DNA of 64,000 nucleotides, from positions 496,001-560,000 of the forward strand of contig RSEE01000024.1 of the NCBI GenBank assembly GCA_003971905.1. The letters run 5' to 3'. A model generated the notes under the pieces. That model saw only the letters and a list, made by a program, of their open reading frames with translations. It was not told the DNA's origin and did not search any database. The stretch is from Moniliella sp. 'wahieum' (lineage: Eukaryota). A program made the position numbers and the translations under genes. The stretch's first letter is position 1; each line of letters opens with the position of its first letter. Shown here in pieces: positions 1 through 64,000 of this stretch.

Positions 1-964
1 CCTTCAACGAGCAGGTGCAGGTGGCCCAGCAGGGCTTTACCCTTCCCAAAGAGTGTGAGCGGGCCGCGACCATCCTTCAATCCTTCTTGGCCGACCCCAG
101 CAACCCCGACTCGGCGCTCAACTCGATTCCTAAGGCGGTGCTGGCGCAGGCGCGTGGGCTGGCCATCTTTAGTGTCCTCAAAGGTGGCTTCATTTGGTCT
201 GCCAAAGCCGGCTCGGGCGTGGTTGTTGCCCGCCTCCCGGATGGATCTTGGTCAGCGCCTTCGTGCATCGCCACCGGCGGCGTTGGTGTTGGGTTCCAGG
301 TACGTACCTCCTCTCCCACCCCGACGACTGAGATCGCTTAGGATCTGAGTTGCTGTGCATGATCCTGCGTGCTGCATGACGGTGCGCGTGAGGTCGAGGC
401 CAAGTAAATCTGACTGGCACTGATTCGCAGATTGGGGCAGACCTGTCCGAGTTTGTGGTCGTGATGAACAGCGCTGAGGCTGTGCGTTCTTTTGCGCTCT
501 CGGGAAACCTGACGCTGGGCGGATCACTGTCGGCAACCGCTGGTCCCATTGGGACAGGGGGTGCTGTGCAGACCGCGATCGCCCACCCCGCTCCACTTTT
601 CAGCTACAGCCGGAGCAAGGGATTGTATGCCGGAGTGTCGCTGGAGGGAGTGGCGCTGCTGGAGCGGAGAGATGCCAACCGCGAGTTTTACGGGATGGAC
701 ATCCCTGCAAAGGACTTGCTCGAGGGACGGATACCGGCACCCGAAGCAGCCTCGCCCATGTACGAGGTGATTGAGGCGGCGGAACAGATTGATGAGACAG
801 GGGTGCCGCAGCACGCATACCTTCCCCCCGATCCCCTCGACCAGAACCAGGGTTACGACCTGGGAGACGGCTCTTCCCACCCAGTTCCAACTACGGCGCC
901 ACCCTCGTCTGAGTTGCGAGACAACGCCAGCCCGCAGGCGGAGACACCGCCCAAACCGCTTTGA
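1..964 (+). CDS. YSC84/SYLF (DUF500) actin/lipid-binding domain protein, 5' end outside window; intron 300-430
   Basis: IPKAVLAQARGLAIFSVLKGGFIWSAKAGSGVVVARLPDGSWSAPS...GVGFQ joins via GTACGT..CAG intron to IGADLSEFVVVMN...YSRSKGLYAGVSLEG. Confidence 0.9.
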
Positions 965-1313
965 TTGCCTCCATACGTACATGCGAATTGCCTCATTTGG
1001 CCCTCCCCTTCTAAGATCTCAACGTATCGGACTGGTCTATCTTTTCAGCTGGGGGCAACGTACTCACCCCTGGCCCACCTGGAAGGTATTGTAACGATTA
1101 GAAGTGACTTGATCGCTTGGTTGGGGACAGGTGCAGGTTTGCAGCGGAGCCAAATCAGCTATGGTAGACAAACAGATACACACACTTTTGCATTGTCCAG
1201 CAGCATCTCTGCTTTGTAGATGTGGAAGAGAAGAAGCGATGGCGGGCGGTTGCGTGTTACAGAAAAGGTTCTAGAACATCGTGCCGACCAAAAGGCGGTT
1301 AGGGCATAAGAGC

Positions 1314-3035
<1,722 letters not shown>

Positions 3036-3577
3036 TCAGGCTGAGCGGCGCTGAGTACACTGAGTGCGCTGAGCCTGAGCCGCTGAACGGAGGAGCGAGC
3101 TCGGTGGACGCAGGACGGTTCATATGAACGAGCGCTTCCTTTGCAGGAAGGAAATGATATGGATTCAAAACCAAGATCAGAATCGTTCTCAATCTCAATG
3201 TATCAATCTCAAACTCATCCTAGGAGGCTTCCTGCCGTCATCGCGTCATCGATCATCATGCAGTCAACTGTTAACCATGTCAAAACTCCCCCGGTCACCA
3301 TGATCTTCCGAACGTGAGCACAACATATATGGTTAGCCACCTGCTATACTGCCTTAAGGTTAGTTGCTTACGTTCCACCAACAAGGGGGGGGGGGGCGGG
3401 CTTTAGGCCGTAGGCCGCATCGCGGCGATTGCAAGTTGGACGGATCCGTATGCCAAGAGAGTAGTAAAAAAGCCCAAGAAAAGCCCAAGTGACGAGTGAG
3501 GGAGGTAATGGTGTGTATATTAGTGTACAACGGGATGCGAGTCGAAGCATGGAGGGCGCAAGCTAGTGCACCTCGAC

Positions 3578-4079
3578 CTACTTTTGGTTTTTAGCCGAGC
3601 TTGTGCGCTTGGCCTCAGCCTGTGCCTTGAGCTCGTCCAAGTTGATAGGCTTGGGGTCCGGAACACGCTCAAAATTCCCTGCTTTGTAAGAACGCTCGTA
3701 GGCCGCCCCAACAGAGAACAGCAGCTCACGTAGATTGTCGAGCGCGCGACGCAGTGCGTCGGAAGCCGAGGTGTTGTCGTACATCTGGATGCGGAGGTGC
3801 ACCTTGTTTTCCGAAGGATGGGGGATGCTGTATCCACAAAATTCCACCTGGGGGTCTTTCATGAGGATCCAACGCAGAGCATTTCCCATCGTATGGTCTT
3901 CGTCTGCAATAGCAAACGTGGCGGCGGACATGTCGGGCTCAGCACCAGGGAGCTGAAAGAGAACGCATCAGTTTGGAGCCCCACACCGAAAGGATGACAC
4001 ATACAATGGTGATCTTTCCCTTAATAGGATGCTGGGTGGGCACCTCCCCCTCGGCATCAGTCATGGCAACATCGCGCAT
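3578..4079 (-). CDS. RPC19: RNA polymerase I/III shared subunit AC19; intron 4004-3953
   Basis: ATFAIADEDHTMGNALRWILMKDPQVEFCGYSIPHPSENKVHLRIQ; GTATGT..CAG intron joins the first exon in frame. Confidence 0.93.
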
Positions 4080-4476
4080 GGTCGTTAAAACTGAGCGAGT
4101 TGTTGGCGGAACGCTAGGGGTGAATGGCTAGTGGTGGTGGTTCGCCAGCTTGCACGAAAAAAAGCGCGGAAAGAGGTAGGCGGAACGGAAACCTAAATTG
4201 AACGTTGCACTCAGGGCATCCCCGCTGTCATTGGCTGGCGCTAACGCGCTAACGCACTATTAGGACTGGGGTAAAAGCCTCGACCACTTACTAACTGGTT
4301 GAACGTAATACATCCATCTCAAGACGCATACGCTCTGCATCTTTCACCAACCCCCAAGGCGATGGCGAGAATTCATAGGGTAACTGAATGTGTGGAGAGG
4401 ACAGCTGCGTCACATGACTAAACATGAAGATGAGGGGATAACGGGAAGAGTGCAGAACAGAATGTATCCCCTAACA

Positions 4477-6027
4477 CTAGGCCCACACAGGGTCCTGAAT
4501 CTCAGGCCCACAGCCGACAGTGTGGACGACCCAGCCCATCTGGCGCAACGCCAAGGGGTCAACAATGTTACGGCCATCGAAGAGGAAAGCGGGTTTCTTG
4601 ACATTCTTGTAGATCTCGGCCCAGTCAAGTGTGCGGAACTCGTCCCACTCGGTAATGATGACGATTGCCTCGGCATCCTGGCAAGCCTCCTCGGCCGAAG
4701 CAGCAATGTGCACCTGCTTTTCGCACTCCTCAGCATCAGACTGTACCCCAGGTTCAGTCAGGTCTAGGAAAATCTGCTCGCGAGTGACCTTGGGGTCATA
4801 GATGGAAATTTGAGCATTCTCGGTGCGGAATGCCTTGCAGATGCTGATTGCGGCTGTCTCACGCGTGTCCCCCGTATCCTTCTTGAACGCAAACCCGAGA
4901 ACGGCGATCTTCTTGTTGGTGATCGTGCTGAAGAGTGTTTTGATGACTTTCTTGGCAAATCGGCCCTTGCTGTACTCGTTCATCTTAATCACCTGGTGCC
5001 AGTAGGCGGCCACATCAGGCAGACCCAAACTTTCCGACAGCTGGAAAAAAGTCAGTAGGTGCCCCTAAAAAGAAGAGGGGAAGGAGTACACACATAGACC
5101 AAATTCAGGATGTCCTTCTGGAAGCACGATCCGCCAAATCCGACCGAAGCCTTGAGGAACTTGGGGCCAATGCGGGCATCCAAGCCGCAAGCGTGGGCGA
5201 CTTCGTCGACATTGGCACCAGTGGCTTCGCAAATGGCGGCCATGGCGTTAATAGAGGAGATTCGCTGGGCAAGCATAGCATTGGCGGCAAGCTTGGACAG
5301 TTCTGAAGACCAGAGGCCGGTCGTGTAGATGCGCTCCATAGGAACCCAGTTGTTGTAGACGGCAGCCAAGGCAGCAGCAGCGGCCTTCCCGCTTTCAGTG
5401 GACAGAGAGCCGATCAGGACGCGGTCGGGATTGTTAAGATCAGAGATGGCGGTGCCTTCCGCGAGGAACTCGGGATTGGAGAGAATGTCAAAGTGGAGGC
5501 CAGGTCGGGCATTGGACTCGAGAATAACACGCATCGAGGCGGCAGTGCGGCAGGGCACAGTCGACTTTTCCACAATGATCTTGGAGGTCTCGGCGACTGC
5601 AGCGATGCGGCGGGTGGAGGCCTCGACGTAAGCGAGGTCAGCAGCAAAGCCCTTGCCGACGCCAGACTTCTTGGTGGGGGTGTTGACCGAGACAAAGATC
5701 AGGTCGGCTTCGCGGATGGCAGAGTCAATGTCGGTGGAGAAGAAAATTGCGGTCACGGCACTCCTTGACCACCTCGTCTAGGCCCGGTTCGTAAACTGGC
5801 AGTTCGTCCGAGTTCCATGCAGCAATGCGGGCTGGGTTAACATCAACAATGGTGACCTGGATATGAGGGCAGCGTTGGGCAATGACGCTGCAGGTGGGGC
5901 CACCAACGTAGCCGGCACCAACACAGCAGATCTTGCGCACCCTCTGCGACTCGGCGGGTGCGGGTGCATCGACATTGGCAAGCGAGCCGGCGCGGGTGTG
6001 GCTGGGGGAGGAAGAAGCAGGAGTCAT
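4477..6027 (-). CDS. UGD1: UDP-glucose 6-dehydrogenase; intron 5093-5041; frameshift near 5748
   Basis: [14 protein letters not shown]ossmann motif, [21 protein letters not shown] catalytic Cys motif, [14 protein letters not shown]. Confidence 0.96.
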
Positions 6028-6618
6028 GGGTAGGAGGTACCGAGTGGAGAGGCGATACGGGTAAGGAAGCGGGTGGTGGTGGTGGGCAGCCGACGATGAG
6101 ATGCGGCCAGGACGCGCGAGAAATATCTGTGGCCTACGGAAGACGGAGTTGAACGGTGGTGCTCCACCGGCCACCTGGCCCCAGGCCGCCCCTCCGCAGC
6201 TGCACGTCCGCGACACGTCGATCAATCGGTCCCCCCAAATACGTGCGAGAGCAGGGTGCGCAGCCCAGCCCAGGGGCAGTGTTCCAGCAATGACCGCCAC
6301 ATGCCGCAAGGACCCTGCGTGGCGCCAGTACCAGCGCTGGGGCGGGTGGCGACTGAGTGTTGGACTCCACGCCCGGGCACGGGGCCAGCCTGCCCGTGAC
6401 ACTGGTGTCTCAGGCTGCACAGAACCGGTGCGGAACGCACGACGAAGACAAGGTGGAGGGCTGCTATTACCCGGTAAGGCCCAAGGCCAGTGGCTCCCCG
6501 CCAAGCAAGCCCATCCCAAACTCACCCATTATCGATTATCGCCCGCCGCCACGTCGCCCAGGCCGCCCCACCCCCCGCGCCCACCTGCGAGTGGACTGTT
6601 TTCCCCTCCCTTTCACCA

Positions 6619-6662
6619 CCCATCACCATCCCATCACCATCCCATCACCATCCCATCACCAT
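6619..6662. repeat. 11-bp tandem repeat (CCCATCACCAT) x4
   Basis: directly visible tandem units. Confidence 0.85.
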
Positions 6663-7122
6663 TCTTTTGTCGGCTCATGGAGACGTGACCATGTGAACAA
6701 AGCACAGCGTCATGTTTTAGCGCATATTATTAGCACTGTGCATTAGCCCCCCTCTCTACATATCACGCAGATTTCAGGGCATATGCACCTTTTGTTCGCA
6801 AAACAACCGAGCATGGTGTATCGGGCAGGTGGCTGCGTCACAATGACCTGACCTGCACCGTACATACGCTTCTCTGGGATGCTCTCAAAAGGGATAAAAA
6901 GAGAGAAAAGCGTCGAAATATATCTTCTCAAAGCGCACATATAATGCTGTCAGATTTGTGGATCCTCAATGTCCTCAACGGATGCTGCTTTTCCTCTACG
7001 TTGCGATACCTTTCCGCAGCCAGGCATCGCCATATTGTGTCCAGAGTTACGGTGCTGCGCAGCCATCGCGCCCGCTCTTTTGGTGCAGAACCCTTAATCT
7101 ATACTGCATCCTGCATCCATAT

Positions 7123-7235
7123 CATTGACAAAGCTTAAGGCTGGGACAAAGAAACGCTGCGCATAATAAACCGAACCGTTCATCTCGCTTGTGCTGCTTG
7201 ATAGCGCCAACCCCGCTGAAAGAACCAGGGGAATC
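7123..7235 (-). mobile_element. Diverged 3'-terminal fragment of the CRE-like non-LTR element
   Basis: CATTGACAAAGCTTAAGGCTGGGACA...AAACCGAACCGTTCATCT matches 46427-46490. Confidence 0.8.
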
Positions 7236-7436
7236 ATTGGAGCTCTCCACAGCCGCTATACTATAATAGAGCTCAGATACTATTGAGTTCTCCGAAGATG
7301 CACGCGTGCACGCGCTTAGTTGTACCACAAGCGTTAAACGTTAATCACTGTACTATACTTGCTCGAAGCTCCCCCCCCCCCCCAACATATATCTGTCCTG
7401 ATCTTCTGCCCATATATGCAGAACCCTGTTTAAGTA

Positions 7437-8465
7437 TCACGGGCGCGCCCCGCCAGGGGGCTCACCCAGGTCTGTGAGGTACACTCCGTTAGGAGACCGA
7501 AGGACGACTCACGGTGGTTTCGGGCTCGGGCTAGTTCTGGTGGATCCGAACGGAGTTAGGGACGAGAGGACTATGGGCGTGAAGCGGAGGCGGCTGCACG
7601 CGTGTGACAAGGCTGCGTATGCATAATCGGCTTCAATGGGCCGTAGTAACGTGCTGAGGCCTCTGGGGTTTAGGGATGGGTAGAGGCAGTGGAGGATAAT
7701 CGATAAACACTGCCAGAGCTGGCGCTGAACAGGGGCAGCTGACGACGTCGCTGGAAAGGAATCCACGCAATAAGCTGGTCACGGGAAAGCTGGTCACGGG
7801 ACTCGACGCGGCTGAAGGAAGGCTCTCGCGACTGGGCGGATGGAATGCTGGGAGAAGATGTTGAAAGACGAAGAGTCAGCTACGTGTGGAGAGTAAGTTG
7901 GCTGTATTGACTCAATTGGCGGTAAACTACCAGGCAGGAGTTGGATAGTAAAAGCGGGAAGGGACGAGAATGGACGGTTGGGAAAGGATGATCCCCACCA
8001 ACCCAGGTGCATAGGCTAGATCACGTCCATTTCATTGACAGAGCTTAAGGCTGGGACAGGGGGAACGCTACGTCTAAACCTAACCGTTCATCTTGCGGGG
8101 GTTACTTGAGGGCGCCACTAAGGTCAAGGAACCAGGGGGATCGGCAGGATATCAGGACCCTCCGGCTCTCGCCATCCGGTCCCGTTCCCTAAGAAGCGCG
8201 TGTGGACACGGAGGAACGTGGTGTACACGGGAAAACGGACACAATGGGGGTGTATAGAAAGGACGTCATGCCGAAAGAGGTGTTGGCTGCCGCAGGCGCG
8301 ACTGAGAAGGATAATGTAAGTGGTACCGGGGCGACAGTCGTCGCAAAGATCCCGGAAACGCGGTGGAGTCATTTAGGCCAACTGACTTCAACTTGAGTGT
8401 GGGAGGCGAGTCTTGTCGTGCGAATGCGTGGTCATTCGCCGTACCTGGTTTAACCACAACCATCA
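7437..8465. repeat. Unclassified dispersed repeat, copy A, interrupted by a retroelement fragment
   Basis: colinear similarity to 56345-57098, e.g. CGACTCACGGTRGTTTCGGGCT, GGGCCGTAGTAACGTG, GCCGCAGGCGCGACYGAGAA, ATTTAGGCCA. Confidence 0.8.
8026..8225 (-). mobile_element. 5'-truncated ~200-bp copy of the CRE-like element
   Basis: 8033-8222 closely matches 46427-46613 and includes the ORF end TTFLRVHTRFLG; flanked by CACG at 8022-8025 and 8226-8229. Confidence 0.9.
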
Positions 8466-8623
8466 TAAAGTTTGGTTGGACTTCGGAGCGCGTTCTACTA
8501 GGCATATGTTGAGATCTGAGAGAGCAGGCGGGACTTAGCTTGGATCAGACCATCTCAGATCCAACGCAGCCCATAACGTTATCAGACTGGTCCATCACGT
8601 TCATCGATCCTCTTTGGCAACTT

Positions 8624-8678
8624 TTTTCCACATTTTGCCCACGGTTTGTCCACGGTTTGTCCACCTTTTGTCCACCTT
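8624..8678. repeat. Degenerate 11-bp tandem repeat (TTTGTCCACNN) x~5
   Basis: directly visible. Confidence 0.7.
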
Positions 8679-9428
8679 CTTCTGATTGTCTTCTATTGCT
8701 TCATGCTTATATTGGCGTTCTTTTATCACGACAATTCACAACAGAGAGAGGCACCACATCATGATACTGTGTCATACATGTCATATAGGCCGCATCCCAC
8801 TCCTATTTTAGTGAGGGCTTGTTGCCTTCCGGGTATTAGGCCTCTGCCTCACGGGATGTCTTTTCCCGGGTAAAAAGGCCACGGGACCAGCAAAAAGGAA
8901 GCCAGTATATAGAACAGTTATATTGCTCTCCCACTGCATATCATGTGTGAATTTAATTTTTGTGGCGGAAAGTAGTACTAAAATAGAGATGTCTCTTCAC
9001 TACTGTGATGGCGATGCGTTCGATACTGACTTCAGGGAGCACCACTAAGGGGGTTGTAAATGAGGCGAATGCAAGCCGGATTTAAACCGCACAAGAGCCT
9101 GATGGGTGCTTGGAAGGTAGCTCTCACAACAGTGTACATTTTTATGCGCTTTTGGTCAGACGTGCTTCATGATGCATGATGCATGATGATCGATGGTGTG
9201 ACATGTGCCATGCGACATACAGTTTAGGCTGAGGCGGAATTTGGGCTCCACATAATTCCGGACCCCCGCACACTGCCGTTGTGCTGTCAGTGGGATGGGC
9301 GCGACTTGTGAGGGCGTGCGGCATGTGGCGAGCAATGCGCCCTTAGGCCCTGAGGTGATGCGCCTGTAGTGCGTCAGGTTGAGTTGATGTCGATGGCTTG
9401 GTGAGCCACCATCGTCTCGCATCCCATC

Positions 9429-11999
9429 ATGGACGTTCTCGACCCGAGTGATGCGGGTATGCGCGCCGCAGCTGAAGCCAGCTTGTTCGACACAGATGCT
9501 GAATCGGATTTGAGCTCCGACGAGGGGGCAGTGACTGTTGCAAAGATCCAATCTCCTCCTCAAACAGCACAGTCGTCGCGGGCACCAGCGGAAGAGACAT
9601 CGACGCTTCTCGACACTTCCCATGTCTTCCCTTCTGCCACCTCACCTGTCTCCGCAAGCGCGCCTTCCCCTCCTATGACACCCACACCACATCGGAACCG
9701 TCCTCGCGCCCGCACACGCACACGCCGTCAGAGCCGCAAACACGCCCACCCCCCTCTATCACCTGGGTTCAACGCCTCTGTCCCAGGGGTTGGCGATACC
9801 TCTGCCGCTACTGCGTTGGCCAACCTACTCACACTCTCCTACATCTGCGCCCGTACCAGCGGCTCCCACCACAATGGGATCACCTTCAGGGGAAACGGAT
9901 AGCGTCGCCTCACTTCCCTCCCAGGAGCGTACGGCTTCACTTACTCTTGAGATTACTGGTCACAGCATCGAGACCAGGGATGGGGTATCGTCCTCAGGCA
10001 CCACCCCTGTGGAAAATGGGTCGTCTACAACCCTTCCTACTTCATCCTGTTCCGAAACGGATTCCACTCCCGCCTCTGCAGATCCTAATGCTACTCCGAA
10101 GGGAAGTGTTACTCCCAGTTCAGACGAGCGCATTATTCGCCCTTCCAAGCGCTTCACATTACATCCCATCGCAGTTGACGACGAGCCGGTCGATTGGGAG
10201 TTTTGGGGAGTGGTTATGAACGGTGCGTGACCCCCCCGGGTCTTGGGTGTATGGGTGACTGACTGAAAACAGACTACCAAGCTGCTGCGCGGGAACAGCC
10301 CGAACGGCTTTCCGCGGCCATCCGAGCTGGCATTCCCCCCACGTTGCGGGGGGCAATGTGGCAGTTGATGAGCGGGAGCAAAAACGAGGCGTTGGAACAG
10401 ACTTATGCATCGTACTTGGATCAGAACAGTGCTCACGATAAAGCGATCCAGCGCGACCTATTACGCACGTACCCCAATCAGCCTTACTTTCGCCCCGGCT
10501 CACAAGGACAAGAGGAACTATTCAATGTGGTCAAAGCATATGCAATCTCGGATCCTGAGGTGGGATACTGCCAGGGGATGCAGTTCATCGTCGGACCCCT
10601 CTTGCTCAACATGCCGGACGAAGAGGCGTTTAGCACCTGGGTCCAGCTTATGCACAAGTACGGTATGCGCGGCCACTTTTCCCCGGGCATGCCCACTCTT
10701 CAGCTCCGTCTGTACCAGTTTAGTCGCCTGCTGGAAGACCTGTTGCCACGACTGCATGCACATCTGATTCGCCAGGGTGTCAAGCCCAGCATGTATGCCT
10801 CCCCCTGGTTCATGACCTTGTTCTGTTACCGGTTTCCCATCGAGGCGGCATATCGTGTCCTCGATACTGTGTTTGCAGAGGGTATCGACTCGATCTTTCG
10901 GTTTGCCCTCTTGCTCCTGGCAAAGAACGAGAGCACTCTGCTCACTTTGGACTTTGAAGGGGCCGCACTCTTTTTGAAGGAGAAGGTGCTGGACGTGTAT
11001 CGCTCTCCCATAACTGTGGAGCACCCAGAGGGCGAAGGCGGGTTGATTCAAGAGAACAACGGCCAGTTTTCCACTTCGATCTTCTTTGCCGATTCTGCCG
11101 AAATGGCAGAGAAGATTGAGGCTGCGAATCTGGACAAATATGCCCGCGAGTACGAGGCGCAGGTAGCGCAGAGTTCTGCCCCATTGGAGGAGGTGGAGCA
11201 GCTACGAAAGTCAACATGGAAGTTGGCGGCTCGCGTGAAAGAGTTGGAGCAAGATGCCGAATCGCAAGAAGCCGCGCATATCGAGCTCATGAGACAGGTG
11301 GTGGCGGCAACGTTGGCTAAGGACGAAGTGGCGGAACAACTGGTGCAGTACAAGACCATGTATGCTGAAGCCATTCTGGCCAAGGAACGTGCCATCCTCA
11401 CACCGGCTGAAGCAGAGGCGCAAGACCGCGCCGCTAGCCCTGCTTTGCCGGCGTCGCATCCAGATCCCCATCCGAACAATCTTCCACTCTATCTGGGGAG
11501 AAGGTTCCTACTCCTGCTCCGGGGGGTATGGCCCATTCCGTTTCGGCCAAGGTCGCTTCGTGGGGGCGGTGGATGTCCCTCGGGCGCTCCTCTCGTGGGG
11601 TAGAGCCAGTGGCGGAGGAGCCTGCTCTCAGCCTGCCTTCTCCGGATGCGGCGCATGAGCCCATTAACGAAGTAGGAGGTGAGAGCGTCAGCGAGCCTAG
11701 GCTTGTACCCGAAGATGGAAAGAAGGCGAAGGATGAATGTGAAGGTCGGCGATAGGCTCCGACGTCGACGGGGACCGTCAAGGTACGAAGGACAAGGAGG
11801 GCACGGAGGACAAGTGCGCGCTGGCTGCGCCCCAGGCGGAGGACCCAGGGGTGGAAACGCAACTCCCAGCCGACACGTCTGCGAAGATCGCATCGGGTGC
11901 TGCCCCTCGTCGCCTATATTGCGCTCGGCCTCCCCTGAGGCAGTGGCTGGGCCTGCTGTTGTTGCGCCAGAGGATGGTTCGACAGCAGACCAGCTATAA
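9429..11999 (+). CDS. TBC-domain Rab GTPase-activating protein (GYP5/EVI5-like) with coiled coil; intron ~10223-10272; frameshifts at both ends, 3' end uncertain (11603-11999)
   Basis: GIPPTLRGAMWQLM, AIQRDLLRTYP (R finger), VGYCQGMQFI (Q finger), YASPWFMTLF. Confidence 0.9.
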
Positions 12000-12753
12000 C
12001 TGATGACCTACGGGTCATACATGCCTCCCATGCGGCCTCATCTTTGGCGTGGTCGCTTGTCTGAGCTCTGTGGATGTGCTCTGGACCTCATAACCCACAT
12101 GATGAATGCGTGCTGGCCTGTTGGGCCCCAACATTGGTGCCGGGCCCACACCACCCAGGCGGGCTGTGATGCGCTGATGCAGGAGGAGCTGGAGGTGACA
12201 TGTGACTGTGACATGACTGTCAACGATGGCCAGCGCGCTGAACGAGCACAGGCATCTTCATCTCGGGTAGTCGGGCAGCCCCCCATTCTTGCGCTCGAGG
12301 TGGGCGTAATGAAGCTGTGGCCCCGACATGCTACAGCGCGTCTGGTCATGCGCGTGCCGTGCATGTCATTTAGCTTGAGCCATCCATCCCATGGGATGCC
12401 GGTAGGGTTGCCACCAGGAGCAGGGTGAGGTGATGTCACGTTCTTTTAGCGAGGCACGGACCAGCCAGGGTGGGGGACAGGGACAGTGTGCAGCTGCTAG
12501 GCCTACGGCCTCAGGGCCTGAGGGCCCAAGGCCCAAGGCAACACTGCGCCCCAGCAGCCGCAGCAGGCCGCAGCCCGGCAAGCTCGACTTGAAGGCTGAC
12601 GCACCGGTGCTGTGCACGGCTGCGCCAGTGCTACAGACTGGGTGCCTCTCGCACGACACTTGGCGCTCTGCGATCCGACCCGAGCCAACAGTACCTTACC
12701 ACCATCACCTTCCGTCCTTCGTCCTTGTTCGCGCAACGCGCCCTCTGTTGTCC

Positions 12754-13749
12754 ATGCCACCCATCTCCTCCACCCACCCCTCCCAGGTCCCAGCCGACCC
12801 CATTCTCTATTCCTTCCCGACCAAGGACGACCTGTCCAAGTGTCTCGCCGAGTTTGTCATCAAGGTGCGTCTCTTGGCTACTCAAGCCAAACCCGATGCT
12901 CCCTATCTCCTGTGCGCCTAGCTGACCACTCCCCCTTCGCTTTCGCACGGCAGGCCCAAGATGAAGCCATTGCCCGGCGTAACAAGTTCACCCTCGCCAC
13001 GTCGGGCGGTAGCCTGCCGGCCATGTTGGCCAAACACCTCATTGACCGGACTGACAATCGCCTGCGCTGGGATAAGTGGTACGTACCCTAACCCATCCTC
13101 CTCCCAGCTGCTCACTTGTGGCCTCTGCCACCCTCTCTGCTAACATTGTCTCTGATACTCTAGGGACATCTGGTTCTGCGACGAGCGTCTCGTGCCGCTG
13201 GATGACAAGGAGTCCAACTTTTGGCTGTGCAACGAGGAGTTCTTTTCCAAAGTACCCGAGCTTAAACGCTCCCAGATCCATACCATCGACGAAACTCAGT
13301 TGAATGATGCTGAGGAGGTGGCGGACGCATACGAGAAGGAACTCGTCCACGCCTTTGCGGGGAAATCGTCGGTGCGCCACCCGGTGTTTGATCTGATCCT
13401 GCTCGGCATGGGTCCAGACGGCCACACTGCTTCGCTGTTCCCACATCATGAGCTACTCAGCGAGACGGACCGTTGGGTGGCACCTATTGAGGATGCTCCG
13501 AAGCCGCCCCCGCGGCGGGTGACGTTCACCTACCCTGTGCTGAACCATGCGCACCGCGTTGCCTTTGTTCTCGCCGGTGAGGGCAAGCAGGAACTTTTGT
13601 CCAAGACGCTTGATCACCCGGAGGAAGGCCTTCCTGCTTCGCGTGTGCGCCCTGTCCCGCCTGGTGACATTTACTTTTTCACTGATGACGCTGCGTCTGC
13701 CAAGGTGCAATACCCGCAGTCAGCCTTCAAGCTGCACCCTCTCCCGTAA
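12754..13749 (+). CDS. 6-phosphogluconolactonase (SOL family); introns 12865-12953 and 13079-13163
   Basis: [42 protein letters not shown]. Confidence 0.95.
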
Positions 13750-14230
13750 ATGTTGATTAACCAGCCTGACTCGATCACATGGCTCCTATGACTTGAGATT
13801 GCCGCTTTGTCCCCCTGGGTGCGGGTGATCGCATTGTTTCCAAGGTTACCCTTCCCCCTCTTCTTTCCCTCGCTCGCACCTTGTACAAGGGACTTGCACC
13901 CATGTTGTCGTCACGATAGCTACTCTGTCGAGAATGCACGCTGTTTTTGCGGCTGTTCACACTGGATGTTGCACGAGATGAATGCACTATTGATAACACC
14001 GAAAAGACAAGTCATACTGTTGACGTTATCGCCCCAAATGTGACGCCCTCGGAGAGAACTGGCTATGGGTCTAGTACATAACGAGGTGCGGGCATTCGAT
14101 TCCACAAACTGATGCTCAAAGGCGATGAAGAATACGGAAGATCGAGAGATGAAAGACGCAGGGACAGTACCAACACAGCGGGTTAGGTAGGTACACAGAA
14201 ATAGTTTTGGCTAGTAAGGAGAAGAACCGA

Positions 14231-14323
14231 GGCAATGTGCCCGAGCGGTTAAGGGATTGATTCGAATATCTTCGAGTTATCAATTAGGCTTTGCCTGCAC
14301 AGGTTCGAGTCCTGTCATTGTCG
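14231..14323 (+). tRNA. tRNA-Ser(CGA) with ~12-nt intron and long variable arm
   Basis: GGCAATG/CATTGTC acceptor, ATTGA-TTCGAA[intron]A-TCAAT anticodon arm, GGTTCGAGTCC B box, T6 terminator at 14325-14330. Confidence 0.93.
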
Positions 14324-14510
14324 ATTTTTTGCCCATCTCTAAAAAAGAGATATATGTTCTCTTTTGCACACTTGGACTTGCATATACATTGCGCTCAGAG
14401 GTATCAACTGCCCTTAATGCCTTCTCCCAAGAATGAATGCAGGACTGGGAGTGTTCAACTGCTCACAGCAATTTTGGAGCATACTGTTTTGGATACGGAT
14501 GAGACTTGTA

Positions 14511-14863
14511 TGCTAAAGTGCGACTTGGGAGCACTCGCGATCCTATGGATCAGCTGCAAAGCAGCCTTCAGACAAGGCGTGAAGGCAAAGTGGTGAGCCA
14601 CAAGTCTTCAAGCAACGTCTCATTGTGAGGAGCAACAGGTCAAGAAAGGAAGCAGAGGCGTACCTTCAGACAAGGCGTGAAGGCAAAGTGGTGAGCCACA
14701 AGTCTTCAAGCAACGTCTGAAGGGAAGGAGAAAGGAGAGAGAGAAGGGAGATGGAGCGAGCAGGGCGTGCGCGGCCTGCGAGCGGAACGCTTCCGCTCGG
14801 CTAGGCGAGCGTCACCGATCCATTGAGGGCCGCGCAGGAGAACCCTAGCAGTACCCTCTAACA
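14511..14863 (-). repeat. 3' LTR (353 bp)
   Basis: differs from the other LTR by one substitution and one 2-bp indel by eye. Confidence 0.95.
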
Positions 14864-15029
14864 GCCCCCTCGGTGAGCTCGCCAGACCACAGGTGGTGGT
14901 GGTCCTCGGCCAAGGGCCAAGGCATGGATGAAAGAAGAAAGGATGTCTCCAGCGCCTCTGGTCAAAAAGTGAAAGGAAAACATAATTGGCAAGCGATGTT
15001 GCCAAGTCAAGGTAAGAGAAACAGTAATT

Positions 15030-15370
15030 CAACGCATGGAGGTAAGGAGGAAGCGTAGAAAGTCACAGAGGTCAATTCAACTTGGAAGTATAAACAACAT
15101 GTTCCAAGTCGAAACAGGATGTTCAGCGTATGAGGGAGGAAGCGTAGAAAGTCATAGAGGTCAATTCAACTTGGAGGTAGAAACAACATGTTCCAAGTCG
15201 AAAGAGTATGCTGAACGTGTGCAGGTAAGGAAGTTTTGAAAGTCATAGAGGTCGATTCAACTTGGAGATATAGACAACATATATGCCAAGTCGAACCGAA
15301 GCCAAAGTCGAACAGTAAAAACGTAGAGTTGGAGGTCGAGTAGAGCCATAGAAGGCAATTCAACTGGAAA
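15030..15370. repeat. ~89-bp degenerate tandem repeats in the non-coding part of the LTR element
   Basis: AAAGTCAYAGAGGTCRATTCAACTTGGA...ACAACAT..CCAAGTCGAA recurs near 15058, 15148, 15238 and degenerately near 15340. Confidence 0.85.
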
Positions 15371-15506
15371 AGAAACCAACAAGTCAAAGTGGCACAGTCA
15401 TGAAAAAGAGAAAAAGGACCAAATTCAGGACAGAAAAAGGATGACGACTGGTTCAACCGCCACGCGGACCAGCGTCAACGATGGTTCGAAAGTACCTTGT
15501 AGGTGA

Positions 15507-18500
15507 TCAGTACACTTCGCAAGCAGCACCGCTGGCAAAGGAGCGACCAAAGTCTTCCGGGCCCGGGTCAGGGATGAAAGTGCAACGGCTGCTCATGTAG
15601 CGTACACTAGAGACAGTGCCTCCCGTCTTGAGACAGCCAAAGAAACTCCCACTTGGGCCAGAAAGGAAACCATAGCCGCCCATGCAGCCCACATAGTCAA
15701 CAGCACCGCCAATCTTGGAACGGTCAAGGTACCCCGCGCCCGGGTCAGGTAGGAAACGGCCACAACCATTAGTGTAACCTAAACCGTCAACAGCGCCACT
15801 GCTCTTGAGACGGTCGAAGTATCCCCCGCCCGGGTCAAGTAGAAAATTGCCACAACCATTAGTGTAGCCGAAACTGTCAACAGTAGCACTGGTCTTGGGA
15901 CGGTCAAAGTACCCCCCGCCCGTGTCAAAGAGGAAACTGCCACCGCTGTCAGTGTGGCCCAAACTGTCAACAGCAGCACTGGTCTTGGGACGGCCAAAGT
16001 ACCCCCGCCCAGGTCAGATAGGAAAGTGCCACCGCTGCCCGTGTAGCCCAAAACATAAACGGTGCCCCCGATCGTCGATCGGTCAAAGTACCACTGGTCC
16101 GAGTCAGGTAAGAAACTGCCACAGCCGCCCGTGTAGCCCAAATCGTAAACGGTGCCTGTGGTCTTGGAACGATCAAAATACCACCCGCCCGGGTCAGATA
16201 GGAAGCCGTCAGAACCGCCCATCATGTTGGGTGCAATGGGAGAGCGGGACGTTAAAGCAGAGCACACAAGAGGACCAACGAGTCCGCACATTACCTCCCT
16301 AGCTAACCAAGTAAGAAGGGCAGCTAGGGTGGCTTGCGTCGGTGTTGGGCCCCGGCCAAGAGACCTCAGGTCAGTATCAATATTCTCTCCCGACATGACA
16401 ATGTGTGCCTGAGGGTCGGTGCCGTGCCCGTGCTTAATTTGGAACAGGCAGGCCTGCCAACACATGGTGAGTATCGCTGAAAAGGGTGGGTGGGAGGGAA
16501 CAGTAAGGCAAGGTGGTCCGGGCGCGTAAATGCATGTGCGGAAGGACGGGGGCAGCCCCCCTTTTTCCCGCATCCCGTCGATGGCCGCAAGCTCTGACAC
16601 AGCGGCAATCGCCTTCCCTGCGTATGGTGCTAGGCCGACCGTGCAAAGCTTGTCCGCAAGCTCGGCGACCGTTAATTCTCCATGTCCAGCCGCCAGGTCG
16701 ACACCGCCACACGCCATCGGCCCCCCTTGATCGGACGCTCGGCCAATAGCAGCGCGCGACATCGGTCCCCCTTGGTCAGGCACCAGGCCGACACGTCCAC
16801 ACGCCATCGGCCCCCCTTTGTCAGGCGCTTGGCCAATGGCACCACACGCGGTCGGCCCCCTTTGTCGGGCGCCTGGCCAATAGCGCCACACGCTATCGGC
16901 CCCCCTTGGTCGGGTGCCTGATGGACGTCAATGGGAACCGGGCCACCAAGCGCCTGGTCGGACGCCATGCCATCCACCGGCCCCCCTTTGTCAGACGCTA
17001 GGCCAACCACCGGCCCCCCTTGATAGGGTGCCAAGCCAACCACCGGCCCCCCTTTGTCAGACGCTAGGCCAACCACCGGCCCCCCTTCATCGGGTACCGG
17101 GCCAGCCATCGTTTCCTCTTCATCGGGTGAAGAGGCACCAAGCGCCATCGGCCCCCCTTGGCCAGGCGCCTGAACTTTAACAGGTACCAGGCCACCGAGC
17201 GCCTGATCAGGTGCCATGCCATCTACCGTCCCCACTGTATCAGGCGCCAGGCCAGCCACCGGCCCCCCTTGATCGGGTGCCAAGTCAGCCATTGTTTCCC
17301 CTTCATCGGGTGCAAAGGCACCGAGCGTAATCAGCCCCCCTTTACGAGGCGACGGGACTGCAACGGGTACCGGGCCACCAAGCGCCTGATCGGTTGTCTG
17401 ATCCTGAGCCACGATAGCAACTGACATGGACCTGGGGGAATGCACCTCCCGTGACGCATAGTCACCACCCGCTGGGGGTAAGTCCGGGCCGACAGATGCC
17501 ATCGCAGCCACAGGATCCGGCTTGGCGATAGCAGCTGGCGTGGACCTGGGGGAATGCACCTCCCGTGACACATAGTCACCACCCGCTGGGGGTAAGTCCG
17601 GGCCGACAGATGCCATCGCAGCCACAGGATCCGGTTCGGCGATAGCAGCTGGCGTGGACCTGGGGGAATGCACCCCCAGTGACGCATGGTCACCACCCGC
17701 TGGGGGTAAATCCGGACCAACAGATGCCATCGCAACCGCTGAAACCTGAGCAGCAACAGCAACTGACCCCTCCTGAAGCGAATGCGCCCCCGACGTCGTA
17801 TGGACTTGATCCGCCGGTCGTGAATCAGGGTCGACGGATTCCATCGGAGCCACAAGGTCATGAACCACGACAGCAGGTGACATGGACTCGGAGGAATGTG
17901 CTTCCGACGGAATACAGGCACCATGTTCTGTGAGTAAGTCCGGGCCAACAGACGGCATTGCTGCAACAGGGTCATACCCAACAGCAGCTAACTCAGCCCC
18001 GGACTTGGGACTAGCGGGATGCATCGTCAGTAAATCAGGACCAACGCGTGGCATCTTGCCCAGAGGCTCATGGGCGACAGCAACTGGCTCACACGCGGGC
18101 GAAGCAAGGTGTTCCGCTGGCTCGCTGGCACCACGAGCCGGGAAAGGCTCGTCAACGAGTGGTGCTGCAGCCAGAGGTATGCCAGCACGATCACGAGGGC
18201 AATCCACATGCTTGGGGCCAGACACGACCACACCTTGGGGCTCTCTGATACAGTCCGCTGGGTCGAGGAGCATGTCACGCATGGCACGACGCTTCAGAGC
18301 GACACGCTTGCGAATGTGTTTGGAAGCCTGATCGATCTCGTACAGTTTCCAAGCAAGCCGCACATCACGGAGACACTGGTCCAGTTGCCACCGCAAGTCA
18401 TCAATGCTAGAGAAGCAGTGGTTCCTGGTGTAAAAGGCATAGGCAACATAGAAGTCGGTCGGTGTGAGCAAGACGTCTTCGCCGCCATGGTCTTGCTGTA

Positions 18501-18851
18501 GTTGGCAACGAGATTAGCCACCAAGGAGTCCTTGTCTGCAACTGTCGAACCAGGGAGCGGGGAGGCGATGCCACTCATCGGCATACCCCAGTGGCGAATG
18601 GTAGGAATGACTTCCAGGATGAACTTGGCAGCGACGTCCTCGTCAACGTCCGAAAGAACGGCGTTCAGTTTAGCCCAAGCATAAGTCGTGCCCTTGATGC
18701 GAAAATCCGGCCACTTCGCTGTCGTGCCAGGGGCTATCCCGACTTGGGAGTTGGGGTCAAACTCGCCACGACGAACATACGCTTCCACAATGTCGCGAGG
18801 CGAGTAAACCGGGTGCGCAGAATGCGCAGAGGCAGAAGATAAGGGCGACAT
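15507..18851 (-). CDS. Putative ~1100-aa repeat-rich protein of the LTR element, in four overlapping ORF segments
   Basis: ORFs 18294-18851, 16672-18471, 15779-16891 and 15507-15962 overlap and continue the same peptide repeats across frame changes. Confidence 0.6.
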
Positions 18852-18855
18852 AACC

Positions 18856-19206
18856 TGCTAGAGTGCGACTTGGGAGCACTCGCGATCCTATGGATCAGCT
18901 GCAAAGCAGCCTTCAGACAAGGCGTGAAGGCAAAGTGGTGAGCCACAAGTCTTCAAGCAACGTCTCATTGTGAGGAGCAACAGGTCAAGAAAGGAAGCAG
19001 GCGTACCTTCAGACAAGGCGTGAAGGCAAAGTGGTGAGCCACAAGTCTTCAAGCAACGTCTGAAGGGAAGGAGAAAGGAGAGAGAGAAGGGAGATGGAGC
19101 GAGCAGGGCGTGCGCGGCCTGCGAGCGGAACGCTTCCGCTCGGCTAGGCGAGCGTCACCGATCCATTGAGGGCCGCGCAGGAGAACCCTAGCAGTACCCT
19201 CTAACA
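18856..19206 (-). repeat. 5' LTR (351 bp)
   Basis: direct repeat of 14511-14863. Confidence 0.95.
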
Positions 19207-20468
19207 TTGTAGTCTTGATGGCCTTCACCGTTTGATGTCCTAACGAAAATCAACACCTTGATTGCAGCTACGAGAGCGCCGAGCTGCTATCCAATGCACC
19301 ACGCATGTAGCGCTTCCGCTCCTGTCTAGCTACGAGTTCCTCCGCGTCAGTTTCCCCCTGTTACGGGGCGCTCCGGTTATCTCCGGACGCTGAGCCCGCA
19401 TGTCGTAGACATCTCAGTCCAACATGCGTCAGTCCAGTTAGACTAGCGAGAGAGAGCCAGTCGACACCTTATCCTTGCTGCGGATATCATCCGCGGCCCG
19501 CCATGGCCGCATGGGCTTATCGGTACGATGCTTTGTGCCTATTGCGTCCAGTCTTGTCAAAACCCTTCCTGCTGCGCCCGACTACGCAGCGTCAGCACCT
19601 TTTGGGAAGCAAGGGCTGTGCATTAGTCTTTACCTTTCTGGGAAGTGCCCCGCATTCTGTCTATACCTGTCATGAGGCACTTGAGGCCTGGTTCCTTCTG
19701 CTGTATATAAGCAGCCATGTCTAAGGCTTGCTAGCTGTGGTCCTTGTCGACCATCCTGTCTATTACCGTTGGTCTCCCTGCCTACCAGTTCCTCTCTCGC
19801 CCTTCCACCTTCTACCACCCTTACACTTACAAATTTACGCCACTTACGTCGAGTGCACTGCAAGCCGCGGTTACTCTCATCAGTACCAGTACTCAGTAGC
19901 GCTTGCTCTTCTTTAGGACTCTGTCTGTTCCCGCCTGTTACAGTGTACCGAGTGTGGTAACGTTGCGAGGAACAGAGTAACTTCGGAGCTCCTGGACCCC
20001 TTCAGCTGTGGTCTAACGACCTACGTACGTGGCTCCTATACTTCGGAGGGTCTGAACTACGGCCATCCGATTATTTCCTCTTGGTAGCCTTGAGTCGGAT
20101 CGGATCGTTTTCGACAAACACCTCCTTGCCCTGGCAAAGAGTCCAGCCCGCTGTCTCCTCCAGAAGCGATAAACAAAAGGCCAAGACGTACACCTGTAAA
20201 AGGCTCAGTATCTTACCAGGCTCCAGTCCTCACCGACCTCACCGGTCACCGGTCACCGGTACTTATCTGGTTCTTCTTTCAAATTCCTCCCTGCGCCCCG
20301 TTCCGCCCAGATCCACTTGCTTCGCACGTGACGCGTGACGCGTGATGCAGTTTAAACTAGCGCACAGCTGCCATGTGCTACGATCTTACACCCTCAAAAC
20401 GCACAATAGAGGATCGGACGACACTTACTCCCACCCGCCACCACTGCCACCACCACCCCTCCGCCCCC

Positions 20469-21413
20469 ATGGCCACCCCAGCACCAATAAGTGCAGCCAC
20501 AGCTACTGCCTGGGGGTGTTTCCTCTCGGTTACATATGTTGCCGTGCTCTGGGTTGACAAGGCCCATCGCGTCGGGGCCCGGTCCTATTCTGACCCGCAG
20601 GTTATCCGTCATCGCCTCTTCGTTGCTTCCGCCACAACCGCAGCGGAAGTCGTTCTGACTGCCCTCCTTCTAGGCGGTGTGTCCCGAGCGAATGGAATGT
20701 CCATCGGAGATGCGGCGTATTCTGCCTTTACCCAGCTCGGATTTCACCTCTCTGTCTCCACTGCTGTCCTTTCTGTTGTGGTTGGCACGGGCCTCACTGC
20801 ACTGATGTACATTGCCCAATTAGTTCAAGATTTTATCGACGGGGAGCTTCCGTGGCAAGCCAACGCTTGCGACGGTCATTTTTCCAACCCGTTCAAATCG
20901 CCTGCTGCGGTGCGCAACTTTGTTCTTGGTCCCCTCACCGAGGAACTCGTTTTTCGTGCCGCTGTGCTGGCGCCCTTTGTCGCTGCTGGAACCAGCCGTG
21001 TCACTCTGCTCTTTCTGGCGCCCATCTTTTTTTCCCTCGCTCACGTGCACCATGCTTTTGAACTCTATGCGTCTCATGGTCGCACCCCCAAGCGGCTGTC
21101 CAGGCCTTGCAAGTCGTTCTGGTTCAAGTGGGTTACACCTTTCTGTTTGGGTGGTACGCAAACTGGCTCTTCCTGCGCACTGGTACGACCCTTCCTCTCC
21201 TCCAAGCCCATCACATTGTTACTAATGTTATTCAGGCTCGTTTGTGGCTCCTCTCGCGGCTCACGTGCTGTGCAACTATCTTGGGCTCCCTCTTCCATGT
21301 GGGCCACCCCACCAAAAGAGGCTCTTCGCTCTCCAAGCCATTGGTGCTCTCACGTTTGGATTGCTCATTGCCCCTATTACTGCTTCCCATTTATTTCCTC
21401 ACTCTCTCTGGTA
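20469..21413 (+). CDS. RCE1: CAAX prenyl protease 2 (Abi/CPBP family); frameshift near 21100, intron ~21183-21236, 3' end approximate
   Basis: RNFVLGPLTEELVFRA, FFSLAHVHH, QVGYTFLFGWYANWLFLRTG, AHVLCNYLGLP; multiple hydrophobic segments. Confidence 0.9.
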
Positions 21414-21535
21414 AAAGGAAAACATGCACGATGCACATCCATTCCCTCTGGCTTTGGACCCGTAGCACGTGGTGCCAACCGCAAACGCTGGTACTGAGCA
21501 CAGATGCTCGCCAACCTTGCTGGTCTGCCTGCACT

Positions 21536-22059
21536 TTATGTCTTCCCTGCACCGTGTCTTGCCTTTTCATCGCGGGCTGGGAACAGCCCCACTGTGCATT
21601 CTCCGACGCACCAGCTAAGGGAGTCAGACTGACAACACTGGGCGCTGACACAGGCGACACGTTTGGTGCCGGACCGATATTTGGCGGTCGTCCTCTTTTT
21701 TAGTTTTTTAGGGGGCGTAGGCGATGGTGGGCGAGGAATTTTGCATCGGCGGCCGTGGGGGCGCTTGGGGGGTTGGTTAGCGTCCGAAGGAGACATGGGT
21801 TTCTTGGACCGGCCAGGCGCTCGCTTGATTGGCGCACCAGGTTGTCCAGTAGCTGCCGCGGCGACTGCCAGGGCAGACTGCAAGTGGCCCGTCTGCCTCC
21901 CCCTGCACTGGACCAAGGGACGGCAGGCATACCGAAAGCTCAAGGTGGCGGGTGGACCAGCACTCAATCTACAGTAGTGCAGACTGGATGAAATGTAGCG
22001 TCTCCGGCACTCCACGCGCCATGAGCAAACGCCTACCTGCAATCCGAATGGTATCCATT
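21536..22059 (-). CDS. Possible small hypothetical protein with one intron
   Basis: ATG after a C-rich leader, G|GTAGGC..TAG candidate intron, long open frame downstream; no recognisable motif. Confidence 0.25.
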
Positions 22060-22891
22060 ATGGCGGCCGTGGGAGACTGAAGGACGGGCGTAGGGGGGAG
22101 ATGGGTGACGTGCGGCTGTGGGCGTCGGGAGTGCGGTGCTGGGGTGTGGGGCCGGTCGGGTAGGTGGCCACCATGGCGGGGCTGGCGGGCGCTTGCAATT
22201 AGCGCGCGGGGTGGAGCCAGGCGGGGGAGCAGCAGCTGATTGTTGTCTAGCAAGCCGAGCAAACGGCAAAACAAATCCACGCGAGGTATTTCGCATGGCA
22301 TGACATCATCAGCCTCTGCCCATGCCATTCTCTGGCCTGCGTTGATAAATTAGTCTGGGGTAGCCTGGGACAGCCAGGGGCCGCCAGACGCAAGGAGCAA
22401 CCTTAGCGGTAACCGGTAATGCGTAGCCGCGGGTGGCCGCTGACCTCACCGGTGATGCGTGGCGCCATGCACTGCCGCCCATGCACGGGCCAGACCCTGC
22501 GAGATCCCGCAGCGGGGCGGGGGGGCGCTGTTGCGCACGCGGGCGGCTGATGTGCTGATGCAGAGCGACCATCGACCATCCCTCATCGATCATCGATGAT
22601 CCCGGCATCGGCAGGACAGGCGCCGTGCGCACGCTGGGGCGGCGCCTTGTCCAGGCTTCCCCCGTGCCGCATCCGCCTTGCCCCGGCCGCAGACGCACCG
22701 GACGGCAGGGGGAAGAGGAGCCAGCTGATCGCAGGCGCTGGAATGGGGCGGCCAATTGCCCCCCCGCATGCCCCAGGCACCGCAGCTGCGCCCACAACGC
22801 TGCCCCGCCCACCCCCTTGCGCCTGCACCGGCATCTGCTCCTGCTCCTGCTCCGCCGCCACCGCCACCACCATCACCACCTCTGTCCGGCC

Positions 22892-25800
22892 ATGGTGCTC
22901 TCCCATCCCTACCCTGTCCTCTCCACCGACGAGCCCCGTCCTGTCCGCGGCCTGCCCATTCGCGCCGTGCGCGAGCGCCGCCTGGGCGAGTTTGTCGGCG
23001 GCCAGTACAACGAGTACAACCTCTCTGCCCTCCTTTTCGAGGCCCGCACCGATGACAAGGCGTACATCCGTCTGGCCCGCTGGGACCCTGAGCCCTGGCT
23101 CCACCCCCACCCCAAAGGCAAGGGCGGCGAGGTGATCAACAAGCCCTCCTTTGCCGAGGCTGTCAAGCAAACCTACACCCCCACACGCAAGGGCACCACC
23201 TTTGGTCCCAGCTGGACCAACCACTGGGTCCGGGTCACCTTCACCCTCCCCCCGCACTGGGCCAAGCGTGAGCTTGGTTCGGTCCAGCTCGAGTTTGACC
23301 CAGGGTGTGAAGCAATGATCTTCAATGACCAGGGCCTGCCTCTCCAAGGACTCACCGGCGGAGGAGATGTGAACCGGCGCGTGGATCTCCGCTCAGCGCA
23401 TCCATGCTCCAAGCCGGCACGGTCACTACGCTCTACATTGAAATCACCGCCAATGGCATGGGCGGGCTTCCGCCCGCTGGTTCGGGCAAAGACCCGGACC
23501 CAAACCGGTATTTCGAGCTGAGCTCAGCCGACCTGGTGCTGAAGCGGCTGGATGCATGGCGCCTGATGTGGGACTTCAACCTGCTCCGTGGAGCCGTGGA
23601 CTGGGTGGATCGGAACACGGTGCTGCAGAATAAAGCTCTTTGGGTCGCCAACGAGATCCAAAACACGTTCCGTCACACAGATGTGGGGTCGATTGCCCGA
23701 TGCCGCAAGCTGGCCGAAGAGGTGCTGGGGGAAAAATGGGACGCCAAGCCCCAGTCCATCTGGACCCAACCTACCAACACCACCACAACCGTCTGGGCCA
23801 TGGGACACTGTCACATCGACTCATGCTGGCTTTGGCCGAAGAAGATTACGGAGCAAAAAGTGGCGCGGTCGTGGTCGACCCAAGTGTCGCTCATGGAGCG
23901 TTACCCCGAGCACCGTTTCACCGCTCCCAGGCCGCCCAGTTTCACTGGCTGAAACACTTTACCTTCCCTCTTCGAGAAGCTCAAGCGCTTTGTCGCCTCG
24001 GGACAGTTCATTCCCATCGGAGGAAGCTGGGTGGAGAATGATGCTAACCTTCCTTCCGGAGAAGCATTGTGGCGTCAATTTGGCATGGTCAACGCTACTT
24101 TCTGTCGCGGTTCGGACAGCGGTTGTAAGATCTTTGGTTACCCGACACGTTTGGGTACAATGCCCAGATCCCTCAGCTGGCACGATCGGCAGGGATGGAT
24201 TACTTCTTTACCCAGAAACTCAGTTGGAACAACATCAATCACTATCCGCACAACACAGTCATGTGGCAGGGCCTCGATGGCAGCCAGATCATCACGCATT
24301 TTTCCCCGTGGAGAACTACGATTCCCAATGCCGTTTGGACGATATTACCAAGTGCATGAAGAACAGTATGTCTGCACCTTCTCCCCGCGCCCCTCCCGTA
24401 TCTATACGTGCTAACTGCTGGCTGATAGACGGCAACTTGGATGTTCAACCCAACGGTCTCCTCCTTTTCGGATACGGCGACGGCGGTGGTGGTCCCAACG
24501 AGACTCATATCCACAACCTCCGGCGCGCTCGGGCGGCCCATAACAATGGCTACACCGACATTCCCAAGGTGGAAGTGGCCAAGTCGGTGCAAGACTTTTA
24601 CGACGAAGTGCTGCGCGTAACCGATGGGGGCAAACGGCTGCCCACATGGAAAGGGGACCTGTATCTCGAGTTCCATCGCGGGGTCTATACTTCGCATGGG
24701 AGCATCAAGCGGTGGAACCGCAAGTTGGAGATCAAACTGCACAACGTGGAGTGGGTGGCGACGCTGGCCTCGCTGATTGGAGAAGAGTATGCCTACCCCA
24801 AGAAGGCACTGGACGAGCTGTGGGAGAGCTTGTTGTTCAACCAGTTCCACGACATTTTGCCTGGCTCCTCCATCCGCATGGTGTACGAGGATGCCGAGAA
24901 AGACTATGCTGCGATCGACAAGAAAGCCGATAAGCTCCTCGCCGCCGCTGAAAAAATCTTGTTAGCCAACGATTCGAACACCATCTTGTCCATCGACAGT
25001 CTTTCTCTCACCCAGGGCGGCTCAATTGTTGCGCTCAATACACTTGCCACCTCGCGGTACGAATTGGTTCCTGTTCCTCTGGGGGCAAACGGGGTGCAAG
25101 CAGCTCTGGCAACGGGTGGCGCGCAAGTGACCGTAACCCCCATGGGAAGATGGCGTTGGTGCCAATGCAAGATCCCGCTGGCGAAGGAATTGCGACCTTC
25201 TCGCCGACCCATGCGGCCGAGGTGGGCAACCGAGCCCGTCGCAGTGGTGCTCAGGCGTACTACGATGCGGAGGCCAAGAGTTATGTGCTGAGTAATGGAG
25301 TGACCAAGGTTGTTTTCCACGGTGGACGGATCACATCCTTCTATGACCAAACGCTGGGGCGGGAACTGCTCCGCACAGGCCAGACCGCCGGATTGACGAT
25401 TGCCGAGGACTACCCTCCCTCCTGGGACGCATGGGAGACAGAGGTGTACTCGCTGGATATGGAGGAGGGGATCGCATTCGACTCGGTTTCGCCGAATGAG
25501 GAGCAGGGTCCGCTCCGTGCTTCTCTGGTGGGCAAGGCCAACTTTGGAAAGAGCTCCGTGGCAATCAAGTTTTCACTGGAAACCGCTGGAGAGGGCGCAG
25601 GTCAGCCCCGCTCGCCCCTCGTGCTGGACTTTACCGTGGACTGGCAAGAGAAACACCGCTTCCTCCGCTTTGTGTGTGCCGACCAACCTGGTGGCAGACA
25701 GCGCTAGCTACGAAACCCAATTCGGTATCACACGTCGCCCCACCGGGCGTAACACCTCCTGGGACGCAGCCAAGTTCGAAGGCTGTGCTCATCGCTTTGT

Positions 25801-26368
25801 CGATCTATCCGAGGCGGGATACGGGGTGGCCATCCTTTCCGAAAGCAAATATGGCTTCTCGGTTGAAGGGGGTACGATGCGCGCCTCACTGCTCAAAGGG
25901 GCTACGTATCCCGATGCGCACCAAGACGAAGGGAAGCACACCTTCTCATTAGCTGTGCTCCCCCACCTTGGCCCAGCGGAGGACCCTCAAAGCGGGGTCA
26001 TTGCCGCTGCCCGGGCCTTTAATAACCCTCTCGTGCCGGTGCAAGGGGGCGCCAGCCCACCCCAAGTGGGCGTGCACCTCACCTCGGACTCGGGCACTGT
26101 GGTGCTGGATACACTCAAACGTGGCGAGGCCGACTTTGCCTACTACCGCTCCGCCATGTCGGGCAAGACGACGGTGGTGGCACGGCTGTACGAAGCGGCC
26201 GGTGTCCATGCGCATGCCTCGCTCGTTGTTCGTGGAGTCAAGATCGCCAAGGCTGCTACCGCCTCGATTTTGGAGGACGTGCAAGAGGAAGTGGCGTTGG
26301 TCCGTGGTGCTGTGCCGCTCAGCTTCCGGCCATTTGAGGTCAAGACGGTCGTTCTGGAACTCGCGTAG
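22892..26368 (+). CDS. AMS1: Alpha-mannosidase, GH38 (vacuolar/cytosolic AMS1 type); intron ~24366-24428; several frameshifts
   Basis: [78 protein letters not shown]. Confidence 0.95.
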
Positions 26369-26771
26369 GAGAAGGTTGCGACCAGACATGCCGAAAACAA
26401 TGCCATTGATTTTGATCTGTTGCCCCCAAACACATACTGCCTCCATCTCAGTCCTTGATATCCCTCGCGGCTATCCACGCACAGCACTGCACCAAGGCAA
26501 GTGCACACGTAGATGGATGGTTTATGGACTACTATACGATCCTTGGTAGGGGGTAAGGGTATACAGTAACACATGTAGCGGTTGTACAATGGGATGGGAA
26601 TGCGTACTTACAGCTGGTCGGGGGCAGCGGTCTTCAAGCGTCAACGTACGACATTCGTACAAGATGGCGTCGAAAACCAAAGCTGTACCCGCACCGGGGG
26701 GGGGGGGACCAATTCTGAAGACACAACAATCATAGATGATGGTCAGCTTGTGCTCGGAGCAAGTGGTGGTG

Positions 26772-26856
26772 GGATCAGCGATCTTGGTGACTTTAGTATT
26801 CTCATCGGCCCAAGGGCCTCTATAGTAGCAAATATTAAAAGACAATCATCACGGTG
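26772..26856 (-). ncRNA. snR24: Box C/D snoRNA U24 (snR24), intron-encoded
   Basis: minus strand: C box GTGATGA (26852-26846), guide ATATTTGCTACT, internal GATGAGA C'-like box, guide TCACCAAGATCG followed by D box CTGA (26778-26775); both guides match those recalled for yeast/human U24. Confidence 0.85.
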
Positions 26857-28060
26857 GATGAGATGGAAGGGCGACTTACACTGGGCGTGGGCGAGGCGGT
26901 CGGGGCAGGGGCGTGCTGGATGGTGCGGGTGGTGGGTGTAAGAAAACCCGAGAACACAAGCGCCGGCACAAAAAACTTTTCTGGGCGCCCGCGGAACCTC
27001 CAAACATTCCGCCCTGGCGCCTCCACCGACCGACTGACCGCACGTGACGCGTGAATGCTTGAGGTGCCTCTACCTATAATGAGCCTGTCGATGGCCAGCT
27101 CTGGCCAGCCGTGCCCAGCTTGATCCATCCCCGCCGAGTTGTTGCGAAGGTAAATGCCATGATGACACCCCCTGTCGGCCTGGGCCTCGGGGCGTCCCTC
27201 AGGCGGCAGCGTTGCACGCCAGTGCCTGGGTCCCAGGCTGATCTTGCCCGAGGCTTGTGAGGTGGTGGTGCTACTTGGCGCCCCCCTAGTTTTCCATCCG
27301 CAATGCAGCGTGCACTGGATTGGCAGACACGCGCTGATCGATGATCCACGTTCCACATGTGCCAACTTGGCGTCGCTGGGCGCTAACAGGCGCCAACCCC
27401 CCTGTAAATGGCATCCTGCCAAGCCGGGGTCCCACCCCTTCCCTCCTGCATGCATCTCCTGACCGCCCAGAATTGGACAGTGGATATAGCCTACACGCTG
27501 CGCCCGGTTGCGCCCACTATCATCGATATCATCGGCACTAGGAGCACAGCGGGGCGCTGGGCGTTGGCGGCGCCCACCGGCCACCCCCAGTCCTGCGCCC
27601 GCCCGTGTGCTGGCGTGGCCTAGAGTGACATGTGACAAGGGACGCACGGCGGCGAGGCCAGACCGAAGAACCAAGGCGTGGTTGCAGAGCTGTACAAGTC
27701 ACTAGTCGCGAGCGGTGGTATAGCACCTAGCAACTTGCCTCCCAGCATCGCTCCACCTTGGTCGCCCTGCGATGAGGGCGTGCGGACGGGTGAGGCCCAC
27801 CCGCCTGCCAAGCAGCCAGGCGGAATGAAAGCTCAGCGCTCAGCCGCCCACGCAGCCACCCAGTACCCAGCCTGGGCGGCTCAGAGCACTGAGCACGATC
27901 GCTGACCATCATGCATCGCCGGCCAGACGCCCAGAAGACCATGGAGAGCCTGAGACATGGCGCCTGGGGTTTAAAAGGAGATACGGCACGTGTCTTGCTG
28001 GGCGCGGCCCGGCGCAACCCTCTTCTTCCCCACCATCGTCCGCAGTCCGCCGTTTGCCCC

Positions 28061-29119
28061 ATGAAGGACGTTCTCACTGACGCCAACTTTCCCCGCGACG
28101 CCGAGGGCCGCACGTACCATGTCAACACCAAGCCTGGCGAGGTGGCCAACCGCATCGTGGTCGTTGGCGACTTTGTCCGCGCGCGGCGGATTGCAGCGCA
28201 CATGGATGGCGGCAAGGCCTTGTTTGAACACGTGTCCCACCGCAACTTCCTTACCCTGACGGGGCTCTACCGTGGCACCCCCTGACGGTCGTTGCCATCG
28301 GCATGGGCTTCTCTGTTGTGGACTTTTTCTTGCGCGAATGCCGCGCCGTGGTGGCGGGGGACATGGTGATTGTGCGTGTGGGCTCGTGTGGCTCGGTGAA
28401 TGAGGAGTTGACGATCGGTACCGTGTCTGTCCCCCCCGCCTCGCTGGGCATGATGCGCAAGTACGATTTCTTCCACCCTTCCACCTACACTGGCCAGGCC
28501 ACCTCTCCGCTCGATGCGTATGAGGTGACCAAGCCCCTGCCAGCAGACGAGGAGGTGCATGCTGCCTTGGTCCACGCCCTGGAGGCCACGTGCCCCCCTG
28601 CGTCGGAGGACCGGTTCAACGGCCAGCGGCCGAACATTAAGCCCAACTACCTCAACGGTTCTGCCGACTCGTTTTATGGCACGCAGGGCCGGATCGACTC
28701 GCTGTTTGTGGACGACAACAAGGGTCTTATCGCTGCCATCCAACAGTCGCACCCGACTCTTTCCACCTTGGAGATGGAGACCTTTGTTCTTTCTCACCTC
28801 GCCCTCTGTGCCAACTATGCGGCGGAAGAGAAAGAGCGCACGGATGGCCTCCAGCTGGGCACCCTCCCGCGGATCAAGACGGCCGCCATGCAAATGATGT
28901 ACGTCATCCCACCTCCTGCCTGTGCAACCCCCCTGCCATACTGACTTTGGACACTGCCACAGTTTCGCCAACCGCAACAACCAGGGCTTCATTACTCCTG
29001 ACGAGGTGCAGTTGTTTGGAAGAATGGTGTGGAAAGGCAGTGTGTGAAGCACTGGTTGCAACGCCTATCGACCAAGATCGCCTCCACCCACCCCGACCCC
29101 GGCAGCGTCTGGGCCATTG
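28061..29119 (+). CDS. Purine/uridine nucleoside phosphorylase family protein; frameshift near 28280, intron ~28899-28961, 3' end approximate
   Basis: DANFPRDAEGRTYHVNTKPGEVANRIVVVGD, IGMGFSVVDFFLRECR, RVGSCG, SADSFYGTQGR, LEMETF. Confidence 0.88.
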
Positions 29120-30482
29120 AGGCCCGGCCGGAAGCCTAAGCTCCCTTGGTTGGGCGGTATGGAAAAGGAGGTACTTTCCGGCTGTACCCGGCCCTATTCT
29201 CGACGGCGATGGGCAACTACAGCTTACTCCCAGGACGTATACTGGGGGGTGCTTAGCACCACTAAGCGGGATAAAGAATGTATTGCTACATCATGGTGTC
29301 ATGCTGAGACTTTTGTAGATAAGAAGGGACAGAGGCGAGTCCGGCGTCTCGTTTTAGCGGAAGATGTGACGCACGAGCCACTCCTGTGTGTGTCCATGTC
29401 ATGGATATCAACGACGGCAGACTGTGAATCTCATCCCACATGGGCTCAGAACCCAAAAAGTGCCGTTGATACATGATGACGATGTATAATGCGGAGACAA
29501 CCAGAAGAGTTTCAACCCTCAACTTTCAACCTTCAAGCTTGTCAACGTGAAAACGTTCACGCGTCCATCCCGGTTATATAGCAGGTAGAAGTACGTCAAG
29601 TATACCTCTCGGTAACCGTCGCAATTCCAAGAGGAAGAAGTATTTGGAACACGGTCGACGAGGACGCTGAACATCAAAAAAGAATCTTTTGCCGTCCCAA
29701 CGTCTTCTCGTCTAGATGCCACATACTCTCAATAGTATTAGCGACCACAGCCACTGAGAGACTCATTTCCTACACCCCCCATTCGTCATTCTGTATGTAT
29801 ACTTCGGTGCACATTGGTCCCGGCTATAAGAGCTCGATCTACTGCAGATGATATGAATGCACCAACCGTATAGGAAGCAAGCCGATGCGATAGCACTGCT
29901 TGGGATGAGGACACGGTGAAAGATCTGGGGAAGGGCATCAACCAAACGTATCCAAGTTGCAAGACGGTCGACATGCTCGTCGCGTTACTAGCACACAACA
30001 TATTACGCTTCAACGAACCGCGCCTGCAGACAACGCATCACTCATCGCTGCCCTCGTCACGCGTGGGCACTTGGGCGTGCCGGTGGCACTAGCCCGGCCT
30101 GCGCACATACTCCCCCCCTCCGCCCAACATCTAATTAACACAATGTACAGCTCGGCTGCTGCAGTGCCTGGAGAGCCAGCGCTGAGGGGCCTCCCGCGCA
30201 GGGGCAGTGTGCCGTGCCAGACACGCACCGGCGCAACGCACTTGCGTGGTGCGGTGGGCACACGGGCGCAGTGTCGTGGGGGCGAGTGGCGCGGGGCTGG
30301 CCGTGGATGGGCAGCGAGCGCTTTTTGGCTCTCTCGCGCAGCACGGGGGTGTCCTTTCTTGCGACGTTTCCTCTCCCTTGCCCGACCACCCCACCACCCA
30401 CGACCACCACCCCTCCCTCCCTGTCCTGCCTGCTGCCCTCGGCCTCCTACCCCCTGTCCTGCGCCCCGCGTGTACGTTCTCC

Positions 30483-31529
30483 ATGTTCGGCACTGGCCCT
30501 CCACGCTTTGGGCGGTCCCTGGCTGCTGGCTCCCAGAGAAGCTTCCACAGCTCTCCCCTCACCTCGCCGCTCTTCCTTGCCACCACGCTCTGCGCCTGCA
30601 TCGGCTGGCTTGTCGCCTTCGTCGGGCAGTGTGCGCTCCAGGCCAAACTGGACTCGGATGCCAAGGCAGCCCACATCGACGAGGGCCAAGCCCATCTGCC
30701 TTACATTTGGTTTGGCATCTTTGCCCAGCTGGGCGCGACGATTTTGGTGCTGGTCACGCTGCAGACCCAGTCGCTGGCAGGCTATCGCACCCTGGTCAGC
30801 TCCTGCCTTGTGCTAGCCATTGTTTTTGCTGTCATGGGCGCCGACCAGACCATCTACACCCCCTCTGCCGCCCAGGATGCCGCCTCGGCCCACGCTACCG
30901 CCGCCGGATACGTCCTGTGCCTCGCGGCCGATCTTCCATGGCTCCTGATCCTCAGCAGCGACCCCAGCACGTTCTTTGGCAGCCTGGCCGGCGACGCAGC
31001 TGGCTCCTCAACCCTCCCATCAGCCAATGCGGGGAGCGTATACAACCCTCCTGCCGCAGGGGGCTATGGCAGTTCTGCGCCTGCCTTTGCCCAACCCATG
31101 CCGATGGAGACTTCCCACACGGCTGGGTACGGGTCGTTGGGAGCAGGCTATGGCCCAACGGGCGGGGCGTATGCGCCCCATTCTGCTTCCGCCAACGATC
31201 TCGCACCGCAGGCCGAGACGATCCCCATGGCGAATGTGACGGGGTACGCACGAGAAGAGGAGAAGGATGCGCCGGTCGTGTTGGCTTCTCCGCCGGCTGC
31301 CACCTCAGTGCTGCCGCAAGAAATGTTTCCGCCGCAAGCGGAGCCACAACGGCTGCGCGCGCGCGCACTGTACGCCTACACGGCTTCCCCCGACGACCCT
31401 AACGAAATTTCGTTCGCCAAGGGGGAGGTGCTGGACATTACCGACAACTCGGGCAAGTGGTGGCAGGCGCGCAAGGCCGATGGGCGGGCTGGGATCGTCC
31501 CCAGCAACTATATGCAGCGCATCGAGTAG
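30483..31529 (+). CDS. SHO1: High-osmolarity signalling sensor, four TM segments plus C-terminal SH3
   Basis: four hydrophobic helices, then ARALYAYTASPDDPNEISFAKGEVLDITDNSGKWWQARKADGRAGIVPSNY. Confidence 0.92.
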   Translation: MFGTGPPRFGRSLAAGSQRSFHSSPLTSPLFLATTLCACIGWLVAFVGQCALQAKLDSDAKAAHIDEGQAHLPYIWFGIFAQLGATILVLVTLQTQSLAGYRTLVSSCLVLAIVFAVMGADQTIYTPSAAQDAASAHATAAGYVLCLAADLPWLLILSSDPSTFFGSLAGDAAGSSTLPSANAGSVYNPPAAGGYGSSAPAFAQPMPMETSHTAGYGSLGAGYGPTGGAYAPHSASANDLAPQAETIPMANVTGYAREEEKDAPVVLASPPAATSVLPQEMFPPQAEPQRLRARALYAYTASPDDPNEISFAKGEVLDITDNSGKWWQARKADGRAGIVPSNYMQRIE

Positions 31530-32494
31530 TGTCGTGTCTTGACTACCCTCATACCCTTTTCCTCCCCCTTGTTGTATCCCTCCTTCTCTCACCTGTCGCC
31601 GACGGGGGGGCGATGAACAGGCGTATACCGACCCCGTTTTGGCTCGGATGGCAAGGGTGCCCGTGCTCTTTTGACTCTCCCCCCCCCTGCCTAACTTGCT
31701 TGTCCCGCTGGCTGTCCCCCCCCCCCCCCCATTGGGCAACGATCCTTGTGGCCACCTGCAGGAAGGAATGCGGTCGTAGTAGGTGCCATGGCGTTCGCGC
31801 CGCGACTACCTTGCGAACCGCGCCCCCCCTACCTCATACGCCGTCTTTTCGCTTGCACTTCTCTGCTCCCTCATGATACAGTTTCCCAGGGGCCTTCTCT
31901 CTACCACCCTTTTTTCCCTCGAGGCCCTTTCTTCTCCCACGGACCGGGATCCTGACCCGCTTAGTACACCGCCATCTTGTCCCTACTTGCATCCTAGTTC
32001 AACCTTCAAGCGTAATGCGTGGCGGGGAGGGCGTCGGTCAAAGTTGGTGCAGAAAGCATGCTTGGCGAGAAACACTTATCGCAGGCTCCTAGAGCCTAGA
32101 ATTGGGTTGGCCGCGTAGATCGCCGTGTTGGATCCGCCGTTGTAAGCTGTAGTACAAACCTGCACCTGTCGCTACTACATCACAATGTGTGCGCGGGATG
32201 AGACCGAGCTATCAAAAAGCTCTTGTATGAATGGACTTGTATGAATGGATCCAGTAACGCTAGTGACATAATGACAGTATAGGTACCCAATGTAGCCCGC
32301 CATGAGGTGCCAAAAAAAAAGAAAAAGGATGAAGGCCGGGGGCCGGCAAAACGACAAAGAGAGGGGTGGGCGAGATGCGAGAGAATGATACCGGGTACGA
32401 TCGAATCCAGTGTGAACATAACGGTCTGGACGAATGAGGGGGGGGAAGCTCCGAATCAGGAACGGGATAAAAAAACAAGGAAAACCTACAGCGA

Positions 32495-34756
32495 TTAACA
32501 CCCTGGATGCGTCAGCTTGTTTTTGGGCCAGGCACGAGGCCAGGTGGTGATGTTGGGGTTGTAGTAAACGTCTTGGTTGCGTTCAATGTACGCGGCAGTA
32601 GGGTACTCGGGAGGGTCGCAACTCACCCGGGGCTGTTGGCCCGTGGGCTGATACAGACGCACATAGTCAAACTGCAGCTGGGCCGGGAAGCGCAAGCCTC
32701 GTGGATCGTCTGGATTGAGAATCGTCGGTTGGAAGCCGGGGGAGATACCCAGGTTCTATAGGGGTAGACAAAGATGGTAAGTTAGGACGATGCCACGGAG
32801 GGAGCACAAACCAATCGAGAGACAACATACCATAACAATGCTCATTGGTTCGACCGGAATGTGCCTCTGACCCACATCGAGTTCAGGCACAGGGCCTACT
32901 GCCGACCCCTCCACGCGCCAGGCCGGCTTACCATCGATCCACCAGCGCACATATCCTCCCCCGTTTAGGTCCCAATCGGGAAGATACTCGACCCCATACC
33001 GAACATAGCGAGGGATGGGCGCTTTGCTGAATCCATCGTCGGGACACTGTGTCAGGCCCGAGACCGCTTCTTGGTACACTGAGCCCACATAATCATTCAC
33101 CCGGGAGATGGAGGTATTGTAAAGTGTTGCGTACTGCGATGTGTTTTTCCACCAATAGCCCACGTCAAACGGCGCCGTCTGAAGACTGCTGGAAGCATAC
33201 GTGTGGTAATTCTTCTTGTCGTGCATGCCTTGCTGAACCTGGGCCTCAATCACGTCAATCTCCGGAGCGGCGCGAGCTACAGAGGGGTTGGGGCCCGGAT
33301 GATCCTCCCCGGCACAAGTGCACGAGGGAGCACGCATGCCCTCGAGATAGGACAAGACTCCGTTCTTGGCCCATTCTCCGCGCGAGTGTTGCGCCTGGTA
33401 GGGGCCGGTTCCATTGAGGAAAGTCTGGTTGGGTAGGATGCCGGTATCACAACTCGAATACGAGTAGCTGCGCGTCCGTCGTTAGTATCCACCCTTCCCT
33501 GGTTCATCCGCTTAACACATATTCCGAAACGAGATACATACGGCCACATCCCATTCGTCGATCCCAGGTAGCCAGGGCGTCCAAGGTTTCCCATGATCCA
33601 TGCTGCGGGCCAGTAGCCCTGGGTGTAAGGGTGCTCGGGCATGAGCATGGAAAATTCAATATAGCCTCCTTGGAAACAGAGCTTGTTCCAGCTTTGGAGC
33701 ATGCCCGATTGGAAGTTGAGGTTGTGGGTATCCTTTTGGGTCATGGTGATCACCAGAGAACCTCCTGTGGTATTGATCGCCTCGGGAGAGTACCACTCAT
33801 AATCACTCGTGGCTGCATAGTAAATGTCTACCGCCTCCCAAAAAGGCTGAATGGGGGTGAGAGAGGGGAAAGTAATACAAACGCGGTCAGGTCAACGGTA
33901 CTGGCACGCCTCAGACTGTGGGTAGGTGATTATTGGGACTCACATCATCGCCTGGCCAGAACGTGCGGCCTTCTTGGTTGAACTCGTCAGAGAAGATCAG
34001 GTCAAAAGATTGGTGCTCCAAGTTGCTCCATTTGTATAGGTCCTGAGGGGTGTCAGTATCAATGAGAGGCCGGATTGGCAGCGAAGGCATTTGCCCTGAC
34101 CCGTTCGTTCCCCCCGGCGACCCGGAGAAGGTCTCGAGAAGAGAAGCATGGTGAGAGAACTGGGTGATGATGGGGTAGCCGGCAAAGAGCATGATTAGCC
34201 CCCCAGCCAAAGCGACCAGGGTAAAGATGTTGAGGGCGCCCGTCCAGGACACACCACGGTTACGGTCATCTTTCTGGATGGCTTTGGGATCAGGGTCGTG
34301 CAGGTCGTCGTACGGATCCTCGACCTGGTAAGTGTGAAAGAGCGGGTGGTCAAGCAGGATGGGACTGTACTGGTGCGCCGCGTGGCTCTGCGGGCTATCA
34401 GCGGCCAAGCCGGACCCAGAGCCGGCGTGGGAGCCGAGGCTGGTGGTGGACTGTAGGGTCTGGAGGGTGGCAAGTGATTTCTGCTTGTGCGCGATGCCCG
34501 AGGAGGAGGAGGAGGGAGCATAGTAAGGCGAAGCTGGGTGCGCGGACGCCGGGTGAAGAGTTTGTGTGTCGTTCGCGTGCCCGTACCCGTACCCGTCGGC
34601 TTGCGGTGGGAGGGGAGACGAGAAGGTACCAGAGGTGGTGAGGATGGGAGTGGTGCCGCCGGGGGCGTGGCCATCGTCGCGGCGAACGAGGGTGCGAAGA
34701 GTGGGCCCAGCAGACCAGCTGTCGGTGGCGCGGTGGGTGGGCGGCGGCGGCGGCAT
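32495..34756 (-). CDS. KRE6/SKN1 beta-1,6-glucan synthesis-associated GH16 type II membrane protein; three introns (~33943-33826, ~33538-33468, ~32830-32756)
   Basis: DDLHDPDP, TM ending LFAGYPI, LIFSDEFNQEGRTFWPGDD, SGMLQSWNKLCFQGG, RAAPEIDVIEA, FDYVRLYQ. Confidence 0.93.
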
Positions 34757-36329
34757 GTAACGAGCGTGGCGGGCACGGGGGGGAGGCGAGGCAACAGAGG
34801 AGTGGCTCGGGAGTGTGCGGGTGCTGGCAGCAGAGGCGGGCGCGGGCGCGACGGACGGGAGGGGCGGCGTGGCGAGCGAGACGGAGGGGAGGGCCGGGTG
34901 GGGGCGATGCGGTGGGCGGGGAGGGGTGCCGAGGGGGCGTGGCGCCCACCCGAGCTGCCATGGCTGCCGCGTGGGTGGGCGGGTGGAGGCGCATTCTATG
35001 CAGGACGTTGTCGCGTCGCATGGCCGATGAGCGTGATGGATGATGCATGATGGCTGGTGATCGACGTCTCCTTGCATCATGCATCACATACACCAGACGC
35101 TGGCGTCCCACCCGCCGTGGCTGCGGTGGCCTGTATGCGCCTGTATGCCTCGCCATGGACATGGGCCGCGCATGCAGGGGGCCATGGGACACGCGCTGCG
35201 CACTGCGTTTGGGCCGCCGACAAGCGAGGAGGCAGCAATGCGTCGCAGTGGTACAGGTTACAGGTTACATGTCATCTAACACACCGCTGCCGTGGCTCCG
35301 CCCCCTGCAGTGCTCGCCCAGCGGTCGTGGTGGTCGCAGCGCCGCGCTCAGGCACAGCCGAGTGGTGCAGTGCCGCAGGTGGGTGCCGAACAAGCGCACG
35401 GGGGCAGTGGCGCTGCGGAGTGCGTCCCTGCGGCTGATGCAGCCGGTGCTTTTTGGCCGCGGGCCACTGCGGCGGCCCAACGGCAGGAGTATCCCACGAG
35501 GTGTGGTATTGTCACATGTCAGGCCCAGGTCTGCCAGGCTAGGCCAGGTATGCCCTGTTGTGCCCTTCGATCGGGGCAGCACAGCGCCGTTCCCAGCAGT
35601 GCATAGTGCCAACAAGGCACGGTCCGCGCGGTACCGAAACACACATTCCTTCACTCGCCCATTGGGACGTGTCAGGAACTGCAAACCACATTGGCCTGTT
35701 ACGTTGTTTGGTACCGCCGGGTTGTCACAAGGCATAGGTAACCGGGAACCGGCCCTCAATCAAGTTCAAACTCGCAGCGCTCAAGCTGTCTTCTACCTAA
35801 ACGTATGCCTGAGAGATGCTCTGTACATGTAAAAGCTGCACATAAAAAGGTTCTCTTTCCTTTCAAGCGAAAAGGTTGTCGAGAAAGACGGCAATCGAGA
35901 TAATAAAGAATCAGAACTGGCGTGGGGGGGCCGCTTGGGCGCGGATCTTGCATAGCAGCGAGTAAAAGCGGCTGCAGCAGATAGGCGCTGTTCGATATAG
36001 TGACTGATGCATGATGTGTGGCGCTGGTAAATTCGGTAAATAGTTTCCCGAGTGTGGACGCAAGAAGCAATGCACGATACGTACAAAGCTTGTGGCGGCG
36101 ATTGCCTTCAAAAAAAGTCTTGGCAAGCCCGGCCGAGATGCCTCCTCAGGGACTCAGGCCGAGCGGCTGAACCTTCAAGCTGTTCAAAGCTTCAAGCTTT
36201 TGATTGGCCGCTGCGCGGCATGTGGAGCTCAGCGCGGCTCACATATCACAACCCGTACAGTCCCGCCCTGGGGCCTGGCCTGACCTGACGCCCGTGAGGT
36301 CGGCCTAAGGCTCAAGCCCTCTTCAGGCC

Positions 36330-36387
36330 TTCAAACTTCAAGCTTCAAGCTTTGTAAAGGTGTAGCTGGTGAAGCTTGAAGTTTGAA
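36330..36387. repeat. Perfect 18-bp inverted repeat with 22-bp spacer
   Basis: TTCAAACTTCAAGCTTCA (36330-36347) and TGAAGCTTGAAGTTTGAA (36370-36387). Confidence 0.9.
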
Positions 36388-37192
36388 AAGCTTGAAGCTG
36401 ATTTGTGCACATCCCCTGGGTCGATGCAAAACGCTGAGGCGTTTCGAAGGATTGATTCGTTGAGGCGTGGATAACTGCACTGATAGGCCCGACGAATAAT
36501 ACACTGAACATCGAAGGGTACCCAACTCCTACTTGCGTACACATACAACCAACAGAGCGGGAGCGCTCGCCCCTGTGGCTCATTGCAACAAGCGCTATAC
36601 ATGCCGGATGAGCGTGATGAGCCAGCCGATAAGATTACCGGGGTGTTTCTTTGTCTTTGCCTGAGAAGCACTCTGTCAGCTATGAAGTCAACTGTAGGAA
36701 GTGGCATTATGCCATCGTGACCGATCATGATCGATGCATGATTAATGATTGCCAAGGGGAGGATCGATCGGATCCACCGTTTTTTCGGCAGGGCCTTGCC
36801 GGTGCCTATGCCGCGCTGCTTATAGAAAGTTTCTGGAAGCAGTAGCTACAGTAAGATCGACGGCCATCGATCCCTGAGGTTATCGATTATCGACAAGTCC
36901 TAGAACCATATGCACATCACATACCGCCCCCAATACGCTGTTACGGTGGGCATTTCGCGTTGATACTACTTACGTGTTGCGATCTGTTACGACCTGTTAC
37001 GCATTTGGCCACCATTGTGCTCAAGCTCAACGTTCACGTTCACGTGTCCCATGTCACGCCGAGCCATAGCCACGATACATGAGCGTGACACCGAAAAGTT
37101 TCCACGGAGAAAACCAGGGAACAACCCCCCAAAAGGATCAACATCCAGAGTAGGACTTGGCTCCTTATATGCTAGGGAATCCTGTAAAAAAG

Positions 37193-37278
37193 CGCCCCAC
37201 GTGGGACTCGAACCCACAACCGTGAGATGGACTTCACTGCGTAAGAGTCTCAAATTCTACCGATTGAAATAGCGAGGC
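37193..37278 (-). tRNA. tRNA-Lys(CTT) with 13-nt intron
   Basis: GCCTCGC/GTGGGGC acceptor, TGAGA-CTCTTA[intron]A-TCTCA, GGTTCGAGTCC, downstream T-run. Confidence 0.88.
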
Positions 37279-37562
37279 TACATGCATGTTGAAACGTCCA
37301 GTCACGTGCCTTGGGTTTACCATGCTCAGCTTTGGTTCTGTCGACGTCGAATTTCTCAACTCCCAACTCTCAACAGTCTCCTGCTCCCGCTGCTGAGGCT
37401 GCCACAATGAAGCTGCCATGAAGCATCGCAAACCGGGACAAGCGCATGCATGTGTAACTCCCACAAGACTACGAGCGCTCAACACGAAGATAACGGGAGA
37501 CATGTACATGTAATGGCATGGACCATCAATCGAGAAGAGGGATCGTGGCTCAAAGAGCTGAT

Positions 37563-38857
<1,295 letters not shown>

Positions 38858-39108
38858 CTACTTGAGCAACAGCCGGCGCCGTGCGCACGAATGGCTACCT
38901 GCCCATCGGCATGCCCATTCCGCCGGCCGTTCCGCCTCATGCAAGTTTCATGGGGCTGGGTGCCCGGCCGCGCGCTGACATAAGACGGCGGGGGTGCGTG
39001 GAGGGCGGGAGTGCGGCGCACGCTGCCCGTCCCGCAGCCACGTAGCAGCCGTGCCTGCTGGCCGCCCGTCTTCCCACCCCCACCATCACCTCGGCACCCG
39101 CCCCAGCC

Positions 39109-41979
39109 ATGTCGTGGAAGAAGGACGACGAGCTGGGCGTTGCGCCCGCTGCGTTCTGGCAGGACAAGGCCTCTGTCTTGCAGGAGGCCCGCGTCTTCAA
39201 TGAAAGCCCCATCAGCCCCCGCCGCTGCCGCATCCTGCTCACCAAGGTCCTCTACTCCTCTATACTGGCGAGTCCTTCAGCCGGCAGGAAGCCACCACGC
39301 TCTTTTTTGGCGCCACCAAACTGTTCCAGCACAAGGATCCTGCTCTGCGCCAGATGGTGTACCTCGATATCAAAGAGCTCGGTCCCTTGGCGGAAGATGA
39401 TCATGGTCACTGCTAGCATCATGAAGGACATGCAGCCCAACACAGCTGTCATTTACCGCCCAACGCCATCCGCGCCCTGGCCCGCGTTGTTGACCCTTCT
39501 AGGCCCAGGGTTTGGAGCGTTACTTTAAGACAGCGCTTGTCGACCGCAACAGTAGCATCGCCAGTGCTGCCGTCGTCAGCGCGTACCTCTCTTCCCGGCT
39601 GCTCGGGACGTGGTTCGCCGTTGGGCCAACGAGGTGCAGGAGGCGATTTACCCCAAGGCCCCACCCCCCTCCTCATCGTATGGCAGCACCCCGAACCGGA
39701 GTGGTAGCTCGGCTTCGCGCTTCTTCGGCTTTGCCGCCAGCGCAGCAGGCTACTCTATTAATTCTAGCCGTGATCCTCGGCCGAGGAGCAGTACGTGCGT
39801 CGACCAGCTTCATCATCCAATACCACGTCTTGGGCTTGCTTTACCTTATTCGCCAAGGTGACCGGATTGCCGTAACCAAGCTGGTCCAGCAGTACTCTGG
39901 AGCTCAGAGCCTGTGGTGCTGCGCAACCCTCTGGCCGTCTGCCAGCTTGTGCGCCTTGCTGCCAAGATTGCGGAGGAAGATCCGGATCGGCGTCGACAGA
40001 TGCTGGACTTGCTCGAGGCATGGTTGCGGCACACGAGCGATATGGTCAATTATGAAGCAGCTAAAGCGATTGCGAATTGCGTGGCGTGAATGAGGTGGAA
40101 CTCACCAAACCTGTTTCAGTGCCGGGTCTTCCTCAGCAGTCCTCGGGGACCACTTAAGTTTGCTGCCATCCGCACGTTGTCAACTTGGCCCAGACACACC
40201 ACAGTCTGTCAAGGCGTGCACGTTGAGATGGAGAACCTGATTACCGACTCGAACCGTAGCGTAGACTTTTGCCATCACCACGCTCCTCAAGACGGGCAAT
40301 GAGGCAAGTGTGGACCGCCTGATGAAGCAAATTTCCCCTTATGACGGAGATTAGCGACGAGTTTAAGGTGGTGGTACTCGATGCGATTCGGTCATTGTGC
40401 CTCAAGTTCCCTTCGAAGCAGTCTGTCATGCTCAACTTCCTCTCGGTTCTTCGTGACGAGGGAGGATATGAATTCAAACGCACGGTTGTGGATGCGATTA
40501 TTGACATGATCCGATTTGTCGGTGACTGCAAGGACGTCGCCCTGGCTCACCTGTGTGAATTTATCGAAGATTGCGAGTTCACCAAGCTTTCTGTCCGATT
40601 CTCCACTTGCTTGGCCAGGAGGGCCCCTTCATGCCCGAGCCCGCCAAGCATTCGTACATCTACAACCGCGTCATTCTTGAGAATGCATTGTCCGGGCAGC
40701 GGCGGTCAACCTGGCTAAATTGGTCTTCATGTTCCCAAGCTACGCTCTCGCATCTCTGTTCTCCTCGAGCGCTGTACCGATGACGTGGACGATGAGGTGC
40801 GAGACCGCGCTGTGATCCAGCTGGCGCTCCTTCGTCAGCCTCCGTTGGGGCCCAAGCTACTCGGCCCTGACACCAAGTCCACCTTCCGCCTGGCAGCATT
40901 GGAAGAACAATTGACGGGATACTTGGCTGATCCGACGGTCCAGGGGCAACCTTTTGACGCCACTTCCGTCCCTCGCATCACACGAGGAGGCGACCCAGGC
41001 CGCGTTGCGTGCTAAGAACGATGCAATCGCTTCGGTAGCAATGGGCTCGGACGCCACGGGCGCAGCAGGGATTCGGGCAGGTGGCCCATCGACCTCAGCT
41101 GCTGGCGCTGCCGCCATGGGTGCGCCGGCTGCGCCTGCTCTCTCGTCTCTCTGCAGCGGCGGGGGGTCTGCGTATGCTCTGCAACTGTCTGCTGTACCGG
41201 CTTTGGCCGAACTGGGTCCTGTGCTGCACTCGTCTCGACAGCCTGTGCTGCTGACGGAGAGCGAGACGGAGTACACAGTCGCTGCTGTCAAGCATGTGTT
41301 TGCATCTCACGTGGCGGTGCAGTACAATGTGACCAACACGCTGTCCGACACGGTGCTGGAAGACGTGCACGTCGCTGTCGAAGGCGCATTTGCTGAGGCT
41401 GGAGTGGAGCTCGAGTCGATTATTCCTGCCCCGCATGCTTTGACTGTGGCGGAGCCGTCCGCATCGACCTATGTCATCTTTAAGCGGGGGGGCTTCCCCC
41501 TGTTCTCATTGGAAAATACGCTCAAGTTCACTTCCAAGGAGGTTGATCCTAGCTCGGGCGAGCCCGAGGACGATGGGTATGCAGACGAATACCAGACTCT
41601 CGCACTGGAGGTTGATGCGGCGGATTATATCGACCCCGCCTATGCGGACTTTGCCTCGGAATGGCCCGTGCTTGTGCAGGCGACGGCCAAGGAAACATTT
41701 GCCTTGACAGCGATGCAGACACTGCAAGAAGCGTGCGACCAGCTGGTCGAGTTGTATGGGATGCAACCTCTCGAAGGCACCGAGACGGTGGGAGAAGCTA
41801 CGGTGCACACATTGCTCCTTGCTGGTATGGTGGTCGCGGCATCAGAAGAGGGCAAGCCGGCGAAGGTCCTGGTTCGCTTCCGTATGACCCTCGATGGCGC
41901 CGAGGGTGTCATGCTCGAACTCTCGGCCCATTCAACATCCGAACAAGCCGTACAACTTGTCACTGCCGTCTTTGCGTAG
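39109..41979 (+). CDS. SEC21: Coatomer subunit gamma; many frameshifts in the 5' two-thirds
   Basis: DKASVLQEARVFNESPISPRRCRILLTK, SIMKDMQ, EISDEFKVVVLDAIRSLCLKFP, LAHLCEFIEDCEFTKLSVR, LTESETEYTVAAVKH. Confidence 0.95.
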
Positions 41980-43141
41980 GCGCGCAGTCGACGCATTTTG
42001 CTCTTATTCAAAACTTAGTCTGTCCCGCGCCCCTCCCTTGGTCTCCAATGGTGCCACTAGTAGTGCGGGTAGTGACAGTCAACTGAGCGCCGCAGCACTC
42101 GGACTGCATCTGTTGACACATCCTGCTGCAGACCTGCTGTATAACGACCAGAGCTGTGAAAGGGCAACAACAGTTTAGACCAGAATGAGACGGCAGAGCT
42201 GTAGAGCGAGTCTTGTTGACTGTGGCATCACCACTTTCCGTTGCTTCGTCCTCTTGCTCTCGACTAGTAGGAATCCTCTTGCTTCGAACTCCAGTCTTCC
42301 TAATCCCCGACTCGTTTGAATCCCTCCTCGACTCTCCCAGAGTCCCACCCTTCCAGCAACAGAGGTTCTATCGAACTTGTCTCTTGCCTCTGTGGCCATC
42401 CCACTAACCCAACCTTCGAGGCCCACAGACAACACGCACGCTCCGTTTGTGCGGACACAGGCACATGCGCGCAACTTTGCCCTTGGCGCCGTCGTTCCCA
42501 GCTCGATTGGACGTCCCTTGGCCATCAGCACTGCCATGCATTCGTATTCAGGCCCTTTCGAGCGACAGAGTGATTCTCGTGCTTCTGGTCAAAGTAGCGC
42601 GGACGAGGCCGATGTGGCCCATCAATGGCTCGATGGGTGGGCAGTGTCGGTGCCGATGAGAGGATGGTGTAGTTGGGCAATGGTAATGAAGGGACAAGAA
42701 AAGCGGCGGCGTGGCATATTCTAACCGAAGGTGCTCAACTAGTGGCGCCCCCCGTCCGTTCCGCTGCACTTTCACGTGGGAGCGGTGCGGCCGCGGCTGG
42801 GTGGCTGGGACACGTCCCAACAATTTGTGCATTTTAATGATGTCTTGCGGAATCGGGGCAGGATCCACGGCCAGCCACCAGTAGGGTTGTCCGCAGGGGG
42901 GCAGTGTCGGCTCCTCCCCAGGGATGGCGCCACAGTTGGATGCGTTGCCTTCCCCAACCATCCGACTGGGGCGCTGGCACACACAGAGCAGCCATCGACT
43001 CGGCAAGCGGCGAGCGTGACCAGCGTGACTAGTGACTAGTGACTGGGCTCGCCAAAGCACAGCGTTGGTCAGCTGGCGCTGCTGTCTGCACGCGTGCCAC
43101 CATCCCTTGGACGCCTTGCCCCGCCCCCACTCTTCCCCTCC

Positions 43142-45560
43142 ATGCAGCGCAAGTCCCCGCCTGCCATGCCATCTCCGCCGCCCGACGAGCCGGCTGGCCG
43201 CGCCACCGCCGATCGCGAAGCGAAGCTCATGAAGAGCTTCAACGTCGACGGCTGTGTGTCCGCCCCAGCACCTGGCATGGAAGAGCTCAACATTTTCGCT
43301 GCGTACAAGGCACGCTTCCGCGAGGATCCTCTTGCTTTCCTCCACATGGTCTGGGCATATGGCGTGGGCGTTGACTGGCGCAGCTACAAGGACTACATTG
43401 GCGCCCCCATCCTGTACCCCTCTGCCACCGTCGAGGCGATCCACAGCCTGGTCACGAGCGAGGCTGTGCAATTGCGTATCAATCAGCTTGCCACGGCTCG
43501 GATCGATGCTCTGCTCCCCGACGACGCCGCGCCCAAAACCAACAAGGAGCGCAAGGCCTACATTGTGTTCAAGCAGAGAAAACGCGCTGACATGGTCCGC
43601 CAGCTGTCCGACACGACCCGCAGCATCGCAGAGAAGATGGCTGCACGGCTTGACAGCCCCCCCGTGCTCAAGATTTTTGCGGCTACGGTCAACCCTCCTT
43701 GGCCGCCTCTACCACCAGGGCATTCACATCAATGTTCCCGAGATCATTGCCCTGCGGCAAACCGCGTTAAAGGCGGCTGAGAAGAAACAGAGCATCGTCT
43801 TCCTCCCCTGCCACAAGAGCCACATTGACTACCTCACCGTAAGCTGGATCATGTTCCGCATTGGCATTGCTGTCCCACACATTGTGGCCGGGGACAACCT
43901 AGACATGCCGCTTGTAGGAGACTTCCTCCGCAAAGGGGGGGCAATGTTCATTCGCCGCTCCTTTAAAGGCGACGAACTCTACCCGATCGTCATTCGCGAA
44001 TACATTGAGCAGATTATCGCAACGGGCAAGAACCTGGAATGCTTCATCGAAGGCACCCGCTCCCGCACGGGCAAGCTTCTTCCCCCAAGTTCGGCATCCT
44101 GAGCTACATTGTCGATGGCTTCCTTGCCGGTCGCACGTCCGACGTGTGGATCTGCCCCGTCTCGCTCCAGTACGACAGCGTGATCGAGAGTGAAACGTAT
44201 GTGTCGGAGCTTCTTGGCAAACCCAAAGAATCAGAGTCGCTCATGGGGCTACTGAGCGGCTCAAGCGACATTCTCCAGCTCAAAATGGGACGGATCGATA
44301 TTCGTTTCCAGCAACCTTGGTCTCTCAATGAGTTTATTCAATCGGAGAAGGCCCGCCGCACAGCTGCCCATGGGGTGGAATTCCAACCCCGCAACCCCAA
44401 AGACAACCATGTCCTGCTCAAGAGCCTGAGCTACCGCGTGTTGGGCGACATTAACCGTGTGAGTGTCGTCATGCCCGCCGCCTTGGTGGGGACAGTGATT
44501 CTCACTCTGCGCGGACGAGGAGTGGGCAAACGGGAGCTCATTCGCCGGGTAGAAAGGCTACGCGCACGTATTCTCCAGAAGGGGTACCGTGTCGCCGACT
44601 TTGGCACCATGTCCACCTCAGAGGTGGTGGACCGTGCTCTGGGACTGATGAAGGGCTTGATTGTGGTGCACAATGATTTGCTCGAACCCACCTTTGAACC
44701 CGTCAAACGCTTTGATCTTTCCCTCTACCGCAACCAAACGATCCATTGTTTCGTTTCCGAGGTGCTCTTGGCTGCTACACTATACGACCATCAAGCAAGG
44801 CCCTTACCAAGGCTCTGGGATGATGGCCCGAAACGAATTTGTGGCTGAGGTGTCCTTCCTCTCGTGGATTTTCAAGAATGAGTTCATTTTCCCTCCTGGT
44901 CAGATCGAGGACACGGTGAAGCAGGGGATCCAGGAAATGGAAGCCGAAGGTGTCTTTACCGTCGCCGAGGACGGGGCAATCGGCCTCAGGGCTGAGGAGA
45001 TTGCAAGCGGACGGGAAACGTTTGATGCCTACCTCTTCATGATCTGGCCTTTCATTGAAGGCTACTGGCTTGCGGCATGCGCCTTACTCTGCCTGATGCC
45101 TTCGTCGGATCAAAGTGGAATGGGGGAGCACATCGTCTGGGTCAGTGCCAAAGAGTTTGAGAAGCGGGCACAATTGTTTGGTAAGACGTTGTACCACCAA
45201 GGTGAGCTGTCTTACCTCGAGGCCAACTCGATCGCTGTCTTGCAGCAAGCTATGGGGCGGTACCAAGAGATGGGCATGCTTATCCGCCGCTCATCCAGGG
45301 CAGTCAAGCCTGTCCCTATCATTGGTTGCACCCGGATTGGAAACCGGAGTGGGAAGAGGTGGAGGGAGAACGGCGTCCACGTCCATCGGGGCGATTGTGG
45401 GATTACCTTGCCCGCCTCGGCACGTTCCGTCGCGAAGGAAAAGACCGCAGGGAGGCGTTTATGGGTCAGCGAATCTTGCAAAGCGCCTCGGACAACAGGG
45501 CCTGTCATCGAACGCACCCCGTGGCCTGAACGCCCTGCCGAAGCGCTAGCTCACCTCTGA
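43142..45560 (+). CDS. Glycerol-3-phosphate/dihydroxyacetone-phosphate acyltransferase (GPAT/DHAPAT family); frameshifts; start may be 43166
   Basis: FLPCHKSHIDY (HxxxxD), GAMFIRRSF, FIEGTRSRTGKLLPP, PVSLQYDSVIE. Confidence 0.9.
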
Positions 45561-46418
45561 CAGGCCGGTTTGGACCTTGATACCCCCCTGTGCCAAATTT
45601 TGGCCATACAACGCTTCTTGTCAGCCGAGTCAACGCCAACAGACTCTCTTGAGCCTGAGGCCTTGTTGTTTGGCCGTTTGCACGACCAAGCCCCAATGCG
45701 CTTGACTTTGTACCGAACCACGTTGGCAGGCCCATTCCCTTTTCATTGATTCTCGTTTTTACTCAGAATGCGACTTCCCCAACTCCATACGTGTCGGGGG
45801 CCTGAATGCACTGTTTTCCCGCAGGGGACTTGCCAGAACATATCCTTCCGCCTGTTGGGCATTTGGCTATACTATCGATAGTAACGAACGGGTAAACGGA
45901 ATAGGGTGGCAGGGGTCAGTATACTTGAGATATGAATGAGACAGCTGGTCGGTGTACAGAACGACTCAAGGTGTGGTGGACTTCTGTCCTTACTATATCA
46001 GAGGATCTCACAGGACCCGCAACTACTTAGTCACTCGGGAATATTACTCGTCTTGCCCGGAGCCACAAAGCCTTGCCGGCGGGGCCAAGCCCTCCTCTCT
46101 CTTCATAAGCTGATTCTCATTGTGCCTGCCTGGGCGATTGCCGTCAACACGTGATTCAAGGACTGATTTCTCAACGGGGTATTAAGACAGTGCGTACTAC
46201 TAACCTCCTCCAACCCCTTGTTCCTGAGCTGCATCCCTCGCGGTCAGCATATGCGTTGCAGCAAAAGAAGTCTGGTATAGGGTCATGCAGTGGGCGGACG
46301 CCAGCCCAGTGGCCTGCCCCGGGGGGTTACTAGGTACAATCCCTTGGAGGTGGGAAGGGGATCGATCTGAGAAAAGGTGGAGAGCAGGGGCAACGAACGA
46401 TGTGGTAGCCCTAATGTT

Positions 46419-49400
46419 GTGCATTCCATTGACAGAGCTTAAGGCTGGGACAGGGGGAACGCTACGTCTAAACCGAACCGTTCATCTTGCGGGGGTTACT
46501 TGGAAGCGCCACCAAGATTAAGGACCAGGGGGATCGCCAGGATATCAGGACCCTCCGGCTCACGCCATCCTCCCGTACCCTAGGAAGCGCGTGTGGACAC
46601 GGAGGAACGTGGTTGACATACGAGCGAGGAACCATTTCCACTGAGACTTAGTAGCCAACTCCTTCCAATGGCAAACAACTTGCCCGCCGTCTTGGTGCCG
46701 TAGTATCCTCGCGTCGTCAAAAACCAGGGGGAAAAACGGTTCTTGAGTGCGTCCCTGGTACTTGGCGTTCTTGTCGCATTCTGCTTGTTCAAGCAGCCGA
46801 AGCAGTTCCTTCTCCCGGCGTTTCCAAAGGCGACGCAGTGCTCTCATGCACCACCCGCCGGTACGCGCTCTGCGCCTCCTGCGATCCCGTGTCGCGCAGC
46901 GTGGGTCTACCTCCATTCCGGTTCCTCCCAGTGCTCCGGGCCCCATCACGCGGTAATCGGTGCGCGTGCCTTCCGTCCGCGCCTCGTCCCATCCTCTTCC
47001 TCCACCATAGGTTCGTTGTGGACGTGGGTGTCGGGGATGGAGCGGAGGAGCTGGAGAATGGGCTCCCGCACTGCCTCATGCAACGCACCAAACTTGGCCT
47101 GGGTGCGGGTGCAGGACATGATGTGTTCCAGCGAGGACATGACGCCGCACTTGCACATGCTGCGCGTGGTGCGGCACAGCGTGCGGAGCTGGAGACCAAC
47201 CTGGACCTGCTGGTCAGAGAGCTTGAGGTACGGGACGGATGGAATAGCGGAGAGCCAGTTGTGGCTCAGCGGGTTGCTGTGCTCAACCACATGACGACCA
47301 TCGGCAGCGTCCAGCTTCTGGAGCAGCTCCTGTCGACTTTGCTCCCACATCTCGCGGCAGCGCTGGCGTTGCTTCGTAAATGCGTTGGCCCTTGCCGTTT
47401 GCGGTCCCGAACGGTCAACATAAGTGGTAATAAGATAGTCGTTGACCTCGTTGGCCGCGGCACGGGCGTGGGGCGCAATATACGAGTAAAGCGGGCTGCC
47501 ACATCCTCCCAGCCGAAGAGGCAGGCTCATGAGCATGTCGAAGTGGTCGTCCTTGGCACCTTGGGGATCCTCGTCGCCCGGATCCGTCTGAACTCCGTAC
47601 AGATGAAGCATCAATCTCGGCCAGCACGTCGTCTAGCTCTCCTTCCATCTGCATGGTGCGGAGCAGGTGGCGCAGCTTGGTCTGAGTGCTGAGCCGCCAT
47701 AGTAAGAGGCGTCCCTGGCGGGTGATGCCATCAAACTTAGGCATGTTCTCCCTCAGACTGGCCAGTTGGGCCCGGAGCCACGATCGACGACAGTCTACCC
47801 CTCCCACACAAGTGCCCAGAACCTGCAGACCATCCACCCGAATCTGGTCCCGGTCCCGCTCGACACACTTGCGCAGGTTGAGCTTGAGGCCTGACGCGTC
47901 GTCTTCCAAAATCTCCGCGGCTAGGCCGGTAATGCCTGGCCCTGGACCGAAGATCGTAATGTCGTCCAGGTATGCCATCACCAGGTGCCCCGGCGGCAGG
48001 TCCTGTTCCAGTTTCTCCAGCGTGGGCCGCACTGCGATGGAGAAGAAAAAGGGGGCGGGGGTCGCCCTGCCGTACGCCCTCTGCCGACAGGACGTTGGTC
48101 TCATTTCCGCCCGACGCGACCCAGAGCTGGGTGGGGGAACCATAGATCCATCGGCCCAACGTGAGGAGATGGGGGGCGTAGGCATGGAGCGCCTTGGCGA
48201 GTGTGCGACGGCGCACAGTGTTGAAGGCGTTGGTAAAGTCGAGCATGGCGACGTGGCTGAAGTCGCCCAGTTCCGCATTTCTCCCCGCCTGGCGCTGTCA
48301 TGCGCTCGACCATCCGTACGATAGGCTCCACCCCGTTTTGCGATGCTACTCCCAACTGGGTGGGGAGAAGCCAGCTGTTGGGGGCGATCGCTCGAGCGAT
48401 GGCCTTGGCGCACAGGCGGTAGATCAGCTCCCCACAGGCGATGGGGCGGATGCCTCCCGATGCCTTCTCCAGGGGGGTGAGGCGGGAGGCCAACAGGAGC
48501 TCGCGTCCTGGGGCGGTGCCGTGGTAAATACTCTTGGTGAGGGCGGTGAGAAAGGCGACGAAGCGCTTGCATTCAAGGGCCGTTCGTAGGAGGGGCTGGG
48601 TCCACCCGGATAGACCTGCCCCAACGTCGATTCTGAACGTGGCAATCAAGGCAACAAAGTCGATTTCGTCCAAGTCCACCACGATACGGCCACTGTCCGT
48701 CGTGTCGGTGGGTGGTGCCCGGCGGTACCACGCGGCCTGTGTGGGTGGGACGAGTGCGGGTGGTGGTGTTGCCAAAGGCTGTGCCCGGGCCGAGGCTGAA
48801 GGGGTTCGCCTCTCCAACGGGGTGGAGCTTTTCCAGGCTTGCCTGGGTCTCGGGGGTGAGAGGGGCAATGGTGGATTGGCCGACGAGGGTACTTGCTGCG
48901 CGGCTGAGGCAGCCCTCCCGAATGAGGCGGTCGGCCTTGGTGACTGGGTCGAGTGCCTCGCGCGTTGAGAAGTCGGGGGCGGAGGGAGTTGCCAGGCGCT
49001 GTTGGGGTACGTCCCGATGAGGTTATTGTCCTTGTTGTGGTGGCGGAGTACTTCCTTAGGCACCGCTAGAATATCCATCAGGTGTGCCGACGAGGGCTCC
49101 TGCAAGTAAGCGTCCGCCAAACGGCCGAGCATCTGAAGGAAAGGGCGCTTCAGGTGTGGCGGTATCTTGCGTGTGCCTGGGCGCTCGGCCAGGGCGGTCA
49201 AACGGGGAAGGAGGTCGGCCCCCGTGTCGGTCGAGGGGTTGCGCGGTCGTCTGGTGGCGGTGGTGGTGGGGGCGGCGGCGGCGGCGGGGGGGGCGGTGTG
49301 CGGGGGGCGCGGGGGGGTTGAGGGGTCGGGGTGGCGGCGGCGGGGGGCTGTCTGCGCGGGGGCGCGGCGCGGGCGTGGGGTAGTGGGGGTGGGGTCTCGG

Positions 49401-49998
49401 CGCCGTAGCCATTGGTTGGCTGTTCGGAGCCCAGCCGGGGGCTGCGGCGCCGGGGGGTGGCGAGTTGGGGGTTGGGGAGGAGGGGCGTGCCTTGACCCGG
49501 TACTTCGGGCACCGGGTTCCTGGCTTCGGAGTTGCGGGGGCAGCGGGCCCTGTTGTGGCCAGGGTTCGTGCAAAGGGAGCAATGATACTCGCGCTTGGGG
49601 GTGAGTCGGTGGCGGGGGGGGCTGGGGTGGTGGGTACGGGGACGGGGGTGGTGGGGATGGGGGTGGGGGTGGCGGCGGGCGGGGCGGGCGTGTCACGTGC
49701 CAGGACCCCAGGTGGCAGCAAGCCGGCGCCGGTCACGTGGTCAGGCATCTGCTCAGGTTGAGTGAATGTCTCATCGACCGGCACTTGGTGCTCTGGGGCC
49801 AAAGGGGCGGCGTGGGGGAAAGGGGGGTGTGGGGGACGGGGCGGGAGCGGGGGGCGGGGCTCCCGGGGGGGGGCGTCTCGGGCGCCAGGACCTCCTCGGG
49901 GGATCCGCCATACGGGTGCGCAACACCATGGCGGTGCGGGGTGGTGGTCACCGGGTGTGCACCCGAAGGTGGTGGTCGCAAGGGGCGCTCCCAAATAA
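46419..49998 (-). mobile_element. Non-LTR retrotransposon, CRE-clade-like (RT + CCHC + restriction-like endonuclease), near full length
   Basis: [77 protein letters not shown]; 10-bp TSD CCCTAATGTT at 46409-46418 and 49999-50008. Confidence 0.9.
46560..49929 (-). CDS. Frameshifted single ORF of the non-LTR element (Pro-rich N-terminus, zinc knuckle, RT, RLE); start approximate
   Basis: motifs in the expected order across ORFs 48101-49696, 47737-48246, 47415-48572, 46946-47614 and 46560-46949. Confidence 0.85.
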
Positions 49999-50028
49999 CC
50001 CTAATGTTATAACTGCAAAAAAATGATT

Positions 50029-50100
50029 TGCCTCTTGGCCGAATCGAACGACCGATCTTCTCATTACTAGTGAGATGCTTTACCACTGAGCCAAAGAGGC
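50029..50100 (-). tRNA. tRNA-Thr(AGT), intronless
   Basis: GCCTCTT/AAGAGGC acceptor, TCTCA-CTAGTAA-TGAGA anticodon arm, GTTCGATTC, T7 terminator at 50023-50017. Confidence 0.95.
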
Positions 50101-51303
50101 GGTGTGGAAGTTCAGTTCCGCAATGAATAGATTACCACTCAATGCCAATCTCAAGTGTTTCCGTTTTGTCAGGCTCGGTAGTGGTTGGGATTGGACTGTT
50201 GCCTTTCGTACCACCACTAACGTTCGTTCAATGGTCCTGCCATGAGTGTCGATGCACAGGCCCCACGACCCACCTCTTACGGTCCGTGGGTCCCTCGGGT
50301 CAGGGAACTTGGCGAACACGGCACCGCAACCGCCAAAAACGGGCCAAGAGAAAGTGGGTCTTGCACCAGCACCATGCCCGTTTCTTAGAGGACCAGTAGG
50401 TGCGCCCCGTTGTTTGTTTGGGTTCGGCCATGATGCTGACTGGTGCCCACACCAATAGACATCTAGCGCGCGCTTCAACACACAGCTCAGCATCCCCGCC
50501 TCTTCCCTCCTCGAAGAAGAAACTGCCGGTCCACGTTGTTTGGGACGCCTGTGGCTGCCCTCAAGCAGAAACGGTCAAGTCGAAGTCGGTACGGCAACAG
50601 CCAACACTGGGCGAACCAAACCGACCTGTTCCGAGATCTAGGCCAAGGGATAGGACCAGGAGACGCCCTGTCCATCCTCCACTCGCACGCACATCCTCAT
50701 CCGAGCATGAGTGGGACAACCTCGACCCCGAGGCCAGGGCGATGTTGCAGTGCGGCTTGCCCTTATCCTTGTCTAAAAGGAGATGTAAAAGGAGATGTGA
50801 GGGGATTGGACTCCTCCGGCTGCAGGTTCGATGTTGAGTGTTGTTGAGTTCAACGCTGACATCATCTCGAGGGCCCATTGTGCTCGAATCTGTTAAACCG
50901 ATTCGAATGGAAACGGAAGGCAGGACGCGCTGTGTTTGGATAAGAATGCTATGTTGCCGTACTTGCCGGTGTCTCCCCCAATTCCGTCCTTTACTGGGAT
51001 TCGGCTTGCCCACCAGGGGACTCAATGTCACCTTTTCAAAGCACTGTGGAGGTACTGTGGCGTGGAGACGATAGCTTGCCGAGACAGACCCTCATCTGCG
51101 ACGCCAGTGGCTTTAAGCCACGGCCCCGCGCCCGCGCCTTAGTTCGTGTGCTGGTGTTCGCTTCTCCTTCTTGTCTTTTCTCCCCGACCAACACCGCCCG
51201 CATTGGCGACTTGGTTGAGCCCCCATGCTTTCAGCCACGAGAGGCCACCTAATCGCCGCAAGTTGGTCACGACGGGCAAAACAAACCTGAAGGCATAAAA
51301 AAA

Positions 51304-51387
51304 TTCCCCGACCGGGAGTCGAGCCCGGGTCTTGATGGTTCCCCTTGCGGTGAGAGCGTCACATCATAGCCGTTGGACCATCGAGGA
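51304..51387 (-). tRNA. tRNA-Glu(CTC) with 12-nt intron, non-canonical T-loop
   Basis: TCCTCGA/TCGGGGA acceptor, TGACG-CTCTCA[intron]C-CATCA, CCGGG-CTCGACT-CCCGG, T7 downstream. Confidence 0.75.
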
Positions 51388-52222
51388 TCAGATAACCACT
51401 GTGCCCTCATTCCAATAGCCATCATAGAGATGCTCGCAGATCAACAATTGCTCATGAGACGCAGAGCCCACCACCTTCGCCGCCTATAGGAATGTCAAGC
51501 ATGTTAACAAAGACGAGATGGGTTTGAATCCAAGCTTCACAGGAGAGAGTGCAGGGCACAGGGACAGTGACACGCTGGGACACCAGTGTCGAAGCCGGTG
51601 GAACCGAGGCGAACTTGGTCTAGCGACTGGGAGCCGGAGAATCACAGTCAACACCCCCGCTGGCCAGGGAACCCGGAGACATCGATTGTGGGATGAGCTC
51701 CTGCTAGTTGATGTAGAGAGGTGAGAACTTGAGTGGCACCCGGAACGAATGGCCTGGAGTTGTGCATGTCCACACTACTGACCTACACCTCTGGCGATTC
51801 CCCTGGTTGCCTAAACGGGATTGGCGCCAACAAGCAATTAACACACGCTGCATGAACGGGTCGGTTTAGGTGCGGCGTTTCTTTGTCCCAGCCTCGCCTC
51901 TGTCGACGACGATATGGTTACAATGTAAGGACTACTCAAGGGTCTATACACAACGTGCAACGGGAAATGGAGAGGAAGGGAGATGGATAATAGTGATGGG
52001 AATAAGATAGGATGGCCTATCTGCATCAACAGTACAAATGTGCGGGAACAAAAAGCAGATCAACGCAATAGCCAAAGTCGATCGCTTCCATAGGTCAAAG
52101 CAGGATACTTAGTCAAGGCAAGGGGGTAGGGGTGACCAACGGGAGTTGCGAACGAAAAGATGAGGTGAAGTTCGACGGGGAACCAAACTGGAGAGGGAGA
52201 TGTAGGAAACGCAAAGAGATTT

Positions 52223-53707
52223 TTACAGATACGCCAAAGCTCCCACAGCCGCAGCTGCGGCCATGGCAGGCAGACCTGCCTGGGCGAGATTGCCAGCCGA
52301 GTCCTTGTGGAGCTGCACGTTGGACCCCGCCGAACTGCCCGCGACAGGAGCGGACGTTGGGGCGTTACCGACGGCGGAAGAGGCCGCTGGCGAGGCCGAG
52401 ACTCCCGAGGCAGGAGGAGGCGGCGGGGGTGCCGAAGAGGAAGAAGGGGCAACCGTGGTGGTCGTAACGGGGGCGACGGTGAAGCTGGCCGGGCTGGCTT
52501 GGATGACATTGGCGGCTGGCGTGCCAACCGGATGAATATTGCCAGAAATGTACTGGCCAAAGTCGGGGTAGACGATGGTTTGTTCGTGGTACGGCATAGT
52601 GATGTTTTGGCACACTTGCACCGGAGTCACGTGCTTAAAGGCTTGCTTGATTTTGGGCAAGAATTGCATGGCCATGTTCTCCGTGTTGGGGCTCAACTCG
52701 TGCGAAAGAACAATGATACCGCCCGTTTGGAGAGCCGGGCTGGAGGCTTGCGAAATCAAAGATTGGTAGTTGGCCTCGATGCTGGCAGTGGGAGCGTTGC
52801 CATCGGGGACGATGTTCCAGTCATTCGTGTCCTGGTTGTAGCCCCAAATGATCGTCTCGAGTCCTAGCGCATTCGCAATCGCCCGCACGCGATCATCCAC
52901 ATCACCATAAGGCGGGCGCCACCCGGTCACTGTGACGCCAGTGACATACTTGATCGCCTTGGTCGTGTAGTACAGCTCAGCAAAGACTTGGGACGAAGTC
53001 AGGGCGGTCATGTAGTTGTGCGACCACGTGTGGGCAGCAAGAATGTGCCCATCTGTCAGCCCGCGCTGGGCTTGCAGGGGGTAGCCAATCACGTTGGAAC
53101 CAATGTAAAAGAGGGAAGCAGTCTGGTTTTGCTCTTGGAGGAAATCATAAAACTTGTTGTGGCTGCACTCGGGGCCATCATCGTAGGTGAGCCCCCATGT
53201 ACCAGGCTCATTACACTGCGAGACATCGGGCGGGAGACCCTTGAGCTTGGGTGTGACACAACCCGTGGCGGTCCACCAGCAGTCCGGGTCGGCATTGTCA
53301 TCGTAGTGGGTGCCCTGTGCGCTGTTGAGGGGGTTGCCCTTGGGGGCGATGTTGGGGATGGAGCCCTTGATGGAGTTCCACAGCGCCGTAGCCTCGGTAT
53401 CGTTGCTCATGATATCAGCGATCTTCCAGCTTTCAGGGAAGGAAGACTGGAATTGGAGAACGGGCTGATAGTCCCAGTAATTGCACTCGTACGTGGCATT
53501 GTCGTTCTTAGCGAACGACGCATCGTTCTCGTTCCCAGACCCGCTGCCCGCGGAACGCTTGTGCATCTGGGCCACAGATCGCTCAAACTGGGCCAGACGG
53601 GCGGCAGGGGGGTGGTTGGTGATCTCGTCACGGTGCTGGTTTGGACCGTGGGCGAGCACAACACCCGACACGGTGGCTGCAAGCGCAAGGCGGAGCAGGT
53701 GGGGCAT
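52223..53707 (-). CDS. Chitin deacetylase (CE4), secreted, probably GPI-anchored
   Basis: signal-like MPHLLRLALAATVSGVVLA, LTYDDGP, HTWSH, WRPPYGDVDDRVR, IVLSHE, Ser/Pro/Ala-rich stalk, hydrophobic C-terminus. Confidence 0.95.
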   Translation of the reverse strand: MPHLLRLALAATVSGVVLAHGPNQHRDEITNHPPAARLAQFERSVAQMHKRSAGSGSGNENDASFAKNDNATYECNYWDYQPVLQFQSSFPESWKIADIMSNDTEATALWNSIKGSIPNIAPKGNPLNSAQGTHYDDNADPDCWWTATGCVTPKLKGLPPDVSQCNEPGTWGLTYDDGPECSHNKFYDFLQEQNQTASLFYIGSNVIGYPLQAQRGLTDGHILAAHTWSHNYMTALTSSQVFAELYYTTKAIKYVTGVTVTGWRPPYGDVDDRVRAIANALGLETIIWGYNQDTNDWNIVPDGNAPTASIEANYQSLISQASSPALQTGGIIVLSHELSPNTENMAMQFLPKIKQAFKHVTPVQVCQNITMPYHEQTIVYPDFGQYISGNIHPVGTPAANVIQASPASFTVAPVTTTTVAPSSSSAPPPPPPASGVSASPAASSAVGNAPTSAPVAGSSAGSNVQLHKDSAGNLAQAGLPAMAAAAAVGALAYL

Positions 53708-56344
53708 GACGGGCGAGGGAAGGGCGGGGGAGGAGGGAGAAACGGGGGGGGGGGGGGGAGGGATGGGAGACGGGTCGGGTGGATGGGTTTTAAAGGTGGC
53801 TGGCGGAGGGTGGATGTTGGGCGTCTGGGCATGGCATCGCACTGTCCATGGCGCCCGTCGAGCTGAACTGAGTACTGACCGCTGACGATGGAGAATTGGC
53901 GCCTGCGTCCATGTAAGACACCCTCCCTTGTGCCCCAGGCCCATTGCCCCCCGCACAGGGGGGGTGTATGCAGCCTGCCGCCGCCGCCGCCCGTCCCACA
54001 CACCCTGCTAAACCCTGCTGCAACGCGCGCCCTGCGCCTCCCCGGCTGCCAGCCGAACTCGCCGCACCACTGCGCCCGCGTCCCCCCCTGCCCGCCGTCC
54101 CTGCGCACTGGCCTTCTGCAGGGCCCAGACGCTGCCCCCCCGCCCCACCCGGTCGGTGCATGGGGCGCCGGCGCTGCAGGGGCGCGCTTGTCCTGCGATC
54201 GACGGACTTTGGCCGCCTGGCTGCCGATGTGCCAGGACGTGCCCCCAGCTTGCTCTGTGGCGGACGAGCGACTTGATATACATGATGCACGAGTGCACGA
54301 GCGCACGAGCGCAGAGGCCGATTCTTTCGCTGCCGCTGTGGCTTGTGATGCTGGTGACTAGTGACCGGTGACCGGTGCGCTTGTGGCCAACGAAATCCGA
54401 TGGTCCCCCGGTTCAGCACTCAGCCGCTCAGCTGCTCAGCGGCAAATCAGGTCGATCACGACCCCGCCTCATGCAGGCCCCGCACAGGCCCCAGTGTCCG
54501 ATCGTCTCAACGCGTTTGGCCACCGGCTTCTCACCGGCACCAGGCGTCCCACCGTTCTAAACGAACCAGCACAGTTCACATGCACTGTTCGACGTTCGCC
54601 ATGCTTACCGCTCGCGTGCAGCACAACCCACGCCCTGATCGAGATCGGCCGGAGCCTGATCGATGATCGCTGATCTACATCCGCGGCGATGTCACCTGCC
54701 CCGGGTCCCAGCCACCGGTCACCGATCCTCGACATCAGCCACCCAGATTAAGGATTGCAGATCGCCACAGACACCGTCACTATCTGCAGGTTCATATGCG
54801 TCATCATGCATCAATCATCGTCTTCAACGTTCACGTGTTGATGTTCCTACTATCTACGGTCTGCGTGCATGTTCTGTTCGGTTGGCCGTGCATGTGCGAG
54901 AGCGAAAAAGGCCGGAAACGGCGGGCGACGCGGTTATCGCCTTCGCGCTTACGCCCACTTGCGGCCAATCCGCCTATTGCTGCCCTTGTCTGCTGGCTGA
55001 CGCACTGATGGCGTTGATCGATGGTCCACATAGCTTCGAACGACCCAACCGCACGGCACACGCGACACCTTTTTAAGAATTTTACCCACACCATGTTGAC
55101 ATGATGAATGGCAACCCATGTTTGGAAGCGCGCTGTTAGCGCTGGGCTCAGGCCTGCTGAGGCGCTGCTGCTGCAGCTGTGATGGATCCCAGTCGTCTGC
55201 CCCCTACGTCCAACACAGCCCACATGTACCCTTCGTGTACCCTTTGTGTGCCCTTTGGCCGTCCTACTCTTTTGTCATCGTGTGATTAATGATTACCGAT
55301 TCCTGTCCTTGCCATGGAGGGGGGAACGATATCAGGAGTGCTAATTGCATCGCCTAAGGCCTAAAGTCGTTGTCTCCTTGTCAGACCCACCACTGTGTCA
55401 CACGTCATGCATGCCAATCCTCCCAAGTTTCCATGTCGTGTGCACGACGCACCGTGCGTGTTGCTGTTGCGAAGCGATGGCACTTGCGTGCATGCTTGCG
55501 AGCAACAAGAGAATACCCGCCGGAACAATACAGCCATCAGCGTGTGATATATAGATAGCGCGCGACTAGGCAGAGCGCTACCGGCTGCAAGCTGCCCGGG
55601 AGATCGATCGATCAGCTTCAAAAGACGTGCGAGAAGGTTGTTGGTGCTGCCTCGCGTGACCGGCTTGACCTTGTGCCGAGATATGGTCAGCGCGAGAGTG
55701 TTCCCAGGAGAAAAGGGTGTGTATAGCGCGGGGAGCAACATATTAGAATGCTCGCGCCATGCACGTCATGCACAGTGGTCAGCCGGTCAGCGCAGAGTAC
55801 AGTACGCTCCGCCAGGCTCTCCTTCCCCACAATCCATTATCTACATCATCTTCATCCTCGATAGTCAAAGCCAGAAGAGAATGTAACTGGGCCCCAATCA
55901 GAACATGATTCGACCGCCTCGCAGGACCCCAAAGTTCCCCAGAGTTGGCGCCGCGCCCTCATCGATCAACGATCATCTCGGTTGCATCAGCTCGAGGCAG
56001 TGGACCCTGGGGACCCGTGCGAGGTTTATCGTTTATCGTTGACTAGTGACCAGTGACTAGTACTTGATGGGCTCCATCCCTCGTCTTCTATGAGGGGGGC
56101 GGGAAAGGCAAAAGGAAGCGTGCCACGCACTGGCGTCCCGTCCCATTTGCCCTCGCGAAGGATGAGCCAGAGACCAGTAGTCTCTGCTGCTGCGGCCTTT
56201 TCCGGGATGGTGGGATTGATGGTTACGCGGCCTGCAGTGGCGATGCCGTGTTGTTCCAGTAGTGGGAAACGATTTTGAAGCCGGTCCCCAGCGTGTGCGG
56301 GGAGCTTTCCGCACAACGTATTCTTCTCAGATGCTTCGAAGTTG

Positions 56345-57098
56345 TCACGGGCGGGCGCCGCCAGGGGGCCCGCCCTGGGGTTTTTGGGGTACAATCCCTT
56401 AGGCGACGGTAGGTCGACTCACGGTAGTTTCGGGCTTGGGCTGGTTGGTGTATCCGAGCGGAGCTAGGGACGAGGAGAGGCCTTTGGTGGGGCGGCTGCA
56501 CGTGTGGCAAGGCTGCGTCTGCACCGGCTTGGGCCGTAGTAACGTGTCTGAAGCCTCCGGGACTTAGGGACGGGAGGAGGCAGAGGGGGACAAACATTGC
56601 CTCAACTGAGACTGGGAATCGACGCGACCAAAGGAGGGCTCGCGCGACTGGACTGACGAAGGGCTGGAGGACGAGGTCGGAGGAGATGTCGGACGCTAAC
56701 AAGAGTAGGCTGCCTGTACTGGATCAATTGGCTGGAAAACGGGCAGGAGTCGGACAGGATAGGCGGGAAAGGACGAAATGGAGGGTAGACGAGGGGGTTG
56801 AGACGAGAATGGAAGGTGGGGGAAAGGATCCCCATCAACCAGGGGTACAGGCAGGTTCAAAAGGGAAACGGATACAAGAGGGGGTGTAGAAAGGAAGACA
56901 CGTCAAAAGCGGGGGTGGCCGCCGCAGGCGCGACCGAGAAAGGAAAAGGAAACGGGGACGGGGCGACCGATGTCGCCACGGCATTGGAAGCTCGGTGGCC
57001 TTATTTAGGCCAGCCGACTTGGACTTGGGCGGGGGGCGACTATTGCCGCGCGGATGCATGGCCCTTCGGCCACGATACTTAATTTAGCCAACCATCAT
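56345..57098. repeat. Unclassified dispersed repeat, copy B (uninterrupted, ~750 bp)
   Basis: colinear similarity with 7437-8465 once the 200-bp insert is removed. Confidence 0.8.
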
Positions 57099-57622
57099 CA
57101 CACTTGGTTGGCCTGCGGTGCACGCTCTACTGGACATGTGCGGAGCAGGCGGGCCTTAGCTTGGGTCGGACCATCTCGAGTCCGCCGCAGCCCGTGACAG
57201 AAGTCCTGCAACATGCAACCTCCGTAGGCAAACACGGCGCGTCCGGTACTCTGATGTGGCCTGAGGGCTCCCGTAACCAGCAGCCAGCGAACGCCGTCCC
57301 CACGCCGGCGTCTCGCGCGGTGTGGCCCGGACGGGGTGCGGGGGATGCTGGTATAGCTAGCTGATATATATGGTTTCGGCTGCAAATGGGCTCGGGCGCT
57401 CAGGCGCTCCAGGAGCTCGGGTGGCAGACAAAATCTAATTTCAGCCTAGTACAGTGCAACATTTCAAGGACAGCCAAGCTAGTCGCGTCGCGCCCTCGCC
57501 GGCGCGTCAACGCCCGCATGGGGGGGCTGAGAGTTGCGCGCTGTCTGGGCTGGTGCGAGCCAGAGCAGAAAGAGCCACCCACCTTTCTTCCACGGCCACC
57601 CATCCTACCTCCCCTCCTCGCC

Positions 57623-58976
57623 ATGCTCCCGTCCATTCCGACCGTTCAGGATGTGCCGCGGCTGTGGCAGCAACATCTCTACCGCTCCCCCCTGCCGCGC
57701 AGTGACAAGGAGCAGGAGGGGTATGTGCTTGGCGTTGACGAGGCCGGCCGAGGACCGGTGCTGGGTACGTGTTCCCCGGCAACCAACGTTTCCAAGCACC
57801 TAACTGAACTGAACTGAACTGATGCCACGGCAGGACCTTTGGTATATGCCATTGCGCTCTGTCCCACCTCGTACCACGACCAGGTGGGAGAGATGGGGTT
57901 CAATGATTCCAAGGCGCTGACCGAGGTGCGACGGGAGGAACTGTTCCAGACAATGGAGCAGGACCCTCAGTTGGCGTATGCCACCCTCGCTCTTTCCCCT
58001 GCCTCGATCAGCGCGGGTATGCTGCGCCGTATGCCCCACAATCTCAATGCCCAGTCCTTGGGCGCCACGGTAGAGTTGATTGCGGGTGTATTGGACCGGG
58101 TGCGCGTGACAGCGATCTATGTGGATACGGTGGGCGACCCGGAGCGGTACCGACAGACGCTCAAGTCGTATTTTAACATGCCCAAGTACAAGGACATTGA
58201 CTGGGTTGTCGCGTCTAAGGCCGATGCCACGTACCCTGTCACGGGCGCTGCCTCCATCGCGGCCAAAGTGACAAGAGACGCGTTCATTATGCACTGGGCT
58301 TACCCAGAGCCCGGGCTGGGGGGGACCATTCCCCTTCCTGCGACGACGAAGAGAGGAGGAACCGGCGGCAGTCCCGGCCAAACGGGGGAGAGGCAAGAAA
58401 GGCGGGCCGAATAAGAAGACCAAAACGATGTGCGAACCTACGATGCAAGAAAAAGCGTTTTGGATACCAGGCAGCGGCTACCCTTCTGACCCCAACACAT
58501 CTGCCTACCTCGTCCGTGCGTTGGATCCCGTCTTTGGCTGGCCCAACATTGTCCGCTTCTCCTGGGCCACCTCCAAAAACATGTTGCAAGAGAAGAAGCG
58601 GGTCGACTTTCCCAAAACCCGAGCGAACGCTGGAAAGGCACCTCCTCCCGTGGCCGAGGACCAAGCCGTGTCGCCCTTTGGCACGCGACTGCCCTCGGGC
58701 CTCCGGGCCTACCCGGTGCGTTGGATGGATGAGCCCGTGACGCTTACCAGCTTTTTTGGAAAGAAGAGCGCGGAGAAGAAGGAATGGGAGGCAGCTGGAC
58801 AGGCTGCCGCCGCGGCTCATACCCAGGCTCGGACGGGCCTACCGAGCGAGCTGGGACTGCAGCCGGCTTCTCTGGGCTTCTTTAATCCATTCTTCCTAGT
58901 CGGTTGGGCTACTTGTTTGTTTCGGAAATGGGTAGGGTGGGCTAAAGGGGTGGGAGCACAATGTTCGTTTCATTAA
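57623..58976 (+). CDS. RNH201: Ribonuclease H2 catalytic subunit A; intron 57765-57833; frameshift near 58400, 3' end approximate
   Basis: LGVDEAGRGPVLG|PLVY, FNDSKAL, IYVDTVG, KADATYPVTGAASIAAKVTRD, GSGYPSDPNT, VRFSWAT. Confidence 0.93.
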
Positions 58977-59158
58977 GGATGCGAGGGCTGAACGAGCAAA
59001 CCCAGATTCAAAATTGCTCACCTTGGAAGGGCACATTCGTAGAAGAAAGTGGGAATTAGAGCTTCGGCTCTAGAAGCAGGCGAAGCGGGCAAGTTCAACC
59101 TCAATCAAGTACAAATACGAACGGTCGAGGGATGAACAGCCGCTGTTGTTGTCCACCT

Positions 59159-60323
59159 TTAGAGTCCCGAAAGGAATATGCGCAGGTCCCGATCGTCTTT
59201 ATCTTGAGATTGGCCAAGCCAGGAGCGGGAAGGACCGAGCGCATTAAGGGCGTACTCGACGCGGCCGCGGTGAACCACGTCCGGGTCCAGCTGGTCAACC
59301 CGACCCCCCAACACGTAATCAAATTCCTCCTCGTCCCTGTCTTCTTGTACCGCGGACGGGGAAGAGAACAGAGCCCATAACCGGGCCCAGAGAGACTTGC
59401 TCCCTTCCCTCTGGATGTCATCGATTCCACTCAACTTGGCCAGGCCAGCTGCTCCAGTGGAACGACCAACTTTGAGTGCAGCCGATGAAAGGTCCAGGCA
59501 CTCTCGAACCCCATCTTGGCCCGGGAGAGCAGCTGGGCGCGACGCTTTTGGTCTACCTCCTTGAGCAAGGGAGAAAGGTCCGCTCGCGTAAACAACACCA
59601 GCAGAGAGGGGGGAGGCGACTTGATTGCCGTCTCATCGCGCAGCCGCTGGGTCGCCAGCGCTGCCAACGTCGCATGCAGAAAGCTGTCACAAGGTCAGAA
59701 AAGTAAACTTGGGGAGTTGGGGGGGGGGGGGGGGGGGGGGCGTACTCTACACTATCAGCCAAGGGTGACCCAGATGCTGGAGCAGTAGTGGCGTTAGCAC
59801 CCGAGCGGCGGTGGTAGCGTCGACACAGAAGATGAGTGCCTCGGTCTGAGGGAGGAGGTCGTGTGCACGGCGGCGCAAGCGTGGATGTCCAGGGGTATCG
59901 ATCAAGCGCACAGCTGTGGAGCGGGGAACCTTTTCAGAAAGGGCCTCGGGAGTTCCCAGCACAGTCCACCCAGTGGTGTCCACTTGGGAGGTGTGGGTGT
60001 TGGCTACACACCGTACACCAGCGAGGAGAAGAGCGCAGTCTTCCCGTGTCAGAGGGGCCGACGAGAAGAGCAGTGAGTGGGCCAGGCTTGCGAGCGGGCT
60101 CGGCTGGGGATGGAGGCGGGCGGAGCGGGATGAAGCTGACAGCCAGTACGAAGAACAGGACAAGGAGGCCGACGGCGAGTGCGTCTACGATCGTAGACGG
60201 GGCAGCGGTGGCCAGGAAGGGCAGCCGCGCCTGGTGGGCCGATACAAGGCGTACAACCTCGGCCCGGGGGGCATCAAGGGCAGCAGGCCAGGCGAGGGCC
60301 AAGGTGGGCTTGGGGGTGGGCAT
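59159..60323 (-). CDS. SRP102: Signal recognition particle receptor beta subunit (membrane-anchored GTPase); intron ~59742-59685; frameshifts
   Basis: N-terminal TM, LLVGPSDTG(KT) P-loop, THTSQ, LIDTPGHPRLR, LIFCVDAT. Confidence 0.8.
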
Positions 60324-60863
60324 GAACGGGTGGTGGAGCAGACGGGTTGTCTCGTGTTGCCGAGTGGCCAGCGTCGGCGAGTCGGGGCGGGGCTGGTTTA
60401 GCGTTTGTTCAGCTGCACGGCTGAACGTTCAGTTGGACGGGTACGCTTTAAGCTTTAAGCTTTGTGCGCCTCAGCCGGACAGCGCCCAATAAGCGCATCG
60501 GTGCATCAGCACACAGGAAGCGAGGGTATCACCACACACAGTGGCCCTGTGCGGGCCAGAACGGTGCAACGTAAGGCCATTGTATACCTCCGTGTACTTG
60601 CAATGTCACATGTCTGCTTCTCTTGTGCTTGGTGTTATGCGTCACTCCCTGGCCGGTGCGTCGGTGGGGCACCGGCGATCAGATCAGGCCTGCCTCAGGT
60701 TGATCAGCATCATCGCTGTCCAGCCTCAGCGCGGAGGCTCAGCGCTCAGGCTGAGCCGACCCCACCCATCAACTGTCCACTGTCCACCGTCCACCGTCCA
60801 TCTGAACTTCTCTGCGAACCATCCATTTCTACTGGGGTATAGGCAATCGAAGGTCTGCCGCGC

Positions 60864-61947
60864 CTAGCTACACTGCCCGCGCGGCGGCTGCCACTCGTGT
60901 CGTGGCCGGCTGCTTGCAGGCACAGGTGCGACCGCATCCGAAGTGGTAAAGTACGGGTGGCGCAGCGCCTCCTCCGCGCTCAACCGCTGGGCTGGATCAA
61001 ACTTCAATAGCTTTTCCAGCAGATCAATGGCCAGTGGATGGGCCTTGCGGAAAATCTGAGTAAAGGGCACGGGAGCATGTCTGGTAAAGTTTCGAAGCGA
61101 GCTCTGGATCTCGGGCTAACATCATTCGCATATGGTTAGTAACGCAAATACCGGGGACGGGAAGCAAAGATGGGAAACCGTACCGAGTCGTGAATCATTC
61201 TCCGGATCGTCGTCTCGTCCGGGGTGCCGAGGATATTGAAAATGTGCTGCAGCTGGTCGTTGTTGTCCCGGCCTTGGAAGAGCGGGTAGCCCGTGATCAT
61301 TTCGGCAAAGATGCAACCAGCCGACCAAATGTCAATCGAGGTGGAGTACGTGCGCGATCCGAGAAGGACATCGGGCGCACGGTACCAAAGAGTGACCACC
61401 TCGTTGCTAAACGTGTTGACTGGGATGCCAAATGCGCGAGCCAGGCCAAAGTCGGCCAACTTGAGCTGGCCCGCCTTGTTGATCAGCAAGTTTTGCGGTT
61501 TGAGGTCCCGGTGCAACACCCGGTTTTCGTGACAGAACGCAGTGCCGCGCAGGAGCTGGAACATAAAGTTGCGCACAACGGTGGGGTCGAGTGCGCCATG
61601 ATCTCCATGCTGATCCATGTATTTTTCAGATCAAGATCCATGTACTCAAACACGAGCATCAGCTTGGTCTCGGTATGGATGACATCGTAGAGGCGCAAAA
61701 TGTTGGGATGACGCAGCTCCTTCATCAGGCTGATCTCGCGGATGGCAGTGGAGGGTGTGCCTTCTTCCGCATCGAGATGGATCTCCTTGAGCGCCACAAT
61801 TTCCCCCGTCCGGCGGGAGCGGCCCTTGTACACGGTCGCATACGTGCCCTCGCCCAGCTTCTCCAACTCTGGAACGGATCAGCAAACGGAAAGAGGCGAA
61901 GCGTGGGGCGATGAGAGAAGCAGTGGGGACGTACGGGTGTAGTTCAT
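60864..61947 (-). CDS. PHO85: Cyclin-dependent kinase Pho85/Cdk5; introns ~61934-61869 and ~61183-61116; frameshift near 61622
   Basis: [78 protein letters not shown]. Confidence 0.96.
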
Positions 61948-62226
61948 GGGTCAGATGGTGGGGGCCAAGAACAAGGAAGTGGCGCGAGCCAGCCAGCGCC
62001 AGAGCCAGCCACTCGCAACGTGGAAATGGCGCGGGGCAGAGCCGATTACATAACCATTGTCTATGACCCCTTGCCTAGCATGCCTTCGGTTTGTCTATGC
62101 AAAACACCGCACGTGCGCAGGGTGACCTCACCGGTGAGCGGTGGCAATGGGAGCATCATCGGTCAACGAAGGGTAGGTCGGTATTGGCGGGGACCGAAGG
62201 GACAGAGGGCATGCCCCCCATTGCAG

Positions 62227-62971
62227 TTAGGGGAAAGACGGCTGGCCTGGCAGAAATGCATACTGTGGGCCTATGACTTGGGGCAATTGGTAGTGGTGCG
62301 GAACCATAAATTCTTCCTCCATATCCTCATTCCGTCCTTCAGGGAAGAGAGCGGGGGGTTCGGCGATGGGTTGAAGACTAATTGAGGCAGAAAAGAGCCT
62401 CGCCAGGGGATTGGAATGGAGCAGGGGTTGGGCACCAGGCCATGGGTCTTGTGGAATATGCTGGAGAATCCCTCCACCTCCCCCGATAGGAGCATCTGCT
62501 GGCACCAGGTTTGGAGGTGTGAAGGCAGGAGGAACGGTGTGCTCACTTATAATTGACGTAACGACGAAGGAGCAACGTGGGCTGAAAGAACATCTGGTCA
62601 AAAACCAACTCTGCATCGAGGACTCGAAAGGACCCTGCAGATCCCCCCCATATCATCCTAGTGTGGGACCACATGTCAGAAGCGACATTCCACTCAACCG
62701 CATCCTGATTGGTAGAAACAGATGGGGGGGCATCGTGCGTGAGAAAAACAGGCTGGGGCTTATCCTGTGGGATAGGCAGATCTTTCTCCAAACGCAAGCT
62801 GGCGAGGACAGTACTCTCAATATCTTCTTGGTCAGGCGGCATGATCTCTGATGGACCGCGCTCAAAGAGCGAGAGCTTCATACCCCGACCAAAACCACCG
62901 CTATGGTCAGGCGTGGAACCCACTGTCTGGCATTCATGCTCCTGCTTCGCTGTCCAGGTTGATCCCGACAC
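62227..62971 (-). CDS. Possible hypothetical protein in overlapping ORFs
   Basis: overlapping minus-strand ORFs 62543-62971, 62271-62546 and 62227-62616 with protein-like composition; no motif recognised. Confidence 0.3.
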
Positions 62972-64000
62972 GGTGGACGAGGCAGGAGGGCGATTGGCCT
63001 AACGAGACAAATGCCAGGAAGGTGCGTTGAGTGGATCGTCAACTGCATGGCACGATCAGTGAGGGCTAGTGCGGCTAACCAAATGCAACCATCAAGAAAA
63101 AGAGAGGGTTGCACGAACCTTTGTCCCCCGACAGGCACGGCCAATCTGAGCCCGGAGCACGCCTTGGAAACGTGGCTTGTCTTCACCAGACCCAGGGCGG
63201 GGCGGCGCAGGAGGGTCCGCCTGGGGAGGGATGCACTCCCCCGTATTCAGGACGCAGGCTACTGAGATTCAGGCCAGTACCAATGGGTACGCGTCTCATA
63301 GCCGATTCTTGCGTCGACCGCATCGGATGCTCCCGTGCGCCTAAGCATGTGCATGCTCAATACGGGCACTTTGGTATTGGAGGCAACTAGTAGTAGATGG
63401 GCTTGTGCGACTGTGGTGGGGGAGACGGCTGGGCTGCTGCGGCGGGAAAAGGCATACCAGGCGTCGAGGAATTATGTTTGTGAGGGGCATCGCGCATCCC
63501 CTCTGGGCCCAACTGGAGGGGGGCGGAGGAAGACATGACGAGGGAAGTGACAGCAGCAGTAGCAGCCAGCAGATACCAGCCGCCTTGTCAGGCCTTGCTT
63601 GCCCGCACCCGTCCGTAGAACAACAGAAGAGAACAACAAGCTAGTACCTTTGACGTTTATAACAACCCAGCGCTCGCCTGTCCTGTTAAGATCCACGCTC
63701 CATGTGCTCATGTACGCAGTATTCCCGTGCAAGTTCTTCGCCACGCCTTCCATTTCCATATCGATTGGTTAAGGGGTTACCGGTTACCGGTAATCGATAA
63801 TCACCGGTTTTAGGCCAGCCAGCCAACGCGGGGTAAATATGCCATGTGTTCTTCTCCCCACCTCCTTTCTCCGTCTCGCTGTCTTTCTCCGCATCTTCGG
63901 CAGAGCAGCCCGCACAGCTGTGTGACCGTCACCGTCGCCAGTCATATATCACCACTGATTAATGATAGTGGGCCCGGCCATGTCTTGAAGTAGCCCCTGC

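Follow-up and report, generated by a model that had tools for sequence, protein, structure and literature searches.

Comparison with described non-autonomous LTR elements

Non-autonomous LTR retrotransposons are usually classed as non-coding (TRIM, LARD) or as Gag-only (TR-GAG). Chaparro et al. 2015 (PMC4350172) describe TR-GAG elements of plants as shorter than 4 kb, with an ORF that is recognisably Gag, large retrotransposon derivatives (LARDs) as having lost their internal coding regions, and BARE-2 of barley as keeping pol without a working Gag. LARDs are also reported in the basidiomycete Laccaria bicolor (PMC3411680), and priming by half of an initiator tRNA is described for Ty5 and Drosophila copia (PMC5371799; bioRxiv 10.1101/2025.04.25.647736).

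Here, we describe an element of 4,696 bp, with 3,992 bp between its LTRs, in a 64-kb stretch of fungal DNA (the window). It is a young LTR retrotransposon, non-autonomous and equipped with an orphan ORF, and is intermediate between LARD and TR-GAG. With LARDs it shares a length above 4 kb, LTRs, the absence of pol, a fungal host, a setting in gene-rich regions and the capacity to be young, but a single open path, host-like in codon usage in its unique parts, fills nearly all of the interior. An earlier, sequence-only reading had called it LARD-like, which fits its length, LTRs and missing pol and does not fit an interior holding a 1,112-codon open path. The same reading's "TR-GAG-like" finds no support, as no Gag family was matched, no credible PDB relative was found and both predicted folds are of low confidence. 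The element is also longer than TR-GAG elements (4.7 kb versus less than 4 kb), has an ORF of about 1,112 codons with no Gag family in place of a single recognisable Gag ORF, resides in a fungal rather than a plant host, and encodes a protein of which about half is tandem repeats. Like BARE-2, it would depend on a partner for a missing protein; unlike BARE-2, which retains pol, it has no pol at all. Among the titles listed by a literature search for fungal LARDs with ORFs, no case was comparable, though printed cases may exist.

Architecture of the insertion

The two LTRs, aligned over 353 columns, are 99.15% identical, with one mismatch and one 2-nt gap, which points to a young insertion. Both begin with TG and end with CA, as in LTR retrotransposons, and are bounded by an exact 5-bp target-site duplication, TTGTA, on both sides, within the 4-6 bp expected for such elements. 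The near-identical LTRs, perfect duplication and recent integration read originally from the sequence are thus all borne out. The element lies between genes, reversed relative to the window (Table 1). We place it on the minus strand because the sole long open path lies there and because GGTTATG.. at the 5' LTR and GAGGGGGC at the 3' LTR are on that same strand. No second copy of LTR or interior is seen elsewhere in the 64-kb window. Within the 3' LTR, a 56-nt unit occurs twice without a difference, at 14565-14620 and at 14663-14718. On the sense strand of the 5' LTR, a CT-rich block lies upstream of the duplicated 56-nt unit.

Table 1. Features of the element, in window coordinates
Feature	Position	Strand	Basis or remark
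Target-site duplication, left copy TTGTA	14506..14510	.	read directly; same as 19207-19211
3' LTR (element's orientation), 353 nt, TG..CA	14511..14863	-	99.15% identical to 18856-19206
Polypurine-tract-like motif GAGGGGGC	14864..14871	-	adjoins 3' LTR; short, putative function
Untranslated tail after ORF, with 89-bp tandem array	14872..15506	-	period 89; negative codon-usage score
Stop codon TGA ending the path	15507..15509	-	sequence reading
C-terminal 30-aa repeats, about 7-8 units	15552..16225	-	period 90, 5.5 copies; units aligned
Second unique stretch, 155 aa, between third and fourth arrays	16226..16690	-	no Pfam/PDB match
15-aa repeats (..APDKGGPMACG..)	16705..16920	-	period 45, one spacing of 44
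11-aa repeats (APDQGGPVVGL) nested in 61-aa units	16957..17391	-	periods 33, 66, 183
38-aa repeats, 3 close and 2 degenerate copies	17400..17993	-	period 114; family D2
Pro/Ala-rich linker, predicted unstructured	17994..18228	-	pLDDT ~40, model B residues 82-140
Unique N-terminal domain, ~207-215 aa, mostly helical in low-confidence models	18229..18851	-	codon usage, AlphaFold
Primer-binding-site-like motif GGTTATGTCGCCC	18843..18855	-	adjoins 5' LTR; includes ORF's ATG
5' LTR (element's orientation), 351 nt, TG..CA	18856..19206	-	alignment to 14511-14863
Target-site duplication, right copy TTGTA	19207..19211	.	read directly

GGTTATG.. contains the complement of a CAU anticodon plus AACC, which would correspond to the stretch of the initiator-tRNA anticodon arm that primes Ty5 and copia; the putative match to the initiator tRNA is imperfect after 7 nt. 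The motif beside the 5' LTR may thereby resemble the half-initiator-tRNA primer site of those elements, both of which encode gag-pol, whereas this element does not. A TGG-type primer site is absent next to the 5' LTR, only Thr and Pro tRNA genes (no initiator-tRNA gene) were found in the window, and a literature search for GGTTATG with "primer binding site" returned nothing relevant. Directly beside the 3' LTR, the purines amount to GAGGGGG (7) only. Of the intact primer-site-like and polypurine signals claimed earlier, the placement at the inner LTR edges and the agreement with the ORF's orientation stand; the motifs themselves are only similar to such signals.

Absence of gag-pol

A Pfam scan covered 32 of 44 stop-to-stop ORFs of at least 60 aa. 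All ORFs with any overlap of the interior were among them, and the remaining 12 fall within the right LTR or the flanks. At E<=1, none of 8 ORFs matched any family, and at E<=10, 6 of 24 gave sub-threshold noise (best E, 0.026), none of it retroelement-related. Regular expressions for CCHC, YxDD, D(T/S)G and HHCC returned 0 matches in six frames. Pfam and motif search together give no signal of RT, integrase, protease, RNase H, Gag or CCHC in any frame, in agreement with the original impression of an interior without RT, integrase, protease or CCHC (0 of 32 ORFs in Pfam). Of the set that marks an autonomous Ty1/copia or Ty3/gypsy element (Gag with protease, integrase, RT and RNase H), no family is matched by any of the 32 ORFs, and the copia-type RT and PR-IN-RT-RH order that mark Ty1/copia presuppose a pol that is absent here. 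The description "copia-style" draws only on the 5-bp duplication and on a primer-site motif with a putative match to the initiator tRNA, and is not supported. A 5-bp duplication is common to Ty3/gypsy elements too, and such a duplication without pol does not permit assignment to a superfamily.

A long open reading path

The interior holds, on the minus strand of the window, a path that crosses about 1,112 sense codons without a stop, confirming the single sense-strand path of roughly 1,100 codons starting at the LTR edge that had been proposed; each fixed frame has 20-42 stops. It opens with an ATG (18851-18849) in the GGTTATG motif, 4 nt in from the LTR edge, and an in-frame TAG stands 2 codons upstream, inside the LTR. 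The path runs in frame 1 to ~18500, in frame 0 to ~16865, in frame 2 to ~15998 and in frame 1 again to the stop. Judged by codon usage, the claimed frame outscores the other five in 6 of 9 segments and fails to do so in 3 of 9. The two segments at the N-terminus reach 0.338 and 0.273 bits per codon, on a level with host genes and higher than in any other frame; a leave-one-out control put host ORFs with Pfam support at 0.016-0.533, and the true frame ranked first in 12 of 12. Scores are weak in the repeat segments (-0.05 to 0.16), and past the stop they are negative in all six frames. All four tandem arrays within the ORF have periods divisible by 3, and a fifth array outside it (15046-15295, 2.8 copies) has a period of 89. 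The absence of stops in 1,112 codons, the codon usage and the periods divisible by 3 within the ORF lead us to regard the ORF as real. Counting against this, a frame stays open more readily where a GC-rich sequence is tandemly repeated. No donor/acceptor pair for an intron was found within the middle unique stretch.

The predicted product is acidic (pI 4.9). In order, it comprises a helical N-terminus of ~210 aa, ~500 aa of repeats rich in Pro, Gly, Ala and Asp, the 155-aa stretch and a Gly/aromatic domain of 30-aa repeats with the motif YFDR..K..G.V..LGYT.G.G.FL.D.GG. Tandem peptide repeats make up ~60% of the interior and about half of the protein. The unique N-terminal domain announced as ~200 aa ahead of the repeats was indeed recovered, and carries a short basic helix, KHIRKRVALKRRAMR; the repeat arrays within the ORF number four (38, 11/61, 15 and 30 aa), not three. 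For the second unique stretch, codon usage favors the claimed frame over the other five, but weakly (0.065). Between 38-aa units, pN/pS is 0.84 in the claimed frame and lower, 0.43, in another offset, so that no purifying signal is seen between these units by pN/pS. Between 30-aa units it is 0.60 in the claimed frame versus 0.73-0.91 in the others, a weak signal. AlphaFold models made without an alignment reach a pLDDT of 56 (model B, 140 aa) and 43 (model A, 114 aa), both low confidence; matches at such values would be meaningless, so the models are too poor for a fold search.

Searches for relatives

Word-index searches detected no homologue of residues 1-140 of the 613-aa ORF among 506 candidates, of the 185-aa N-terminal ORF compared with longer proteins among 3,132 candidates, or of residues 20-312 of the 382-aa ORF among 8,000 scored candidates. 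An exhaustive phmmer (HMMER) search against 1.84 billion cluster representatives, confined to the 613-aa ORF as query, gave one match, P0002. Only its 11-aa DARGAPVFGVA repeats match the 11-aa repeats of the element, and outside them the two proteins are unrelated; we rejected it as a similarity of repeat and composition. The ESM Atlas held no usable match for the N-terminal 120 aa or the 30-aa repeat domain, and three sequence queries of the PDB gave 0, 0 and two coiled-coil-type noise matches (E 0.24 and 0.64). A scan of metagenomes gave 598 matches to protein patterns, none confirmed, and 0 matches to the LTR/primer-site junction. No paralogue of the ORF occurs in the 64-kb window. The first suggestion of a novel or extremely diverged product agrees with the absence of detectable relatives in Pfam, the PDB, the word index, exhaustive phmmer with the 613-aa ORF and the Atlas. 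Exact look-up found 0 of 5 ORFs (four from the element and one from the host) in the protein collection, and since the host ORF is among them, the host lineage may be missing from the databases.

Frame breaks shared with host genes

The path requires three frame changes, each of the type left by a 1-nt deletion, two of them in runs of G5 for G6. The first lies somewhere in 18480-18513, in the N-terminal domain and not in a homopolymer; the second (~16858-16866) falls in the 15-aa repeats, at a G5 run instead of G6; the third (~15995-16005) falls in the 30-aa repeats, at a G5 run where sister units show G6. Reading G5 as G6 restores the repeat motif at two of the three.

Host genes of the window are broken in the same way. 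The polyubiquitin gene has 4 breaks of this type in ~0.9 kb, GPAT has a C5-for-C6 break inside LLPPKFGIL plus a second break, and UDP-glucose dehydrogenase (UGDH) is broken inside RN(L)FFSTD. In Ams1, the breaks leave no room for an intron, and no strict GT..AG introns were found at its frame changes, which argues for frameshifts; the three true introns in these host genes have canonical GT..CTRAC..AG signals. From the recurrence of the same kind of break in polyubiquitin, GPAT, UGDH and Ams1, we infer that the three breaks of the element are most likely deletions of the assembly and that the real genome probably carries the ORF unbroken. The breaks in polyubiquitin and other host genes lend weight to the expectation that the frameshifts might be corrected. 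With 1-nt deletions frequent in this assembly, a broken frame in this genome is no ground for assuming pseudogenisation.

Nature of the element and alternative explanations

On balance, we favor a non-autonomous LTR element, recently integrated in a basidiomycete-like fungal genome, that carries a probably intact orphan ORF and would need enzymes in trans. The cis parts for reverse transcription and integration, namely the TG..CA LTRs and the target-site duplication, are present, and primer-site-like and polypurine-like motifs are suitably placed; RT, integrase and probably capsid would be supplied by an autonomous LTR element elsewhere in the genome. Our best guess is that the ORF product may be a Gag-like protein specific to this lineage, which would associate with itself and mark or package the RNA of the element. 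As a counterpoint, the protein is acidic, has no zinc knuckle and matches no Gag family, and most Gag proteins are unlike this. If the ORF is intact, such elements could carry and spread other kinds of genes, or unrelated proteins could fulfil Gag-like functions, and this element offers a concrete test case by way of copies, a partner element and expression data. We see a small chance that the ORF is intact, expressed and neither Gag nor pol, being either a host-codon-adapted cargo gene for a repeat protein or a capsid or packaging protein of a new type without CA/NC ancestry; either would represent a class of non-autonomous LTR element with protein-coding capacity that falls outside TRIM, LARD, TR-GAG and BARE-2.

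The ORF could also be captured cargo, a host or horizontally acquired repeat-protein gene gained by template switching, with no role in transposition, which the element simply carries and amplifies. The host-level codon usage of the N-terminal domain and an acidic, repeat-rich protein without Gag or NC features are in keeping with this. However, the window holds no paralogue and the 1.84 billion cluster representatives no homologue of the 613-aa ORF, the start codon is set in the primer-site motif itself, no sign of a foreign 5' UTR is present, and neither a poly(A) remnant nor an intron is seen. We consider such a capture unlikely, if the best placed of the rivals.

Slightly less probable again is a non-coding LARD, in which a decayed or never-coding repeat-rich spacer keeps an open path as the by-product of GC-rich repeats and an old ORF's relic. 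The three frame breaks, the lack of a homologue, the weak codon scores of the repeat segments and a pN/pS of ~0.84 between 38-aa units with no preference of frame speak for it. Yet 330 non-repetitive N-terminal codons are open, with host-gene-like scores in exactly the claimed frames, all three breaks share the error type that disrupts polyubiquitin, the period is divisible by 3 in every array within the ORF, and the coding signal vanishes past the stop.

A degenerate autonomous element, with a gag-pol too diverged or broken to recognise, has the LTR architecture in its favor and nothing more, and is close to refuted: no retroelement domains are better conserved than RT, RNase H and integrase, yet 0 of 32 ORFs match any of these three even at E<=10, no catalytic motif appears in six frames, and ~60% of the interior is tandem peptide repeats. 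That the locus is no transposon, and instead a host gene lying by chance between 350-bp segmental direct repeats, would agree with the single copy in the window and is scarcely credible given the TG..CA termini, the exact 5-bp target duplication and the purine-rich and primer-site-like motifs placed exactly at the inner LTR edges.

Structure and insertion site

The window is fungal DNA of basidiomycete-like appearance, with a GC content of ~57% and host genes for actin, UDP-glucose dehydrogenase (UGDH), RabGAP, 6-phosphogluconolactonase, an Rce1-like protein, the alpha-mannosidase Ams1, SKN1/KRE6, polyubiquitin, coatomer gamma, GPAT, and polysaccharide deacetylase. Within it lies an LTR element that is real, young, and oddly built, known from one copy; no second copy of the LTR or interior was found elsewhere in the 64-kb window. 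The LTRs are direct repeats with 99.15% identity, their differences being a single substitution and a 2-nt gap. Together with the TG/CA ends and the duplicated TTGTA (see the table), this bears out the near-identical LTRs and perfect 5-bp target-site duplication reported in the sequence-only reading.

Both LTRs carry a perfect 56-nt internal duplication (left, 14565-14620 = 14663-14718, spacing 98 nt; right, 18910-18965 = 19006-19061, spacing 96 nt), and the 2-nt difference between the LTRs is located between the two 56-nt units. Judged from its presence in both LTRs, the duplication predates insertion. Since the two LTR differences may themselves be assembly errors, insertion may be even younger than the identity implies. 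The element sits between a 6-phosphogluconolactonase-like ORF (13156-13746) and the Rce1-like ORF (20361-21497), and the insertion thus looks intergenic; a single 84-codon ORF, and none other, spans the reconstructed empty site.

Features of the element, its protein, and tRNA genes of the window
Feature	Position	Strand	Details
Target-site duplication TTGTA	14506-14510 and 19207-19211		immediately outside both element ends
LTR, left	14511-14863		353 nt; starts TG, ends CA
LTR, right	18856-19206		351 nt; starts TG, ends CA
ORF start ATG	18851-18849	minus	4 nt inside LTR edge; in-frame TAG two codons upstream
Reading path, frame 1	ATG 18851 to ~18500	minus	
Reading path, frame 0	to ~16865	minus	613-codon ORF
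Reading path, frame 2	to ~15998	minus	382-codon ORF
Reading path, frame 1	to 15509-15507	minus	stop TGA
Protein part 1 (N to C)			unique N-terminal, ~210 aa
Protein part 2			linker, Pro/Ala-rich
Protein part 3			38-aa units, n=5 (three close, two degenerate)
Protein part 4			11-aa units (APDQGGPVVGL) nested in 61-aa units
Protein part 5			15-aa units
Protein part 6			second unique stretch, 155 aa
Protein part 7			30-aa units, n=7-8, motif YFDR..K..G.V..LGYT.G.G.FL.D.GG
tRNA-Thr(AGU) gene	50029-50100	minus	adjoins GC-rich ORF block
tRNA-Pro(CGG) gene	58890-58984	plus	95 nt

The long open frames of the element are on the minus strand. On the ORF strand, GGTTATGTCGCCC directly follows the 5' LTR and GAGGGGGC directly precedes the 3' LTR, and the LTR sense strand contains a CT-rich block, a feature often found immediately before the transcription start sites of fungal genes. 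From these features we infer that the element is minus-oriented, with its ORF in sense. The GGTTATG at the 5' LTR edge contains the complement of a CAU anticodon and then AACC, which we take to correspond to the stretch of the initiator-tRNA anticodon arm where Ty5 and copia anneal a "half-tRNA" primer. The match is imperfect beyond 7 nt, and the tRNA genes of the window are Thr and Pro; the element would resemble Ty5/copia in this putative primer motif. The excerpts of PMC5371799 and bioRxiv 10.1101/2025.04.25.647736 describe a half initiator-tRNA primer for copia and Ty5.

A single long reading path

The ~1,100-codon sense-strand path proposed to start at the LTR edge is confirmed, with 1,112 sense codons and no stops; fixed frames over the same stretch contain 20 to 42 stops each. 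Of the predicted layout, the unique N-terminal domain stands, while the arrays following it number four instead of three and are accompanied by a second unique stretch. With a pI of 4.9, the full product is acidic; it is rich in G, A, P, S, V, and D and contains one short basic helix. After the stop come ~640 nt and then the LTR; this untranslated tail contains a noncoding 89-bp tandem array (15046-15295) whose 2.8 copies are spaced at 89 and 91, and the polypurine-like motif follows shortly downstream.

We scored coding potential with a codon log-odds model trained on Pfam-supported host ORFs of the window, which chose the true frame in 12/12 leave-one-out cases (0.016 to 0.533 bits per codon). 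For the two N-terminal segments, exactly the claimed frames are the best of six, at 0.338 and 0.273 bits per codon. Over the ORF, the claimed frame is best in six of nine segments and not best in three; downstream of the stop, all six frames of the tail score below zero. Each of the four tandem arrays within the ORF repeats at a multiple of 3 (90, 45, 33/66/183, and 114) and the array outside has a period of 89, with the caveat that measured periods can be altered by deletion errors, as polyubiquitin shows. For the 30-aa units, pN/pS is 0.60 in the claimed frame versus 0.73 to 0.91 in other frames, lending weak support; the 38-aa units give 0.84 in the claimed frame and a lower value, 0.43, at another offset. 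Taking codon scores, array periods, and pN/pS together, we regard the unique parts as genuine coding sequence, and the repeat parts are probably coding with little constraint.

The three frame breaks of the path shift in the same direction, each like one missing base. At break 2 (~16858-16866) and break 3 (~15995-16005), reading GGGGG as GGGGGG turns DKGG/RPRVV into DKGGPTACG and GGG/TLAV into GGGYFGRPK, both repeat motifs, and sister repeat units carry six G. The ORF has double the window's density of G/C runs of 5 or more (7.8 versus 3.9 per kb). Host genes are broken in the same manner. The four-unit polyubiquitin (37585-38491, minus) runs through frames 0>2>1>0>2, i.e., four 1-nt-deletion-type breaks in ~0.9 kb, with a period of 227 instead of 228 (Tandem Repeats Finder). 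GPAT is broken at a C5 run inside LLPPKFGIL (~44085) and again at ~44820, and UGDH inside RN(L)FFSTD (~5748), where two Pfam alignments meet gap-free at profile position 63. In Ams1 (~23390, between the first two domains), the frame changes within 50 nt, between residues aligned to 150 and 162 of solved Ams1, too short a span to hold an intron. Ams1 also changes frame at 23928-24443 and ~25300-25400, where either introns or errors may be responsible. Three junctions with gaps of 65 to 100 nt (one in UGDH, two in SKN1) are canonical GT..CTRAC..AG introns, and the method thus separates introns from breaks. We conclude that the assembly appears to carry frequent single-base deletions, errors of a type that long-read assemblies commonly show before polishing, and that in the real genome the ORF is probably unbroken, put no more strongly because break 1 (~18480-18513) lies outside any homopolymer.

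Absence of gag-pol and nature of the protein

All ORFs of at least 60 aa overlapping the interior on both strands were scanned against Pfam (32 of 44 stop-to-stop ORFs, the other 12 lying in the flanks or right LTR). No family was found at E<=1 in 8/8 interior ORFs, and at E<=10 sub-threshold noise alone appeared in 6/24 ORFs (best E, 0.026), with no retroelement family. Zinc-knuckle, YxDD, protease D(T/S)G, and integrase HHCC patterns gave no matches in six frames. The reported lack of RT, integrase, protease, and CCHC motifs is hence upheld, and no degenerate pol domain emerged from the profile scan of the 32 ORFs to E<=10. A diverged autonomous element, with gag-pol present but beyond recognition, is close to refuted by the lack of retroelement families in these ORFs and of catalytic motifs in six frames.

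The element protein has no Pfam family, no PDB sequence match at a credible E-value, no Atlas neighbor, no match in word-index searches of ORF pieces, and no paralogue within the window. When the 613-aa piece was compared exhaustively by HMMER with 1.84 billion representatives, one match came back, rejected as a relative since only repeats align to repeats. Exact look-up in the protein collection found none of five queries, one host ORF among them, and the host lineage seems absent from it; with the exhaustive search covering the 613-aa piece, "orphan" here means lacking a relative outside an unsampled lineage. AlphaFold without alignment gave low-confidence models of two N-terminal pieces: five short helices in the 114-aa piece (pLDDT 43), and a helix at residues 18-31 plus a 44-residue helix at 37-80 in the 140-aa piece (pLDDT 56). 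Nothing ties the protein to Gag; it may be a lineage-specific packaging protein.

By established retrotransposon biology, LTRs, a target-site duplication, and inner-edge signals without enzymes point to insertion by RT and integrase supplied from a different element, so that this one would work like a trans-mobilized LTR parasite. Against the non-autonomous types as defined in the excerpt of PMC4350172, the element is too long and too coding for TRIM and is the opposite case to BARE-2. It is similar in size to LARD but differs from its noncoding interior, and shares the single-ORF layout of TR-GAG but not its <4-kb size or recognizable Gag. LARDs, some young, are recorded in a basidiomycete in the excerpt of PMC3411680. 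Overall, the sequence-only observation is upheld and its interpretation is supported in part, as an LTR element without gag-pol and with a probably intact ORF. The importance of the element would hinge on a copy family, ORF conservation, expression, and a partner element.

Other features of the window

At 47415-50000 (minus), three long ORFs overlap in a region of very high GC content (up to 72%); no direct repeats flank it, and the PDB gave no match. One of these ORFs aligns below threshold with C-terminal motifs of the RVT_1 profile (E, 8.7e-4; 19.5 bits, cut-off 29.6). It could represent either a diverged telomerase RT or a chance similarity, and it is not obviously a partner for the LTR element. 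The length of the tRNA-Pro(CGG) gene suggests that it contains an intron.
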